From contig OZ244160.1 of assembly GCA_965216325.1 (NCBI GenBank), forward strand, positions 2,816,001 to 2,880,000: a DNA stretch of 64,000 nt, in the 5' to 3' direction. The DNA is from Coraliomargarita sp. Lineage in GTDB: Bacteria > Verrucomicrobiota > Verrucomicrobiia > Opitutales > Coraliomargaritaceae. The notes under the pieces were generated by a model, which saw nothing but the letters and a program-made list of their open reading frames with translations, was not told where the DNA came from and ran no database searches. Of this stretch, positions 1 to 64,000 are shown in pieces (the stretch's first letter is position 1; each line of letters starts with the position of its first letter). Made by a program: the position numbers and the translations under genes.

Positions 1-933
1 CTGTGTGCCTTGGCGAATAAGGGCGAGACCGCTATTGAGGTTGCTGGATTTGCCAGTGCGTTTCGAGAGCTAGCGATCGATCCGCAAGTTGGAGAGTGGT
101 CTGCTCGTGCAATTGATATTGTTGGCACGGGCGGCGATGGTGCGGGCACTTTCAATATTTCAACGGCAGTCTCATTTCTGGTAGCGGCGAGCGGTGTGCC
201 TGTTTTGAAGCATGGTAATCGTTCGATTACATCCAAATGTGGTAGTGCTGACATGATTGAAGCGGTCGGTGTTCGTTTGGATGCCTCGCACGAAGTGTTG
301 CGCGAATCGATCCGCGAACTGAATTTTTGCTTCTTTTTTGCACCGGCCTTCCATCCCGCTTTTAAGGAGATTATGCCAGTGCGCAAGGAGCTTGCGGCTG
401 AAGGCCAGCGCACGATCTTTAATCTGCTTGGGCCGTTGATTAACCCCGGGTGTCCAGCGCATCAGCTCATGGGGGTATTTTCCGAAGGCTGGGTTGCGCC
501 TCTGGCGTCTGCGCTGAATGAGTTGGGCCTGAAGCGTGGTTTAGTGGTGCATGGTCGCCCAACTCCGCAGCAGCCGCTCGATGAATTGAGTTGTGCGGGC
601 GAGAATATTGTTGCGGGCTTTGGCGAGCTGGCCTCCGTGAACGGTCCGCTGAGCCCGATGGATGCAGGTTTAGCTCCGTGTGATTTTAGCGATCTTGCCG
701 GTGGGGATGCCGAAGCAAACTTGCAACTAATGCGAGCGTTGATGTCTGGCTCCGCCGATGCGGTTCCAGCTGGCTTGCGTGATACCGTCTTGCTGAATGC
801 AGGGGCAGCGCTCTGGTCCGTGGGGCGTGCGGACGATCTTAAGTCTGGAGTCGAGCAGGCGCGGGCGACTTTGGAGAGTGGCGCAGTGGAAGCCTGGCTC
901 GGTAAGGTGAAGGAGTTTTACGCCTCCAAGTAA
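1..933 (+). CDS. trpD: Anthranilate phosphoribosyltransferase (5'-partial; frame open from the window start)
   Basis: DIVGTGGDG, NISTA and KHGNRSITSKCGSAD motifs. Confidence 0.95.
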   Translation: MCALANKGETAIEVAGFASAFRELAIDPQVGEWSARAIDIVGTGGDGAGTFNISTAVSFLVAASGVPVLKHGNRSITSKCGSADMIEAVGVRLDASHEVLRESIRELNFCFFFAPAFHPAFKEIMPVRKELAAEGQRTIFNLLGPLINPGCPAHQLMGVFSEGWVAPLASALNELGLKRGLVVHGRPTPQQPLDELSCAGENIVAGFGELASVNGPLSPMDAGLAPCDFSDLAGGDAEANLQLMRALMSGSADAVPAGLRDTVLLNAGAALWSVGRADDLKSGVEQARATLESGAVEAWLGKVKEFYASK

Positions 934-946
934 GCAACAAGGAATT

Positions 947-2311
947 ATGGGAAAGTATTTTGGAACGGATGGCATTCGCGGGGCGGTGGGCTCTGAGTGC
1001 ATTAATGAAGTTTTTGCATTCCGTATGGGCTATGCGCTCGGCGAGTATTTGAACGGTTCTGAGGATGGGGCTCCGCGGCATGTGGTGATTGGCCGTGATA
1101 CCCGTATGAGTGGTCAGGATTTAGCGGATGCCATGACGCGCGGTCTAAACGCGCGCGGTGTGTATGTGCATGACCTTGGCATTGTACCGACGCCTGCAGT
1201 TGCTCAGGTCGTTATCGAGCGACATGCAGATCTGGGAGTTGTCATCACTGCATCCCACAATCCATATACGGACAATGGGATTAAGCTCTTTGACTCTGCC
1301 GGCTGTAAATTCAGTCAGGAGGAGGAGCTCGTTATTGAGCGCTTTATTGAGCAGGCTCAGGCGATTGATGTGGATTCTGGGCAGCAGTCTGCTTCTGCGG
1401 ACTCATATCCACTCGATGGTGCGTCTTATTACATTAATCGGATCAGTTCACTCATGCATCAAAACTGCATGTGCAAGTTGAAGATCGTTTTGGATGTTGC
1501 CAATGGTGCGACCTGCGAGACTTCGCCAGCCGTTTTTCGGCAGCTGGGTGCGGATCTGATTCTGGTCGGCGACAACCCGGATGGTGAGAACATCAATGCG
1601 GGGGTGGGCAGCGAGCATCCGGAACTGCTTGGCAAAGCGGTTCGCGATCACCAGGCCAATGTCGGCATTGCGCACGATGGCGATGGTGATCGATTGGTCG
1701 TTTGCGATGAGAACGGTGATGCGATAGATGGCGACGTGATTCTTGGCCTCTTTGGCCTGTATGCGCTGCGTTCAGGTGCCTTGGCTCAGAATACATTAGT
1801 TGCGACGATTCAGAGCAACCTCGGGCTGGATGCTGCGATTAAGCGTGAGGGCGGTCAGGTTCAGCGTGTGGATATTGGTGACCGTAATGTCGCTGCGCGC
1901 ATGCGGGAAATTGGCGCTAATTTTGGTGGCGAGAACTCGGGGCATATTATCTTTTCCGATTTTGCCAGCACGGGCGACGGGCTATTGGCCGCGCTTAAGC
2001 TGGTCGATTTAATGTGCAAGACGGGCAAGCCATTGTCCGAACTTGCCACTGAGGTGTCGTTGTTTCCGCAGTTTACGGCTAATCTCAAGGTGGAGGAAAA
2101 GTTGCCGCTTGATGGCTTAGCGACTGTTCAGGCTGCACTGAAAGCGATTGGAGCGGATCTTGGGGAGGAGGGGCGTGTTCTGATTCGCTATTCCGGGACC
2201 GAGCCGAAATTGCGTCTTCTAGTCGAGGGGCCAGAGCCGAAGGCTGTCGAGGCTGCGCTGGAATCACTGAAAAAGGCCTGTCAGGCGGATTTGCAGGTAA
2301 TTGGTGGTTGA
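947..2311 (+). CDS. glmM: Phosphoglucosamine mutase
   Basis: KYFGTDGIRG, TASHNP phosphoserine loop, DGDGDR, GGENSGH, RYSGTEP. Confidence 0.95.
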   Translation: MGKYFGTDGIRGAVGSECINEVFAFRMGYALGEYLNGSEDGAPRHVVIGRDTRMSGQDLADAMTRGLNARGVYVHDLGIVPTPAVAQVVIERHADLGVVITASHNPYTDNGIKLFDSAGCKFSQEEELVIERFIEQAQAIDVDSGQQSASADSYPLDGASYYINRISSLMHQNCMCKLKIVLDVANGATCETSPAVFRQLGADLILVGDNPDGENINAGVGSEHPELLGKAVRDHQANVGIAHDGDGDRLVVCDENGDAIDGDVILGLFGLYALRSGALAQNTLVATIQSNLGLDAAIKREGGQVQRVDIGDRNVAARMREIGANFGGENSGHIIFSDFASTGDGLLAALKLVDLMCKTGKPLSELATEVSLFPQFTANLKVEEKLPLDGLATVQAALKAIGADLGEEGRVLIRYSGTEPKLRLLVEGPEPKAVEAALESLKKACQADLQVIGG

Positions 2312-2451
2312 CCGTAGGCCAGTGAGGGCGCAGCTATAAAGGCTTGTTTACACACACTTGTTATTCGTTTCCCCACCGATTGCCGCTAATCTGATGTGCC
2401 AGCACAGAGGCTATTGATTTTCTGAATTCTAATTCTGACTCCTTTTTAATT

Positions 2452-3858
2452 ATGGAAGAAATTACCCTGAAAGATCTGGATCCCCGTCTACAAAAGCAAA
2501 TTGAGAATGCCCGTAAGTCTTTGGATAAGAATTCAACTTACTCTGTCGACGTGTTGACCAATATTGTGAATCGCAATCCGGGCTGTGTGGAGGCTCGTCA
2601 ATTCTTGCGCCAGGCACAGCAACGAGCAGCCGGGGGGAAGACCAAGGGCTTTGGTAAGCTACTCAGTAAGGTTACCAGTATCCCATTCTCTATGGGAAGT
2701 GACTCGAAGGTGAAAAAGGACCCCGCCAAGGCGATGGAATCTGCTGAAGATTTGCTCAAGGCTAATCCAGAAAATCCTGTTGGGCATAAGCTCTTGGGGG
2801 CAGGCGCTGAGGAACTGGGCTTGTTTGGGACCGCTGCCTTTGCCTATGAAACCCTGTATAAGATCGAGCCAGATAATTACGAGAACATCAAGTCCCTGAT
2901 GAATGCTTATATTGAGCTTGGTCGCGCGGAAGAGGCAATACGTCTGGGAGAAGCGGCTTATCGTAAAAATCCCGCAGACGATGAAGTGCAGGCCCTCGTC
3001 AAAAAGGCCTCTGTCCAGCAGACCATGGAGAAGGGGAAGTGGGAAGAGGATAAGAGCTTCCGCGAAAAACTTAAGGACGAAGATGAAGCGCAGAAGCTGG
3101 AGCAGGCTTCTCGTGCTCAGACGGGTGAAGCAGGTCTGCGCATGCTGATCGAAGAGGCGAAGAAGGGCCTCGAAGAAGAACCGGGCAACATGAATCTCTA
3201 CCGTGACCTTGCGAGCCACTATCGCAAGCTCGGTGAGTTTGACAATGCGCTTGAGTGGGTTGGTAAGGCCCGTGAAACCGAAGCTGGCCGCGCCGACGTC
3301 AACCTCGAGCGTATGGTCGCAACTTTGAAGCGCGAGAAGATGACTGCTGCGATCACCGAGCAGGAAGCGATCCTTGAGGGCGACCCGGAGAATGCTGCGG
3401 CTACTGCGGAGCTTGAGAAGCTTCGTGCTGAGGAGCATGCCTTCCGGCGCGAGCAGGCTGAAGATCTTGTTCAGCGCTATCCGAATGAATTCAGCTACCG
3501 TTACGAATTGGGTGAACTCTACTTCGAAGATGGTGAGGTCGATGCCTCAATCAAGGAACTGCAGCTGGCGCTGCGTGCACCTAAGGTGCGTGTGAATGCG
3601 CTCATCCTCCTCGGTAAGGCTTACAAGGCGAAGACTTTCTACGACATGGCAGCCGAGCAGTTCACGACTGCAAAGGGCGAAATCCCAGGCGTTAGTGATC
3701 AGAAGAAGGATGTGCTGTATGAGCTTGGTAATTGCTACGAGCTACAAGGTAAAATGGACGAAGCGATGGTCGAATACAAGGCGCTGTATGGGGCGGACAT
3801 TGCTTATCGCGACGTGGCGCAAAAGATCGACGACTTCTACACCAAGAAGAACGATTAG
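2452..3858 (+). CDS. Tetratricopeptide-repeat protein
   Basis: 468 aa with repeated TPR-like helices (YELGELYFEDG, LGKAYKAK, YELGNCYELQG). Confidence 0.8.
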   Translation: MEEITLKDLDPRLQKQIENARKSLDKNSTYSVDVLTNIVNRNPGCVEARQFLRQAQQRAAGGKTKGFGKLLSKVTSIPFSMGSDSKVKKDPAKAMESAEDLLKANPENPVGHKLLGAGAEELGLFGTAAFAYETLYKIEPDNYENIKSLMNAYIELGRAEEAIRLGEAAYRKNPADDEVQALVKKASVQQTMEKGKWEEDKSFREKLKDEDEAQKLEQASRAQTGEAGLRMLIEEAKKGLEEEPGNMNLYRDLASHYRKLGEFDNALEWVGKARETEAGRADVNLERMVATLKREKMTAAITEQEAILEGDPENAAATAELEKLRAEEHAFRREQAEDLVQRYPNEFSYRYELGELYFEDGEVDASIKELQLALRAPKVRVNALILLGKAYKAKTFYDMAAEQFTTAKGEIPGVSDQKKDVLYELGNCYELQGKMDEAMVEYKALYGADIAYRDVAQKIDDFYTKKND

Positions 3859-3885
3859 GCCTTCGATCGAACTGATATTCTTTTT

Positions 3886-3919
3886 AAAGCGCTGCTCGTA
3901 ATGGGCAGCGCTTTTTTTT
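3886..3919 (+). terminator. Rho-independent terminator
   Basis: Stem AAAGCGCTGCTC/GGGCAGCGCTTT followed by a T run, just after the TPR gene. Confidence 0.8.
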
Positions 3920-3994
3920 GTGCATTGTCTAATCTTAGAGCATGCTCCTTGGGTATTGCTTATCTAGTGCTTGAATTGCGACAAATCGGCACTC

Positions 3995-5086
3995 ATGATG
4001 GTGAGCAAAATGAAATTACAGCGCCTCGCACTTTCTCTGTTTATTGTCGTAACGGTTTTTTATCTGTTGCACATCGGGCAGGCGCTTCTGCAGCCAATCG
4101 TAATTGCTGGGGTGATTGCCTATCTGATCAGCATTCTCTCGCATGCGATTAGTTGGGTTCGGGTTGGCAGTTTTCAGATGCCGCGAGCTTTGGCGATGGT
4201 TTTGGCTATTGGAATTATCTTAACTTCGCTGACACTGTTGATTCAGCTGATCACGGTGAACATTACGAGTGTGGTGCAGAAGGCTCCGCACTTTCAGGAG
4301 AATCTCGAAAGTCGAATCTATGAAGGCTATGCACTTTTTGGGGTGGAGCGGGAGGAGGCTCCCAATCTCCGAGAGTTTTTGAATGAGATCGACATTCGTA
4401 GCTACTTGCAGGATTTCGGCCGCACAGTGCGTAACATTATCAGTCGCACGGGAATTATTTTCGTCTACCTGATCTTTCTTCTCTTTGAGCAGCGCACCTT
4501 CCGGCCCAAGATTAAGGCGATGTTCCCCGATAAGTTCCAGCAGCGTGAAGTGTTTACGATCATCGACCATATCCGTAAAGATGTGCGTTCCTACCTGGGT
4601 ATTAAGGTGCTGACCAGTGCGGCAACCGGTCTGATTAGCTATATTATTCTGCGCTTTGTGGGACTTGAGTTTGCTAGCTTCTGGGCAGTATTGATTTTTC
4701 TGCTGAACTTTATCCCCACGATTGGTTCAATCATTGCGACAATCTTTCCGTCCGCCTTGGCGCTGGTTCAGTTTGATACCATTGGGCCCTTCGTTTTAGT
4801 GGTCGTCCTGCTGACGAGCGTGCAGATTCTGATCGGTAGCTTTATCGATCCGAAGTTGATGGGCAACAAGTTGAACCTCAGTCCGATGGTCATTCTGATT
4901 TCTCTCGGATTGTGGGGCGCTGTGTGGGGCATCCCCGGGATGTTCCTCTGTGTGCCGTTTACGGTGATCATTATGATCATTTGTGCCTACTTCCCATCAA
5001 CGCGTCCAATTGCGATTATGCTGTCTGGAAACGGTCAGCTTACGATCGGGCAAGACGAGCTGATCAGGGGCAGGACGGAGTCGTAG
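3995..5086 (+). CDS. AI-2E family (PerM/YhhT-like) transporter; start uncertain (3971, 3995 or 4010)
   Basis: Multi-TM protein with FLLNFIPTIGS and PKLMGNKLNLSP...WGAVWGIPGMFLCVP motifs. Confidence 0.9.
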   Translation: MMVSKMKLQRLALSLFIVVTVFYLLHIGQALLQPIVIAGVIAYLISILSHAISWVRVGSFQMPRALAMVLAIGIILTSLTLLIQLITVNITSVVQKAPHFQENLESRIYEGYALFGVEREEAPNLREFLNEIDIRSYLQDFGRTVRNIISRTGIIFVYLIFLLFEQRTFRPKIKAMFPDKFQQREVFTIIDHIRKDVRSYLGIKVLTSAATGLISYIILRFVGLEFASFWAVLIFLLNFIPTIGSIIATIFPSALALVQFDTIGPFVLVVVLLTSVQILIGSFIDPKLMGNKLNLSPMVILISLGLWGAVWGIPGMFLCVPFTVIIMIICAYFPSTRPIAIMLSGNGQLTIGQDELIRGRTES

Positions 5087-5276
5087 GCTGATTCCTTCAA
5101 TTTGGATCTAAGGCGGGCTGGGGGAGCCTGTTGGTTTTGTGCTGCCTGTACCCATGGCTCGTTTGGGCCTTGTAACAACTTGTTCGCCTGTGGATAAGTG
5201 GATCAAGATCTTGCTCAGGAGTGACTTAAGTTACTTATGCCCAATTTGTTCACAGTGATTTGTGGCGGAATTTTTC

Positions 5277-5309
5277 TTGACTGGTGGGGTGAAATGGGGC
5301 GATATGGGG
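5277..5309 (+). promoter_or_regulatory. dcw promoter with MraZ-binding repeats
   Basis: TTGACT at 5277, then three TGGGG repeats at 5285, 5295 and 5305 with 10-bp period, matching the known MraZ operator layout. Confidence 0.75.
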
Positions 5310-5333
5310 CGTATTGGTAAGCCAAGCTAACGA

Positions 5334-5798
5334 ATGGGTCTATTAAACATAGGAGGTTTTGTCGGTGAATTTCACCACAACGTGGATGACAAGGGTCGTC
5401 TCACGATCCCTTCTGCGTGGCGCCCAGAGCAGGGTAGCGAGGAAAATATGTTCCTTGCATTGCCGAATCACACTCGTGGTTGTGTCACTGTTTATCCTCC
5501 GAAGATGATCAAGCAGCTCGAAGAGCGTATTTCGCAGATCAGCCTTGGGGATGAAGAGGGGCAGCAGGCGATTGCCGAACTGATGGCCATGGCGCACAGC
5601 TTTAGCTGCGATAAGTCGGGCCGCATTAATTTAAACGACAAGCTGATCTCGTTTGCGGAGATCAAGAAGGGCGCAGTCCTTCTTGGTACGCTTTCGACCT
5701 TCAGCATCTACAGCGAAGAAGTTTACGAAGCCATGAGCACAAAGGCACCGAGCGATCCCGCAAAGCGCGCAGAGGTGTTCAAGCGTTTCGGACTTTAA
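5334..5798 (+). CDS. mraZ: Division/cell wall cluster transcriptional repressor MraZ
   Basis: [18 protein letters not shown] and DKSGRI repeats; heads the dcw cluster. Confidence 0.93.
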
Positions 5799-5818
5799 TC
5801 TAAACCCAAGGCGAACCT

Positions 5819-6052
5819 ATGCGAAACGTCCTCCAAGCCATTGCACGCGAAAATTTCCGGTCCTCCGGATACATCACCCATCCGGGTGGCGAGCGACGCA
5901 AGCCATGGACGTTCACCAATCCGCCGAAGAGCCCTTTTTTGATAACTGACACCGTTAGCGTGGCGCTGCAACGCCGCGAGAACGCATTACTACGACAACG
6001 ACCGAAAACCTCCCTCATAAGACACTGCCTGAATGTTATCCTCCATCGATGA
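5819..6052 (+). CDS. Possible small hypothetical protein between mraZ and rsmH
   Basis: 77-aa ORF fills the gap and overlaps the rsmH start; no recognisable motif. Confidence 0.3.
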   Translation: MRNVLQAIARENFRSSGYITHPGGERRKPWTFTNPPKSPFLITDTVSVALQRRENALLRQRPKTSLIRHCLNVILHR

Positions 6053-6989
6053 TACTTTGAATCCTGCCGCATTTGGTGGCCACATTCCCGTTTTGCTCCG
6101 CGAAACGCTGGAATTGTTGAGCCCGCGTGCAGGAGCAAAGCTACTTGATGGAACGTTTGGGGGTGGCGGCCACACTCGAGCTGTGCTCAGTGCGGCCGAG
6201 GGAGTGACGGTTGTGGCGACGGATCGTGACCCGGCCGCAGCGCCGCGTGCGGAAAAAGTTAAAGCTGAGTTTGGTGATCGCTTCCGCTTCTACGCCATGA
6301 ACTTTGGCGATCTTGCGGAGTTGGAAGAGGAGGGATTCGATGGCATTCTGTTCGACTTTGGACTGTCCTCTTTCCAGCTGGATACCGCCGAGCGAGGCTT
6401 CTCATTTCGCGAAGATGCACCGGTAGACATGCGCATGAATCCGAATGCGGGCATTAGCGCAGCCGAGTTCTTGGAAACCGCCGATGAGGAGGCACTCGTT
6501 CGCGCGGTGCGCAACTATGGTGAGGAAAAGCGTTGGCGTCGCGTGGTTCAGTCGATTATCGATGCACGTGGAACCGGCCGTCTGCAACGCACGCAGTCAC
6601 TTGCCGAGTTGGTAACAGATGCAGTTGGCCCGACACCACGAGGGCGCAAGGCCGTCCATCCGGCAACACGAACCTTTCAAGGAATAAGAGTAGAGGTGAA
6701 TGATGAGTTGAGTGCGATCGAGCGTGGTTTGCCAGCTGCGTTCGATCGCCTCTTGCCTGGCGGCGTGTTGGCCGCGATCAGCTTTCATTCACTCGAAGAC
6801 CGTATCGTCAAGCGCTTCTGCCGTAAGATGGCAGGCCGTCCTGAGCACGCAGGTGATACACGCACCCAGGATGAGCGCGTCGTGCAAGCCAAGATGATTT
6901 CCACGCGCCCGATCTCACCAGCGGATGATGAGATCAGCATTAACCCGCGCAGCCGCAGCGCCCGTATGCGCACACTTCGCAAACTTTAA
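6033..6989 (+). CDS. rsmH: 16S rRNA m4C1402 methyltransferase RsmH (MraW)
   Basis: HIPVLL, DGTFGGGGHT, HPATRTFQGIR, ISFHSLEDRIVK, NPRSRSA. Confidence 0.96.
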   Translation: MLSSIDDTLNPAAFGGHIPVLLRETLELLSPRAGAKLLDGTFGGGGHTRAVLSAAEGVTVVATDRDPAAAPRAEKVKAEFGDRFRFYAMNFGDLAELEEEGFDGILFDFGLSSFQLDTAERGFSFREDAPVDMRMNPNAGISAAEFLETADEEALVRAVRNYGEEKRWRRVVQSIIDARGTGRLQRTQSLAELVTDAVGPTPRGRKAVHPATRTFQGIRVEVNDELSAIERGLPAAFDRLLPGGVLAAISFHSLEDRIVKRFCRKMAGRPEHAGDTRTQDERVVQAKMISTRPISPADDEISINPRSRSARMRTLRKL

Positions 6990-7008
6990 CTAACCAAATA
7001 CTACTGCT

Positions 7009-7383
7009 ATGAACCTGACTGCCCAAACTCGAAATCGTATGTTCTTGATGACGATCATTGCGATCGCAATCGCCGTTGCGAGCGCCTTCGGCATCGTCTG
7101 GATGCAACAACAAATCAATCGCACCGCCAAACACTCGCAGCAAATTGAGCGTGAGATGGAAGAGACCATGCGCCGGCTGCGCACTCTTGATGAGCGTATT
7201 GCAAGCCTGCACCAGCCGGTCGTGCTGCAGGGCAAGGTTGCTGGTGTGCTGCGCCCATCACTCGAAAATCAAATCGTATGGGTTGAGGATCGTCAGGTCG
7301 GCACGGGCCGCGCCTATGTCGCAGCGGATCCATATGAAACTTCCATGGACTTGGCTCTACTAGATTTTAACGCCCAGCGTTAA
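7009..7383 (+). CDS. FtsL-like cell division protein
   Basis: One N-terminal TM segment plus a coiled coil, in the ftsL position. Confidence 0.6.
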   Translation: MNLTAQTRNRMFLMTIIAIAIAVASAFGIVWMQQQINRTAKHSQQIEREMEETMRRLRTLDERIASLHQPVVLQGKVAGVLRPSLENQIVWVEDRQVGTGRAYVAADPYETSMDLALLDFNAQR

Positions 7384-7407
7384 TAAACAACAAACACACG
7401 ACACAAT

Positions 7408-7611
7408 ATGCACGTTACTTCAGACTACTATCGCAATCGCGAACGTAAGCTTTCCGAAATGGGATTGGCTGATCGTTGGCAACATTCCGTGCGCAATGCG
7501 GCACGTGCCGTTGAAGCAACGGCGGGTGAGAAACCGCTGCGTCCGTCGAATCAAACCCTACGTGGTTTGGCTCGCTGCCATCAACAAGCGCACATCCAAC
7601 GCATCGCATAG
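7408..7611 (+). CDS. Small hypothetical protein in the dcw cluster
   Basis: 67-aa ORF with an A/C-rich unstructured leader; fits between the ftsL-like gene and ftsI. Confidence 0.5.
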   Translation: MHVTSDYYRNRERKLSEMGLADRWQHSVRNAARAVEATAGEKPLRPSNQTLRGLARCHQQAHIQRIA

Positions 7612-7620
7612 ATCCGTTCA

Positions 7621-9403
<1,783 letters not shown>

Positions 9404-9432
<29 letters not shown>

Positions 9433-10990
9433 CACCCTTTTATCTGCCTCCAGCGCACGCCAAGGTCTTTCAAATCGTTTTCAGAATCGTCGCTCAAACG
9501 ATCGCTCTCCTTTGAACCCATCTGTTGAGGACTTGGTTCGTAATGTTCCACATGTCGCACGCAAGGGGCAAGGCGATGGGTTGGTCACATGCCTGATTAC
9601 TGATAGCCGCCGTGTCGTGCCGGGTGCATTGTTTTTTGCCATTGGAGGCCTGCGCACGGATGGTAATTTCTATATCGAGGAAGCGGTGGATCGTGGTGCA
9701 GTCGCTATCGTGACCGAACAGGATCTGGGGCCACACTTCCCAATCGATGTGATTCAAGTCGAAGACGTGCGGTCCAGCCTTGCGATGATCGCACGTGAGT
9801 TTTACGAGCGCCCAGATGAGAAGCTGCGCATTGCGGGTATCACAGGCACCAATGGTAAGACTACGGTTTCCATGCTGGTGCAGCACCTGATGGGCGGCCG
9901 TGATAAAGTCGGTCTGGTGGGCACTATCCGCTATGATATTGGTAAGCGCACCTTGCCATCGTTTCGCACCACACCGGAGTCGGTCGACATCTATGCGCTG
10001 CTTGGGCAAATGGTTGACGGTGGTTGCGAGGAAGTCGCGATGGAGGTGAGTTCGCACGGCATCGATCAGAAGCGTGTGTATGGTCTCGATGTCGATGTTG
10101 CGGTGTTCCTCAACTTGACGCAGGACCACATCGATTACCACAAGTCGATGGAGGCTTACTATCAGGCGAAGCGTTCGCTGTTTACTGGTGGGGTTGGTCG
10201 CTTGCCGAAGGCAGCCGTGATCAACGTGGATTGTGAGTATGGCCGTCGTTTACAAAATGAATTGCCCGGCGGTTTGCCAGTCGTGACCTTTGGTCAGGCT
10301 GAAGATGCGCTTGTTCGCGCGGAGAATGTTCAGCTTCTTCCGGACCGAACTGTATTCGACTTGATCTGGCCTGAAGGTCAGGCACGTGTCGAATCGTCAC
10401 TGCTGGGTAGTTACAATGTGAGCAACCTGTTGGCTGCGCTGGCGACTGGCCGTGCCAAGGGGTACTCGATTGATGAGCTATTGTATCGCTTACCAAGCTT
10501 TCCGGGAGTTCCGGGGCGCATGGAAGTGATTCGCGAGGGTCAGGTAGCCAATGTTCTGGTCGACTACGCGCACACGGATGATGCTTTGAAGAACGCGACC
10601 GAGATGCTGCGTGAGATCACTCCGGGCAAATTGGTCGTTGTTTTTGGCTGTGGTGGTGATCGTGATCGCACCAAGCGTGCTCCGATGTTGCAGGCCACTT
10701 TGGAGCACGCCGATCAAGTGATCGTCACTGCAGACAACCCGCGCTCAGAATCGATTGATCAAATCTTTGCCGACATTCGTGTCGGTGCGCCCGCTGACGC
10801 GCCGGTTGAGTATATCCAAGATCGTCGTGATGCGATTTCCCGTGCATTGGATGCTGCAGGTGTGGGGGATTGTGTGTTGATCGCCGGCAAAGGCCACGAG
10901 ACGTTTCAGGAATTTGACGGAACCGTTATTCCTTTCGACGACCGTCAGGTTGCCCGTGAGTTGATTCAACTCAAAACGGGGGAGCTCTAG
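9404..10990 (+). CDS. murE: UDP-MurNAc-tripeptide synthetase MurE
   Basis: GITGTNGKTT, TTPES, MEVSSH, DYAHT, DNPR. Confidence 0.95.
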
Positions 10991-12339
10991 TGGCGCAGTT
11001 CGATCCGCAACAACTAGCAGCATGGACCGGAGGTGAATGGCTAAATGGTCGTCTGCCGGAGAAGGTGAACGGATTTTGTTTCGACGCGCGCCAACTTGAG
11101 GCTGGGCATGGCTTTATCGCGCTGACGGGTGGTGCCCGTGATGGACATGAATTCATTGCCCAGGCAGAAGCCCAGGGAGCCGTTGCAGCTGTGGTCGAGC
11201 GGCCGACCGATGCTGGCCTGCCGCAACTCGTTGTCGCCGACACGCTGCTCGCAATGGAAGCGATTGCGACCGCACATCGCGCAGCTTTCAATCACCCGGT
11301 AATCGGCATTACGGGGAGTTGTGGTAAGACTTCTACGAAGGAGATGCTGCGCCTCGTCATGGGAGGCGAGCAGGCCCACGCGACGGCAGGCAATTGGAAT
11401 AACCGTATTGGAGTGCCAATGACCTTATTCGATCTGGATGTGGCCAAGCACCACGCGGCTGTAATCGAAGCGGGCATCAACCAGCCGGGAGAAATGTCGC
11501 ATCTCGGTTCCATGATTGGTGCAGACTGTGTGATCATCACCAATATTGGTCCAGCGCATTTGGAGTTGCTGGGGACGGTTGAGAATGTTGCCGCTGAGAA
11601 GGTGCAACTGTTTCACAAGGCTCAACCGGAGGCGCTACTCATCCTTCCAAATTCGGCCTATCAGATGCCGGCTCTGGCTGCATGTGCAGATCGCGCGATT
11701 GTATTGGCCAAGGTGAACGAAGCGGTATCTCCGGAGCCAAAGCAAATCGTGCGCTATCGACTCAATGGTAGTCAGTTGCGCATTGGTGATCGGAGCTACC
11801 GAATCGAAAGTTCCAGCTCTGGGATCTGCTTGAATGCCGCGCTCGCGATTGTGGCTGGGCAAGTGATGGGGCGTAGTAGCGATCAGGTGACGGCGATTGA
11901 AGATTGGCAGCCGGATGCTAAGCGCGGACGTATCGCCACGAAAGGCGGGCAGACGTTTTACATTGATTGCTACAATGCCAATCCGACTTCGATGGTGGAC
12001 GCGTTCAAAGCATTCGTCGATGCGGTGCCAGTCGGTCTTCCACGTTGTTATGTGCTCGGTGCGATGAACGAGCTCGGTTCGAATGAATTGCGCTTACACC
12101 GCGAAGTCGCTGAGTCACTGAAGCTTCGCCAACGTGACCGAGTCTGTCTGGTGGGGCCCCAGCATCTAACTAATGCCTACTGTGAGGGGCTCTCCGTGCA
12201 GCCCGAACAGATCACGGTTGCCGATTCCGTTGAAAAAATTGACTCCGTGATTGCGCCTTACTCCGGAGCGATCTTTCTCAAGGGCAGTCGCAGCTATGCG
12301 CTCGAAAAGCTGCTGCCCGAACCACTTCGCACTTCTTGA
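10990..12339 (+). CDS. murF: UDP-MurNAc-pentapeptide synthetase MurF
   Basis: ITGSCGKTSTKE, GNWNNRIGVP, DCYNANPTSM, KGSR. Confidence 0.95.
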   Translation: MAQFDPQQLAAWTGGEWLNGRLPEKVNGFCFDARQLEAGHGFIALTGGARDGHEFIAQAEAQGAVAAVVERPTDAGLPQLVVADTLLAMEAIATAHRAAFNHPVIGITGSCGKTSTKEMLRLVMGGEQAHATAGNWNNRIGVPMTLFDLDVAKHHAAVIEAGINQPGEMSHLGSMIGADCVIITNIGPAHLELLGTVENVAAEKVQLFHKAQPEALLILPNSAYQMPALAACADRAIVLAKVNEAVSPEPKQIVRYRLNGSQLRIGDRSYRIESSSSGICLNAALAIVAGQVMGRSSDQVTAIEDWQPDAKRGRIATKGGQTFYIDCYNANPTSMVDAFKAFVDAVPVGLPRCYVLGAMNELGSNELRLHREVAESLKLRQRDRVCLVGPQHLTNAYCEGLSVQPEQITVADSVEKIDSVIAPYSGAIFLKGSRSYALEKLLPEPLRTS

Positions 12340-12351
12340 TCTTGACCAACC

Positions 12352-13452
12352 ATGCTGAGCTATCTTGCTGATTTTGAATCTTATTTTGGACCGCTGCGTC
12401 TGTTTCGCTATCTGACCCTGCGTGCTGCATTTGCCGGTTTGACTGCGATGGGGATTGGTTTCGTCCTGGGCCCGTGGTTGTTTGCCAAACTACGTCAGTT
12501 GCGTGCCAAGCAGTCGTTTCGCGACAAGAGTGAAGTCGGCGACCTTGCGGATTTGCACGCATCAAAGGCGCAAACGCCAACTATGGGTGGCTTGATGATT
12601 TGTGCGTCAGTCGTTGGCAGCACATTGCTCTGGGCACGGCCGAATGTCTTCGTGCTCACTGCATTGGTGGTTTACCTCGGCCTGACGGTCATCGGCTTTC
12701 TGGATGACTATCTGAAGATCGCGAAGAAGAACAGTAAGGGGCTGCCCGGCCGTTGGAAACTGTTGGGGCAGGGGCTGTTGACTGCGATCGCTCTGACCAT
12801 GTTGCTCTGCTGTTCGGAGTCGGCTGAGCAGATGCGTGAACTCTGGGTGCCCTTTTACAAGGACGTGTTGATCAGTAGTATGCCGCTCTGGTTCCTCGCG
12901 CCGTTTCTGTTTATCATTTTGGCTGGTTCGAGCAACGCGATCAATCTCACCGATGGTGTCGACGGTTTGGCAATTGGTTGTACGGTGACGGTGGCGCTTG
13001 CCTATGCGGTGATGGCCTATGCGGCGGGAAATGCGATCATCTCGGAATATCTGAATATTAGTTTCATCCTCGGCACGGGGGAACTTGCCGTGGTCTGCGC
13101 TGCCTTGCTGGGTGCGAGTCTTGCGTTCCTCTGGTATAACTCACATCCGGCGGAAGTCTTTATGGGCGATACCGGCTCACTGGCGCTGGGTGGTTTGATC
13201 GGCATCATTGCATTTATGGTGCACCAACCGTTTACCTTGGTGATCGTCGGTGGCATCTTTGTGATGGAAGCGGTGTCAGTGATCTTGCAAGTCGGGTCGT
13301 TCAAGACCCGCAAGAAGCGCATCTTCCGTATGGCGCCGATTCACCACCACTTTGAACTGAAGGGCTGGCACGAAAATAAGGTCGTGATCCGTTTCTGGAT
13401 TCTCTCGCTGATTTTCGCGATGGCTGGTCTGGCAACACTCAAACTTCGTTGA
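12352..13452 (+). CDS. mraY: Phospho-N-acetylmuramoyl-pentapeptide transferase
   Basis: TPTMGG, NAINLTDGVDGL, FMGDTGS, MAPIHHHFE. Confidence 0.97.
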   Translation: MLSYLADFESYFGPLRLFRYLTLRAAFAGLTAMGIGFVLGPWLFAKLRQLRAKQSFRDKSEVGDLADLHASKAQTPTMGGLMICASVVGSTLLWARPNVFVLTALVVYLGLTVIGFLDDYLKIAKKNSKGLPGRWKLLGQGLLTAIALTMLLCCSESAEQMRELWVPFYKDVLISSMPLWFLAPFLFIILAGSSNAINLTDGVDGLAIGCTVTVALAYAVMAYAAGNAIISEYLNISFILGTGELAVVCAALLGASLAFLWYNSHPAEVFMGDTGSLALGGLIGIIAFMVHQPFTLVIVGGIFVMEAVSVILQVGSFKTRKKRIFRMAPIHHHFELKGWHENKVVIRFWILSLIFAMAGLATLKLR

Positions 13453-14783
13453 TGGCAGATTTCGCGCAGTCCCTCGACTCCAGTCTCCGACGCATCGCCG
13501 TGTTTGGGGCCGGTGTAAGTGGGCAGGCAGCGGTGAAGCTGATCGAGGCACTGGGCGCGGAAGCGGTCTGTTTTGATGAGCAGGGACAGTGCTTTTCCAG
13601 TGATGCTTGCGCGCGCTTCGATGCCTTTATCTTTAGTCCGGGCTTCGCGGCCGAGCACCCATGGCGGGTGGATTGCGTTAACTCGGGAAAGCCTTGTTTT
13701 AGTGAGCTGGGCTTTGCCGCGCAATTTTGGTCGGGGAAGCTGCTGGGGGTCACCGGAACCAATGGCAAGACGACGGTCACGAGTTTACTCTGCAATGCCT
13801 TGAACCGAGCGGGGAGGTCTGCGGTTACTGCCGGCAATATCGGCACGCCACTGTCCGAGCGCGTGTTGCACTCCAATGCGGAATGGGTGGTCTGCGAAAT
13901 TAGCTCGTTTCAGGCTGAGCTGCCGCAGGGCCTAGAACTGGACGGCTTGCTCTGGACCAATTTTGCCGAGGATCATTTGGATCGCTACGAGTCGATGGCG
14001 GATTACTTTGCTGCAAAGGCTCGGCTGCTAGATTGTCTCGGCTTGGTGACACCTGTGGTGCTGGGTGAATCAGTGTATGAGTGGGCTGAGAGGACTGATA
14101 GCTGTAGGGGCGTTGCTTGCCGTTTCGACAAGCTCAAGGCCCCGAGTCTGTCGAGGGGCGACGCCCGCCGTCTGAACAGTAACTTTACGCAAGCGGGCTC
14201 CGCAAGCAGAGCCCCTACGGATTCTCCGTTCAGTCTGCCGCCCCAGTCGGAGAACTTCCAACTCGCTGCGGCACTTTGGTCTGCACTGGAATTGCCGGAG
14301 TCCGCTCTGGTCGAGGCTGCGAATTCGTTTCAACTCGCACCGCACCGCTTGGCGAAGGTCGCGGAGTGGAGCGGCGTGAGTTTTTGGGACGACTCGAAGG
14401 CCACCAATTTTCACGCGGCACTTGCGGCTGTCGATGCGATGGATCCGCCGGTTTTCTGGATCGGTGGCGGTAGCGGTAAAGGCGGCGACTTGGATGCATT
14501 TGCACGCTCGCTCGGGCAGAACATTGCCGCAGCTTTCGTATATGGAGAAGTCGCAGGGGAACTAGCGGCCGCTCTTGAAAAACACCTTCCGCGAGTGCAG
14601 GTGCATTCGCGTTTTGAAGATGCGGTGAGGGCGGCTTTTGCTGCTGCACTCGCCGAATCACCTGCCACAGTTTTACTCAGCCCTGGTTTTGCCAGTTTTG
14701 ACCAATTTCGGTCCTACGCGGAACGCGGAGAATCCTTTATTTCTGCTGTTTTAAGTTTGAAGGATAGGACTTCCGCGAACTAA
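13449..14783 (+). CDS. murD: UDP-MurNAc-L-Ala:D-Glu ligase MurD, carrying an in-frame palindromic insert
   Basis: GVTGTNGKTT, GNIGTP, EISSFQ, DHLDRY, DDSKATN, LLSPGFASFDQF. Confidence 0.93.
   Translation: MMADFAQSLDSSLRRIAVFGAGVSGQAAVKLIEALGAEAVCFDEQGQCFSSDACARFDAFIFSPGFAAEHPWRVDCVNSGKPCFSELGFAAQFWSGKLLGVTGTNGKTTVTSLLCNALNRAGRSAVTAGNIGTPLSERVLHSNAEWVVCEISSFQAELPQGLELDGLLWTNFAEDHLDRYESMADYFAAKARLLDCLGLVTPVVLGESVYEWAERTDSCRGVACRFDKLKAPSLSRGDARRLNSNFTQAGSASRAPTDSPFSLPPQSENFQLAAALWSALELPESALVEAANSFQLAPHRLAKVAEWSGVSFWDDSKATNFHAALAAVDAMDPPVFWIGGGSGKGGDLDAFARSLGQNIAAAFVYGEVAGELAAALEKHLPRVQVHSRFEDAVRAAFAAALAESPATVLLSPGFASFDQFRSYAERGESFISAVLSLKDRTSAN
14104..14218. repeat. Nested REP-like palindromic element inside murD
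   Basis: Outer arms GTAGGGGCGTTGCTTGC and GCAAGCAGAGCCCCTAC enclose an inner hairpin TTCGACAAGCTC...GAGTCTGTCGAG. Confidence 0.75.
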
Positions 14784-14816
14784 TCTCAAACTCACTATTT
14801 TTTAGCGCAGATCATT

Positions 14817-15992
14817 ATGAAAATTTCCAAAGTTTTAGGGGGCGTCATCATCTCTCATGCAGCCATTGCTGCAATCCTAGTTGTGCAGCCGGGATGCAGT
14901 ACAACTCAGCCACCGACAAGGACTTATAAACAGACTGGGACGATTAGTGCGAACATCGAAGAGCGCAGCCCGGACACCATGATTCAGGCCGAGCGCGTGG
15001 ATGCCTCGTTGGACGATGCATTCAACGCGGGAATCGGTGATGACTCCTACGCGCCAATGGAGGAATTCGACAATCTCGAAGTGGCTCCACTCGATCCGGT
15101 TGAGACGTCCACACCGGCACCGACAACCGTGGAGATTGCAGGTCCGTCGTACACGACCTACACCGTGGTCAAGGGCGACAGCCTCTGGGCGATTGCGAAG
15201 CGCAACGGTGTATCGGTCAACGAGCTTTACAGTGCGAACGGGCTCGACAAGAACTCTGTGTTGAAGATTGGTCAGCAACTCCAGATTCCAAGCGAAGGCG
15301 GCACGGCAACGGTGAGCACCGTAACGGCTGACGCGTATCAGCCAACCAACCTTACAACAGGTTCACAAACTTATACTGTTCGCTCCGGTGACTCGCTTTC
15401 TAAAATCGCTCGCAATTACGGCACCACCGTGCGCGCAATCAAGGCGGCGAACGGCAAGACTTCGGATGTGATTCGCATCGGTGAAGAACTGGTCATCCCA
15501 GTTGCGGGTTCCAGCACGGGCACAACTGTTGCACCCAGCACAAGTTCTGCTCCGGCACCTGCTCCTGCGCCAGCGCCCGTATCCGGTGCGCGCACACACA
15601 CGGTTAAGGCAGGTGAGTATCCGGGCAAGATTGCCAAGAAGTATGGCATGACTGCTCAAGAGCTGCTCGCTCTAAACGGCATCAGCGATCCAACCAAGCT
15701 TCAAATTGGTCAAGTGCTCAATGTCAGCAAGGATGGCAGTGCTGCGAATATCGCGACCCAAACACAAACCGTTTCCGCACCTGCACCAAAGCCTGTCGCA
15801 GCAGCGCTGGCTCCGGCACCTGCACCAGCGAATGTGGGGCCAATTGCTCCGAGCGCAGACAGTGCTCCAGTTGCAATTCGGGTGGTCGAAGCAGACCCAT
15901 TGGTTGAGGACGAAGCCAACGATATCATTGATATCGATGCAGAGTTGGAGAACGCCGTAGAGATTCCGGTGATTCGCATGGAGGGCAACTAA
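14817..15992 (+). CDS. LysM peptidoglycan-binding lipoprotein (three LysM domains)
   Basis: Signal ending VQPGC; YTVVKGDSLWAIAK, YTVRSGDSLSKIAR, HTVKAGEYPGKIAK. Confidence 0.9.
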   Translation: MKISKVLGGVIISHAAIAAILVVQPGCSTTQPPTRTYKQTGTISANIEERSPDTMIQAERVDASLDDAFNAGIGDDSYAPMEEFDNLEVAPLDPVETSTPAPTTVEIAGPSYTTYTVVKGDSLWAIAKRNGVSVNELYSANGLDKNSVLKIGQQLQIPSEGGTATVSTVTADAYQPTNLTTGSQTYTVRSGDSLSKIARNYGTTVRAIKAANGKTSDVIRIGEELVIPVAGSSTGTTVAPSTSSAPAPAPAPAPVSGARTHTVKAGEYPGKIAKKYGMTAQELLALNGISDPTKLQIGQVLNVSKDGSAANIATQTQTVSAPAPKPVAAALAPAPAPANVGPIAPSADSAPVAIRVVEADPLVEDEANDIIDIDAELENAVEIPVIRMEGN

Positions 15993-16031
15993 GCCGGACG
16001 CTGAGGAGTCACTTTTGCACATGCGCACCGA

Positions 16032-17174
16032 ATGAGCGCCCGTACCGTTCTGAAAAGCTCGTTCTGGCGGATGCCTCCCGCAGGCATACTTTTTGGGATC
16101 ATCGTCCTTTCACTAACCTTCCTTGGATTGGTCATACTGTTTAGTGCGACTCGATCGATGTATGACGATCCCACGACGCTCTTACGTAAGCAGCTGATTT
16201 GGCTAGTGATCGCAACCTTTGCCGGAGTGGTCACCTATATGGTCGATTTGAATAAACTGCGCCCCTATGTGCCAATCTTGGCCGGGGGCTCGGTCTTGAT
16301 GCTCGTGCTGGTGTTGGTGCCTGGTATTGGTGTGAAGGTGAATGGTGCCCAGCGTTGGATCGATCTCGGGCCGATGCGCTTACAGGCCTCCGAAATCGGC
16401 AAGCTTGGCCTGTTGTTTGTGATGGCTCACTATCTGGCAATGAATCGTCGTTTTCTCGATGATATCGTGCGTGGCTTTATTGTGCCGTGTGGCATACTCG
16501 CAGTGATTTGTGGGTTGATCTTTATTGAGCCGGACTTTGGCACGACCTTTCTTTGTGGTGCGGTCGGAGGCACGATGCTATTCCTTGCGGGGGTGCGCTT
16601 GAAATTCTTGATTCCGACCGCAATGGCCGCGCTCACTTTGTTCTCGGTTGCGGTCTATCACGACCCGGTTCGCTTGCAGCGCATCACGTCCTTCCTCGAT
16701 GTGGAGGGCAACCGCGACGATACTTCGTATCAGCTCTGGCAGGGGATTCTTGCTTTTGGTGCCGGTGGCTTGCACGGCGTGGGGCTTGGAGAGGGCCGTC
16801 AGCAGATGTCCTTTTTGCCTGAGGCGCACACCGACTTCATCTTTGCGATCGTTGGAGAGGAACTTGGCTTGTTCTTCACCACCGGGGTGGTGTTGCTCTT
16901 CTTTATGGTGTTCTTCATTGGGGTCTTGCAGCTCAAACGAGCGCCGGATCTGTATCAATACCTCTTGGTGATGGGGGCCTTGTTATTCATTACCCTGCAG
17001 GCCTTGATCAACATTGGTGTGGTCACAGGGTGCTTGCCGACTAAGGGCATGTCTTTACCGTTTATTTCGTATGGAGGCTCGAATCTCGTGCTCATGTTTG
17101 TGCTGACTGCAATTATTCTCAATGGCTTCCGTACCTGGGAGCTCCCTGCGCTGCGGAGGCAGCGTGAGCTATGA
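16032..17174 (+). CDS. ftsW: SEDS peptidoglycan glycosyltransferase FtsW
   Basis: NGAQRWI, EPDFGT, LPEAHTDFIF, LPFISYGGS. Confidence 0.95.
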   Translation: MSARTVLKSSFWRMPPAGILFGIIVLSLTFLGLVILFSATRSMYDDPTTLLRKQLIWLVIATFAGVVTYMVDLNKLRPYVPILAGGSVLMLVLVLVPGIGVKVNGAQRWIDLGPMRLQASEIGKLGLLFVMAHYLAMNRRFLDDIVRGFIVPCGILAVICGLIFIEPDFGTTFLCGAVGGTMLFLAGVRLKFLIPTAMAALTLFSVAVYHDPVRLQRITSFLDVEGNRDDTSYQLWQGILAFGAGGLHGVGLGEGRQQMSFLPEAHTDFIFAIVGEELGLFFTTGVVLLFFMVFFIGVLQLKRAPDLYQYLLVMGALLFITLQALINIGVVTGCLPTKGMSLPFISYGGSNLVLMFVLTAIILNGFRTWELPALRRQREL

Positions 17175-18280
17175 GCAAGATTCTGATTGCATGTGGGGGA
17201 ACCGGTGGGCATCTGGCACCGGGGATCGCAATTGCGGAGACGCTCCAAACGCAGGGGCATCAATGTGTTTTGCTGATTAGCCAGAAGCAGGTGGATTCTG
17301 CACTCGTTCAGAAATATCCACACCTGACCTTTCACAGAACACCAGGGCGTGCGTTTGCTGGAGGGATTGCGCGCTCGGTTGGCGCGGTGCTTGGGCTCTG
17401 TTCGGGCTTCCTCTTCTCACGCAAGTTACTGCGCGAAGAGTCTCCCGATCTAGTGCTGCTGTTTGGTGGTTTTCTGTCGGTTGGGCTGGGCTTTGCCGCA
17501 AAGCTTGCAGGTGTGCCGGTTGCACTACACGAGGCCAATTGTCACCCCGGAAAAGCGATTCGAATTCTTAAGCGCGTTGCGACACGCCTGTATCTTCCGG
17601 ATGGTGTGCGCCTCAAAGGTGTAGCCCCAGCCAAGGTTAAGTATTACGGCTATCCAGTGCGTCAGGAGATTCAGCATATCTTAAAAGCTGAGGCTGCTGA
17701 GCGCTTAGGCATCCGGGTCGCCAATAAGCTACTCGTCATCATCGGCGGAAGCCAGGGGGCACAGGCACTAAATGAATGGGTGCTGGAACACTTTAAGGAA
17801 TTGGCGGAGGTTGGTGTCAGTGTTTACGGAGTCACTGGGCTCGGTAAGGATACCGATACCGAGTTGAGCTACGATGGGCCCGACGGCTCTCCGGTAATGG
17901 CTAATTTCGTGCCGTTCTCTGATCAGATGGGCGATGTGATCTCGGCAGCAGACTTGGTGATCTCACGTGCCGGTGCGGGCTCGATTGCTGAAATTATTCG
18001 CTGCGGTGCACCGTCAATTTTGATCCCGTATCCCTATGCTGCGGATAACCATCAACAGGCCAATGCGCTCGCGCATGAGAAGCATGGTGCCTGCGTTGTC
18101 GTCGATCAGGAGAAGCTCGATACACTCCTTCCGGAAGTTAAAGAGCTACTGTTCAATGACTGGATGTTGAGTAAGTTTAAATCGAACTTGGAACGCTTGG
18201 AGAAGTTTGATTCCGCCGCTAAGATTGCGGAGGATTTAGTAGAACTGTGCCGCGAGGAGGAGACGCTGCTAGCTGTATGA
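17171..18280 (+). CDS. murG: Lipid II GlcNAc transferase MurG
   Basis: GGTGGHLAPG, GGSQGA, ISRAGA, NHQQANA. Confidence 0.95.
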   Translation: MSKILIACGGTGGHLAPGIAIAETLQTQGHQCVLLISQKQVDSALVQKYPHLTFHRTPGRAFAGGIARSVGAVLGLCSGFLFSRKLLREESPDLVLLFGGFLSVGLGFAAKLAGVPVALHEANCHPGKAIRILKRVATRLYLPDGVRLKGVAPAKVKYYGYPVRQEIQHILKAEAAERLGIRVANKLLVIIGGSQGAQALNEWVLEHFKELAEVGVSVYGVTGLGKDTDTELSYDGPDGSPVMANFVPFSDQMGDVISAADLVISRAGAGSIAEIIRCGAPSILIPYPYAADNHQQANALAHEKHGACVVVDQEKLDTLLPEVKELLFNDWMLSKFKSNLERLEKFDSAAKIAEDLVELCREEETLLAV

Positions 18281-20520
18281 GCCCGTCTGCTGGAAAGTTC
18301 TTACTCCTTGGGGTCGGAGGCATGGGGATGGCCCCGCTTAGCGGATGGATGGCGCAGGCAGGGTATTCGGTCTGTGGATACGATGACTATTTGCAAGAGC
18401 CTGTGCGTCGCTTCTTGAGCGATTCGGGAGTTGAACTGCGTGACTTTATTTTTGCAGAGCAACTCTCCGAGTTTTCTGTAGTGGTGTATTCAAGTGCGTT
18501 GCAGCCCGATCATCCTCTCTTAAGCGCTGCCAAGGCACAGGGGCTTACCGTATTGCGTCGCGGCGAGATGCTGGCCCGCGTTGCGGAGACGAAACGCTTG
18601 ATCGCGGTTGTCGGAAGTCATGGCAAAACGACTACCTGCGGGATGATTGCGCATGGCATTCGTCGTTGTGGCATTGAGGCGGATTATATTGTCGGCGGTT
18701 TCTTTAATGATCGCTCCGTTCCGCCGAGTCAGTTTGTTGATAGCGAATGGCTGATTGCGGAGGTCGACGAGAGTGATGGCACGATTGATGGCTTTTCTCC
18801 TGAGGTGACCTTGGTGCTGAATATCGATTGGGATCATGCGGACCGTTATCAAACTTCGGATATGATTGATGGTGCGTTTTGCGAGCTGGTCGCACGCACG
18901 CAGCAGCAGGTTTTGGTGCCGGATGGTAGTGATTTGTTTGAGCGCTTGGCAACGCACACTCAGGCGAATGTGGTGACCTATGGTGCCGAGTTAGAGGCCC
19001 TCAATGCTGCGCCCGGTGGTGCTTTTAATCAGAGCAACGGCGCTGCGGCTTGCTCGGTTTTGAGCTTTTTGACAGATGCTGTGCTGCCCTTGGACGTGAT
19101 GAGTAGCTTTGGTGGTATTGCGCGTCGCCAGGCCGTTTTGCACGACTCATCTGAACTGACAATAGTGGAGGATTATGCGCATCACCCGACGGAGATCGAA
19201 GCCTTAGTCAAGGCACTGCGTGCGCAGGCCGATGGACGTCGTTTGGTGGTGGTCTTTCAATCGCACCGCTACTCGCGCACGAGGCAGTTTAAGTCTGAGT
19301 TTGCCGAGTCGCTAGTAGATGTTGATGAGCTCTTCTTGTTGCCAGTGTATCCGGCTCATGAACAAGTGCTGGAAGGTGGCGATGTGGAGTCACTACTTGC
19401 AGCATTTGATCCTGAGGTGGCTGAGTTGTTGAGCATGGATTTGGAAGGGCTTGGGCAATTGGCAGAAGCCGTGCAAGGCGAGCCTGCCTTGTTGGCTTTT
19501 GTAGGTGCGGGCGATCTGGATCAGTTTGGCGCTGTATTCACTTCATTGATACGCAGTGAATTCGATTTGGATGCTGCGTGGTTTGATTACCTCAAGGATC
19601 GTGTCTCGGAGGCATGCGTTCTGAAAGCGCAAGAGCCATTGGCGAATAAGACCACGATGCGGGTTGGTGGGGCGGCGCGCTTCTATGCGGAGCCGAGTAA
19701 TCTTTGCGACCTGCGTGCCTTGCTGAAGGCGACTGATTTGTTTGAGTTGCCGCATTTTACGCTGGGACGTGGATCTAACTTAGTGGTCCCTGATGCGGGA
19801 TACACCGGTTTGGTGATCCGCTTCTCCGGCCAAGCTTGGCGGCGGATTGAGGTCTTAAGCAATGGCCGCATTTGGGCGGGTGCCGGTGTGCGCCTGAAGG
19901 AAATCTGCGGGCAGGCGGCTAAGGCAGGGCTGGCAGGATTTGAGTTTCTGGAAGGCATTCCAGGCTCGCTGGGTGGCTCGCTACGCATGAACGCAGGGGC
20001 AATGGGGAACTGGATGTTTGATGTGGTGGAGCGTGTGCAGATGCTCGACGCAGAGACTAAACTGGTGGATTTGCCGAAGGACCACTTCCATTTCGGATAC
20101 CGCAAGGTTGAGGAAATTAGTGAAGGGATTGCACTGGGCGCGATTCTTTGTGCTGCCGATACTGAAACGACTGAGGCGATCCGCGAACGAATTGATACCT
20201 ATTCAAGCACGCGCAAGTCGTCACAGCCACGTGATCCGAGTGCTGGCTGCATTTTTAAGAATCCCGAGGGTAATTATGCAGGGAAGCTTGTTGATGAGCA
20301 TGGCATTAAAGGCATGTCGGTTGGTGCCGCAGAAGTGTCCGATGTGCATGGCAACTTTATCGTCAATAAGGGCGGTGCCACTTCGGCGGATGTCGTTGAG
20401 TTGGTGCGTCGAGTGCGGGCCAGAGTGAAGGAAGCATCCGGCTACGAGCTGGAGCCGGAAGTGCTTTTGTTGGGTCAGAGTTGGGAAGAGGTTTTAGCAG
20501 AAGGAGGTGACCATGTCTGA
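18277..20520 (+). CDS. murC-murB: MurC-MurB fusion protein
   Basis: N-half MurC (GVGGMGM, GSHGKTTT, EVDESDG, DYAHHPTE); C-half MurB (TTMRVGG, GRGSNL, GIPGSLGG, MNAGA, SAGCIFKNP, HGNFIVN). Confidence 0.93.
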   Translation: MSPSAGKFLLLGVGGMGMAPLSGWMAQAGYSVCGYDDYLQEPVRRFLSDSGVELRDFIFAEQLSEFSVVVYSSALQPDHPLLSAAKAQGLTVLRRGEMLARVAETKRLIAVVGSHGKTTTCGMIAHGIRRCGIEADYIVGGFFNDRSVPPSQFVDSEWLIAEVDESDGTIDGFSPEVTLVLNIDWDHADRYQTSDMIDGAFCELVARTQQQVLVPDGSDLFERLATHTQANVVTYGAELEALNAAPGGAFNQSNGAAACSVLSFLTDAVLPLDVMSSFGGIARRQAVLHDSSELTIVEDYAHHPTEIEALVKALRAQADGRRLVVVFQSHRYSRTRQFKSEFAESLVDVDELFLLPVYPAHEQVLEGGDVESLLAAFDPEVAELLSMDLEGLGQLAEAVQGEPALLAFVGAGDLDQFGAVFTSLIRSEFDLDAAWFDYLKDRVSEACVLKAQEPLANKTTMRVGGAARFYAEPSNLCDLRALLKATDLFELPHFTLGRGSNLVVPDAGYTGLVIRFSGQAWRRIEVLSNGRIWAGAGVRLKEICGQAAKAGLAGFEFLEGIPGSLGGSLRMNAGAMGNWMFDVVERVQMLDAETKLVDLPKDHFHFGYRKVEEISEGIALGAILCAADTETTEAIRERIDTYSSTRKSSQPRDPSAGCIFKNPEGNYAGKLVDEHGIKGMSVGAAEVSDVHGNFIVNKGGATSADVVELVRRVRARVKEASGYELEPEVLLLGQSWEEVLAEGGDHV

Positions 20521-21433
20521 GCCCATTAAGATAGTCGTGTTGTATGGCGGTGTTGGCCCAGAGCGCGAAGTTTCGCTGAAGAGCGGTGAGGCGATTGGTC
20601 AGGCCTTGGCCGCAAATTTTGAGGTCGAGATGCTTTGTTTAGATGCGGAGCAACTGCCGGAGCCGATCGACGCGAAGACTACAATTGTGTTTCCAGCCTT
20701 GCACGGCACCTTTGGTGAAGACGGTCAATTGCAGGCCTTGATGGAAGCTGCCGGTGTGCACTTTGCAGGTAGCGGTTCTAAGGCAAGTCGTCTCTGCATG
20801 GATAAGGATCGCACTAAGCAGGTCGCTCGCGACCTCGGAGTGATAGTCCCCGAGGGGATGGCCTTTACTGGGAATGCGGTGCCACTTGCTGATGACGTGA
20901 TCGATCGCCTCGGAGAGTCTTTGGTCGTGAAGCCAACTGATAAGGGCAGCAGTGTTGGTTTGTACTTTACCGAGCATCGTTCCGCGCTAGGTGTGACACT
21001 TTCACAGATTCACGATGGCAATTGGCTGATCGAGCAACGCATTCGTGGCCGCGAGCTGACGGTTGGGCTGCTGAAAGGCAAAGCCATGGGCATCGTGGAG
21101 ATTGTCAGTGCCAGTGGTGTCTATGATTACGCTGCCAAATATACCCCGGGCTCAACGGAGTATCGTTTCCCTGCCGAGTTGGACGCAGCGCTGACCGCCA
21201 AGATTCAACAACAGGCAGAACAGATCTATGCGGCCTGCGATTGTCGCGATTTCGCCCGTGTGGACTTTTTGTTGGATGGCGCGGATGCTTATTTCCTTGA
21301 AGTCAATACACTGCCGGGACTGACCGCGACGAGTTTGTTGCCCAAGAGTGCATCCTGTGTGGGCTATGATTTTGCGGTCCTAGCCGCTGAACTCGTTGCT
21401 GGAGCACTTGCTCGGAAGGAGGCCTCGCAATGA
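20513..21433 (+). CDS. ddl: D-alanine--D-alanine ligase
   Basis: EREVSLKSG, LHGTFGEDG, GSSVG, YDYAAKY, LEVNTLPG. Confidence 0.95.
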   Translation: MSEPIKIVVLYGGVGPEREVSLKSGEAIGQALAANFEVEMLCLDAEQLPEPIDAKTTIVFPALHGTFGEDGQLQALMEAAGVHFAGSGSKASRLCMDKDRTKQVARDLGVIVPEGMAFTGNAVPLADDVIDRLGESLVVKPTDKGSSVGLYFTEHRSALGVTLSQIHDGNWLIEQRIRGRELTVGLLKGKAMGIVEIVSASGVYDYAAKYTPGSTEYRFPAELDAALTAKIQQQAEQIYAACDCRDFARVDFLLDGADAYFLEVNTLPGLTATSLLPKSASCVGYDFAVLAAELVAGALARKEASQ

Positions 21434-22365
21434 TCGGTCGCGGTAAAGAGAAGAGTTCCAGCGCGCCGGATGGGGCACAGAGCTGGCGTGAGTTGGCTGG
21501 CCCGAGTAAGCGTCGCATTAATTCGCCGCAGGCGCGCAAGCGTCGTCAGCAGAAGTTGCTGAAATTACTTGGACTGTTTGCTGCGGTGCTGGCGGTGGTC
21601 GGATTGATTTCCTTTGCTGTGGTGAAGTTTAATCAGCGCGAGACTGAGATTTCGATTACGCCGCCGTCGAAGCCGATTGAGCAGATCCTATTCGATACCA
21701 ACGGCGTCTTGCCGGATGCATGGCTGAGTAAGGTCGTGAAGATTAAGCCGGGCATGGCCCTGATGGAAGCGGACATCCATGGTCTGAAGGCACAGCTTGA
21801 AGCACAGGGGCAGGTCGCACGCGCGTCGGTTGAGCGAGTGTTTCCGAATGCCCTTCGCATTAAGCTCGAAGAACGTCTGCCTGTGTTACGTATGGCGGTT
21901 GCGATGCCGGATGGCCGCGCACGAGCACGTATCGTTGCCAAAGATGGAACGGTTTATGATGGCATTGGCTACAGTAAGTCGACGCTGGCGAATTTACCCT
22001 ATGTGCAGCCCTATATTCACTCCGATGGCAGTGTCGAACCGATGGGAGGTATCGATCGTGTCGCTGAGCTTTTGGAACTCGCACGGCAGACCCAGCCACA
22101 CATCTTTAAAACCTGGCAGGTCGTTTCTCTAAAGCACTATTCCGGAGATCTCGATATGCCGGGGCAGGTGATTGAAATCCGCTCCAGTTATGTGCCGCGC
22201 ATCATCTTTAGTGCCACGCGTGATTTCGGGCAGCAGATGGATCGCTTGGTGTATATTTTCAAACATGTGAAGGAGCGCGGAAATCCTTCTATGGAACGGA
22301 TCGATCTTTCTTTACGCGGTGCCGCTGCCGTGCAGTTTAGCAGTGGTCGTATCAGCTCATACTGA
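21430..22365 (+). CDS. ftsQ: Cell division protein FtsQ/DivIB
   Basis: Single TM, POTRA-like VERVFPNALRIKLEER, C-terminal IDLS; lies between ddl and ftsA. Confidence 0.85.
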   Translation: MIGRGKEKSSSAPDGAQSWRELAGPSKRRINSPQARKRRQQKLLKLLGLFAAVLAVVGLISFAVVKFNQRETEISITPPSKPIEQILFDTNGVLPDAWLSKVVKIKPGMALMEADIHGLKAQLEAQGQVARASVERVFPNALRIKLEERLPVLRMAVAMPDGRARARIVAKDGTVYDGIGYSKSTLANLPYVQPYIHSDGSVEPMGGIDRVAELLELARQTQPHIFKTWQVVSLKHYSGDLDMPGQVIEIRSSYVPRIIFSATRDFGQQMDRLVYIFKHVKERGNPSMERIDLSLRGAAAVQFSSGRISSY

Positions 22366-22386
22366 CCTAACCCAACGTCAATCTAC

Positions 22387-23601
22387 ATGCCTCAATCCAA
22401 AGTAGTCGGTGCAGTCGAAATCGGGACCTCCAAGGTCGCGGTCTTGCTCGGCGAAATTATTGGCGATGCGGGGCTGAATATCATCGGGCACAGCACCTGT
22501 TCGTCCAAGGGGGTGAAGAAGGGGATGATTGCCGATCTCAATATAGCCAGCGACTGCGTGCATGCGGCGATCACCAGCGCAGAGAAGAACGCGCAGACCC
22601 GGATCGATGAAATTTATCTGTCCCAAACGGGCAGCCATCTTCAGGGCGCGTTTAATGTAGGCACTGCCAATGTCGGGGCATCGGATGGCATCGTGCGTAT
22701 GGCGGACATGGAGCAAGCCAAGCAGGATGCAAAGCGTCGTGGCTTACCCAACTCCCGCACCTACATTCACCATATTCAAAATCCGTTCAGCTTGGATGGT
22801 CGCCCTGTGGAGAATCCGCTTTCGCAGGAGGGGCAGCGCCTCCAGGTCGGCTATTGGTCGGTGCATGGGGATAGCCAGGTGGTTAAGGACAACTTGCGCG
22901 TGATCGGTGGCATCGATCTCGACGTGAGTGACATGATTATTTCCAGCATCGCTTCCGGATCCGTTCTCTTGGAGGACTCGGAAAAGGAAGCCGGTGCACT
23001 GGTTATCGATATTGGTGGAGGCACGACCGACTATGTGCTCTACCGCAAGGGCTTCATTGTGAAAACCGGTGTGGTTCCTGTAGGCGGTGACCACATTACC
23101 AACGATTTGAGTATCGGTTTGCGCGTTGGGCGCAAGAATGCCGAAGAGCTCAAGGTGAAGAACGGCCGCGCTTTCTATCAAAGTGAAGATCGTGAGGAAA
23201 GCGTTTGGTTGATCGGTGATCTGACCATCGGCGACCGTGAGTATCCACTCGCTGCGATTACCAAGATCATCGACGCGCGGGTAGGGGAGATTTTTGAAAT
23301 TATCAAAGCGCAGCTGGAAGAGGCCGAATTGTTCGAAGCCTCCGATATCGCAGGCGGCGTCGTCTTAACTGGCGGCAGTTCGCGTCTCAACGGGATCGGT
23401 GAGGCTGCTCACAAAGCCTTCGGTCTCGAAGCCCGTGTCTCTGAAGGGCCACAAGATGTGGCGCCGGAGCTTCGCCTGCCAGAATACAGCACGGCGCTCG
23501 GTTTACTGCACTATGCACTGACCGGACAGAGTGAAAGCCGCCAAGTCGCTAAGCCAACCGGACTCCTGCGCCGACTCACCAGCGTCTTCAGCCTCGATTA
23601 A
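22387..23601 (+). CDS. ftsA: Cell division protein FtsA
   Basis: [32 protein letters not shown]. Confidence 0.95.
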
Positions 23602-23607
23602 TTTTCC

Positions 23608-24876
23608 GTGGATACCACACCTGACAGTTTATTCGATCAAGAAACCGTAACGGCCGATCTGAAGATTAAGATCATTGGTCTTGGTGGTGCGGGCACCAAT
23701 GCAGTCGACGGACTCAAGCTCGATGATTTAGGTGATGTGCGTTTGGCCGCCATCAATACCGATGCACAGGCGCTGGGGAATTCACCGATTGCGGAGAAGC
23801 TAGTCATCGGCCGCTCCGTCACGCGCGGTCTGGGCGCTGGGGGTGAAGTTGAAATTGGAAAGAAGGCCGCCGAGGCGGACCGCGATGCGATCGCACGCAT
23901 GATCGCCGATATGGATTTGATCATCCTGATCGTTGGCTTGGGTGGCGGCACAGGTAGCGCGATTGCGCCGATCATTGCGGAACTCGCCGCCAAGACGGAT
24001 GCCGTGGTGCTCGCCTTTGCGACTTTGCCGTTTACCTTCGAAGGCGCGCGTCGCAAACGGATTGCCGAAGAAAGCCTCGGCGAGTTGCGCAGCCTGGTAC
24101 ATGGCCTCATTCCTTTGCCGAACGATATGCTGCTACAAGAGGGCGACGAAAGCACCAGTGTGCTGAATGCCTTTTCGGTGGCGGATCAATGGATCGGTCG
24201 CGGAGTGAACTCGCTGTGCGCGATGCTGCTCAAGACTGGACTGATCAATCAGGACATCAGTTCGCTGCGTTCGGTCTTTCAGAATCGCGGCGGTAAGACC
24301 ATTTTCGGCACAGGTATCGCCAGGGGCGGTGACTTTGTGAAGCACGCCTTGGAGGACCTGTTGATTTGCCCGCTGCTACACATGGGTGATCGGCCGAAAG
24401 AACTCGATCGTATATTGGTTAATGTGATCGGCGGCCCAGATCTCGGCATCGCTAAGGTCAACGAGATCATGTCGCATGTCTCCAAGAGCTTTGGTTCGCG
24501 GGATGATCTGGTCTTCGGAGCGGTGATCGATGAAGCACGCAGTGAAAGCCTTGAAATTTGCGTCTTGGGTAAGGCGGAGCTTGAGAAGCCCGCTGCTCCT
24601 GAGCTGGAGCTTCCGACCGAGTCCGCGCCGCAATCACTGGAAGCGCTCGGGCTCGAGAGCGAGATCGCCCAGGACAACAAGCCGCCGCGTCCCGTGCATC
24701 AGTCGAAGCTGCGTAAAAAGAAAGAGGTCGCAGCCGATCAAGACGAATTCAACTTTATCGAAGTGGACGCTCAGCGCGGCTATTTCGAGAAGACCGATCG
24801 CAATCTCTACAATGACGAAGATCTGGACGTGCCCACTTACCTGCGTAAGGGGATAAAGATCAAGATTAAGGTCTGA
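23608..24876 (+). CDS. ftsZ: Cell division protein FtsZ
   Basis: [32 protein letters not shown]-terminal LDVPTYLRK. Confidence 0.96.
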
Positions 24877-24880
24877 GTTA

Positions 24881-25007
24881 GCACCACCCCGTCTCGCTCT
24901 GTGATCCACCCCTCCTCGTCAAGGAGGGGAGTTTTAAGCTTCTCTTCAGATAAGAAAGCTACTCCCCGGCTAAGGGGAGATGTCTTAGCTAGATAAGACG
25001 GAGAGGT
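24881..25007. repeat. Dispersed palindromic repeat (second copy at 44779-44906)
   Basis: GCACCACCCCGTCTCGCT...CCACCCCTCCTCGYCAAGGAGGGGAG is shared with 44779-44854 and followed by a degenerate inverted partner arm. Confidence 0.7.
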
Positions 25008-25119
25008 ATATCAGTTCGCTCATTCATAATAATGTGACCCAGCGATTTCACCCTAAATTAACGTAATTTGACGTGCATTAACGGTTAATAATCATTTTCT
25101 TAGGGACTGACAGGTCACT

Positions 25120-25512
25120 ATGAGTACAGAACCCATCGATCCGGGCATGCATAAGAATAAAGGCGCGAAGCGTGTCTTTAGGGCCTTCTTTTATTCTATG
25201 GATGGCATTCTCTCTGCCTTTAAGCATGAGGCCGCCTTCCGTCAGGAGCTGGTGCTGGCGACCTTAATGATTCCTGTATCGTTTTTGCTCAACGTGCCGC
25301 TGATGCATCACCTCGTCTTGGTGTGCTCTGTCTTGTTGGTGCTGATTGTTGAGCTACTGAATTCAGCGATCGAAGCAGTGGTGGACGATATTTCTCTGAG
25401 CAACCGTCCTTTAGCAAAGCGCGCCAAGGACCTGGGGAGTGCGGCGGTATTTATCAGCTTGATGAACTGTTTGATCTGCTGGGTCTCCGTGATCGTCGTT
25501 AACTGGGGCTGA
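25120..25512 (+). CDS. dgkA: Diacylglycerol kinase (DgkA family)
   Basis: EAAFRQE, VELLNSAIEAVVD, AKRAKDLGSAAV. Confidence 0.93.
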   Translation: MSTEPIDPGMHKNKGAKRVFRAFFYSMDGILSAFKHEAAFRQELVLATLMIPVSFLLNVPLMHHLVLVCSVLLVLIVELLNSAIEAVVDDISLSNRPLAKRAKDLGSAAVFISLMNCLICWVSVIVVNWG

Positions 25513-25553
25513 CAGGAGCTATCACTTGGCTTCGTCAATGAGCCCACCAATTA

Positions 25554-25610
25554 CATGAACGTGGAGATCTGGCGACGGCGTTAGCCGTTGCTCAATGAAT
25601 CTGGTTAGCT
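25554..25610 (-). other. attC site of cassette 8 (terminal, somewhat degenerate)
   Basis: + strand CATGAAC-GTGGA...GCGACGGC GTTA GCCGTTGC...ATCTG-GTTAGCT; GTTAGCT is complementary to AGCTAAC at 25871. Confidence 0.8.
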
Positions 25611-25620
25611 CTGGGTTTGC

Positions 25621-25857
25621 CTAGCGGCGTCCTTCGTTGAGTGCTTTCTTCAATTCCTCTTCAGACCTGAATTCTTCTTTTTCTTTTGGTCCGAAGGCAA
25701 TGTAGAGGAGTAGTCCGAGTGCGTTGAGAGTGCATAAGACTACAGTCCAACAAATTTTATCTGTTGGCTCGATTTCTTCACTTTTGAGATGGGCAATCAG
25801 TGCCCAAAGCCAAGCTAGCTGAATCAACGCTATGATAATAATCCAAGTGGTGTTCAT
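25621..25857 (-). CDS. Cassette 8: small two-TM membrane protein (PLDc N-terminal-like)
   Basis: 78 aa; KICWTVVLCTLNALGLLLYIAFG pattern; ATG 14 nt from the core site. Confidence 0.75.
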   Translation of the reverse strand: MNTTWIIIIALIQLAWLWALIAHLKSEEIEPTDKICWTVVLCTLNALGLLLYIAFGPKEKEEFRSEEELKKALNEGRR

Positions 25858-25870
25858 TTCTTATTCTTTT

Positions 25871-25925
<55 letters not shown>

Positions 25926-26029
25926 AAAGCCGCTGCGCGGCGGCTGTTGGTTAAGTGCTTGGGCGTCTTGGTGGGTGGTTTCTAAAGTCAAAAGTTCCGG
26001 GCTAGGCTGAGTTGCCCCAACCTGCCCGG

Positions 26030-26996
26030 ATGAAAAAAAAATACCAAATCATCAAAGACTCAGTGTTCGCAAACGTATCAACAGTTCTATGCGCATGTCC
26101 ATAGCAAAGCTCACTCGCCTCGTAGTCGTAAGGCTTATCTGGATTGGGTCAATCGCTTGGGCGAGCACTACCAACCGAAGGGCCCGGGGTTGCGCCGTCT
26201 ATCGGAACGTCAGGTGTTGGACTATCTGATCTACCTGCGCGACGACCAAAAGCTGGCCGCGTCAACGGTGAATCAGGCGCTGGTGCCGATTCGGACGCTT
26301 TACCGTGATGTGCTGGCCCGGGAGTGGAAGCTGTGGTCGGAGTTCACGCTGCAGCGGCGCGAGCCTTTGCCGAGCGTGCTCACGCGCGACGAGGTGCGGC
26401 GTGTGCTGGCCTGTGTGCATGAGGGTCGCTTTCGGGCGGTGCTCTCGCTGATCTATCACTGTGGTTTGCGTTTACAGGAGGCCTTGCAGCTCAAGCCGAC
26501 GGATATCGACTCTGGACGCGGCGTCGTTCGCGTGCGCCATGGCAAGGGCAACAAGGCGCGTGAGGTGCCGATTTGCCCGGCAATGGTCAAGCGGTTGCGG
26601 GCATTTTATAAGTGCCACCGCAATCCGGACTGGCTGTTCCCTGGCGTGGGGCGCGGCTGGAAGCAGTCAGGCATCTCTCAGGCGCAGGCGATGCACCGCA
26701 GCGCCAAGCCGATGAGCAGCTCGGCGCTGGAGATGGCGATGCGGATCATCCGCGCCAATAGTGGCATCAACAAGCACTTCACGGTGCATACCTTGCGGCA
26801 TAGTTTTGCCACACATTTGCTGGAGGACGGGGTGTCGATTCGTCAGGTCAGTCGCTATCTCGGCCACTCGGAACTGAAGAGCACGCTGGTGTATCTGCAT
26901 GTAACCGAGCTAAGTGAAGAAGGTGGCCGCCAGAGCCAGAGCGCACTGTTTGACAGTGTGATCGCTCCGGCCTTGTCGAAGCGCAGCAAGCGTTGA
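26030..26996 (+). CDS. Tyrosine recombinase (phage-integrase family). The ATG at 26030 is out of frame by one A in an A9 tract; the ORF track starts at TTG 26157
   Basis: [43 protein letters not shown]. The frame upstream of 26157 encodes SPRSRKAYLDWVNRL, resembling an N-terminal SAM-like domain. Confidence 0.88.
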
Positions 26997-28096
26997 GGCT
27001 GGCCGATCTACTGCGGCGGCATTGGCCGGAGTATGTCAGCGCGCGCGGCGGGGCACACAAGATCCCTGCCGCACACTGGCGAGCAGTCGAAGCCGTCTTG
27101 AGTTGTCGCACGTCTAGATTGGGCGGGCATGTGCACCTGTGTGCCAGTTGCGAGCGTGAGCACTATGTGTATCACAGCTGCAACCATCGAGCCTGTCCGA
27201 GTTGTGGAGGGCGCACGCAGCAGCTGTGGTCAGCACGCCAACAGGCTCGCCGCTTACCGGTGCCATACTTCATGCTGACCTTCACGGTGCCCGAGCAACT
27301 GCGCGGGTTCTTCCTGCGCTACGACCGGGTCGCCTATCAGTTGTTGTTCGCGGCCAGCTCTGGAGCGATCAAAGAACTGTTTGCCAATCCGAAGCACTTT
27401 GGTGGCGAGCCGGGCTTTGTGGCGGTGCTGCATACGTGGACACGGCAAGTGCAGTATCACCCGCATGTGCACGTGCTCGTGCCTGCCGCTGCACTCAGCC
27501 AGAGCGGATGCGAAGTAATCCGCGCCAAGCACGAGAACTACCTGTTGCCGTATGCCGCGCTGGCGCGCAGCTATCGCGACCAGTTCCTGCGTGCGTTGCG
27601 CGAGAAACATCCGGGCCGGTCTGCTGAACTGGATCCACAACTCGCGCGTATGGATTGGAACGTGAACGTTCAACCGGTTGGTCGTGGCAAACGTGCACTA
27701 CGCTACCTCGCGGCGTATGTGGGCAAGAGCGCCTTCAGTGAAGAACGTCTGGCTGGTTACGATGCGCAAGGGCGTGTGCGGCTATGGTGGACCGATTCGG
27801 CTACGGGCCAGCGCAGGCTGATGGCTCTTGAGCCCGCCGAGCTGATACGCCGCTGGCTGCTGCATGTTCTGCCCAAGGGGCTGACACGCGTGCGGCACTA
27901 TGGCACCCTCTCAGCTGCCGCGCGGGATAAATACCGCAGGCTGCGCTTCCTGCTCGGCGGCCGTGCACCTGCGATCCAACTACCTGAAGAACAGCCTCTG
28001 CGTTGTCCTTGTTGCGAGGGGCAGCTGCACCGCGTCGGCAAGCTCCGTCCAGTCCGTGGCCCACCGCTGAGCACCGCCTTACTTTACCGCAAATGA
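26993..28096 (+). CDS. IS91-family (HUH, Y2) rolling-circle transposase
   Basis: Zn-binding CRT...CASC...SCNHRACPSC, LHTW...HPHVH HUH motif, YLAAY Y2 motif, HVLPKG..RVRHYG. Confidence 0.93.
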   Translation: MRLADLLRRHWPEYVSARGGAHKIPAAHWRAVEAVLSCRTSRLGGHVHLCASCEREHYVYHSCNHRACPSCGGRTQQLWSARQQARRLPVPYFMLTFTVPEQLRGFFLRYDRVAYQLLFAASSGAIKELFANPKHFGGEPGFVAVLHTWTRQVQYHPHVHVLVPAAALSQSGCEVIRAKHENYLLPYAALARSYRDQFLRALREKHPGRSAELDPQLARMDWNVNVQPVGRGKRALRYLAAYVGKSAFSEERLAGYDAQGRVRLWWTDSATGQRRLMALEPAELIRRWLLHVLPKGLTRVRHYGTLSAAARDKYRRLRFLLGGRAPAIQLPEEQPLRCPCCEGQLHRVGKLRPVRGPPLSTALLYRK

Positions 28097-28395
28097 TCAA
28101 CCGTGTTCAACAGACAGGCCGCAGCCCCGAATCCCATCAGATTTGGGCCGTGCTTGCTTGTGCCCGTTTTTGGGATGTATCCGTAGCGTGGATACGAAAA
28201 CGCCATTATTTAGCTGCGCCCACACCAACTCTCTGTGCTGATGTGGTTTTACGGCATGATGCCGGAAAACCACATGCCTGCCGCAGCTTGAGATTTACAA
28301 ATCTCCTAGCCGCGTCGATCCGAACGCCCCTCCAGCAGTGCCGCCAAAAGCGTTTCGCATATACTAAGCCGCGCCGTTAATCCAAGGGCGGGCTT

Positions 28396-28451
28396 GTTCA
28401 ACAATCAGTTATCAACGCGGCTGCGCGCGATTGATAACTTCAGGGTTAGGC
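28396..28451 (-). other. attC site of cassette 6 (atypical body)
   Basis: GTTCAAC-AATC-AGTTATCAA CGCG...CGCG CGA TTGATAACT-TCAGG-GTTAGGC. The toxin stop codon lies in the R'' box; GTTAGGC is complementary to GCCTAAC at 28992. Confidence 0.8.
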
Positions 28452-28733
28452 CTTTTTGTAATTCTTTAAGTCTCTATAGAAGTTTTCATGGCTCCCATAC
28501 GTAAGTAGACTTATTTCACTTTCATCGAAGCTATAGGAAAGTAGTGTCAGCTGTTTATTGATTTTAAACTTATGGACGAATATTCCTGCAAGATCGCCAG
28601 CTTTTTCCTGACCAATGCTAGGATTTGAGAGGATGTCTAAAACTGCATCGTCTAATTCTTTCTTTTCCTGCTTTTTGAGCTTCTTCATTTTCCTGCTGAA
28701 CGCAGGGGATACGTAGACCTTCTGTTTAGCCAA
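28446..28733 (-). CDS. Cassette 6: RelE/ParE-family toxin
   Basis: 95 aa; NPSIGQEKAGDLAGIFVHKF, GSHENFYRDLK; overlaps the antitoxin stop. Confidence 0.88.
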   Translation of the reverse strand: MAKQKVYVSPAFSRKMKKLKKQEKKELDDAVLDILSNPSIGQEKAGDLAGIFVHKFKINKQLTLLSYSFDESEISLLTYGSHENFYRDLKNYKKA

Positions 28734-28944
28734 AAGTATATTCCTCCTTCTCAGCTTCTTTCATTTCCTCCATTGCTAATAGTGTTTCTTTAATGAAGCT
28801 GAAGGGTAGGTCTGGATTCTCTTCGGCAGCCTTTCCGATCGTTGCCCAATATTCCAACTGTGAAGTCATTGATCGATGCTCCACTTTGGATCTGGTTTTG
28901 GCTTCTTTTGCGAGATGGTCGGATATGCGAATAACAGTGCTCAT
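28726..28944 (-). CDS. Cassette 6: ParD-like antitoxin
   Basis: 72 aa; RSMTSQLEYWATIGKAAEENPDLP; upstream of the toxin, with a TTGACA hexamer in the cassette leader. Confidence 0.85.
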   Translation of the reverse strand: MSTVIRISDHLAKEAKTRSKVEHRSMTSQLEYWATIGKAAEENPDLPFSFIKETLLAMEEMKEAEKEEYTFG

Positions 28945-28991
28945 GAATGACGCCTTGTAGTAAAATGTAGCACATTGTCAACTTTTTGTGT

Positions 28992-29059
28992 GCCTAACGT
29001 AGAGATGTCTCGATTCAGTGAAGCGCGGAGCGCGTAACTGAATTGAGACTATCGACTGG
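28992..29059 (-). other. attC site of cassette 5, split by intron 1 (remaining TTCTAC at 29712-29717)
   Basis: GCCTAAC-GTAGA-GAT GTCTC GATTCAGT...ACTGAATT GAGAC t ATC-GACTG-G|TTCTAC; the rebuilt GTTCTAC is complementary to GTAGAAC at 30279. Confidence 0.9.
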
Positions 29060-29711
29060 GTATGCCCGGCATGTTGATAAACTAATATGGTTAAAGTCCA
29101 TTGTGAGAGCCCTGAATAACAACTCAATCACTAGAGAAGCACAAGTGCGGAATCGTGAGGTTTCGTGCGGAAGCAGTGTGGATCAAACCGACGAGCCGAT
29201 GTATAAGAACGTCATAGGAGGCACAGAGGACGGGCGAGCGGGCCCGGGATCGCGAAGCCCATCAGGTCAGATCCGATGTGTAAATGGCGCGGTTGTGTCG
29301 GGGCAGTGTATCAACTTATCCGGGGAGGCCTCGGAGGTTCGCGTTGTGGCTTCAATGTGCCAATCAAGCATCGCAGTTGAAGCAGGGATGCTTCGATGAT
29401 GAACTTCCGAGGAGTCAGCAAAGGGCATAGTAGCCGCGGAGACGAGCTTGCCAGAGGCAGGACGGACTCACGAAGCGGTGAAGGCCTGAAGTCGATCATC
29501 ATCGGGACTCATTCAGTAGACACGTCCATAAACGCCGACCGTAGCGCGAGGACCTCTGATCTCTGTCTGATACAGCTCGAAGATACGTCTACTTTTGTAG
29601 GCGCGACAACCGCCTTAAAACAGACTGCGTAGCACTGCGATCAGTCTGGCTGCGGACCCGCATGGCAGGTGGTGTGGGAGCGGGGGGAGTTAATGCCCCT
29701 CGCTACCCGAT
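29060..29711 (+). mobile_element. Intron 1: ORF-less group IIC-type intron (652 nt) inserted in attC
   Basis: Starts GTATGCCCGGCATG; first 273 nt nearly identical to intron 2; D5/D6-like end ...CGCTACCCGAT; no RT ORF; removal restores the attC core. Confidence 0.9.
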
Positions 29712-29720
29712 TTCTACCAT

Positions 29721-29978
29721 TCAGTTGTAGTGGAAACGCATCTGGACGAAAGTGATTCCGTGATCGAATTGCTTGTACACAAGGCGATGCTCTTCAGTGA
29801 TTCTTCGGGACCAGTATCCACTTAAATTATGTTTGAGAGCTTCAGGCTTTCCAATGCCTTCATATGGAGAACGCGTGATGTCCTGAATCAGTAAGTGGAT
29901 TCTCTTTAGAGTCCTTTTATCTGTTTTCTGCCAGTACTGATAATCTTCCCATGCTTGTGGAGTGAAACTGATATTCAT
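29721..29978 (-). CDS. yoeB: Cassette 5: Txe/YoeB-family toxin
   Basis: AWEDYQYWQKTD, GIGKPEALKHNLSGYWSRRITEEHRLVY, RFHY. Confidence 0.95.
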   Translation of the reverse strand: MNISFTPQAWEDYQYWQKTDKRTLKRIHLLIQDITRSPYEGIGKPEALKHNLSGYWSRRITEEHRLVYKQFDHGITFVQMRFHYN

Positions 29979-30232
29979 TCTGAGAGATCAATTTCTTTTA
30001 CGGTAATATTCCCTGTTTCAGCCGCTTCGATGGATGCGATCAGTCTCTTCGCATTTGCAGGACTTCTTAGGAGGTGTGCAGTCTCTTCGAGGGCTTCATA
30101 GTCTTCCAAAGAGAGCATTACGACAGCCTGCTCCCTTTTTCTTGTTATGATTATTGGGTCTCGATCTAAGCAGACCTGATCCATTGTGGATGCTAGATTC
30201 TCTCTTGCGGCGGTGTAAGTAATAGCGTTCAT
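29975..30232 (-). CDS. yefM: Cassette 5: Phd/YefM-family antitoxin
   Basis: MNAITYTAARENLASTMDQV...VVMLSLEDYEALEETAHLLRSPANAKRL. The start must lie inside the cassette, below 30284. Confidence 0.93.
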   Translation of the reverse strand: MNAITYTAARENLASTMDQVCLDRDPIIITRKREQAVVMLSLEDYEALEETAHLLRSPANAKRLIASIEAAETGNITVKEIDLSE

Positions 30233-30234
30233 TG

Positions 30235-30270
30235 TGGACATCATACTGTCCATGTTCGCGCGGGGGTCAA
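30235..30270 (-). promoter_or_regulatory. yefM-yoeB promoter/operator
   Basis: TGGACA-N6-TGTCCA inverted repeat (two TGTACA-like cores, 12 bp centre to centre) overlapping TATGAT, with TTGACC upstream. Confidence 0.6.
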
Positions 30271-30278
30271 TTTTTTTC

Positions 30279-30338
30279 GTAGAACGTGGAGATGTGGCGA
30301 CGGCTGAGCGCAGCTCAGTCGTTGCCACTATCGACTGG
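30279..30338 (-). other. attC site of cassette 4, split by intron 2 (remaining TTCGAC at 32231-32236)
   Basis: GTAGAAC-GTGGA-GAT GTGGCGACGGCTGAG cgcag CTCAGTCGTTGCCAC t ATC-GACTG-G|TTCGAC; the rebuilt GTTCGAC is complementary to GTCGAAC at 32921. Confidence 0.92.
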
Positions 30339-32230
30339 GTATGCCCGGCATGTTGATAAACTAATATGGTTAAAGTCCATTGTGAGAGCCCTGAATAACA
30401 ACTCAATCACTAGAGAAGCACAAGTGCGGAATCGTGAGGTTTCGTGCGGAAGCAGTGTGGATCAAACCGACGAGCCGATGTATAAGAACGTCATAGGAGG
30501 CACAGAGGACGGGCGAGCGGGCCCAGGATCGCGAAGCCCATCAGGTCAGATCCGATGTGTAAATGGCGCGGTTGTGTCGGGGCAGTGTATCAACTTATCC
30601 GGGGAGGCCTCTATCTGTGGCGAGCGTGAGCTTCAATGTGCTCACTCAAGCGCTTGCAGCGGTGACAGCAATGCCGTCGCTGTCACGGATGGAGGAGTCA
30701 GCAAAGGGCATAGTAGCCGCGGCGACGAGCCTGCCAGTGGCAGGATGGACTCACGAAGCGGTGAAGGCCCGCACTACGCATGGCAACCGGACTTGCCTCT
30801 GGAGCCCACCCATAAACGCCGGATGGCGCGCGGGCACGGGAATCCGGAGCAATACAGCCAGTTGCAAGCCGAGCTATTGGAGGCGATCTTCAGTAGCACC
30901 AACCTCGAAGCGGCCTATGGTCGTGTCAAAGCCAATGGCGGAGCCGCTGGTGTAGACGGCATTAGCTGGGCCGAGTTTACGGAATGGTTCATCCCGCGCC
31001 GTGAAGGTCTGCTGCGCCGCTTGCATCTGGGTAACTACCGCCCGAGTGCGGTGCGTCGTTGCTACATCCCAAAATCGAACGGCAAGAAACGCCCTTTGGG
31101 CGTGCCGAACCTGTTCGATCGGATCGTGCAACAAGCGATCCACCAAGTGCTCAGCCCGATGCTGGAGCCTTCGTTCAGCGAGCATAGTTTCGGGTTCCGC
31201 CCCAAGCGCGGCGGCCAACAGGCCGTCCGCGCCCTGCACGGGCACATCCGCAGCGGCTATCGCTGGGCAATCGACATCGACCTGAAGTCGTTCTTCGACA
31301 CAGTCCCGCACGCGCGTGCGTTGGAAGCACTACGCAATCGCCTCGGTGGGGATGGCCCCGTCGTGCGGTTGATTAAGCGCTACTTGGAAGCGGGCTATGT
31401 CGAACTGGACCAGTTCCACGAAACGGTCGAAGGTATGCCACAGGGCGGGCCCTTGAGTCCCTTGCTGTCGAATCTGGTGCTGGATGCACTGGATAAGGAA
31501 CTGGAGGCTCGGGGGCACCACTTCGTGCGCTACGCCGACGACTTTGTCGTGGTCGTTCAAAGCGAACGCGCTGCCAAGCGCGTCTTCTCCAGCATCTGCG
31601 ACTTCGTCGAGGGCGAGCTGGGGCTGACGGTCAACCGTGAGAAAAGCGCGGTGCGCCCGGTGCGTGAACTGAGCTACTTAGGCTTCAGTTTCCGTCAGGC
31701 CAAGATCGTGGTCAGTGCGCAGGCACTGGCCGAGTTCAAGTATCGTCTCAAGTGTTTCAGCTGTCGAAGCTGGAGCGTGTCGATGGACTACCGCCTGTAT
31801 CAGCTTCGTCAATACGCTCGAGGTTGGATGGGCTATTACGGCCTGTCCGAAGTTTACAGCGTGTGGCTGTCGATAGACAAGTGGCTTCGCAGGCGAGTTC
31901 GCATGTGCTACTGGCGCATGTGGAAACGCCCGCGACGTCGCTATCTCAATCTGGTGAAAATTGGCTCCAATAGTAAGTTTGCTGGTGGCTTTGCTAAAAG
32001 CTCAAAGGGCTACTGGCGTCTGGCTCAAGCGCTGGGCACACAAACGGCAATGAGCAATCAATGGCTAGAGGAACAAGGCCTGATCAACATCAGGCAACAA
32101 TGGTGGAGTTTAAAGCTCCTGCGTATAACCGCCTTAAAACAGACTGCGTAACACTGTGATCAGTCTGGCTGCGGACCCGCACGGCAGGTGGTGTGAGAGC
32201 CGGGGGACTTAGGGCCCTCGGCTACTCGAT
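30339..32230 (+). mobile_element. Intron 2: full-length group IIC-type intron (1892 nt) inserted in attC
   Basis: GTATG 5' end, RT/maturase ORF, modified D5, and D6 ending GGCTACTCGAT. Confidence 0.93.
30823..32151 (+). CDS. ltrA: Group II intron reverse transcriptase/maturase; no endonuclease domain seen; start uncertain
   Basis: NGGAAGVDG, RPLGVPNLFDRIVQQA, SFGFRP, DLKSFFD, PQGGPLSPLLSN, RYADDF, GWMGYY. Confidence 0.93.
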   Translation: MARGHGNPEQYSQLQAELLEAIFSSTNLEAAYGRVKANGGAAGVDGISWAEFTEWFIPRREGLLRRLHLGNYRPSAVRRCYIPKSNGKKRPLGVPNLFDRIVQQAIHQVLSPMLEPSFSEHSFGFRPKRGGQQAVRALHGHIRSGYRWAIDIDLKSFFDTVPHARALEALRNRLGGDGPVVRLIKRYLEAGYVELDQFHETVEGMPQGGPLSPLLSNLVLDALDKELEARGHHFVRYADDFVVVVQSERAAKRVFSSICDFVEGELGLTVNREKSAVRPVRELSYLGFSFRQAKIVVSAQALAEFKYRLKCFSCRSWSVSMDYRLYQLRQYARGWMGYYGLSEVYSVWLSIDKWLRRRVRMCYWRMWKRPRRRYLNLVKIGSNSKFAGGFAKSSKGYWRLAQALGTQTAMSNQWLEEQGLINIRQQWWSLKLLRITALKQTA

Positions 32231-32236
32231 TTCGAC

Positions 32237-32914
32237 CTATTTTAGTTTTATCGTCGGGGTGCCCTCTAGGTCGAAAATGACTAGATAAATTTCTTTTCGA
32301 TGGTCTCCTTCTACTATCTCAAGCTTTTCAAGTAGAGCTTCATCGGAAAATGTTAATCTGAAAGCGTGGCTGCTTGGCATTGTGACTATGACAACATTCT
32401 CATTTTCATTTTCTATGTCTCCGCCTAAGGAGGTAAGTTTCTCAGTGAGGTATTCTCTTTTTCTTCCCAACTGAATGTAGTCATTGCCGATGGGTGACCT
32501 ATTCGCTTGGACTGCTAGTTTAAAGCCATCCTGCTTCATCAGAAGAAGTTCAGCCCCACTTCTTCTACCGTTTTCTTTTATTACATAGTATCGAACGTAG
32601 TAGACATCTTTGTGAGCAAGAGATTTTTCAGATGGCAGTATGTGAATCTCTGACAGATCAGATGCTTTCAAAACGGTTCTCCACGCTGACTCAGGTTTCT
32701 TATTCGATGGCCATTCAATCCAAGTTCTACTGAAGTATGGTTCTAGCTTTTCATACTCTTTATTGTAAGCGGCAGTCAGAATTTTTATCGCGACATGATC
32801 GGGTGATCCTGGCTCAACATCATATTCTGTAATGCTCACTGGTGTCGGGCGAGCGGATACGCTGTTTATGCATGCTAAGAGAATGCTGAATGATACAATG
32901 ATTTTCTTTTTCAT
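32237..32914 (-). CDS. Cassette 4: secreted hypothetical protein
   Basis: MKKKIIVSFSILLACINSVSA signal peptide; ATG 7 nt from the core site; AT-rich. Confidence 0.8.
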   Translation of the reverse strand: MKKKIIVSFSILLACINSVSARPTPVSITEYDVEPGSPDHVAIKILTAAYNKEYEKLEPYFSRTWIEWPSNKKPESAWRTVLKASDLSEIHILPSEKSLAHKDVYYVRYYVIKENGRRSGAELLLMKQDGFKLAVQANRSPIGNDYIQLGRKREYLTEKLTSLGGDIENENENVVIVTMPSSHAFRLTFSDEALLEKLEIVEGDHRKEIYLVIFDLEGTPTIKLK

Positions 32915-32920
32915 TTTTTC

Positions 32921-32977
32921 GTCGAACGTGGAGGACGGGCGCGGCTTCAGCCGTTGTCCCGCTCCGACTTGATCTGC
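32921..32977 (-). other. attC site of cassette 3, with a non-canonical GAT R'' box
   Basis: GTCGAAC-GTGGA-GGA CGGGC GCGGC ttca GCCGT TGT CCCG c TCC-GACTT-GATCTGC; GATCTGC is complementary to GCAGATC at 33557. Confidence 0.85.
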
Positions 32978-33549
32978 TTTGTTTTTTCTATGGATTCGTG
33001 AATATATGCAGGCGCACTGTCTGGCACATCTGAAGCACGAACAAGACGATACCGAATCCAATTTGAACTCTCTGCTTCTCGTTGGGCCTCCTCGTCCACA
33101 AAGGACTGAAAATGAATTCCGGAAGCAGTTAATCCGATAGTGGTTTCGGCGAAACGTAGGATGTAATCTTTAGGGCTAACCTTCCCTGTCGGCCAACCAC
33201 TGCTTTTACTATATAGTTCACTTTGAAGTGGTATTGTTATCGTCGATTTATGGTCTACATCATCAACGAGAATCTTTATTTCATTTGCATCACTGTTTGC
33301 TAAAAATTTGACGCTGCCGCTAGGGGCGGGTGCTTGGAAAGCACTGAACCAATCGCTTCGCCCATCGGACTTCTCTTTCACGAAAAAGTAAAGCTCTTGG
33401 GTCTGGTATGATTCAATCGGCAAATCCATCTCGGCGGGAACGAAGTGAAGTGCACGTGCAAGATCAGATGCCGAAACGATTTCTTTTTCTTTGTTACAGC
33501 CGATTGATAGCAAAACGGCCAAGCCTAATATCACGTTGGTTACTTTCAT
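32947..33549 (-). CDS. Cassette 3: hypothetical lipoprotein
   Basis: MKVTNVILGLAVLLSIGC lipobox; the ORF reads into its attC and stops in the hairpin loop. Confidence 0.8.
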   Translation of the reverse strand: MKVTNVILGLAVLLSIGCNKEKEIVSASDLARALHFVPAEMDLPIESYQTQELYFFVKEKSDGRSDWFSAFQAPAPSGSVKFLANSDANEIKILVDDVDHKSTITIPLQSELYSKSSGWPTGKVSPKDYILRFAETTIGLTASGIHFQSFVDEEAQREAESSNWIRYRLVRASDVPDSAPAYIHESIEKTKQIKSERDNG

Positions 33550-33556
33550 TTTATTC

Positions 33557-33616
33557 GCAGATCGTAAAGAGGGGTAACTAGTGGGCGCAGCACACTAGTT
33601 GACCCTCTCGCCTGGT
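33557..33616 (-). other. attC site of cassette 2, split by intron 3 (remaining TCGCA at 35523-35527)
   Basis: GCAGATC-GTAAA-GAG GGGT AACTAGTG...CACTAGTT G ACCC t CTC-GCCTG-GT|TCGCA. Confidence 0.88.
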
Positions 33617-35522
33617 GTGTGCCGAGCATGCGCTCGATGTAAAAGTGGTTAAAGTCCGCTATAGTAAGAACCTAATCATAAAATGAAAGAACTATTACCA
33701 GATGCCAAGGGCGTTGTCGTGAGGCAGGGTCTGAAGGAAGGCTATGGGAAAGCTGCGAGCTGATGAACAAAAACTGCATAGAAGGCCGACGTGGTCTGGT
33801 GAGCTGGCACCACACAGCGAAACCGCTAGGTTCAGCCACGCAGGTAAATGCAGCAGTTGTGCAGCGGAGCATCGAGTGCTTACCTCGGGAGGCCTCAGCG
33901 AGTGGCATGGGTTGGCTTAAAGGTGTCAATCAAGCCCATGCACCTGAGTCAGTAATGACACAGGCGGCACTGGTTGAGGATTCAGCAGCGAGCATAGTAG
34001 TCATGGAACCGCGAGCCATGAGTAGGTCGATAGGCCGAAGAGCATGGAGGTCTCGAACGTGATGAAGGCTCAAACCGTATATGGGCAGTCCGACCCGCAG
34101 GCAGGTTCACCTCTCACTGGCACAGACCCGTGTCGAGAGCTGGGCGATGTTTGTGCAGGGAAGCATGGGGCTGCCGAGCAAGAACTACTGGAGTTGATGC
34201 TGGACCGCGCTAATCTGAACGCAGCTTGGCGGCGTGTGCGCAGCAACGGTGGAGCTTCTGGCATCGACGGTATGTCGATCGAGGACTTTCTGCCGTTTGC
34301 GCGCGAGCACTGGTCACGGATCGAGACTCAACTGAAAGAGGGAACCTACCAGCCAGCCGCGGTGCGCCGCGTCTGGATACCGAAGGACAATGGGGAGAAG
34401 CGCCCACTGGGCATCCCCACGGTGTTGGATCGTGTGATCCAGCAAGCCATCGCTCAGGTAATTGCGCCGATCTTTGAGGCACAGTTCAGTGAGCACAGCT
34501 TCGGCTTTCGTCCAGAACGCCGAGCCCATGACGCAGTCAAGTCGATCCAAAGCGCAGCCACTGAAGGTCACGTGTACGCGGTCGATTGTGACCTGAAGTC
34601 ATTCTTCGACACGGTCGATCATCGTGAATTGATGCAGCGTCTAGCGCGCCGGATCAAAGACGGGCGCGTGCTGCGCCTGATCTACCGCTACCTGAAAGCA
34701 GGCATCCGCTTGCCCGATGGCAACACCGAGGCAACCGCCGAGGGGGTGCCACAGGGGGGACCGCTCAGTCCGCTACTGGCCAATATCATGCTCGATGACC
34801 TCGACCATGAACTCGAACAACGCGGGCACCGTTTCGCACGCTACGCCGACGATTTTGTTATCGTCGTCCAAAGCAAGCGAGCGGCTGAGCGCGTGATGCA
34901 CAGCATCAGTGGCTTCATCGAAGCGAAGCTCAAACTGATCGTGAATCGCGAGAAAACGAAGGCGGGTCGGCTGACACAGTGCAGCTTCCTCGGATTCGTG
35001 ATCTCGCCCAAGCGTATCCGCTGCTTGGATACCAAACTGCACACGTTCAAGAAGACCATCCGTCAAATCACCTGTCGCAGTTGGGGCATCTCCATGGAGG
35101 AACGCCTCGAACGTCTACGACTGTATGTGAATGGCTGGCTGGGTTACTTCGCTATCGGTGTGCCGTTCAAGGATATCCGCAGCATGGATCAATGGCTACG
35201 AAGGCGTGTGCGCTTGTGCTACTGGAAACAGTGGCGTTTACCGCGCACGCGCTACCGCAAGCTACGCGCGCTTGGGATCAACCCGAAGACGATTAAGCAG
35301 GCTAGTCGTTGTCGAAAAGGCTACTGGCGCTGCAGCAAACTGCGAGTGGTCAGTATCGCGATGAACAACCAATGGCTCGCCGAACAAGGCTGCCCCTCAA
35401 TCAAAGAACAGTGGCTCAAACTCTGCTATCCAAACGGATAGCTCTAACGGAACCGCCGTGCTACGGAGCCGTATGGCCGGTGGTGTGGGGGCGGGAGTCA
35501 GTGATGGCTCCCGCTACCCGAT
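33617..35522 (+). mobile_element. Intron 3: full-length group IIC-attC intron (1906 nt) of a second lineage
   Basis: Canonical GTGTG start; short class-C D5 ACCGCCG t GC TACG gagc CGTA tg GC CGGTGGT; ends CGCTACCCGAT; inserted at GT|T. Confidence 0.93.
34044..35441 (+). CDS. ltrA: Group II intron reverse transcriptase/maturase; start uncertain
   Basis: NGGASGIDG, RPLGIPTVLDRVIQQA, DLKSFFD, PQGGPLSPLLAN, RYADDF, GWLGYF. Confidence 0.95.
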   Translation: MEVSNVMKAQTVYGQSDPQAGSPLTGTDPCRELGDVCAGKHGAAEQELLELMLDRANLNAAWRRVRSNGGASGIDGMSIEDFLPFAREHWSRIETQLKEGTYQPAAVRRVWIPKDNGEKRPLGIPTVLDRVIQQAIAQVIAPIFEAQFSEHSFGFRPERRAHDAVKSIQSAATEGHVYAVDCDLKSFFDTVDHRELMQRLARRIKDGRVLRLIYRYLKAGIRLPDGNTEATAEGVPQGGPLSPLLANIMLDDLDHELEQRGHRFARYADDFVIVVQSKRAAERVMHSISGFIEAKLKLIVNREKTKAGRLTQCSFLGFVISPKRIRCLDTKLHTFKKTIRQITCRSWGISMEERLERLRLYVNGWLGYFAIGVPFKDIRSMDQWLRRRVRLCYWKQWRLPRTRYRKLRALGINPKTIKQASRCRKGYWRCSKLRVVSIAMNNQWLAEQGCPSIKEQWLKLCYPNG

Positions 35523-35592
35523 TCGCATTTTGGGCTCCGCCAACAGATCAACTTCAGACTACTACAATTTGATTCAATTTAGCGTGTGAAAA

Positions 35593-36454
35593 TTAGAAGA
35601 AATCATCGACGGCCTGGTCTTCTTTAGCCTCTTCCTGAGCTTTTCTCTGTTCCATTTTATTAATTAAGTCTTCCTCGGCTCCTTTAAAGAGTGGGGTCGA
35701 ATGAGTCAGCAGGTATATTTCCTCGATGTTACGGGAATTCACTTTTTCCCATAGGGCATCGATCATAGCTCGGACTTCGGGCATAGTGTTGTAAGCTGAT
35801 CTGTCTACATTCATATTTCGCATCATCTTATCTTTGGTGAGGCCCTCTTTTGCACTCTCTGATAAATTACCGTAAATTTTAGAATAGATAACTCGACCGT
35901 AATTGGTGCTATTCGAATGTGTTACACGAGTTTGAAAACCATCTATTCTTTCCTCCTTGCTCTCATCGAGCTTACCAAACCTCTTGCGAATCGCTGCGTC
36001 CATTTTAGGTTCAAGATCGATATCAACTTTTTTAATTACCCCGAAAAACCGATTATTTATGGATAGAACTGTTGAACCGTCATGTTGGATCGCAGTGATA
36101 TAATTTCTGATCTCACTTAATTGAGGAAATGCTTTCAAGATGTCTGCGTCTAATTTATTGAGTGATACGTTAGGCAACTGATAGGAATCTAGCTGGGTTT
36201 TCTGATATATCTTGAGGAAATCTTCGATCGGAATTCCCCAGGGAATATCTTTATACCCTTTGTAAACGGACGAATCTGCAGTGACATGATTTTTGACTAG
36301 TTCATCAATTGCGGCTTTGGACTTTTGCTCTTGTCGCTCAATCTCAGCCTTACGCTCCTCTTCGGCAATGCGTCGCTCTTCCGCTTTGCGGGCTTCCTCA
36401 GCCTTACGCTCCTCTTCGGCAATGCGTCGCTCTTCCGCTTTGCGGGCTTCCTCA
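35593..36454 (-). pseudogene. Cassette 2: 5'-truncated hypothetical gene fused to the intron 4 fragment
   Basis: AT-rich ORF; sequence beyond 36454 is the antisense of an RT gene; its expected start core site (TGCGAAC on +) is absent. Confidence 0.75.
36343..36454. repeat. 54-bp exact tandem repeat (two copies plus CTCA) encoding EARKAEERRIAEEERKAE
   Basis: CTCAGCCTTACGCTCCTCTTCGGCAATGCGTCGCTCTTCCGCTTTGCGGGCTTC at 36343 and 36397. Confidence 0.92.
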
Positions 36455-36925
36455 CCCGTCGCAACTGGAGTGTGAGTATGGAGTATCGTCTGTATCAGAT
36501 CCGCCAATACGTGCGGGGCTGGATGGGCTACTTCGGACTCAGTGAAAACTCCAGTTTATGGATCTGGATTGACCGCTGGCTTCGCAGGCGAGTTCGCATG
36601 TGCTACTGGCGCATGTGGAAACGCCCGCGACGTCGCTATCTCAATCTGGTGAAAATTGGCTCCAATAGTAAGTTTGCTGGTGGCTTTGCTAAAAGCTCAA
36701 AGGGCTACTGGCGTCTGGCTCAAGCGCTGGGCACACAAACGGCAATGAGCAATCAATGGCTAGAGGAACAAGGCCTGATCAACATCAGGCAACAATGGTG
36801 GAGTTTAAAGCTCCTGCGTATAACCGCCTTAAAACAGACTGCGTAACACTGTGATCAGTCTGGCTGCGGACCCGCACGGCAGGTGGTGTGAGAGCCGGGG
36901 GACTTAGTGCCCTCGGCTACTCGAT
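36451..36925 (+). mobile_element. Intron 4: 5'-deleted group II intron fragment (maturase C-terminus plus D5/D6)
   Basis: LTRRNWSVSMEYRLYQIRQYVRGWMGYF...TALKQTA. 36577-36925 matches 31882-32230 apart from one base I saw in D6. Followed by TTCTGC, the remnant R'' of cassette 1. Confidence 0.9.
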
Positions 36926-37293
36926 TTCTGCCTCCAGGCGGTTAGTGTGTCGATTTGCTCTAACGTGTGTTTGTTGGTATCCCAAACTGGAGTGAAAAGT
37001 GAGATTCTATTTGGAATAAGTGGCACGACATAAATATGGATAGATGAATTCTCATCTTCTTTATATCTAATGTCGATATAGTTGAAAGTCTTTGGCTTCG
37101 CCGTCCTAGGAAAGGTTCCGAGTTCGATAGATTCTATTTTTTCTTTTTCTATCCTAAGGTTTAGCCTTCCTGATGTGCATTCGATCGAATCTGGGTTGAT
37201 TCTGAACTTTCCTTTACTTTCATAAACCCAGAACCATCTGCCAACGAAAGATGCGTTATGTTCAGGTGTGGAGAAGAATGCTTTAAATTCCAT
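36904..37293 (-). CDS. Cassette 1: hypothetical protein; its last residues and stop codon come from the intron antisense strand
   Basis: 129-aa AT-rich ORF; ATG 8 nt from the attI core. Confidence 0.75.
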   Translation of the reverse strand: MEFKAFFSTPEHNASFVGRWFWVYESKGKFRINPDSIECTSGRLNLRIEKEKIESIELGTFPRTAKPKTFNYIDIRYKEDENSSIHIYVVPLIPNRISLFTPVWDTNKHTLEQIDTLTAWRQKSSSRGH

Positions 37294-37300
37294 TTCTTTC

Positions 37301-37335
37301 GCAGAACAGTGTTATGTAACGGACTCAGTCCGTGA
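37301..37335 (-). other. Putative attI site
   Basis: Minus strand ...TTACATA-ACACT-GTTCTGC; not part of an attC hairpin; lies between the first cassette and intI. Confidence 0.7.
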
Positions 37336-37690
37336 TTAGCTGGTTTAGGGATTTGTAAAAAACTTACGTTTTTTGATTTAAGTGATCTTGTTAGGGGGCT
37401 TTACACCAGTAGTAGAGGTGGATTGGAATCGAGTGATGGTTTTGAGGTAAGTCAAAATGTGAAATGGCGGCAAGGTTTGTTTCCTCAAAATCATGCATTC
37501 GTGGGCTTTTTTTGGGCAAATGTATGATTTGCTTGTTTTGTGATGTGGTGGTTTGTGTGGTCGGCCTGTTGTAGGGTGTTGATTGCTAGATGTTTGTGTG
37601 TGTTGCGGGGCGGTTTTGAGTGGTTTGGGTCTCCTCAAAAACATGCATTCAAATGTGAGTCTGCGAGTTGAATAATGAACTGATGTTTAC

Positions 37691-39016
37691 ATGTTGGGGT
37701 GTATGAAAACAGTTCATTTTCCACGTTGGGCGGAGGTCTTGCGCGAATCCTCTTTAGGGGAGGAGTTGCGTTCGAGTTATAAGGTCACGATTCGCTGGTA
37801 TTTGAGTTGGTGTGCCAAGCAGCATATCGGCTGTTCGGTTGAGTCGGCGCGTGCCTTTGTTGATTGGGCAATCAATGAGAAGCAACCTAAAGATTGGGTC
37901 ATTAGCCGTTGGCAGGCTGCGATTCGCTGGTTCTTCGTGACAGCAAAGGAGCAGGCGGCACCAGGGGGCGGAGTGAGTCAGGAGCAGAGTGGGGACGCTC
38001 CTGCGCTAACTGCACTGGAGCGGCGAGATTTGGAGGCGGAAGAGCGGGTTGAGGCGGCGAACGACGATGAAGGGCGGATTTTAGCGGTGATGCGACGACG
38101 CGGGATGGCTCTGCGAACTGAGCGGGCCTATTTGGGGCACTATCGTAGTTTTGTGCGCCAGTCGGGTTTGGTGGATGGCTGTTTGATGTCGGCTTCGATG
38201 GTTAAGCGCTACTTGGATTATTTGGCGATGGAGCGTGCAGTGGCGTCCTCGACGCAGAAGGGGGCGCTCAATGCCTTGGTGTTCATCGCACAGGCTGTTT
38301 TCGGCATTGAACTGGGGGATATTGGTGACTTTGTGCGCGCGAAGAATCGGAGGCGTATTCCGGTGGTGATGACTAAGGAGGAGTTGCGTTTGTTCTTTCA
38401 GCAATTGAGCGGTGAGAAGCTATTGATGGCCCGGGTGCAATATGCGGCCGGCTTGCGTGTCTCCGATCTATGCCGTTTGCGTGTGCAGGATTTGGATCTG
38501 CAGCGTAATCAGTTGGTTGTGCGCTGTGGTAAGGGGCACAAGGATCGAGTGGCACCCTTACCTGAGTTGTTGAAGTCCGAATTGGAGGCGCAGTTGTCTG
38601 TTGTGCGGAGCCTATTCGATGAAGATTTACAGCGTAGTGATCTTGCGGGGGTTTATCTGCCTGAGGCCTTGGCGCGGCGACACAAGAATGCGGGGCGAGA
38701 TTGGCGTTGGCAATGGGTGTGGCCGAGTCGTAAGATCTCCACGGATCCACGCGGTGGGAAACGTCGTCGGCATCACGTGTTGCCGAATACTTATCAGCGC
38801 ATTGTTCAAGATGCAGGAAAGGACGCTGGGCTGACCAAGCGAATTACGAGTCACACCTTACGGCACAGTTTTGCCACGCACTTACTGGAGGATGGCGTGG
38901 ACATCCGGACGGTGCAGGACTTGCTCGGACACAAGCATATCGAGACGACCCAGATTTACCTGCACGTCATGCAGAAGCCGGGGGCGGGGGTGCGCAGCCC
39001 GCTGGAAACGCTTTGA
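37691..39016 (+). CDS. intI: Integron integrase with an N-terminal extension (start 37691 or 37703)
   Basis: [16 protein letters not shown], the IntI-specific insertion [27 protein letters not shown]...[39 protein letters not shown]. Confidence 0.97.
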
Positions 39017-39100
39017 GTTGGTCCGTGGCATGGGAGATGCCCGAGTTGCGTTGGCACTGCGGCTCGTTGCGGAAAACGAGCCCTACCTTTGTTTTATAGC

Positions 39101-40735
<1,635 letters not shown>

Positions 40736-40838
40736 ATCTTGTTCAGAGGCCAGATGTCGGAGGACAGAGGCCAGATTTTGAATTGGAATAAAACGTTACT
40801 GAGGTCTGGTCTCTGACCTCTGTTCTCTGGCTTCTGAT

Positions 40839-42575
40839 TTACAATTCGATGTCCTTCATCAATTTTGCGGTTTCGACCGGGCCGCTGGGTGACTGACCGA
40901 GGCCGGACTGCATGATCAGTTTGCGGCGATACGGGCGCAAGTGGAGCACTTTTAACAGCGCGACAAAGAGAATACCAAACAGGGTCGAGGCATAGGCCGC
41001 CATCAGGCTGGCTTCGACGATGCCGACCGCGACCAGAATCAGGGAGAGGACGGTGCCGCCGAGGCCTACGTAGAGGCCGAAATCAAACAGCTGCTCTTCG
41101 TTGTCCAAGAGGCGAAGCTTTAACTCCGGTCCGATGGACTGCTTGGAGATCTCGCGTAGCTTGATCAGGCAGAAGCTGTAGATAACGAGCTGAATGATAA
41201 AGAACAGCGCGAGGACGAGGAGGGTGACTTGGTTGAGTTCTTGCATGGCTTTGACTGGTGATTTTAAAGAGTCGAGTGTACTGGCGACGGCGAATTCAAT
41301 CCGTGGTGCGCTGTCGGCAACGTCTTCGTGAGATTTGAGCACGTCAGGCTCGGCGAGTGTCCACAGTGTGATGGCCACGACGAGACTAATCAGGGCGTCG
41401 CGGGCGAGTACACTCGGGTTGTGGCGGGAGACGCGTTCCGTGTCGTTGGACAGGCTGCCACGCCAGGCAGCACCCATCGCAAAGGCGAAGGCGAGGCCCG
41501 CGAGTGTGAGGCTGGCAAACTTGGCGATTAGGCCGAAGTTGCGGTTCTCGGCGGTCAGGCTGACGAAGAAGCTGGGGCGGTAGGCTTGCAGGGGCACGAG
41601 TGTGTCGGCAAGGAGCGAGCGCTCGCGGTAAATGGCTTGTTCGGACTCCAGCAGGTATTGGATGGCCCCCGGGCCGTAGCCGAGTGCTTCGTCGAGGTCC
41701 TGATTGGAGCTTTCGGGGTGCTCGGCGATGTATTGATAGACCGCGCTGGGTTGCTGGCTGAAGCGCAGGGTGGTGTAAAGTGCGTTGATACGGTCCGGCT
41801 GGGCACGGAAGAGAGCTCCCATCTCGGCCCACTCGGTGGGTGTTTCAGTGATTTCGGCCAAGCTGGCAAGCGAGCGGAAGTCCAAGCGACGGGCCAATGA
41901 TAGGGTGCCGACGGTGAAATCTTCAAAGGCGCCGACCGCGGAGACGTTGCCGGAGGCGGCCTCTTGCGCCATGACGCCAATCTCCTGCGCAAGGCCGGGC
42001 TTAAAGTAGTTGCCTTGAATCAACAGGGCCAAACTTAGCACGCCGGCATCGTAGGGTGCGCCTGCTGCGTGGTCGGCCGGGTGTAGTCGGATCAGTCCGC
42101 GCAAATTACGGGTGCTGAGCAGGGAAGCGATGTTGGCGTTACTGGATTCGGAGAGTGTTTCGACTAGCAGGCGACGCTCGGAGCGCGGCAGCAGCAGGGA
42201 CAGCACGGCATTGGGCGTGTCACGCTCGAGGCCGGTGGGATGAGCGCTTTGCAGAAAGGCTTCGAAGTAGGGGGCGGGGCCGCCTGAGATATGATATTGG
42301 CCGTTGCGGGCGAGCAGAATATTTACGCGTTGCTCAAGTTCGTGGCGGGTGGACTCGTCCAGATACAAGGTGGCGGCCGCGATGCGTTGGGCCGGGCCGA
42401 TGTGCGCTGCGCTGAGGACTTCGCGGGCTTTATCCGCCGAGGAGCGGCCCTGTGCGCCTGCCCATTGCAAGACGCTGCTGTCGACCGTGCGCAAGTGCGC
42501 TGGAAAGAGTAACCCGATTACAGCCAGAGCGGAGGCCAGTAATAGCAGTATCAGGGTCTTTATTGTAGGCAGCAT
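40839..42575 (-). CDS. Membrane protein with C-terminal MotA/TolQ/ExbB-like helices
   Basis: GLYVGLGGTVLSL...LMAAYASTLFGIL resembles the proton-channel TM pair. Confidence 0.65.
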   Translation of the reverse strand: MLPTIKTLILLLLASALAVIGLLFPAHLRTVDSSVLQWAGAQGRSSADKAREVLSAAHIGPAQRIAAATLYLDESTRHELEQRVNILLARNGQYHISGGPAPYFEAFLQSAHPTGLERDTPNAVLSLLLPRSERRLLVETLSESSNANIASLLSTRNLRGLIRLHPADHAAGAPYDAGVLSLALLIQGNYFKPGLAQEIGVMAQEAASGNVSAVGAFEDFTVGTLSLARRLDFRSLASLAEITETPTEWAEMGALFRAQPDRINALYTTLRFSQQPSAVYQYIAEHPESSNQDLDEALGYGPGAIQYLLESEQAIYRERSLLADTLVPLQAYRPSFFVSLTAENRNFGLIAKFASLTLAGLAFAFAMGAAWRGSLSNDTERVSRHNPSVLARDALISLVVAITLWTLAEPDVLKSHEDVADSAPRIEFAVASTLDSLKSPVKAMQELNQVTLLVLALFFIIQLVIYSFCLIKLREISKQSIGPELKLRLLDNEEQLFDFGLYVGLGGTVLSLILVAVGIVEASLMAAYASTLFGILFVALLKVLHLRPYRRKLIMQSGLGQSPSGPVETAKLMKDIEL

Positions 42576-42686
42576 GTGAATGTTAACAGTCGTTGATTAG
42601 CGAATAAGGCGAATTTCGTCCCTCGGTGCAATGGGGAATTTTGAATGGGCTTGCTTTCTAGTCTAGTGCTCGCGTTTGTTTGTTCC

Positions 42687-43421
42687 ATGAAGCATGAGAC
42701 TGTGCAGCAGTATTTCGAATCGGAGGCCGTGGTGGAGCACTATGCGGAGGCGGCTGCACGTATTGGACTCTGGGTTTCGGAGGAGAAGCTGTTTACGCAC
42801 GTCTTTCAGCGGGAGGCAGCGATTCTGGAGCTCGGTTGTGGCGCGGGGCGTATTGCCTTTGGGCTTTATGAGCTCGGCTATCACAATGTGATGGCGACCG
42901 ACTATGCGAAGGCGATGGTCGAGCGGGCACGGCAGATGGCGGCGGTTCTGGAATATCGCATCCCGATGCAGGTGGCGGATGCCACGGCGCTCAAGTTTGA
43001 GGATGCGTCCTTTGATGGTGCGATTTTTGGATTTAACGGGCTGATGCAGATTCCTACAGCTGCTGCGCGCCAGAAAGCTTTGGAGGAGATATACCGTGTG
43101 CTGAAGCCTGGGGCGTGGTTTGTGTTTACCTCGCACGATCGCGAGGCCTCACGCCATCAGCAATTTTGGGCCGAGGAGCAAGCGCGCTGGGAACAATCCG
43201 CGCAGAATCCCGAGCTCGATGAGTTCGGCGACCGCACGGAACAGACTGGGCTCGGGCAGCATTTCATGCATGTGCCGACCACGGGCGAGTTGGAAGCGAT
43301 GCTGACGCGTGTGGGCTTTCGCCTCGAGGCGCATGCCTTGCGCTCGGCTTTGGCTAATGAGCCACAAGAGGTGCGCGAGTTTTCAGATGATTGTCGCTTC
43401 TGGGTGGTGCAGAAGCCCTGA
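42687..43421 (+). CDS. Class I SAM-dependent methyltransferase
   Basis: [33 protein letters not shown]. Confidence 0.9.
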
Positions 43422-43564
43422 TTGGGAATCCACCAAATGGTAGCGCAGGTGCGTCTCGCACCGCATTTGAACTGCAACGATAGTAAATTAACTAATGGGT
43501 GCGCACCTAGGATAATGCGAATGGCACTACCTTGGGGATAATTGCAGCATATCATTCTGTTTCA

Positions 43565-43714
43565 GGTAGGGTCGTCTCGCCGAGGCGACCGTTTGGCAAA
43601 AGGCTCTAAATCCCTAGATTATATGGATCGCCCTGACGAGCGGTCAGCCATCGAAAGCACTTTGACGATTCGCAGTCAGTCGGCGAACGGCCGCCTCGGC
43701 GAGACGGCCCTACC
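43565..43714. repeat. GTAG-family REP inverted doublet (REPIN-like)
   Basis: GGTAGGGTCGTCTCGCCGAGGCGACCGTT at 43565 and the near-perfect inverse AACGGCCGCCTCGGCGAGACGGCCCTACC ending at 43714. Confidence 0.8.
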
Positions 43715-43817
43715 CAAAAACGTGATTAAGATCGTGCCATTGCTTCGACCTCTACACTCTGTTCCGTCAAGGCGCTGTTGCGCTCCTCTGAAGCAATGGC
43801 TGTTCGGGCATCTCAAC

Positions 43818-44462
43818 CTATTTGCGACGGCGTAGCATCACTGACGTTAGACCCATAAAACCAGCGAGCAGGGCGTAGCTGCCAGGCTCTGGCACGACGG
43901 TGACTGTGAAATTTTCGAGAGTGAAGTTTGTGCCACCTGAGATTGAGAGTGTGATTCGCTGACCTGCTATGAAGGCTTCATCGATGCCGCCGAAGAAGTC
44001 GTTGCCGCTCACGGCGATGTTGGAGGTGGCGCCATCAGTCAGGTTGTAAGTATTGCCATCTTGGAAGGAGAGGACTGCAAACTCGGGTGTGTCATCCAGT
44101 AGCGCAAAATCGATCGAGTTGAAGGTGCCATCCTTATCGAAGAAGAAGACCATCGATTCGTTGCCGCTTGCTGTGTCGAAGGCATCGGAGTCGTCACCGC
44201 TGCCTGCTTGGTCTGGGCCAAATCCACTGTTGGTGAGGTTGAAGCTGCCGAAGTCGGTTCCTGCAGAAAGTGTAATGCCTTCCTGTGTGTAGGTGCCACT
44301 GGTGTTGAGGCCCATGCTTGCTGCGTCTGAACCATCTGCAAAGGCTTCAAGTGCAAGTCCGGCAGCACCTGTTGATGAGCCATCGTCGAATACAAAAGTG
44401 GTCTGCGCGACTAGGGAAGTTGTAATGAGTGCGGAAAGGATAAGGAGTCCTGAAGTTTTCAT
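43818..44462 (-). CDS. PEP-CTERM sorting-domain protein
   Basis: Signal peptide and C-terminal VPEPGSYALLAGFMGLTSVMLRRRK. Confidence 0.93.
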   Translation of the reverse strand: MKTSGLLILSALITTSLVAQTTFVFDDGSSTGAAGLALEAFADGSDAASMGLNTSGTYTQEGITLSAGTDFGSFNLTNSGFGPDQAGSGDDSDAFDTASGNESMVFFFDKDGTFNSIDFALLDDTPEFAVLSFQDGNTYNLTDGATSNIAVSGNDFFGGIDEAFIAGQRITLSISGGTNFTLENFTVTVVPEPGSYALLAGFMGLTSVMLRRRK

Positions 44463-44778
44463 GAATTGCGTTGAATAGATTAGATATAGGAAGGGCTATG
44501 CCTGAGCTTTTTGAGCGGGGTGTAAATCCTTTTTAGTTTAAAAATAACGTAAATTAGATGATTTATTAGTCATTCTGTAGATGTGTCTTCCCAATTTCTT
44601 GGTTTTGATACGACACGCATCGATCTCAGTTTGGGAAGGGGCTCCGCAGCCAAGACCGCATTGCTCTATACTTACGGCGTCCTGAGGTAGGGCACTCACC
44701 CTGCTGACACGCTAGCATCCACATGATACGTATAAGAAAGGGCCCTGAGACTAAATCGATGAAGGTTTGGCTTGGATG

Positions 44779-44906
44779 GCACCACCCCGTCTCGCTCAGG
44801 ACCTTCGGCAAGCTCAGGGGCTGGCGAGCCACCCCTCCTCGCCAAGGAGGGGAGCTAATCCTCTGCGAAGAAGGAGGTCATCCCGCTTAACGAGATCGGA
44901 GTGGTG
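44779..44906. repeat. Second copy of the 24881 repeat, with a nested CCTTCGGCAAGCTCAGG insert
   Basis: Direct comparison with 24881-24931. Confidence 0.7.
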
Positions 44907-44984
44907 TGTTTGGGCATACCTTTTCACATTGTTATAACTACCAATCTCACACTATTTGCTTGTCGGGTGGCGATGGACTGACAC

Positions 44985-45017
44985 AAAAAAGCGCCCCGAG
45001 GCTGGCTCGGGACGCTT
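44985..45017 (-). terminator. Rho-independent terminator of the suf operon
   Basis: + strand AAAAAAGCGCCCCGAG...CTCGGGACGCTT gives a hairpin plus U-tract on the minus strand. Confidence 0.75.
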
Positions 45018-45060
45018 GCTAAGTGATTCTGGATCCGCCTAAAGGCGGGACCCCAACCGA

Positions 45061-45609
45061 TTAGATCAGGCCGAGGACCATTTTGCCCTCTTCGGTGATC
45101 ATATCCTGATTCCACGGTGGATCCCAGACGATCTCGACTTCGGCTTCGGCGACGCCGGGCACGCCTTCGAGGTGCGTCTTGGCATCTTCGGCGATGACAG
45201 GGCCCATGCCGCAGCCGGGAGCGGTCAGTGTCATGTGCATTTCCACTTTGTGGCCACCTTCGGGGCGCTCTGCATACTCGAGCGAGTAGACCAGACCGAG
45301 GTCGACGATGTTGACCGGGATTTCCGGATCGAAGACCTTCTTGAGGGCTTCCCAGAGGTTAGCCTTCTCGACAGGGCCATTCGCGCCGGAAGCTTCGGCT
45401 GCCTTTGCCGCGTCGGTGACTTCCTCGCCAATCGCGTCAGCATTGGCTCCACTGATGCGGAACATGCCGTTCGCAGTCATCACCGTAAAGTTACCGCCGA
45501 GGCGGTGCGTGATGGTGACTTGCTCGCCTTCAGGCAAGGTCATCGGAGTGCCCTGAGGAATCAGGGTGACTTCAACTTCGCGGGAGAGTGTGCGTAGATC
45601 GTCGGACAT
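45061..45609 (-). CDS. sufT: Fe-S cluster assembly protein SufT (DUF59)
   Basis: [34 protein letters not shown]. Confidence 0.92.
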
Positions 45610-45728
45610 AAATTTAAGGATGAGTTTGAAACCTGAAACTTGAGTGAAGAAATGAGGCTGAGTAAAAAGAAGGCTTAGTTTGAAGCCTGAAATTTTCAAG
45701 TCTCAGGTTTCAGCTTTCATCCTTCAGC

Positions 45729-47018
45729 TTAGCTGATCTTCGATTCGAACTTGTTGCGGATCAAGACACGAAGATTCTCGGCGAGTTCTTCGCTATCGAC
45801 CTTTTCGATCACTTCTTCGAAGAAGCCGAAGACCATGAGCTGCATTGCAGTGCGCTTTTCGATACCGCGGCTCATCATGTAGAAGAGTTCGTCCTGATCG
45901 ACGTTGCCTGTGGTCGCGCCGTGCGAGCACTTCACATCGTTGGCAAGGATCTCAAGTCCGGGCAGTGCGTTGGCTTCCGCGGTTGGATCGAGCAACAGGT
46001 TGCGGTTGGTTTGATACGCATCGGTTTGTTGCGCGCCTTCGGCTACCTTGATCAGACCGGAGAAGATCGTGCGGCTCTTGTCGAGCAGTGCGTTCTTGTA
46101 GAGTAGGTCGGATACTGCGTTGCCCGCGTTGTGGGTTTGGAAAGTGCGTTGGTCAAACTCCTGAGTTTCCTCGGCCACGGTAAGCGAATACATCTTCACG
46201 TCGGCACCGGGGCCTTCGATACGCGTTTGGTTTTCGAAGCGTGCACGCTGTGCACCGATGTTGACCGCGAGGTTCTTTACCTGTGTGTCGCGACCAGCAA
46301 CGGTTGTGTCGAGCTGGAAGGAAACGGTCTTTTCGTTCCAGTCCTGCACCACCTTGCGGAAGATGTTCGCGCCATTGCCAGCGTGGATGTTGCTCACGGC
46401 AATGTTCAAGGCTTCGTTCGCTTCAGTGTCGGAGAAGAAGATGTCGACCACAGATGCCTTGGCGTTGTCCTCAGCGATGATCAGCGTGTGTGGGAACACG
46501 GCAGACTTCGCAGCGCTGGTCCAGTAGTAGTTGACGAACGGTTTCTCGATTTCGACGCCCTTGGGCACGAAGAGAATCGAGCCCGCCTTGACGAGTTGTG
46601 CGTGCAAGCCGAAGAACTTCTCGGAACCCAACTCGGTGGATTCTTGCAGGAAGTATTTCTCCATCAGCTCTGGGTGCTGTGCGATTGCTTCAGCCACTGG
46701 CAGATAGATAACGCCCTTTGCTGCGAGCTCTTCGCTGATGCCTTCGAACTGTGCTTGTGTATCGTCGGCGAAGACGAGTTGGCCGGCGCGTTCGCTTACC
46801 AAGTTGGAGCGTTCAACGAAGCTGTCGAGTTGTTCGCTTGCTGCAGCCGGAGCAAAGCCGTCGATGCTAAGCTTGCCAACGGATGCGAAGCGCCAGCGCT
46901 CGTCGCGTGCACTTGGTGCTGGAAGGATCTCAAACTGAGCCTTGCCTTCGGCGCGACGTGTTTCGAGCCATGCGGGTTCGTTTGCTGTCATAGGTTGTTC
47001 TAAAATTTCTGTAGTCAT
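45729..47018 (-). CDS. sufD: Fe-S cluster assembly protein SufD
   Basis: [43 protein letters not shown]. Confidence 0.93.
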
Positions 47019-47066
47019 TATGTGAATACGGGTTGATGAGTGACATCCCTTAAGGGCGCGTCGGCT

Positions 47067-48491
<1,425 letters not shown>

Positions 48492-48533
48492 TTGAAGAGG
48501 AGTTAGAAGTTAGAATTTAGGAGTCAGAAGCCC

Positions 48534-49295
<762 letters not shown>

Positions 49296-49340
49296 GATAA
49301 TTGGATTTTAGATTTAAGATTTTAGATTTAAGAAAGGACG

Positions 49341-49772
49341 CTAGTCGTGGCAGCAGTTGCACTTACCATCGTAGGCGATGTTGATGTGCTGTGCTTGAAA
49401 TCCTTCGGGGAGGGCGGCTTTGAGTTGTGCAATCAGCTCGTCAGACAGCTCGATGTCGACGATTTCACCGCTTTCCTTGCAGTAGAAGTGGGCGTGCTGG
49501 GTGAGATTCGGGCAGTAGCGGGTCGGTTCACGCTCGAAGTTGACCTGCTTGACCAGACCACTTTCGACCAGTGTTTCGAGGCAGTTGTAAACAGTGGCCA
49601 GCGAAATGGTTGGCATTTCTGATTTGGCGCGGGCATAGACCTCGTCAGCAGTCGGGTGGTCACGCTTCTCCAGAATCACCGAAAAGATGTGTTCGCGCTG
49701 TTTGGTGGAGCGCTGGCCGCTGTGCTCGAGTGCGTGGTCGAGGCGGGCCTTATATTCGGGTGCGAGTTTCAT
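49341..49772 (-). CDS. Fur-family transcriptional regulator (PerR/Irr-like)
   Basis: [29 protein letters not shown]. Confidence 0.9.
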
Positions 49773-49806
49773 GATAAATGTGTTGGTATGGAGGGCTTAA
49801 TTGTAT

Positions 49807-49891
49807 TTGGAATTATTCTAAATTGGCCCAATGGAGAGTGGACTAAATTAGAATAGTTCCAAATATCAAGTAATAATTAGAATTATTCTAA
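49807..49891. promoter_or_regulatory. Three 7-1-7 Fur/Per-type boxes upstream of the fur-suf operon
   Basis: TTGGAATtATTCTAA (49807), TTAGAATaGTTCCAA (49848) and the perfect TTAGAATtATTCTAA (49877). Confidence 0.8.
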
Positions 49892-49984
49892 ATAAAATGC
49901 GAATTCTGCTGATCGATATTAGTTTGCGTAAAATCGTTCGAATCTGGCTTGTCTGCCAGGGGAGGCGGCTCCAGCCTGAGTCTT

Positions 49985-50722
49985 ATGGCGCGCTACCGCT
50001 CATTTTTATTTCCTGAAGCGACTGTTGGAGATGGCTTTGTCGTCTTGGATGCGCGTGAAAGTCACCATCTCGTACGCGTTTTTCGGGCAAAAGTGGGTGA
50101 AACGGTGGAAGTGCTGGATGGGCAGGGACGCAGGTATCAGGGCAAATTGGCCGAGGCGAATGCCAAGGGTGCACGCATTGCGCTGGATTCTGTTGTGGAG
50201 CAAGCTCGCTCAGGGCCTGCTGTTACCCTGTTGCAGGCGGTGCCGAAGGGGAAGGCGATGGATCTGATCCTGCGCATGGCCACCGAGATCGGTGCTTCGA
50301 CGATTCAGCCTATTTTCACCGACCAGGGGGAGGTGCAGATCAAGGGGGAACGCTTGAACTCCAAAGTTGAAAAGTGGCGTATCACGATGATCGAGGCCTG
50401 CAAGCAGTGTGGTTTGGCCTATTTGCCCACGCTCGAAGAGCCACTGAGTTTGAAGCAGGCGCTTCAGACTGCACCCGAGAATTGCATGCGTATCGTCGCA
50501 AGTTTAGAGGATGGCAGTCGCCCGCTCGCTGATGTGCTGGCGGCCAATCCCGATGTCGATGCGATTCAGGTCGCGGTCGGACCTGAGGGGGATTTTTCCG
50601 CGGCTGAATATCAGCAACTGCATGAGGCGGGCTTTCAACCCGTGCGTCTCGGTGCAAATGTGCTGCGTGCCGAAACTGCCGCAGCTTACATCCTCAGTGT
50701 GGTGGATCAGTTGGCTTCCTGA
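49985..50722 (+). CDS. rsmE: 16S rRNA m3U1498 methyltransferase RsmE
   Basis: [34 protein letters not shown]. Confidence 0.93.
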
Positions 50723-52062
50723 GCGTCGCGAGGGATTTGGTTGAATTGCTGTTTCAATCGCAACGAAAGGATGATGGCGGCAAGTGCTAGCCCAGTGGCT
50801 AGTCCGGTCCAGAGGCCACGTGCTTGCCAGTCTTGTGAGAATGCCAGCCAGATCCCAAGTGGAATGCCAGCCAGCCAGAAGCTGACAAACAAAATACCGG
50901 TTGGCACGTTCACATCCTTCAGGCCACGCAGGGCGCTCATGCTGATCACCTGCGTGCCATCAAAAATTTGGAACAGCGCGACGATGACGAATAGGCTACC
51001 GGCTAGTGAGATGACTTCCAGATCTTGGCTGAAAACACCTGCGATGGCTTCGCCAGAGGTCACGAAGGTGAGTGCACAGATTGTCATCACGATCAGTGAC
51101 ATGGTATGTGCGCTGAGAATGAGTCGGCCGCATTGAGAACGCTGCCCCGCGCTGATGGTGTGGCCGACACGAATCGTCACTGCCATCGCGAGGCCGAGGG
51201 GAATCATGAAAGTAACCGTGATGCAGCTCATTGCGATTTGGTGTGTGGCGAGGGGCACGCTGCCAAAGCGGCCAATGAGCAAGGCAACGATAGAGAACGA
51301 CCCAAACTCAAGCAGTAGCTGTCCGGAGATGGGCATCGCCATTTTGAAGACTTCGCGACAGATCCCGAGATTGAGCGGTTTGAACCATTGTTTGGGCAAG
51401 CAGGTCTTTAGATGTGTGGATCGATGGAGTAGAATGAGTAGCCCTGTCAGGCTGATGAATCGGGCGAGTAGCGTTGCAATACCTGCGCCCGCGAGCCCCA
51501 AACGAGGGCAGCCGAATTTACCAAAGATCAGCATGTAGTTGAGCACGAAGTTCGCTACGACGCCTAGGAGCATCACCCACAGCACCAACCAGGGATGATT
51601 GCGGGCTTCAATATAGCTCTTGATCGTGAACGCTGGGACGATCGGGATGAGTGACAGTGCGATCCAGGTTAGATACTGCGGGGTGAGCTCGACCACTGCT
51701 AATGGTTGTTTGAGTTTGTCGAGAATCAGTAAACTACTGAACATCAGCCCAGCCAATAGCATACCGAGGCCCACTGCAACGAGGAGCCCATGGCGTAAAA
51801 TTTCGGCCAGCCGCTCATGGCTTTCCGAACTTCCGTGTTGATGGGAGACCAGCACAGAGATCGCTGCAAATAAACCGATGCCAAAGACAAAGGGCAGGTT
51901 GAAGAGCACGCTGACAAAAGCGACTGTGGCGAGTTCATCGGTGCCGAGCTTTCCAATCATCACCGTATCGATCAGGCCCATGAGCATTTGGCTGAGCTGC
52001 CCAGCGATGATAGGCAGCGCCAACAAGAATGTCAGCCGGCCTTCTCTGAGTGCCATTTGCAT
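50707..52062 (-). CDS. MATE-family efflux transporter (NorM-like)
   Basis: [31 protein letters not shown]; about 12 TM segments. Confidence 0.92.
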
Positions 52063-52078
52063 ACGGTGACCTGGTCGT

Positions 52079-53293
52079 TTAGGTCAGTTCGAAGCCAAGC
52101 AGCGTGATGTCATCCTGCTGCTTGTTATCTACCGTGAACGCATGGACGGTATCATACAGATGTTCCAGACTCTCTTGTAGCGGCATGTGAGCACTTTTTA
52201 ATAGGCACTCTTCCAGACCCGCACGGGTGAATTCTTCGCCATGCGCATCCGAGGCTTCCAAAATGCCATCGGTGTAGGTGAAGAAGCGGTCGCCTTGATT
52301 CAGGTGTAGCTCAAAGGTTTCGGATGCGGTGCCACCGGGGATTCCCATGACCAGTGCGGTCGGAAGGGTGATCGATTCGATGGTCTTTGTGGCTGCCCGA
52401 TAGACCAAGTTTAGCGGATGCCCGCAGTTCGCCAGGTAGAGGATGCGGCTGCCGTCATGTTGACGCTTGCCAAAGTGTCCGGCCATACCGGTGACAAAGC
52501 CCTGATTGAGCTGTCCGGTGAGCTCGCGATTCACAGCATTGAGGAAATCGGTCGGGCTGTTGTTGTAAACTTCTGCTTCGTGGGAAGTGAGGTATTTGAG
52601 CAGCACTGTCGAGAAGGCTGCGGCAACACCGTGTCCACATACATCGCCAAGAAAGAAGAGCAGGCTGTTGTTCGGGTTGCGAGGGAAGCTGTACAGGTCG
52701 CCGCCCACCGAGGACATGGGCTTCCAGACGTGGGCGATGTTGACATTTTTGACGTCTGGAACGCGGCCGGGGATCATGACCCGTTGCACCTTATGAGCGC
52801 TCTCGTAGTCCGACAGCATGATTTCGTTCTGTTCACGTAAACGACGCTCACTCCGTGCGAGCTGCTCTTGAGCGACCACCTCGGCAGTCACATCGCGAGA
52901 GATACCGAAGATGCCAGCAGATGTCGAGGAACTCAGGTGGAGTGGGGCCTTGGAGGAGGATGCCCAAGTTACGGAACCATCCGGCCAAGTCTCTTTCTCG
53001 ACCTTGTTAATAATCGGTGTATCGGTGCGCAGAATCTCCTGTTCGTCGTCGTATGCCTGTTGCGCATGCTCTTCTGAGAATAGATCGAAATCAGTCATTC
53101 CCTCGAGTGCGTGACGATCTTCATATCCATGCATTTCCGCAAGTGCCTTACTGACTGTTATAAAGCGGCTTTGGCGATCCTTGATGTAGATGCGGTCTGC
53201 CGTTTGCTCCATGAGAGTTTCAAACAGACGCTTCGCGGATGCTTTTAACAGCATCGAATTCTCGTCTGGATCTGGAGTTACGTGAGTAGCCAT
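52079..53293 (-). CDS. PAS-domain SpoIIE/PP2C-family phosphatase
   Basis: PAS ([16 protein letters not shown]) plus VGGDLY, GDVCGHG, YTDGILE, DDITL. Confidence 0.9.
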
Positions 53294-53401
53294 TAACCTT
53301 TCATCTAGGGGATTCGCGCTGGCTGTGGCAACGTTTCCTTTCGCGCAAAACGATAAAAAACGACTGGCCAAATCCTATACGCTCAGTCCTTACTCATCGC
53401 A

Positions 53402-53857
53402 ATGCGAGTTGTGTTACAGAGAGTTTCCATGGCATCAGTCCAAGTTCACGGTCGGGTCGTTGGTGCGATTGGGAAAGGTGTGCTCCTGTTCTTAGGAGTC
53501 GGACAGGAAGATGGCCCCGAAGATATTGACTGGCTGGTGGGGCGTGTCACTCGATTGCGTATTTGGGAAGACGAGAATGACCGTATGAACCAGTCGCTAC
53601 TAGATGTAGATGGCGAGGTCTTGGTGATCAGTCAGTTTACATTATTCGGCAATCTGAAGAAGGGGAACCGACCATCGTTTAACCGAGCTGCGTTGCCGAA
53701 TACAGCGGTGCCATTGTATGAGCAATTTGTGGCTAAACTGTCGGAGGCCTTGTCAAAGCCCGTTCCAACTGGGCGTTTTGGGCAGCATATGGATATCGAG
53801 GCGCACAATGACGGTCCCATTACGCTGATTGTGGATTCGAAACAAAAAGACTTTTAA
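53402..53857 (+). CDS. dtd: D-aminoacyl-tRNA deacylase
   Basis: [25 protein letters not shown]. Confidence 0.96.
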
Positions 53858-53873
53858 GGGGACTCACCACCGG

Positions 53874-54401
53874 ATGGCACGTGTTGTGAATAAGGCTTTT
53901 TTTAATCGCTCGACCACCGAGGTTGCGCGGGAACTCTTGGGAAAGTCACTTTGTCGACGTTTGGACTCGGGCAAGATTCTTCGTGCCCGAATTACCGAGA
54001 CCGAGGCCTATGATGGGCATGAAGATAAAGCATCACACGCGCATAAGGGCCCGACGACACGCAATGTTGTCATGTTTGGTCCTCCGGGGCGCACGTATAT
54101 CTATCTTTGCTACGGTGTGCATTGGCTACTCAATATCACCACCCGAGAGAAAGGCTATCCGGCCGCGGTGCTTATTCGGGGTTTGGAGGAATTGGAGGGA
54201 CCGGGGCGCCTGACCAAGCAATTGCACATCGACAGTGCCTTGAATAATCAGCTCCTTACGCGCGTGAACGGTCTGTGGATTGAAGATGACGGCTTTGTGC
54301 CCGACTCAGCTAAGATCACTGAGCTTCCTCGTGTGGGGGTCGATTATGCGGGCCCCGAGTGGGCGGCGATGCCGTGGCGTTTTCGTTGGGAACTGGTGTA
54401 G
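53874..54401 (+). CDS. mpg: 3-methyladenine DNA glycosylase (MPG/AAG family)
   Basis: VARELLGK, ITETEAY, YIYLCYGVH, AVLIR, GPGRLT. Confidence 0.92.
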   Translation: MARVVNKAFFNRSTTEVARELLGKSLCRRLDSGKILRARITETEAYDGHEDKASHAHKGPTTRNVVMFGPPGRTYIYLCYGVHWLLNITTREKGYPAAVLIRGLEELEGPGRLTKQLHIDSALNNQLLTRVNGLWIEDDGFVPDSAKITELPRVGVDYAGPEWAAMPWRFRWELV

Positions 54402-54444
54402 TCACGGCACTCAGTTGCTGGGGGGTCGCTTCAGCTGAGTCGGG

Positions 54445-55626
54445 CTACAAGACAAAACCGACCGCACCACAAGCGAGCACCACGAGCCATGCCGGAGCCT
54501 TGAACTTGGCTAATGCGAGATAGGCCATCAGTGCTGCGACAGCATCCCAGACATGCTGGACACCATGAGGTAAGACCGGATTGATGAAGGCAGCTGCGAG
54601 CAGTCCAACCACTGCGGCATTGGCGCCATAGAGTCCTGCTTGAGCTACGTGTTTTGAGCGAATACGGTTCCACAGCGGGAGCAGGCCGATCAGCAGCAGG
54701 ATTCCTGGCAGAAAAATCGCGGCGAGTGCGCCGAGGCCGCCAAGCCATGCCGGGGAGGTGCTGTGTGCAGCCGTGCCCAGATTGGCAGATAGTGCGAACA
54801 TGGGGCCCGGGAGTGCTTGGGCGCCACTATAGCCGGCAAGAAACTGTGCTTCGGTGAGTAGGCCGTTGGGTACGATTCCATCATACAGCAAGGGTAAGAC
54901 CACATGTCCGCCGCCAAAGACCAGAGCGCCTGCCCGATAGTGTATGGCATAGATCGCTGCAGCACTGCCGCCGGACACGGCCAATGCCCAGAGCAAGAGC
55001 AAGGCAAAGCCGGCTATCGCGCTCCATGCGATTCTACTTGATGGGAGAAAGGGTTGATCGTGTAAGGCAGGGGCGGTGCTTTGTGCTGACTTTTTGAATA
55101 CAATTATCCCTATGATACTTCCCAGTAAGATTGCTAGTAGTGGTGTGTAAGCGGTGGCCAGAAGGTGAACTAAACCTGCGCTGGTGGCGGCAATGAGGAG
55201 GCGCGGCCAGTCCGGGCAGAGTTTGCGCCCCAAATCAATGACTGCCTTGGCGACCACTGCGACTGCAGCGATTAGTAAGCCGTGAATCACAGAGGCTGCC
55301 GACGCACCGATGGCTACGAGTCCGTAGGCAAAGCCAATCATGAGGACTGCGGAGGGCAGGGTAAATCCCAGCCAAGCCATGATCCCGCCGGCGATGCCAC
55401 GCTGGTTCCAGCCGATCGCAAAGCCTAGCTGGCTGCTGGAGGGGCCCGGAACAAATTGGCAAAGCCCCAGTAATTCGGTGTAATGGGCTTCACTCAGCCA
55501 TTTGCGTCGCGAGACAAAGACTTCTTTGAAATAGCCTAAGTGGGCCACCGGACCACCGAAGGACAGGCAGCCTAGGCGCAGATAGACCAGGAAGATTTGC
55601 AGTAGGCTGGTGCGGTTGTGTGGCAT
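54445..55626 (-). CDS. chrA: Chromate ion transporter (long-chain CHR family)
   Basis: SFGGPVAHLG, QFVPGPSSSQ, VFGGGHVVLP, AQALPGP. Confidence 0.92.
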   Translation of the reverse strand: MPHNRTSLLQIFLVYLRLGCLSFGGPVAHLGYFKEVFVSRRKWLSEAHYTELLGLCQFVPGPSSSQLGFAIGWNQRGIAGGIMAWLGFTLPSAVLMIGFAYGLVAIGASAASVIHGLLIAAVAVVAKAVIDLGRKLCPDWPRLLIAATSAGLVHLLATAYTPLLAILLGSIIGIIVFKKSAQSTAPALHDQPFLPSSRIAWSAIAGFALLLLWALAVSGGSAAAIYAIHYRAGALVFGGGHVVLPLLYDGIVPNGLLTEAQFLAGYSGAQALPGPMFALSANLGTAAHSTSPAWLGGLGALAAIFLPGILLLIGLLPLWNRIRSKHVAQAGLYGANAAVVGLLAAAFINPVLPHGVQHVWDAVAALMAYLALAKFKAPAWLVVLACGAVGFVL

Positions 55627-55647
55627 GCTTGAGAGCAGTGGTTGGGT

Positions 55648-55711
55648 GTAAAGCAGGCGTCTCGCCTGTTTCTAATTCCCAGCTTGGGCGCAGGCAAGAT
55701 GCCCGTGCTAC
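55648..55711. repeat. REP-like inverted doublet
   Basis: GTAAAGCAGGCGTCTCGCCTG...CAGGCAAGATGCCCGTGCTAC between rsmI and chrA. Confidence 0.6.
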
Positions 55712-55713
55712 GT

Positions 55714-56406
55714 CTACAGTTCGAAGCCCGCTTTGGCAATCAGCACGACGAATTCACCTTTTTGGCTGCCTTTGGCTACTCGGTCGCGCACCTCTGCCGC
55801 GGGGCCGGTATGAACCGTCTCATGTAGTTTGGTGAGTTCACGGCAGACACTGATACAGCGGTCCGACCCGAGCGTATCGACGAGGTCGTTGAGGAACTTG
55901 CCAATGCGGTGACAGGATTCGTAGAGCACAGTGGTGTATCCAAAGTCCTGATACTCTGCGAAAAAACGCCTGCGGGCGGCACTTTTGGGCGCGAGGAAGC
56001 CTGCGTAGAAAAAGCCATCGCTGGGGAGCCCTGAAATGGACAGTGCGGTAATCACGGCGCTGGGTCCGGGGGTAGTGCTTACGCGGAGGCCCCGTTTTCG
56101 GCATTCACGCACGAGGCGAAAACCTGGGTCACTAATGGCTGGGGTGCCCGCATCGGCTACCAGTGCGATGTTTTCGCCGGCGGCGATACGGTCAGCCAGT
56201 TGGCTGGCGAGAAACTTCTCATTTTCGTCGCGGTAGGAGAGTAACTCAGGCTTCTCGATTTCGAGTTTACTTAAGAGCTTGCCGGTGACGCGTGTATCCT
56301 CGCAGGCAATACAACTGGCCTTGCACAAGGTTTCGATTGCTCGTTTGGAAATGTCGCCGAGATTGCCAATCGGGACTGCGATGAGGGTGAGGGTGCCTGT
56401 GTCCAC
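55714..56406 (-). CDS. rsmI: 16S rRNA Cm1402 methyltransferase RsmI
   Basis: PIGNLGDIS, ACEDTR, DAGTPAISDPG, RELTKLHE, KGEFV. Confidence 0.95.
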   Translation of the reverse strand: MDTGTLTLIAVPIGNLGDISKRAIETLCKASCIACEDTRVTGKLLSKLEIEKPELLSYRDENEKFLASQLADRIAAGENIALVADAGTPAISDPGFRLVRECRKRGLRVSTTPGPSAVITALSISGLPSDGFFYAGFLAPKSAARRRFFAEYQDFGYTTVLYESCHRIGKFLNDLVDTLGSDRCISVCRELTKLHETVHTGPAAEVRDRVAKGSQKGEFVVLIAKAGFEL

Positions 56407-56447
56407 AAGTGATTGTGACTATTAGAGTGAGAGTTTGAAGTGCTGAT

Positions 56448-56483
56448 AAAAAAACGCCGTGGTCGTTAAGACGCACGGCGTTT
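56448..56483 (-). terminator. Rho-independent terminator
   Basis: + strand A-run-CGCCGTG...CACGGCGTTT, just after the small lipoprotein gene. Confidence 0.75.
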
Positions 56484-56495
56484 GGAAATTGCTGC

Positions 56496-56642
56496 TTAGT
56501 ATCCGCCCATTCCTGGCGCGCCGCCTTCCCACGATGCCGGGCGTCCCCAAGGGACCGACTGATCATCAACATCGCTGTTGAAGCAGCCGCTTAGAGCGAA
56601 GGCAGTTAGACTGAGTGCGATTAAGAGGAATGTGCGAATCAT
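56496..56642 (-). CDS. Small lipoprotein (48 aa)
   Basis: MIRTFLLIALSLTAFALSGC lipobox, then VPWGRPASWEG; followed by a terminator. Confidence 0.7.
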   Translation of the reverse strand: MIRTFLLIALSLTAFALSGCFNSDVDDQSVPWGRPASWEGGAPGMGGY

Positions 56643-56664
56643 TTCGAGTTGAAGAAATGGTGCT

Positions 56665-57477
56665 TTAGCGGAGGATGTCAACGACCGCGCCTTCCTTGAG
56701 GCGGCTTGCGGAGGTGCCTGGCAGGATGTTGGCAACTGCGAGGTTGTTATCGACCTTTGCGACGCGAACTTTACCGAGGGCTTTCAGGTCTTGGATGAGT
56801 GTGACATTCATGGCTGGTTCCAAGCCAAGTTCAGGTGCTGCTTCGAGCACGACAATACCGTTGCTGGAGTTGACCGATGCGATGGTGACGTTGTCGGCAA
56901 GCTTTGCAGAGCGAACTGCTTCTGTAGAGTTGAGCGCGAGGCTAGGCTTTGCACTTTGATCACGACCGGCGGTGTAGCTCTTCAGCTTGGACTCGGCGAC
57001 GTTGAGCTCGTCCTTGATGTTTTGATTCTCTGTGGTGAGCGCGGCGACCTTCTCGTTGAGCTCAGCAAGCTCTTCAGTTTTGTCGGCTGCGATCAGTGCG
57101 TCGTTGGCAGTTTCAATGTCTGTCTTCAGCTTCTTGATGTCGTCTTCCAGTGAAGTGATGTCACTGTTTGCGGAGTCGAGCTTGGCCTTGGTGCTGCTGA
57201 GTTCACGGCGAGTGCTGTCGGCCTCGTTGCGGGCAGTGTCGAGCTGAGTGGTCAGGCGTTCGGCTTGACGCTGGGATGTCTTCAGCTTGCCAGTAACATC
57301 GACCACTTCTGCCTTTGTGTCGTTCAGCTCAGTGGTGGTGGCTGTGAGTGTGCCTTGTGTGCTGACCAATTGGCCGTGCTTTTCCTTGAGCTTGCCCTGA
57401 GAGACCAAGAAGAGAGCGCCCGCTGCGATGCCAGCAATGATGGCAACAATGCGGAGGACGAGAGAGACGGTATTCAT
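56665..57477 (-). CDS. Membrane-anchored coiled-coil hypothetical protein
   Basis: N-terminal TM, long heptad region, beta-rich C-terminal domain. Confidence 0.75.
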   Translation of the reverse strand: MNTVSLVLRIVAIIAGIAAGALFLVSQGKLKEKHGQLVSTQGTLTATTTELNDTKAEVVDVTGKLKTSQRQAERLTTQLDTARNEADSTRRELSSTKAKLDSANSDITSLEDDIKKLKTDIETANDALIAADKTEELAELNEKVAALTTENQNIKDELNVAESKLKSYTAGRDQSAKPSLALNSTEAVRSAKLADNVTIASVNSSNGIVVLEAAPELGLEPAMNVTLIQDLKALGKVRVAKVDNNLAVANILPGTSASRLKEGAVVDILR

Positions 57478-57516
57478 ATATACTGTGATCTTATGGGGTT
57501 AATTTGAATAAAGTGA

Positions 57517-59088
57517 CTAGGCACTAAACTGTGTTTGAGCCGGGGTTGCTCCTGCAGTTGCAGAAATGCCTCGATCATTCGCAGCTAGGCGAAGCAGCAA
57601 CTTAAAGATGATTTCAGTCTGTCCTTCAAGCTGTAACTTTGTCGCAACCTCCTCGGCACTGAGCTGTTTGCCCGCATCGGCCTTGAGGGCAGCGATTACT
57701 TTGCCTTCCAGTTCCAGCACGCCGGCCGCGGCCTTCTTGCCCGCTTCGACGCCAGGCTGGTGGTAGGCGTTGATGTTCACTAGGTTAGCGTAGAGTCCAA
57801 CGGCGCGTTCGAAGAGCGCGATCAGTTGTCCTACTGCTGCCGGAGTGACTTCCTTAATAGTAATGGTCACTGACTGGCGGCCGTTTTCATATAGTGCATC
57901 GCGTGTGCCAAGGTAGAAGCCTTGCAGGAAATCGCCTGTGGTAATGCCGTCTTCGACTTCGATGGAGCTGCCGGAGCGGTCCTTGAGCACTTCGATGAAG
58001 GTCGCAAAGAAGTTGTGCACGCCCTCGCGGAGTTGCTGCACGTAAGCGTGTTGGTCGGTGGAGCCCTTGTTGCCGTAAACTGCGATGCCTTGGTTGACGG
58101 TCTTACCGTCGAGGTCGAATTCCTTGCCCAGCGACTCCATGACGAGCTGCTGCAGATACTTGGAGAAGAGCATCAGGCGGTCCTTGTAGGGCAGGACAAC
58201 CATATCCTTGCTGCCCTTGGCGTCGGTCGCGAAATACCACATGAGCGCGAGTAGGGCGGCCGGGTTCTTCGCGGTTTCGGTGCCGCGGGTTGCGGTGTCC
58301 ATTGCTGCGGCGCCGTCAAGCATGCCTTGGATGTCGAGGCCTTGCAGTGCAGCTGGAAGGAGGCCAACTGCGGCGAGTTCGGAGGTGCGGCCACCCACCC
58401 AGTCCCACATCGGGAGGCGAGTGAGCCAACCTTCGGATTCGGCAACGCCGTCGAGTTTGGAACCTGCACCCGTGATCGCGATCGCGTGCTTGGCAAAGTC
58501 GAGGCCGGCTGCCTTGTAAGCGGCTTGCGCTTCGAGCATGCCGTTGCGGGTTTCCGGTGTGCCTCCGGACTTGGAAATCACCACTGCGAGGGTTTCGCCA
58601 AGCTGACCGTCGAGCGCCGCGAGTGTGCGGTCGATGCCGTCCGGGTCAGTGTTGTCGAAGAAAAACAAGTCCATCTTGTCTGCCTTCGGGCAACCGAGTG
58701 CGTCCGCAACGAACTGCGGGCCGAGTGCGGAACCGCCGATGCCAATCACCAGACAGTTCTTGAACGCGCCCTTGGAGCCGGCGATGGCACCGCTGTGCAC
58801 GTCGGCTGCGATTTGCTTGATGTCTGCGAGGCACTTCTCGATCTCTGCTGTTAGCTCAGGCTGTGGTGCGAGTGCAGCATTGCGCAACCAGTAGTGGCCA
58901 ACCATGCGGTTTTCGTCTGGGTTGGCGATTGCGCCAGCTTCGAGTTCCTGCATCGCCTTGTAGGCGGCTTGGATCTTGGGCTCCATTTCTGCGAAAAAGC
59001 CGTCGCCAAAATCGATGCGGCTGATGTCGATCGCGAAATCGAGCTCGTTGAGTTCAAGATAGTGTTGGTTGAAGCGTTCCCAGGACAT
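57517..59088 (-). CDS. pgi: Glucose-6-phosphate isomerase
   Basis: [46 protein letters not shown]. Confidence 0.96.
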
Positions 59089-59133
59089 GATGTGAAATGT
59101 GAATTTTGAAGTGTGAAAGATTAAGGGGGTGAG

Positions 59134-59217
59134 ACGTCGAACGTCGAACGTCGAACGTTCAACTTCGAACCTCGAATGATTCGATGTTCAGCGTTCGCTG
59201 TTGGAAGTTCGGCGTTC
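59134..59217. repeat. Heptamer tandem repeats in inverted arrangement
   Basis: (ACGTCGA)n...TTCGATG TTCAGCG TTCGCTG between ilvD and pgi. Confidence 0.7.
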
Positions 59218-59218
59218 G

Positions 59219-60934
<1,716 letters not shown>

Positions 60935-60960
60935 AATATTTGCGGATTTGTTGGACTAAA

Positions 60961-60998
<38 letters not shown>

Positions 60999-61073
60999 CA
61001 TTGCGGACCCAACGACAATACCCTTTTTACTGTTCAAGCGCACAAACATCGATTTTCTTTCCGCTACTGCACT

Positions 61074-61850
61074 ATGGAACTCGACCTTAAGAAGACCCTC
61101 GAAGCCTTACTCCTATCGACTGCGGAGCCGATTTCGCTCAAAGATATCGTTAAAATCTTTGCCCGCTACCACGAGGAGCTGGTCGAGCAGGCCGAGGAGG
61201 CAAAGCAGTCCAAGGAAGAAGATGCCAACGACATCGTGGTGCCGGATAAGATCACCGAAGCTCCGATCCGCGAGGCGCTGAAGGTGCTGACCGATGAGGC
61301 TGAGGTCGAAGACAAAGCCTACCGTTTGGTCGAAGGTCCAAATGGTTTCCAGGTGGTGACCGCACCGCAGTTTGCCGAATTTGTCCGCCTACTACGCGGA
61401 GAGCCTCGCCCGATGAAGCTGAGCCCTGCGGCGCTCGAGACCATGGCCATTGTTTCCTATCGTCAACCGGTGACCCGCGCTGAACTCGAAGCGATCCGTG
61501 GCGTGTCGGCGGACAGCGCGCTCAATAAATTGATCGAGCTTGAACTGGTGCATGTGACTGGCCGCGCCGAACTGCCGGGCCGCCCGATCCAATACGGAAC
61601 CACCGAAAAATTCCTCGAATTCACCGGCATTAAGGAGCTCGACGAGCTGCCTGCTTCGGATGTGCTCAGCAACCACCAGATCGACGACTGGATGCGTAAA
61701 AGTGAGGAGCCGGAAGAAGACATCACCGACGAAGACGTGGGCCTCGCCAAAGAGCCGAATCCCGACGAGTTGCCGCTCGACCAGGAGTTTGCCGAGATCG
61801 ACTGGCAAAAAGAAAACGCTGAAAGCGATGCCGCAGGTGGGAAAGAGTAA
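61074..61850 (+). CDS. scpB: SMC-Scp complex subunit ScpB
   Basis: LEALL, LSPAALETMAIVSYRQPVTRAELEAIRGV, PGRPIQYGTTEKFL. Confidence 0.94.
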   Translation: MELDLKKTLEALLLSTAEPISLKDIVKIFARYHEELVEQAEEAKQSKEEDANDIVVPDKITEAPIREALKVLTDEAEVEDKAYRLVEGPNGFQVVTAPQFAEFVRLLRGEPRPMKLSPAALETMAIVSYRQPVTRAELEAIRGVSADSALNKLIELELVHVTGRAELPGRPIQYGTTEKFLEFTGIKELDELPASDVLSNHQIDDWMRKSEEPEEDITDEDVGLAKEPNPDELPLDQEFAEIDWQKENAESDAAGGKE

Positions 61851-62207
61851 AAGCGGCATCTTGCCGCTTTTTGTGACGACTTAATATGAGACTTTTCCCT
61901 CCATCGCCAGAACCGCGCGATAACGCACTGGCTTATGTTGAAAAGCTTCGGGGCAATTCCGAATGCAGTGAATTCCAAGCGGGTCGGTCGGCAGTGGTGC
62001 GGAGGTTTCAGTCGGCATGGATGCTGATGATCCTTAGTATACTTCCACTGCGATGTGATAACTTATGGTTTTATGCTGCCGTATTGGTCTTTGCGGTTTG
62101 GGCTTATGTTAGTGGGATTAGAATGGAGCGACTTTTAGACTTATTTGAGCCCAGGAAAATTAAATATGAAACCGATGCCTAAAGCGGCAAGATGCCGCTT
62201 CTACTTT
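61842..62207. repeat. Inverted pair of REP-like palindromes bracketing a small ORF
   Basis: AAAGAGTAAAAGCGGCATCTTGCCGCTTT (61842-61870) and AAAGCGGCAAGATGCCGCTTCTACTTT (62181-62207). Confidence 0.75.
61886..62182 (+). CDS. Small two-TM hypothetical protein
   Basis: 98-aa ORF, lower GC than its neighbours, two hydrophobic segments. Confidence 0.5.
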   Translation: MRLFPPSPEPRDNALAYVEKLRGNSECSEFQAGRSAVVRRFQSAWMLMILSILPLRCDNLWFYAAVLVFAVWAYVSGIRMERLLDLFEPRKIKYETDA

Positions 62208-62290
62208 ATGATTCCTCTCGTGATAGATTAACGTTAATTGACGTAAATTAACGGTTCCAACTTTCCCACTGCACCTTTCACTTTCCCTCC

Positions 62291-63586
62291 ATGTCCGAAG
62301 ACATTAATACCAAGCTCCAGCGTAACCGCGATGCGATCGACGCGATCGACAAACAGGTGGTGCAGCTGCTCAATCAACGCGTCCGTCAGGATGGCGGCCT
62401 CGATGAGGCGCAGATGCTGGAAAAGGTCGCGCGCTTCAATCCGGGCCCGCTGACCAACGAGACCGTGCAGGCGATTTACGATACGCTCATGTATGCCGGT
62501 ATCGCTCCGGATGCGGAGCCGACCGATCCCGAAAAGGTCGATGCGTTGGATCAGCAGATCATCGACTTGCTCAATGAGCGGGTTGGGCACGCAAGTGTGA
62601 TTGGTAAGATCAAGCACGCGAACGGTGCCGACTACTACGACCCGACCCGCGAGGCTCAGGTCATGGCAAAAATTGCCGCACTCAACCCGGGCCCGATTCT
62701 GAATACGACTTTGCAGTCTGTTTACCGTGAGGTGATCTCCGGTTCGATCAGCCTGGAGAAGAAGCTGGTGATTGCTTATCTTGGGCCTGAAGCGACTTAT
62801 ACGCACCAGGCGTCCTTGCGTAACTTCGGCGTGAGTCTCAACCATCAGGCGATTAAGACTATTCCGGATGTCTTTGCTGCGGTTGAGCGTGGTGAGGCCG
62901 ACTATGGTGTGGTGCCGATTGAAAACTCCACAGAAGGCGCGGTCTTCCACTCGATGGATATGTTAGTCGAGTCCGATCTGCACATCTGCTCGCAGGTCTA
63001 TTTGCCGATTGAGCATTGCTTGATTTCACAGTCGCCACTGGCCGAGATCAAGGAAGTCCGTTCCAAGGATCAGGCGATTGGTCAGTGCCGTGAGTGGCTC
63101 CACGAGCAGCTTCCACATGCGACGCTGGTCGATGTGGTGAGCACCGCTGAGGCGGTTTGCACGGCAAAGGAAAACCCGGAAGTCGCTGCGGTTGCCAGTG
63201 CATTGTCGGCGCATCGTTACGGAGTGCCTATTCAGCAACGCGGTATTCAAGAGCGCGACGACAACGTGACCCGCTTTCTGGTGATTGGTAAGACTCGCGC
63301 CAAGCCTTTGGGCGATGGCCGAGACAAAACTAGCTTGGTGATCTCGTTAAAGGATCAACCCGGCGCGCTTGAAAAAGCCCTGCGTCCCTTTGCCTCTCGC
63401 GACATCAACCTGAGTAAGATCGAATCACGCCCAACCCGTAAGAAGGCGTGGTCCTACCTGTTCTTTATCGACTTTATTGGTCACTATCAGGACGCCGAGG
63501 TGCAAGCTGCCTTGAAGGAACTCGAAGCGCACTGCGATTTGGTCAAATGGCTTGGGAGTTATCCGAATGTCCATCGAGAAGGCTAG
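62291..63586 (+). CDS. pheA: Chorismate mutase/prephenate dehydratase (P-protein) with a duplicated CM domain
   Basis: Two AroQ-like repeats, then AYLGPEATYT, PIENSTEG, NVTRF, and the ACT-domain LSKIESRP. Confidence 0.94.
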   Translation: MSEDINTKLQRNRDAIDAIDKQVVQLLNQRVRQDGGLDEAQMLEKVARFNPGPLTNETVQAIYDTLMYAGIAPDAEPTDPEKVDALDQQIIDLLNERVGHASVIGKIKHANGADYYDPTREAQVMAKIAALNPGPILNTTLQSVYREVISGSISLEKKLVIAYLGPEATYTHQASLRNFGVSLNHQAIKTIPDVFAAVERGEADYGVVPIENSTEGAVFHSMDMLVESDLHICSQVYLPIEHCLISQSPLAEIKEVRSKDQAIGQCREWLHEQLPHATLVDVVSTAEAVCTAKENPEVAAVASALSAHRYGVPIQQRGIQERDDNVTRFLVIGKTRAKPLGDGRDKTSLVISLKDQPGALEKALRPFASRDINLSKIESRPTRKKAWSYLFFIDFIGHYQDAEVQAALKELEAHCDLVKWLGSYPNVHREG

Positions 63587-63604
63587 GGGGGGGAGCGATA
63601 CAGA

Positions 63605-63883
63605 ATGATGGCTCTTTCTGTTGAACTCAGAGTGCGTGTCATTCCTAATGCATCTGGCGATGAGATCGTTGGCTGGCATGCTGGAGCGCTAAAGGTCAAA
63701 ACCCGTACAGCACCGGAAGAGGGCAAGGCGAACAAAGCGATCTGTGCACTCATCGAGAAGCAGCTCAAGTTGTCGAGGAAGTCGGTTGCTGTCCTGCGTG
63801 GACAGACCAATCCGAATAAGACCTTGTTGATCGAAGGTGTTGGCGAAGCTGAATTGAGTGAACAACTCAGTCGCACGGGATAG
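63605..63883 (+). CDS. DUF167/UPF0235 (YggU-like) protein
   Basis: VRVIPNAS, LKV...APEEGKANKA, G.T...K. Confidence 0.88.
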   Translation: MMALSVELRVRVIPNASGDEIVGWHAGALKVKTRTAPEEGKANKAICALIEKQLKLSRKSVAVLRGQTNPNKTLLIEGVGEAELSEQLSRTG

Positions 63884-64000
63884 GGCGCGTTATCCAAGGG
63901 ATATCGAACCCTACCTTCTGCAAATTACTGGCTACCCCTTCGGCAAAAAGTAGCCCTGTTGCTTCTCGTTGATCGGCATGCCGACCTTTTCCATGACCTT

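Follow-up and report, generated by a model that had tools for sequence, protein, structure and literature searches.

The window analysed here, 64,000 nucleotides of Coraliomargarita sp., contains a chromosomal integron. The integron integrase gene (intI) lies at 37691..39016 on the + strand (TIGR02249, 356.5 bits against a cut-off of 265) and is divergent from a cassette array that extends leftward to about position 28446 and carries its genes on the minus strand. One cassette encodes a yefM-yoeB toxin-antitoxin pair (29721..30238, minus strand; Pfam YoeB_toxin 3.2e-38, PhdYeFM_antitox 1e-22), and its attC holds an element at 29060..29711 on the + strand, designated S1. S1 is an ORF-less intron of the group IIC type, complete at 652 nt; the RT gene is gone from it and the RNA structure is kept. 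Its ends were read from the sequence, its ribozyme was matched to Rfam RF02001 and RF01998, and its copies in the genome were found by blastn. A full-length relative, A1, called intron 2 in an earlier sequence-only reading of this DNA, is located at 30339..32230 on the same strand. Its intron-encoded protein (IEP, 30823-32151, +) contains RT and maturase domains (Pfam RVT_1 and GIIM; TIGR04416, 358.3 bits) and no endonuclease domain, and this intact A-type IEP begins 1,112 nt downstream of S1. As a second full-length copy, A2, is present in the same genome, S1 is co-resident with two related IEP-encoding introns.

S1 begins with GTATGCCCGG at 29060 and ends with CTACCCGAT at 29711. When S1 is taken out, G29059 meets TTCTAC (29712-29717, +), the remainder of the R'' box, and the rejoined GTTCTAC is the exact complement of GTAGAAC at 30279-30285, on the opposite border of the same cassette. 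The borders are therefore exact to the single base, as the sequence-only reading had claimed for both ends. The insertion point is G|TT of the R'' box, the cassette borders being confirmed by R'/R'' complementarity. The 5′ flank (28992..29059, +; GCCTAAC ... ACTATCGACTGG) is the bottom-strand stem-loop of the yefM-yoeB cassette attC, with a single-stranded DNA fold of -16.4 kcal/mol (z -4.41; 0/200 shuffles as good). The stem-loops located 5′ of S1, A1 and a second ORF-less copy, S2 (described below), have z values of -4.4, -5.0 and -5.5, respectively, again with 0/200 shuffles as good, and each of them stops 4-6 nt before the intron junction, as expected for group IIC introns.

S1 thus lies in the bottom strand of an attC, in the R'' box, and its orientation is antisense to the transcription of the chromosomal integron's cassettes. 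This is the placement after a stem-loop that is described for group IIC-attC introns (PMC3001079; PMC7923331), and S1 shares it, together with the orientation, with the S.ma.I2 and Kl.pn-type introns of class 1 integrons. The junction is CTGG/T in S1, A1 and S2 and YTKG/T or /A across the family, and in S1 it does not match the target consensus TTGT/T given for IIC-attC introns (PMC7923331); the co-resident B family has TGGT/T. The observation that the same 12 nt precede S1 and A1 was confirmed, and ACTATCGACTGG occurs at only these two places in the genome. Most of this 12-mer (8/12 bases, TCGACTGG) belongs to the attC consensus of the genome, which is found at empty attC-like sites too. Intron insertion splits recombination sites and has a proposed role in cassette formation; S1 parts the R'' box from the remainder of its attC.

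A promoter scan of 28400-30500 called 4 sigma-70-like sites where 2.9 were expected, none of them within S1; upstream of S1, on its strand, no promoter emerged above the chance level. These results bear on the idea that S1 is kept for a function in the host or the integron, by driving the downstream parDE cassette from an outward promoter, by blocking read-through, or by locking the yefM-yoeB cassette in place through the split attC. IIC-attC introns are described as expressing downstream cassettes from outward promoters located in D1/D2 (PMC3001079), and a lock would fit the R'' box being cut off from the remaining attC. However, the site on the S1 complement that is homologous to P1out, TTGTGC-17-TGTTAT, has about 7/12 consensus matches and was not called by the scan, and related genomes show no conservation of S1 at this site. 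As toxin-antitoxin cassettes usually carry their own promoters as well, such a function was considered very unlikely.

The domains of S1, all on the + strand, were compared with those of A1 and S2. Domain 1 (29060..29332, S1 positions 1-273) differs from that of S2 at 61 positions and from that of A1 at one, S1 position 187 (window 29246, G vs A), exactly the single mismatch with intron 2 that had been reported. Domain 2 (29333..29416, 84 nt) has a sequence of its own, with 41/84 positions different from A1 and likewise 41/84 from S2, but it shares the three-way fold of the family with a GNRA loop (GGGA tetraloop); its proposed stem was found to form between CCTCGGAGGTTC and GAACTTCCGAGG, including one G-U pair. 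Domain 3 (29417..29486; RF01998 match 29374-29486) differs at 2/70 positions from S2 and 4/70 from A1. The domain 1 core and domain 3 of a group II ribozyme were both detected above the gathering scores, with 100.2 bits for S1 vs 101.4 for A1 in RF02001 (gathering score 32) and 48.7 vs 41.3 bits in RF01998 (gathering score 35). The minimum free energy fold of the entire S1 RNA recovered domains 2, 5 and 6, with a z of -1.89 (20 shuffles) that is weak alone. Candidate loops for EBS1-IBS1 and EBS3-IBS3 pairing with the flanks were compared by eye across 17 elements, and a 4-bp UCAG/CUGG pairing is possible but was not fixed by covariation. In two public runs of this organism, contigs matched the parts of S1 without a difference, and the contigs of 4 runs contained no joint skipping S1 and no empty site, contigs being uninformative on rare forms. 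None of the runs that contain the region is listed as RNA.

The domain 4 remnant of S1 (29487..29609) is 123 nt long, and its ORF part (D4b) is deleted. The first ~92 nt are colinear with D4a and the opening ~19 codons of the full-length introns, and the closing part corresponds to the 3′ hairpin and the basal stem of D4 in those introns. The sequence-only reading had the ORF region replaced by about 115 nt devoid of RT similarity; the lack of RT coding capacity stands, whereas the length had to be revised to 123 nt and the replacement to a colinear remnant. This was the one correction among six stated observations that were checked, the other five of which hold. The remnant retains the basal stem GUCG/CGAC, the D4a long-range stem and the 3′ hairpin CGUCUAC-UUUU-GUAGGCG, and S1 thereby has the make-up of a non-autonomous intron, with the ORF part of D4 deleted and D4a and the closing stems retained. 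D4a is the usual anchor for the intron-encoded protein.

Domain 5 (29610..29680) was compared with the canonical domain 5 of L124 and of the B intron. S1 contains the canonical IIC helices (CCGCCU/AGGUGG, GC/GC and UGCG-GACC-CGCA, with a UG bulge), but an insertion of 33 nt (29616-29648) interrupts them and includes a further D5-like hairpin (29621-29648). The CGC triad with its G-U pair, the 2-nt UG bulge and the 4-bp upper helix are all present in this interrupted domain 5, and domain 6 with the 3′ end (29681..29711; helix 29676-29708) carries a bulged A at 29705. The D5/D6 model was paired in 416/416 cells across 13 family sequences, with four domain 6 pairs changed on both sides across the family and therefore compensated. 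In agreement with the description of D5/D6 as intact with substitutions, S1 and intron 2 differ at 4/71 positions in domain 5 and 8/31 in domain 6. The domain 6 type of S1 is identical in L109, L119, L118, L106, L112 and L123. The region 28900-36999 contains three introns, none of which had an Rfam match to its D5-D6 part at E <= 1, and a search of the open-access literature returned no paper on an insertion in domain 5. The 33-nt insertion in the 5′ strand of domain 5 is carried by the A/S family, the plasmid intron and the B family being without it.

Copies elsewhere, which the sequence-only reading had proposed to look for, were sought by blastn and pattern search. S2 occupies another attC of this genome, about 572 kb from S1. 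The flank of S2 belongs to the attC family targeted by the B intron, and S2 contains the same 123-nt D4 remnant with 1/123 positions different, vs 69/123 between S1 and A1. Diverged copies with the same deletion layout were found at other insertion sites, in another genus (S3, in genome G015) and in metagenome contigs (L109 and L119/L121). All share a D4 that reads CTGAAGYC ... CATAAMYGCCGACCG ... GATACAGC followed by the terminal hairpin. The flanks differ among S1, S2, S3, L109 and L119, the change falling exactly at the intron ends, and the same deletion is thereby found at five distinct flanks (S1, S2, S3, L109 and L119/L121). L109 and L119 are 96% identical (28/686 positions differ, spread over all domains, with no gaps), and their flanks differ. 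The D4 remnant is 123 nt long in S1, S2, L109 and L119 although they are ~25% diverged, and the sequences of its basal stem, D4a stem and hairpin vary across copies with pairing kept by compensatory changes. The proposal that S1 is a maintained ribozyme-only element is supported by these compensatory changes, by S2, and by the copies of the same layout in another genus and in metagenomes.

Copies of this ORF-less lineage, termed S-type, were present in 2/101 family genomes searched (two in G000 and one in G015) and in 3/20 metagenome loci. The strict S-type pattern gave 0 matches in the metagenomes, and the 20 loci were obtained with a looser D5 pattern. A 17-mer scan of genome contigs (596 Gb) gave 76 loci, near the ~69 estimated by chance; the only one with an S-type element, L089, showed the same hit pattern as the copy in G015. 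A sequence considered as a possible S-type D4 (G091:C128) was in fact a fragment of an intron of full length.

These copies allow one possible origin of S1 to be weighed, a one-off recent internal deletion of A1 after local duplication. It would explain why the first 273 nt of S1 and the preceding 12 nt are identical or nearly identical to those of A1, 627 nt away. However, S1 differs from A1 at 41/84 positions in D2, 69/123 in D4, 4/71 in D5 and 8/31 in D6, and the D4 remnant is common to S2, the G015 copy and the metagenome copies. A genuinely recent deletion looks different: in L118/L108/L110, the positions equivalent to A1 537 and 1751 are joined, and the remainder matches the full-length intron at L112 (99% identity in D1). 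An origin of S1 as a recent deletion derivative of A1 is refuted by the domain differences and by the D4 remnant common to S2 and the diverged copies, leaving this explanation with next to no probability, and the sequence-only reading was right to reject a simple fresh deletion of intron 2 as the source of S1.

S1 was found in 0/3 same-genus genomes and is therefore not conserved by descent. This absence, together with the lack of a promoter-like site within S1 in the scan of 28400-30500, might suggest that S1 is an immobile relic of a once-mobile lineage, persisting antisense in a neutral place, the attC of a toxin-antitoxin cassette. S3 looks decayed and shows what decay would be in this family, as most of its D2 is missing, it has several insertions, and a C-A mismatch interrupts D5. 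S1, by contrast, shows no decay: its tested D5/D6 pairs are all intact, D2 and D4 fold as in the family, and its Rfam scores equal those of A1. Furthermore, D1 and D3-D5 of S1 are within 1-3 substitutions of other copies, so the last exchange or copying of S1 was very recent. We therefore regard a relic as unlikely.

S1 is a mosaic, in which D1 matches A1 and D3-D5 match S2, with a D2 peculiar to S1 and a D6 of a kind seen in metagenomic relatives. S1 and A1 differ at 1/273 positions in D1 and 41/84 in D2 (Fisher p = 3e-21), and S1 and S2 at 102/357 positions in D1-D2 and 3/264 in D3-D5 (Fisher p = 7e-24). The D1 tree paired ORF-less with full-length introns, namely S1 with A1 (91/84), S2 with A2 (100/100) and L118 with L112 (95/90), and the D1 of S2 was closest to that of A2 at 89-90% identity. 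The near-identity of the first 273 nt of S1 to intron 2, judged from this pattern, is a product of recent recombination, not of descent from intron 2.

The mosaic weakens the case that S1 and S2 themselves are products of ORF-less RNA transposition. Gene conversion could have copied the D3-D5 block that they share into introns that arrived full-length, and the ORF-less state could have spread by DNA recombination only, from an ORF-less donor and with no trans-mobilisation in this genome. The domain-wise exchange is strong (S1 D1 close to A1, S2 D1 close to A2, D3-D5 of S1 close to S2), S1 and A1 are direct repeats 627 nt apart, and conversion between A copies is active, as the 3′ end of the IEP is identical in A1 and A2. 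However, L109 and L119 are 96% identical over their full length with no mosaic break and have different flanks, as predicted by copying of the whole unit. The retention of the D4 length and its three stems by compensatory changes at ~25% divergence points to selection on RNA, which DNA conversion does not require, and D2 and D6 of S1 differ from those of A1 (41/84 and 8/31), so that S1 is not A1 plus a converted block. Spread by DNA recombination only was thus judged improbable for S1 and S2.

Taken together, S1 is best explained, with a probability of roughly two in three, as a member of a small, old and persisting non-autonomous intron lineage that is mobilised in trans by A-type RTs and reshuffled with them by recombination. 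What the sequences show is the anatomy of S1, where it and its relatives are inserted, a deletion common to the copies, compensatory changes in the stems, domain mosaicism and an intact A-type IEP nearby. Mobilisation of S1 in trans by a related RT, as the sequence-only reading had proposed, is suggested by the distribution of copies, the retention of D4a and the intact A-type IEP nearby. The helper is likely the A-type IEP family generally, not demonstrably the copy in intron 2.

In the mechanism envisaged, the ORF-bearing part of domain 4 (D4b) would have been lost once, in an ancestor of the A-type family, with the entire ribozyme, D4a and the closing D4 stems retained. By analogy with studied group II introns, S1 RNA would fold as a ribozyme upon transcription of the + strand, and the RT/maturase of a full-length A-type intron in the same cell, with A1 (1.1 kb downstream) and A2 as candidates, would bind it. 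The resulting RNP may reverse-splice into single-stranded attC bottom strands just past the stem-loop, where the R'' box reads G|TT, and the endonuclease-less RT would copy the inserted S1 with a replication primer. Transcription, splicing, IEP binding and retromobility of S1 are all predicted by this scheme. Through homologous recombination or RT template switching, copies would also trade whole domains with A-type introns of the same genome, and we propose such exchange as the reason why S1 carries domain 1 of A1 and domains 3-5 of S2. A more speculative possibility is that S-type introns are long-lived parasites of A-type IIC-attC introns that keep matched to the resident helper through whole-domain swaps, taking D1 from the local autonomous intron while an ORF-less D3-D4-D5 core is passed between sites, in a family whose D5 tolerates a nested D5-like hairpin. 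Points against the preferred explanation are the few S-type copies, the decayed appearance of S3, the promoter count not beyond chance, the antisense position relative to the cassettes, the mosaic itself, the low z of the whole-RNA fold, the EBS1-IBS1 pairing that was not convincingly assigned and the 41% identity of the sole IEP match to A1 in G015.

Among known systems, S1 comes closest to the ORF-less TeI3 introns that Thermosynechococcus carries (Mohr, Ghanem and Lambowitz 2010, PMC2882425). According to that account, one deletion is common to 17 ORF-less introns of T. elongatus, and assays showed their mobilisation by 'driver' IEPs. Like the S-type introns, they go back to one ancestral D4b deletion with the same break-points in all copies, retain D4a and ORF-end remnants with covariation in the remaining D4, and occupy several sites in a genome with related IEP-encoding introns (PMC2882425). 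Unlike the S-type introns, they are described as outside class IIC, homing by long EBS/IBS pairings, present in 17 copies and shown by assay to be mobilised in trans (PMC2882425). S-type introns differ in having two copies per genome, attC stem-loop targets and domain mosaics with putative helpers, and are known from sequence. Bacterial and archaeal ORF-less introns are reviewed as rare, and in bacteria they nearly always share the genome with closely related IEP-encoding introns that possibly act in trans (PMC4424553), a likeness to S1. The survey of Simon et al. 2008, as summarised in Zimmerly and Semper 2015 (PMC4424553), used canonical domain 5 motifs, whereas domain 5 of the A/S family is split, and such motif-based surveys may have overlooked ORF-less introns with an interrupted domain 5.

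By analogy only, the relation of S-type to A-type introns resembles that of MITEs to autonomous transposons or SINEs to LINEs, in which a short non-coding derivative keeps the recognised parts and multiplies at the expense of its relative; S-type chemistry would instead be ribozyme reverse splicing with target-primed reverse transcription, and the copy number is very low. To our knowledge, the only well-studied proliferation of ORF-less introns is that in one cyanobacterium. The present finding extends such proliferation to class C introns of integron attC sites, and our search of the open-access literature returned no paper on an ORF-less IIC-attC intron. S1 is a small natural ribozyme, at 652 nt, and a candidate for its helper enzyme is encoded close by, so a test of trans-mobilisation would be straightforward. 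The domain shuffling between non-autonomous and autonomous copies, together with the interrupted D5, bears on the degeneration of introns towards a shared splicing machinery.

Group IIC-attC introns are similar to S1 in the 5′ end and the D5/D6 core. They differ in host, being known from Proteobacteria whereas the present host is verrucomicrobial, and in that S1 has no IEP at all; the A1 IEP, devoid of an endonuclease domain, is a likeness. The sole IEP match to A1 in G015 was 41% identical, in a fragmented assembly in which ends of A-type introns lie at contig edges. Among plasmids, the best matches to the A1 IEP were 45-46% identical, and the one inspected (H14) lies beside a blaIMP-4 cassette.

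S1, the ORF-less 652-nt group II intron, occupies 29060-29711 on the plus strand, beginning GTATGCCCGG and finishing CTACCCGAT. It matched the Rfam models RF02001 for the D1 core (29149-29314, 100.2 bits) and RF01998 for D2/D3 (29374-29486, 48.7 bits) at gathering level; the scores of its ORF-bearing neighbour A1 (intron 2, 30339-32230) were 101.4 and 41.3 bits, respectively. As D5-D6 of S1, A1 and the third intron of the window, B (33617-35522, plus strand), matched no Rfam model even at E <= 1, these domains were analysed by hand. The integron integrase ORF lies at 37691-39016 on the plus strand (TIGR02249, 356.5 bits; cut-off 265), and minus-strand small genes extend to its left as far as about 28446, including yefM-yoeB (30238-29721) and parD-parE (28944-28446), the last cassette of the array. 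Directly beyond parDE, 26157-28096 holds an IS91-type Y2 transposase and a tyrosine recombinase of 279 aa, the latter matching the integron-integrase model in part and, at 177.6 bits, falling short of its cut-off.

S1, A1 and B share the plus strand, in antisense orientation to the cassettes. In silico excision of S1 joined G29059 to TTCTAC, yielding GTTCTAC, which is exactly complementary to GTAGAAC at 30279-30285 beyond yefM-yoeB; in A1 the junction G/TTCGAC is likewise complementary to GTCGAAC at 32921-32927. These complementary border motifs represent R'' and R' box pairs from consecutive cassettes, which places S1 and A1 at G/TT of the R'' box, in the bottom strand of attC. The 5' flank of S1 folds as single-stranded DNA into a stem-loop ending 6 nt ahead of the junction (-16.4 kcal/mol, z -4.41, equalled by 0 of 200 shuffles), and such stem-loops were also found in the 5' flanks of A1 (z -4.98) and of S2, a second short copy in the same genome (z -5.47). 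PMC3001079 and PMC7923331 give R'' bottom-strand insertion, reverse to cassette transcription, as a known hallmark of group IIC-attC introns, which S1 and A1 share, whereas the junction published in PMC7923331, TTGT/T, differs from their CTGG/T; that of B is TGGT/T. The sequence-only reading had noted the same 12 nt before S1 and A1. ACTATCGACTGG indeed occurs in the genome only before these two introns, but its last 8 bases (TCGACTGG) are a frequent attC-type sequence, with 185 genome occurrences against about 94 expected, some at empty attC-like places and some preceding other introns. The flank in common is therefore mostly attC consensus.

Domain by domain, the differences between S1 and A1 numbered 1/273 in D1 (position 187), 41/84 in D2, 4/70 in D3, 69/123 in D4, 4/71 in D5 and 8/31 in D6, in agreement with the earlier description of a first 273 nt with one mismatch, a D2 of different sequence that keeps its own stem, and an intact D5/D6 with substitutions. 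D2 of S1 retains the three-way shape of the family and a GNRA loop; this domain was obtainable from 13 of 14 elements and formed a stable hairpin domain in all 13, being 88 nt long in 12 and 84 nt in S1. The claim that about 115 nt had replaced the ORF region held for the absence of the ORF-bearing part; the D4 left behind, however, is 123 nt long, and its first ~92 nt are colinear with D4a and the ORF start of full-length introns, as far as the motif ATACAGC.

The blastn search of S1 against the genome, proposed in the same reading, recovered S2 (G000:C1:2272852-2273510), located after slyX at the border of a further series of minus-strand small ORFs. The attC that forms its 5' flank comes from the repeat family to which the B intron target belongs, and the flanks of S1 and S2 differ as far as the intron ends. 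The two copies are much diverged in D1 (61/273), D2 (41/84) and D6 (14/31) around a near-identical core of D3 (2/70), D4 (1/123) and D5 (0/71). The ORF-less D4 is therefore common to two copies at different attC sites, and the earlier view that S1 is not a simple fresh deletion of A1 was borne out.

D4 is 123 nt long in each of S1, S2 and two metagenome elements, L109 and L119. At its end a hairpin precedes the 3' strand of the basal stem, the arrangement also present in full-length introns (GGAAC-GUAAA-GUUCC, then UGCGUAU). Compensated changes were found in the basal stem (GUCG/CGAC in S1, GCCUC/GAGGU in L109), in the D4a long-range stem (AUCAUCGGG/CUCGAAGAU in S1, AAAUCGG/CCGAGAU in L109, GCAACCGG/CCAGUUGC in A1) and in the 3' hairpin (CGUCUAC/GUAGGCG in S1, UUCCCGAC/GUCGGGAA in L109, CUCGAUUC/GAAUCGAG in S3, a copy in a relative of another genus). 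The loss is confined to the ORF-bearing part of D4. This mirrors the ORF-less introns of T. elongatus, for which PMC2882425 describes one D4b deletion with common break-points, D4a kept and covariation in the remnant, as well as movement by 'driver' IEPs in assays.

Among 41 genomes of relatives, the source genome included, 9 contained any match, and the three same-genus genomes contained none. S3 (L021 1501-2316, G015:C3) is ORF-less and 816 nt long with the D4 layout of S1 and S2, and looks decayed, with several insertions, D2 mostly absent and a C-A mismatch in D5. Its 5' attC flank (TCAGTGAAGCGCGGAGCGCGCAACGGAATTGAGACT...) is clearly homologous to that of S1 and the 3' flanks differ; the intron and the attC that bears it may have been inherited or transferred jointly. 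In a family-wide search of 101 genomes, D3-D5 of S1 matched in 12, and the D4 part only in the source genome (twice) and G015. A 22-base pattern from the family D5 retrieved 20 metagenome loci, which blastn sorted into eight full-length A-type introns (L104, L105, L106, L112, L114, L117, L120, L123), five partial 3' pieces (L107, L111, L115, L116, L122), three S-type elements of 686 nt (L109, L119, L121) and four other short forms (L108, L110, L118, L113).

D1 of S1 is that of A1, D1 of S2 is closest to A2, the second full-length A-type copy (89-90% identical), the D3-D5 core is common to both, and D6 of S1 is identical to D6 of L109, L119, L118, L106, L112 and L123; this domain heterogeneity is extreme (Fisher p = 3e-21 and 7e-24). 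The D1 tree scatters the ORF-less copies and places each beside a full-length intron (S1+A1, 91/84; S2+A2, 100/100; L118+L112, 95/90), in contrast to the S-type D4, which has a single origin. Over their C-terminal ~100 residues (31850-32151 and G000:C1:553790-554100) the A1 and A2 IEPs are identical, although the introns are only 80% identical overall; this is a further tract of conversion between the copies. Domains are therefore swapped among co-resident copies, via DNA gene conversion or RT template switching.

The mosaic also favours the main rival explanation, namely that the ORF-less core spread through recombination alone. Against this stand the compensated D4 stems and the L109/L119 pair: these two differ at 28 of 686 positions, gap-free and in all domains, and L119 shares its flanks with L121 while those of L109 are different, the pattern predicted for an ORF-less element copied as a unit to a new site. 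The best-supported reading is that S-type introns would form a non-autonomous lineage relying on A-type IEPs. The intact A1 IEP (RVT_1 and GIIM; TIGR04416, 358 bits) begins 1,112 nt downstream of S1, and the S-type fits the general rule, as given in PMC4424553, that ORF-less introns in bacteria occur together with related introns that encode an IEP. S1 itself may be inactive, as would suit the lack of a called promoter. No ORF-less IIC-attC intron was found in the literature searched, and older work may mention one.

The D5 elements of the A/S family (S-type and A-type introns) are also found in B and in a comparison intron beside the blaIMP-4 cassette of a Serratia plasmid, whose IEP is 45.5% identical to that of A1 and whose D5 reads CCGCCCUG-UGCG-GAGC-CGCA-UG-CAGGGUGG. 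D5 is uninterrupted in B and the plasmid IIC-attC intron, whereas in all A/S-family introns 33 nt interrupt its 5' strand (S1 29616-29648; A1 32135-32167), consisting of UAAAA and the hairpin CAGACUG-CGUA-GCAC-UGCG-AU-CAGUCUG, which resembles a duplicate of the upper half of D5. The pair bordering the insertion point is U-A in the A/S family, G-C in B and C-G in the plasmid intron. Over 13 distinct family sequences the D5/D6 model was paired in 416 of 416 cells, columns 1-22 being set by the search pattern itself; four D6 pairs had both sides changed, and the D5 helices were invariant, which speaks neither for nor against the D5 model. The MFE fold of whole S1 recovered both the three-way D5 and D6. 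The split D5 is presumably functional, because full-length members with long open IEP frames have the same D5 as the S-type. The literature searched yielded no account of a domain 5 insertion; older work may contain a mention.

ORF loss is recurrent in these introns. L118 (222-938, minus strand), L108 and L110 stem from an L112-like intron through a recent deletion that joins A1 positions 537 and 1751, L113 represents a separate ORF-less variant with extra insertions in D5 and D6, and L014 from a third genus (G021; 1501-2267, minus strand) is ORF-less, ~770 nt long, with a canonical B-like D5 and a remnant ORF of roughly 48 codons; these are independent ORF-less derivatives. Outside the window, A2 directly follows the 3' end of a B intron (...CTACCCGA/TTATGCCCGG; G000:C1:552216-552290, L004/L008) with one base lost at the joint, so that two introns stand in tandem in one attC; A2 starts with TTATG, not GTATG. 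A3 (36452-36925) is a 5'-truncated A-type intron corresponding to A1 positions 1419-1892 (91.6% identity), with an intact 3' end before TTCTGCC; its truncation is the pattern of incomplete reverse transcription. Only A1 (30340-32151) has an ATG where the IEP is expected to start (RRMARG), with P, T or L in other full-length copies (L105, L106, L112, L114, L123). In six of nine full-length copies the IEP frame continues upstream across D1-D3 without a stop, beginning at intron position 35 or earlier, and the true IEP start may be an in-frame TTG that is conserved in D4a (DLPLE).

Follow-up and report, generated by a model that had tools for sequence, protein, structure and literature searches.

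Group II introns of the IIC-attC type (S.ma.I2 and E.c.I7; Quiroga 2008, Leon and Roy 2009, 2010) combine class C boundaries with a reverse transcriptase (RT)/maturase that has no endonuclease domain, and insert at attC hairpins in integron cassettes, where they are oriented antisense to the genes of the cassettes, as is reported to be their habit (see PMC4424553, PMC3001079). The introns analysed here are alike in all these traits and differ in catalytic domain 5 (D5). In the IIC-attC intron of E. coli p4M9F (a clinical plasmid, where it lies beside aadA1) D5 is an ordinary 32 nt, whereas in the lineage described here it is 65 nt long and branched, the RTs of the two introns being ~46% identical. 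Lineage-specific additions have been described in other group II introns, both after D6 in class B introns with a 3' extension (domain VII, B.c.I4; Stabell 2007, 2009) and at the 5' end in CL1 introns (see PMC4424553, PMC4028801). Our introns resemble these in carrying what would be an extra RNA element on a group II ribozyme that is canonical in other respects and still active; unlike those additions, which lie outside the cores of the six domains as far as these sources describe them, the present one lies inside the catalytic domain.

In U2/U6 snRNA, the triad-bearing helix and the bulged stem-loop (the U6 ISL, the analogue of D5) belong to a multi-helix junction. The branched D5 is similar in placing the triad-bearing helix in a multi-helix junction rather than in one continuous hairpin, but the U2/U6 junction is intermolecular and its branches are on the other strand, and no homology is implied (group II intron/spliceosome parallels are reviewed in PMC4424553). 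Full-text searches for an insertion in D5 or domain V returned no relevant description, nor is one mentioned in the accessible portions of the Zimmerly review, the database and pipeline papers, Toro 2013, Monachello 2016 or Leon 2010. The original prediction that no described intron class has such an insert therefore holds for the searchable literature, while subscription papers may contain an earlier description.

The stretch of DNA that we analysed (the window) covers 64 kb (C1:2816001-2880000) of the 3.06-Mb genome of a Coraliomargarita sp., of which C1 is the single contig. To the left of the integron integrase gene intI (Table 1), a cassette array runs leftwards on the minus strand; its cassette ORFs lie on that strand and include ParD/ParE and YefM/YoeB pairs as well as several ORFs that match no Pfam family. 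Between cassettes near intI are four class C (IIC-attC type) group II introns, all on the plus strand and antisense to the cassettes. The class C boundary consensus is 5' GUNYGCCNRGCAUGG and 3' CCUACYCGAU according to the available text of PMC4028801, and the ends of introns 1 and 2 (5' GUAUGCCCGGCAUGU; 3' GCUACUCGAU / GCUACCCGAU) and of intron 3 (GUGUGCCGAGCAUGC) agree with it. The D1-D4 ribozyme of introns 1 and 2 was recognised by Rfam RF02001 (100-127 bits) and RF01998 (41-49 bits; gathering scores 32 and 35, respectively), while intron 3 scored 26 bits against RF01998, under the gathering score. Intron 1 aligns to positions 1-431 and 1789-1892 of intron 2, whose 442-aa protein contains only the Pfam domains RVT_1 and GIIM, with no endonuclease domain. 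When RTs of the window lineage were searched against plasmids with tblastn, the best matches were integron-associated ltrA genes (~46% identity).

Table 1 Features of the integron array and its introns (positions in the window).
Feature	Coordinates	Strand	Evidence and remarks
intI, integron integrase	37691..39016	+	TIGR02249, 357.5 bits (cut-off 265 bits), match covering 38084-39013; Pfam Phage_integrase
Intron 1 (I1), type B class C, ORF-less, 652 nt	29060..29711	+	Boundaries 5' GUAUGCCCGGCAUG, 3' CUACCCGAU; Rfam D1D4-3 and D1D4-1 matches
Intron 1 D5, 65 nt	29609..29673	+	Insert 29616-29648; fold and pattern search
Intron 2 (I2), full-length type B class C, 1892 nt	30339..32230	+	Boundaries, Rfam matches, comparison with other copies
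Intron 2 RT/maturase ORF, 442 aa, RVT_1 and GIIM	30823..32151	+	Stop TAA 32149-32151, in apical part of insert
Intron 2 D5, 65 nt	32128..32192	+	Insert 32135-32167
Intron 2 D5, lower helix 5' strand	32128-32134	+	
Intron 2 D5, UAAAA linker	32135-32139	+	
Intron 2 D5, inserted hairpin	32140-32167	+	
Intron 2 D5, bp 8-9	32168-32169	+	
Intron 2 D5, upper helix and loop	32170-32181	+	
Intron 2 D5, 2-nt bulge	32182-32183	+	
Intron 2 D5, 3' strand	32184-32192	+	
Intron 3 (I3), full-length class C, other lineage	33617..35522	+	D5 35452-35484, single bulged U 35459
Intron 4 (I4), 5'-truncated type B copy	36452..36925	+	D5 36823-36887, insert 36830-36862

The 5' exons are imperfect hairpins with CTGG at their end and the 3' exon begins with TTC, which places the introns at the G/TT point of attC-like sites; the cassette genes are on the other strand. 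Judged by their sequences, the insert-bearing introns of the window are of the IIC-attC type in every respect tested except the length and continuity of D5.

In its usual form, the D5 of this lineage is 32 nt long: the CGC triad lies in a 9-bp lower helix, which a 2-nt bulge in the 3' strand separates from a 4-bp upper helix with a 4-nt loop; this form is present in metagenome loci L008 and L011 and in 115 of the 120 viral-contig D5s among the matches listed. The D5 of intron 3 measures 33 nt, its extra nucleotide being one bulged U on the 5' strand between bp 7 and 8, and the original prediction of a normal short D5 with this single bulge was right. Introns 1, 2 and 4 have a 65-nt D5 in which a 33-nt element, UAAAA followed by a hairpin (the type B insert), occupies the 5' strand between bp 7 and 8 of the lower helix. 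The order is ACCGCCU (bp 1-7), UAAAA, CAGACUG, a 14-nt tip, CAGUCUG, GC (bp 8-9), UGCG-GACC-CGCA, YG, GC and AGGUGGU. The CGC triad, the 2-nt bulge and both helices are thus retained, and what is absent is the short continuous hairpin of class C. The coordinates first read from the letters for the three inserts were correct, with sequence and pattern search in agreement, and the RT ORF of intron 2 does run through the triad (passing ACC GCC) to stop inside the hairpin, as had been noticed. The suggestion that the insert stands in place of the bulged U was correct as to position; the insert rather follows the U, which recurs in other IIC introns.

The hairpin CAGACTG-N14-CAGTCTG occurs three times in the window (29621-29648, 32140-32167 and 36835-36862), with none expected from 100 shuffles. 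A genome-wide search found this type of hairpin only in the D5 copies, and an independent dispersed repeat was ruled out since it occurs nowhere else in the genome. When the 3' ends of the three insert-bearing introns were folded, both the minimum free energy (MFE) and the centroid structures had a 7-bp lower stem (ACCGCCU/AGGUGGU), the hairpin of the insert and the upper helix of D5 (fold z-scores -4.0, -3.0 and -3.0), and all 23 proposed pairs are kept in nine distinct haplotypes. A canonical D5 excluding the insert was also sought: none could be drawn by hand pairing, which included an attempt with the 3' strand of the insert, and the MFE folds retain the insert. These results support the three-way junction originally proposed as a model of the insert-bearing D5. 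The Rfam model RF00029 (Intron_gpII, D5-D6), which had been expected to match intron 3 and to match introns 1, 2 and 4 weakly or not at all, matched none of the four at E up to 10; since it misses even the normal-length intron 3, it is uninformative for this lineage.

The type B insert is represented by 21 copies: five in this genome, two in other Verrucomicrobiota genomes and 14 at metagenome loci. The five genomic copies occupy five sites, three in the window and two at C1:554072 and C1:2273407. The second full-length copy (C1:552279-554175) has an insert identical to that of intron 2 at an overall identity of only 80%. Pelagicoccus sp. and a Verrucomicrobia MAG carry the insert together with RTs that are 71-73% identical, as found in an RT scan of one genome per species, in which remoter RT relatives (41-46% identity) had a normal D5. 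Metagenomes were searched with a pattern that fixed the D5 frame and allowed any 22-52 nt before the upper helix, leaving the insert sequence free; the 54 loci recovered comprised 14 of type B, 12 of a second type (type C), ten that shared seven other insert types among them, 16 whose D5 was ordinary and had matched through a chance upstream AACCGCC, and two that were ambiguous (L037 and L042). Insert-bearing lineages are rare: among 401 genomes of a phylum sample the pattern occurred in one, the window's own, and in viral contigs gap patterns of 5-35 and 30-55 nt gave no match, compared with at least 120 normal D5s.

The 21 type B copies have at least 15 different flanks, and each sequenced 5' exon ends right after an attC-like hairpin. 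Together with the five sites in this genome and the intact RT ORFs, these flanks back the original view that the lineage stayed mobile with its insert. The multiple precise sites, the intact RT (RVT_1 and GIIM) and the conservation described below make introns that are active and mobile despite the insert the best reading. It could be argued that the insert inactivates D5 and that its carriers are relics, as the truncation of intron 4 and the loss of the ORF from intron 1 might suggest, but we consider this extremely improbable in light of the many distinct and precise insertion sites, the intact RT ORFs of diverged copies and the strong conservation of both insert and D5. Sequencing contigs from four runs yielded no intron-less joined form, only cross-mapping involving the ORF-less copy. 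Some attC-like contigs from these runs end at an intron 5' boundary. No RNA run that contained the locus was found.

Conservation of the insert was assessed in five distinct full-length type B introns that are 76-88% identical. Twenty-eight of its 33 positions are invariant and the five variable columns are all at the tip, while elsewhere in the intron 32-39% of columns vary (153 of 484 in D1-D3 and 509 of 1305 in the ORF); D6 varies at 18 of 38. A set of 13 ORF-bearing rows gave a similar picture, with variable columns numbering 44/96 upstream, 5/33 in the insert and 23/42 in D6, and the UAAAA linker and 7-bp stem showed no variation in 20 distinct sequences. Since the search pattern left the insert free, this conservation is not an artefact of ascertainment. 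D6 shows compensatory turnover and the insert stem does not, a difference that suggests sequence-specific recognition of the stem rather than a mere spacer.

The ORF of type B introns ends at a UAR codon within the insert in all ORF-bearing copies, raising the question of whether the element is kept as code for the C-terminal tail of the RT (LKQTA) and its stop codon. We regard this as very unlikely: the insert is unchanged in three different ORF-less deletion forms, its non-coding 3' half is as invariant as the rest, and the type C ORF stops 12 nt before D5. Since ORF-less copies keep the insert and the type C ORF ends upstream of D5, coding constraint cannot explain the conservation.

Covariation in homologues, proposed originally as a check of the insert, was found at one tip pair and is lacking in the basal stem. 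Tip positions 17 (the R of the UAR stop) and 23 change together, being G-C in six of nine haplotypes and A-U in three, a pattern reached by 7 of 500 shuffles; introns with the A-U pair differ in D6 type and belong to both RT sub-clades. An alternative tip pairing (G-C or G.U) fits these data equally well. The basal 7-bp stem has no covariation support within type B because it is invariant, and its predicted pairing draws its support from thermodynamics and from the corresponding hairpin of type C. No long-range partner covarying with the hairpin tip was found in a scan that six sequences left underpowered.

The branch had been taken for a feature of one lineage, but a second, separate IIC lineage and seven further insert types were found. 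The type C D5 reads ACCGCCG-[UAAAA GCAACC GAAA GGUUGU]-CC-UACG-GAUC-CGUA-CG-GG-CGGUGGU. It shares with type B the exit after bp 7 and the UAAAA linker, whereas its hairpin is unrelated and has 6 bp and a GNRA loop (GAAA). Type C was found at 12 loci with 12 different 3' exons, one of the loci being labelled human gut metagenome. A protein search with its RT returned many near-identical metagenome proteins; a plasmid megablast with the type C intron gave no match, and plasmid tblastn with the RTs of both lineages gave none at 60% identity or above. Relatives of the type C RT in viral contigs (at most 50% identity) all have a normal or bulged-U D5.

The seven other insert types came from ten loci of the metagenome scan (L014, L019/L045, L023, L036/L044, L040, L048/L058 and L049). 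The exit follows bp 7 in L014, L023 and L048/L058, and follows bp 9, opposite the catalytic bulge, in L019/L045 and L049; between L048 and L058 there is a compensatory change from A-U to C-G within one hairpin.

RT trees (a quick IQ-TREE run with 22 rows, and FastTree with 29 rows that excluded the long-branch L017 and used 10 of 19 viral loci) resolved B and C as one clade each, set apart from one another and each among relatives with a normal D5. Type B grouped beside intron 3 (bulged U), L024, L008 and L212, and type C beside L195 (bulged U), L196, L197 and L198. An AU test on 18 hand-chosen rows rejected a single B+C clade (delta lnL 37, p 0.004), a result weakened by the fact that the tested group was named after a tree had been seen. 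The separation of B and C in the RT trees implies either two gains or transfer of the RNA module. Intron 3, L195 and 5 of the 120 viral-contig D5s among the matches listed have a single bulged U at bp 7/8, and since the nearest relatives of both lineages include this form, bp 7/8 is a recurrent soft spot of the IIC D5. A broader proposal, which we put forward tentatively as having somewhat less than an even chance of being right, is that IIC introns at least twice independently made D5 into a three-way junction through a UAAAA-linked hairpin at this recurrent bulged-U site, that the branch is obligatory in the ribozyme or RNP as a new tertiary brace or maturase anchor, and that the 5' strand of D5 is a general hot spot of expansion.

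The same comparisons bear on whether the insert might be a neutral passenger, a small insertion at a bulge-tolerant spot of D5 that is carried without function. Several lineages tolerate a bulged U at the site, the hairpin tip varies freely, insert-bearing lineages are rare and the seven other insert types have unrelated sequences, all of which such a passenger would accommodate. It would not lead one to expect a near-fixed insert in introns that diverge at about a third of their columns elsewhere and whose D6 turns over by compensatory change, nor the recurrence of the UAAAA linker in a separate lineage, and we judge it unlikely. The D5 branch is real, conserved and not due to chance; the intron lineage that carries it looks active, and a second lineage has its counterpart. 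Our preferred reading, which we hold to be probable with moderate confidence, is that selection maintains the 33-nt element as an expansion of D5 at the RNA level in an active, mobile integron-targeting (IIC-attC type) lineage, and the catalytic core stem may tolerate, and perhaps use, a side branch.

In such an expanded D5, the CGC triad helix, the 2-nt bulge and the upper helix would be retained. The chain would exit the 5' strand between bp 7 and 8 of the 9-bp lower helix, pass through UAAAA into the 7-bp hairpin with its variable tip, and re-enter without a spacer. Helices joined by zero-nucleotide linkers are usually stacked (PMC3575829). Since there is no 3'-strand spacer between the lower and upper helices of D5, these two would be expected to remain coaxial, which would allow D5 to keep its catalytic geometry. 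The exit point lies 5 nt 3' of the triad on the same strand, which in an A-form helix would correspond to a turn of ~165 degrees and to the face that points away from the phosphates of the triad and the bulge. Being roughly opposite the triad phosphates, it would let the branch project from the non-catalytic back of D5, a placement relative to the D1 and D3 contacts that we reason from helix geometry rather than from coordinates. According to PMC10190682, the backside of D5 in a IIC RNP solved by cryo-EM is braced by D3 and by an A-stacking interaction. The A-rich linker and hairpin could plausibly make an extra tertiary or maturase contact of this kind, which would brace D5 in the core.

The insert may alternatively act on the opposite strand or at the DNA level. 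On the cassette (minus) strand it forms a terminator-like or IIC-target-like hairpin followed by UUUUA, which could stop read-through from the cassette promoter into the intron. The complement has this form in both lineages, the introns are antisense to the cassettes and face the cassette promoter, an IIC-attC intron was reported to impede cassette transcription (Leon et al. 2010; PMC3001079), and a common UAAAA would be accounted for without a tertiary role in the RNA. However, a consensus terminator scan was negative (there are only four U, and the loop is 14 nt), the basal G.U pair of type C and the U.G variant of L056 become A.C mismatches on the antisense strand, the type C loop is a GNRA tetraloop (GAAA) on the sense strand, and no antisense-oriented intron insertion was seen at the hairpin + UUUUA motif. 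An antisense role consequently seems improbable to us, about on a par with a neutral passenger.

A selected branch in the sense RNA has several implications. D5 is regarded as the invariant and reliably recognisable part of group II introns, and intron-finding pipelines and covariance models depend on it; D5-based searches miss introns with a branched D5. A conserved branch in introns that multiply marks where the catalytic helix can open without loss of function, hints at a possible new contact behind the active site, and offers a natural entry site for engineering with tags, aptamers or split ribozymes. Such a branch is relevant, too, to models of how D5 became part of the multi-helix U2/U6 junction. 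If the reading of independent gains and an obligatory branch is true, these introns would represent a structural variety of group II ribozyme that had so far gone unrecognised.

Inserts in the 5' strand of domain 5 (D5) were found in class C group II introns beyond the type B lineage (which carries a 33-nt insert and includes introns 1, 2 and 4 of the window): seven more types, 21–48 nt long, were identified at metagenome loci, leaving D5 after base pair 7 in some and after base pair 9, opposite the catalytic bulge, in others. The inserts at L048 and L058, which share one type, are separated by a compensatory change. A single bulged U at base pairs 7/8 recurs in otherwise ordinary class C introns, including viral ones, and is replaced by a small internal loop at one compared locus, L017.

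The type B intron has given rise to ORF-less or ORF-deleted forms independently at least three times, and all of these forms keep D5 together with its insert. Intron 4 differs from intron 2, a full-length copy with a reverse transcriptase (RT) ORF, in that its first ~130 nt have diverged while the remainder is near-identical, a pattern of sequence similarity suggesting that intron 4 is a recombinant. Its truncated 5' end directly adjoins a 54-nt tandem duplication (36343–36450), which lies inside a minus-strand ORF (35593–36507).

Features and their locations
Feature	Location	Note
Integron integrase genes	G000:C1 2766502, 2854084, 811175	above TIGR02249 cut-off
Additional D5 insert types	L014; L019/L045; L023; L036/L044; L040; L048/L058; L049	seven types
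Bulged U at D5 bp 7/8	L038, L195; L089, L108, L166, L171, L178	last five viral
ORF-less/ORF-deleted type B derivatives	window 29060–29711; L005; L032/L052/L054; L029/L051	
Toxin-antitoxin cassettes (ParD/ParE-like; YefM/YoeB)	window 28449–28944 and 29724–30253	

The 3.06-Mb genome contains three integron integrase genes; the intron 3 family is represented in it by about five copies, and a third RT family by six. Both toxin-antitoxin pairs found as integron cassettes in the window border an attC occupied by an intron. At the far end of the cassette stretch, the gene for a tyrosine recombinase has next to it, directly after it, one for an IS91-family transposase (Y2_Tnp + Zn_Tnp_IS91; both at 26157–28096).

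Tandem introns of the same type were observed at two compared loci: at L007 (3900–3920) an intron directly abuts the ...CUCGAU 3' end of the preceding one, and at L033 the second intron begins directly past the D6 and ...CUCGAU end of the first. Judging from these junctions, it looks as if the D6 of one intron served as a stem-loop target for the other.
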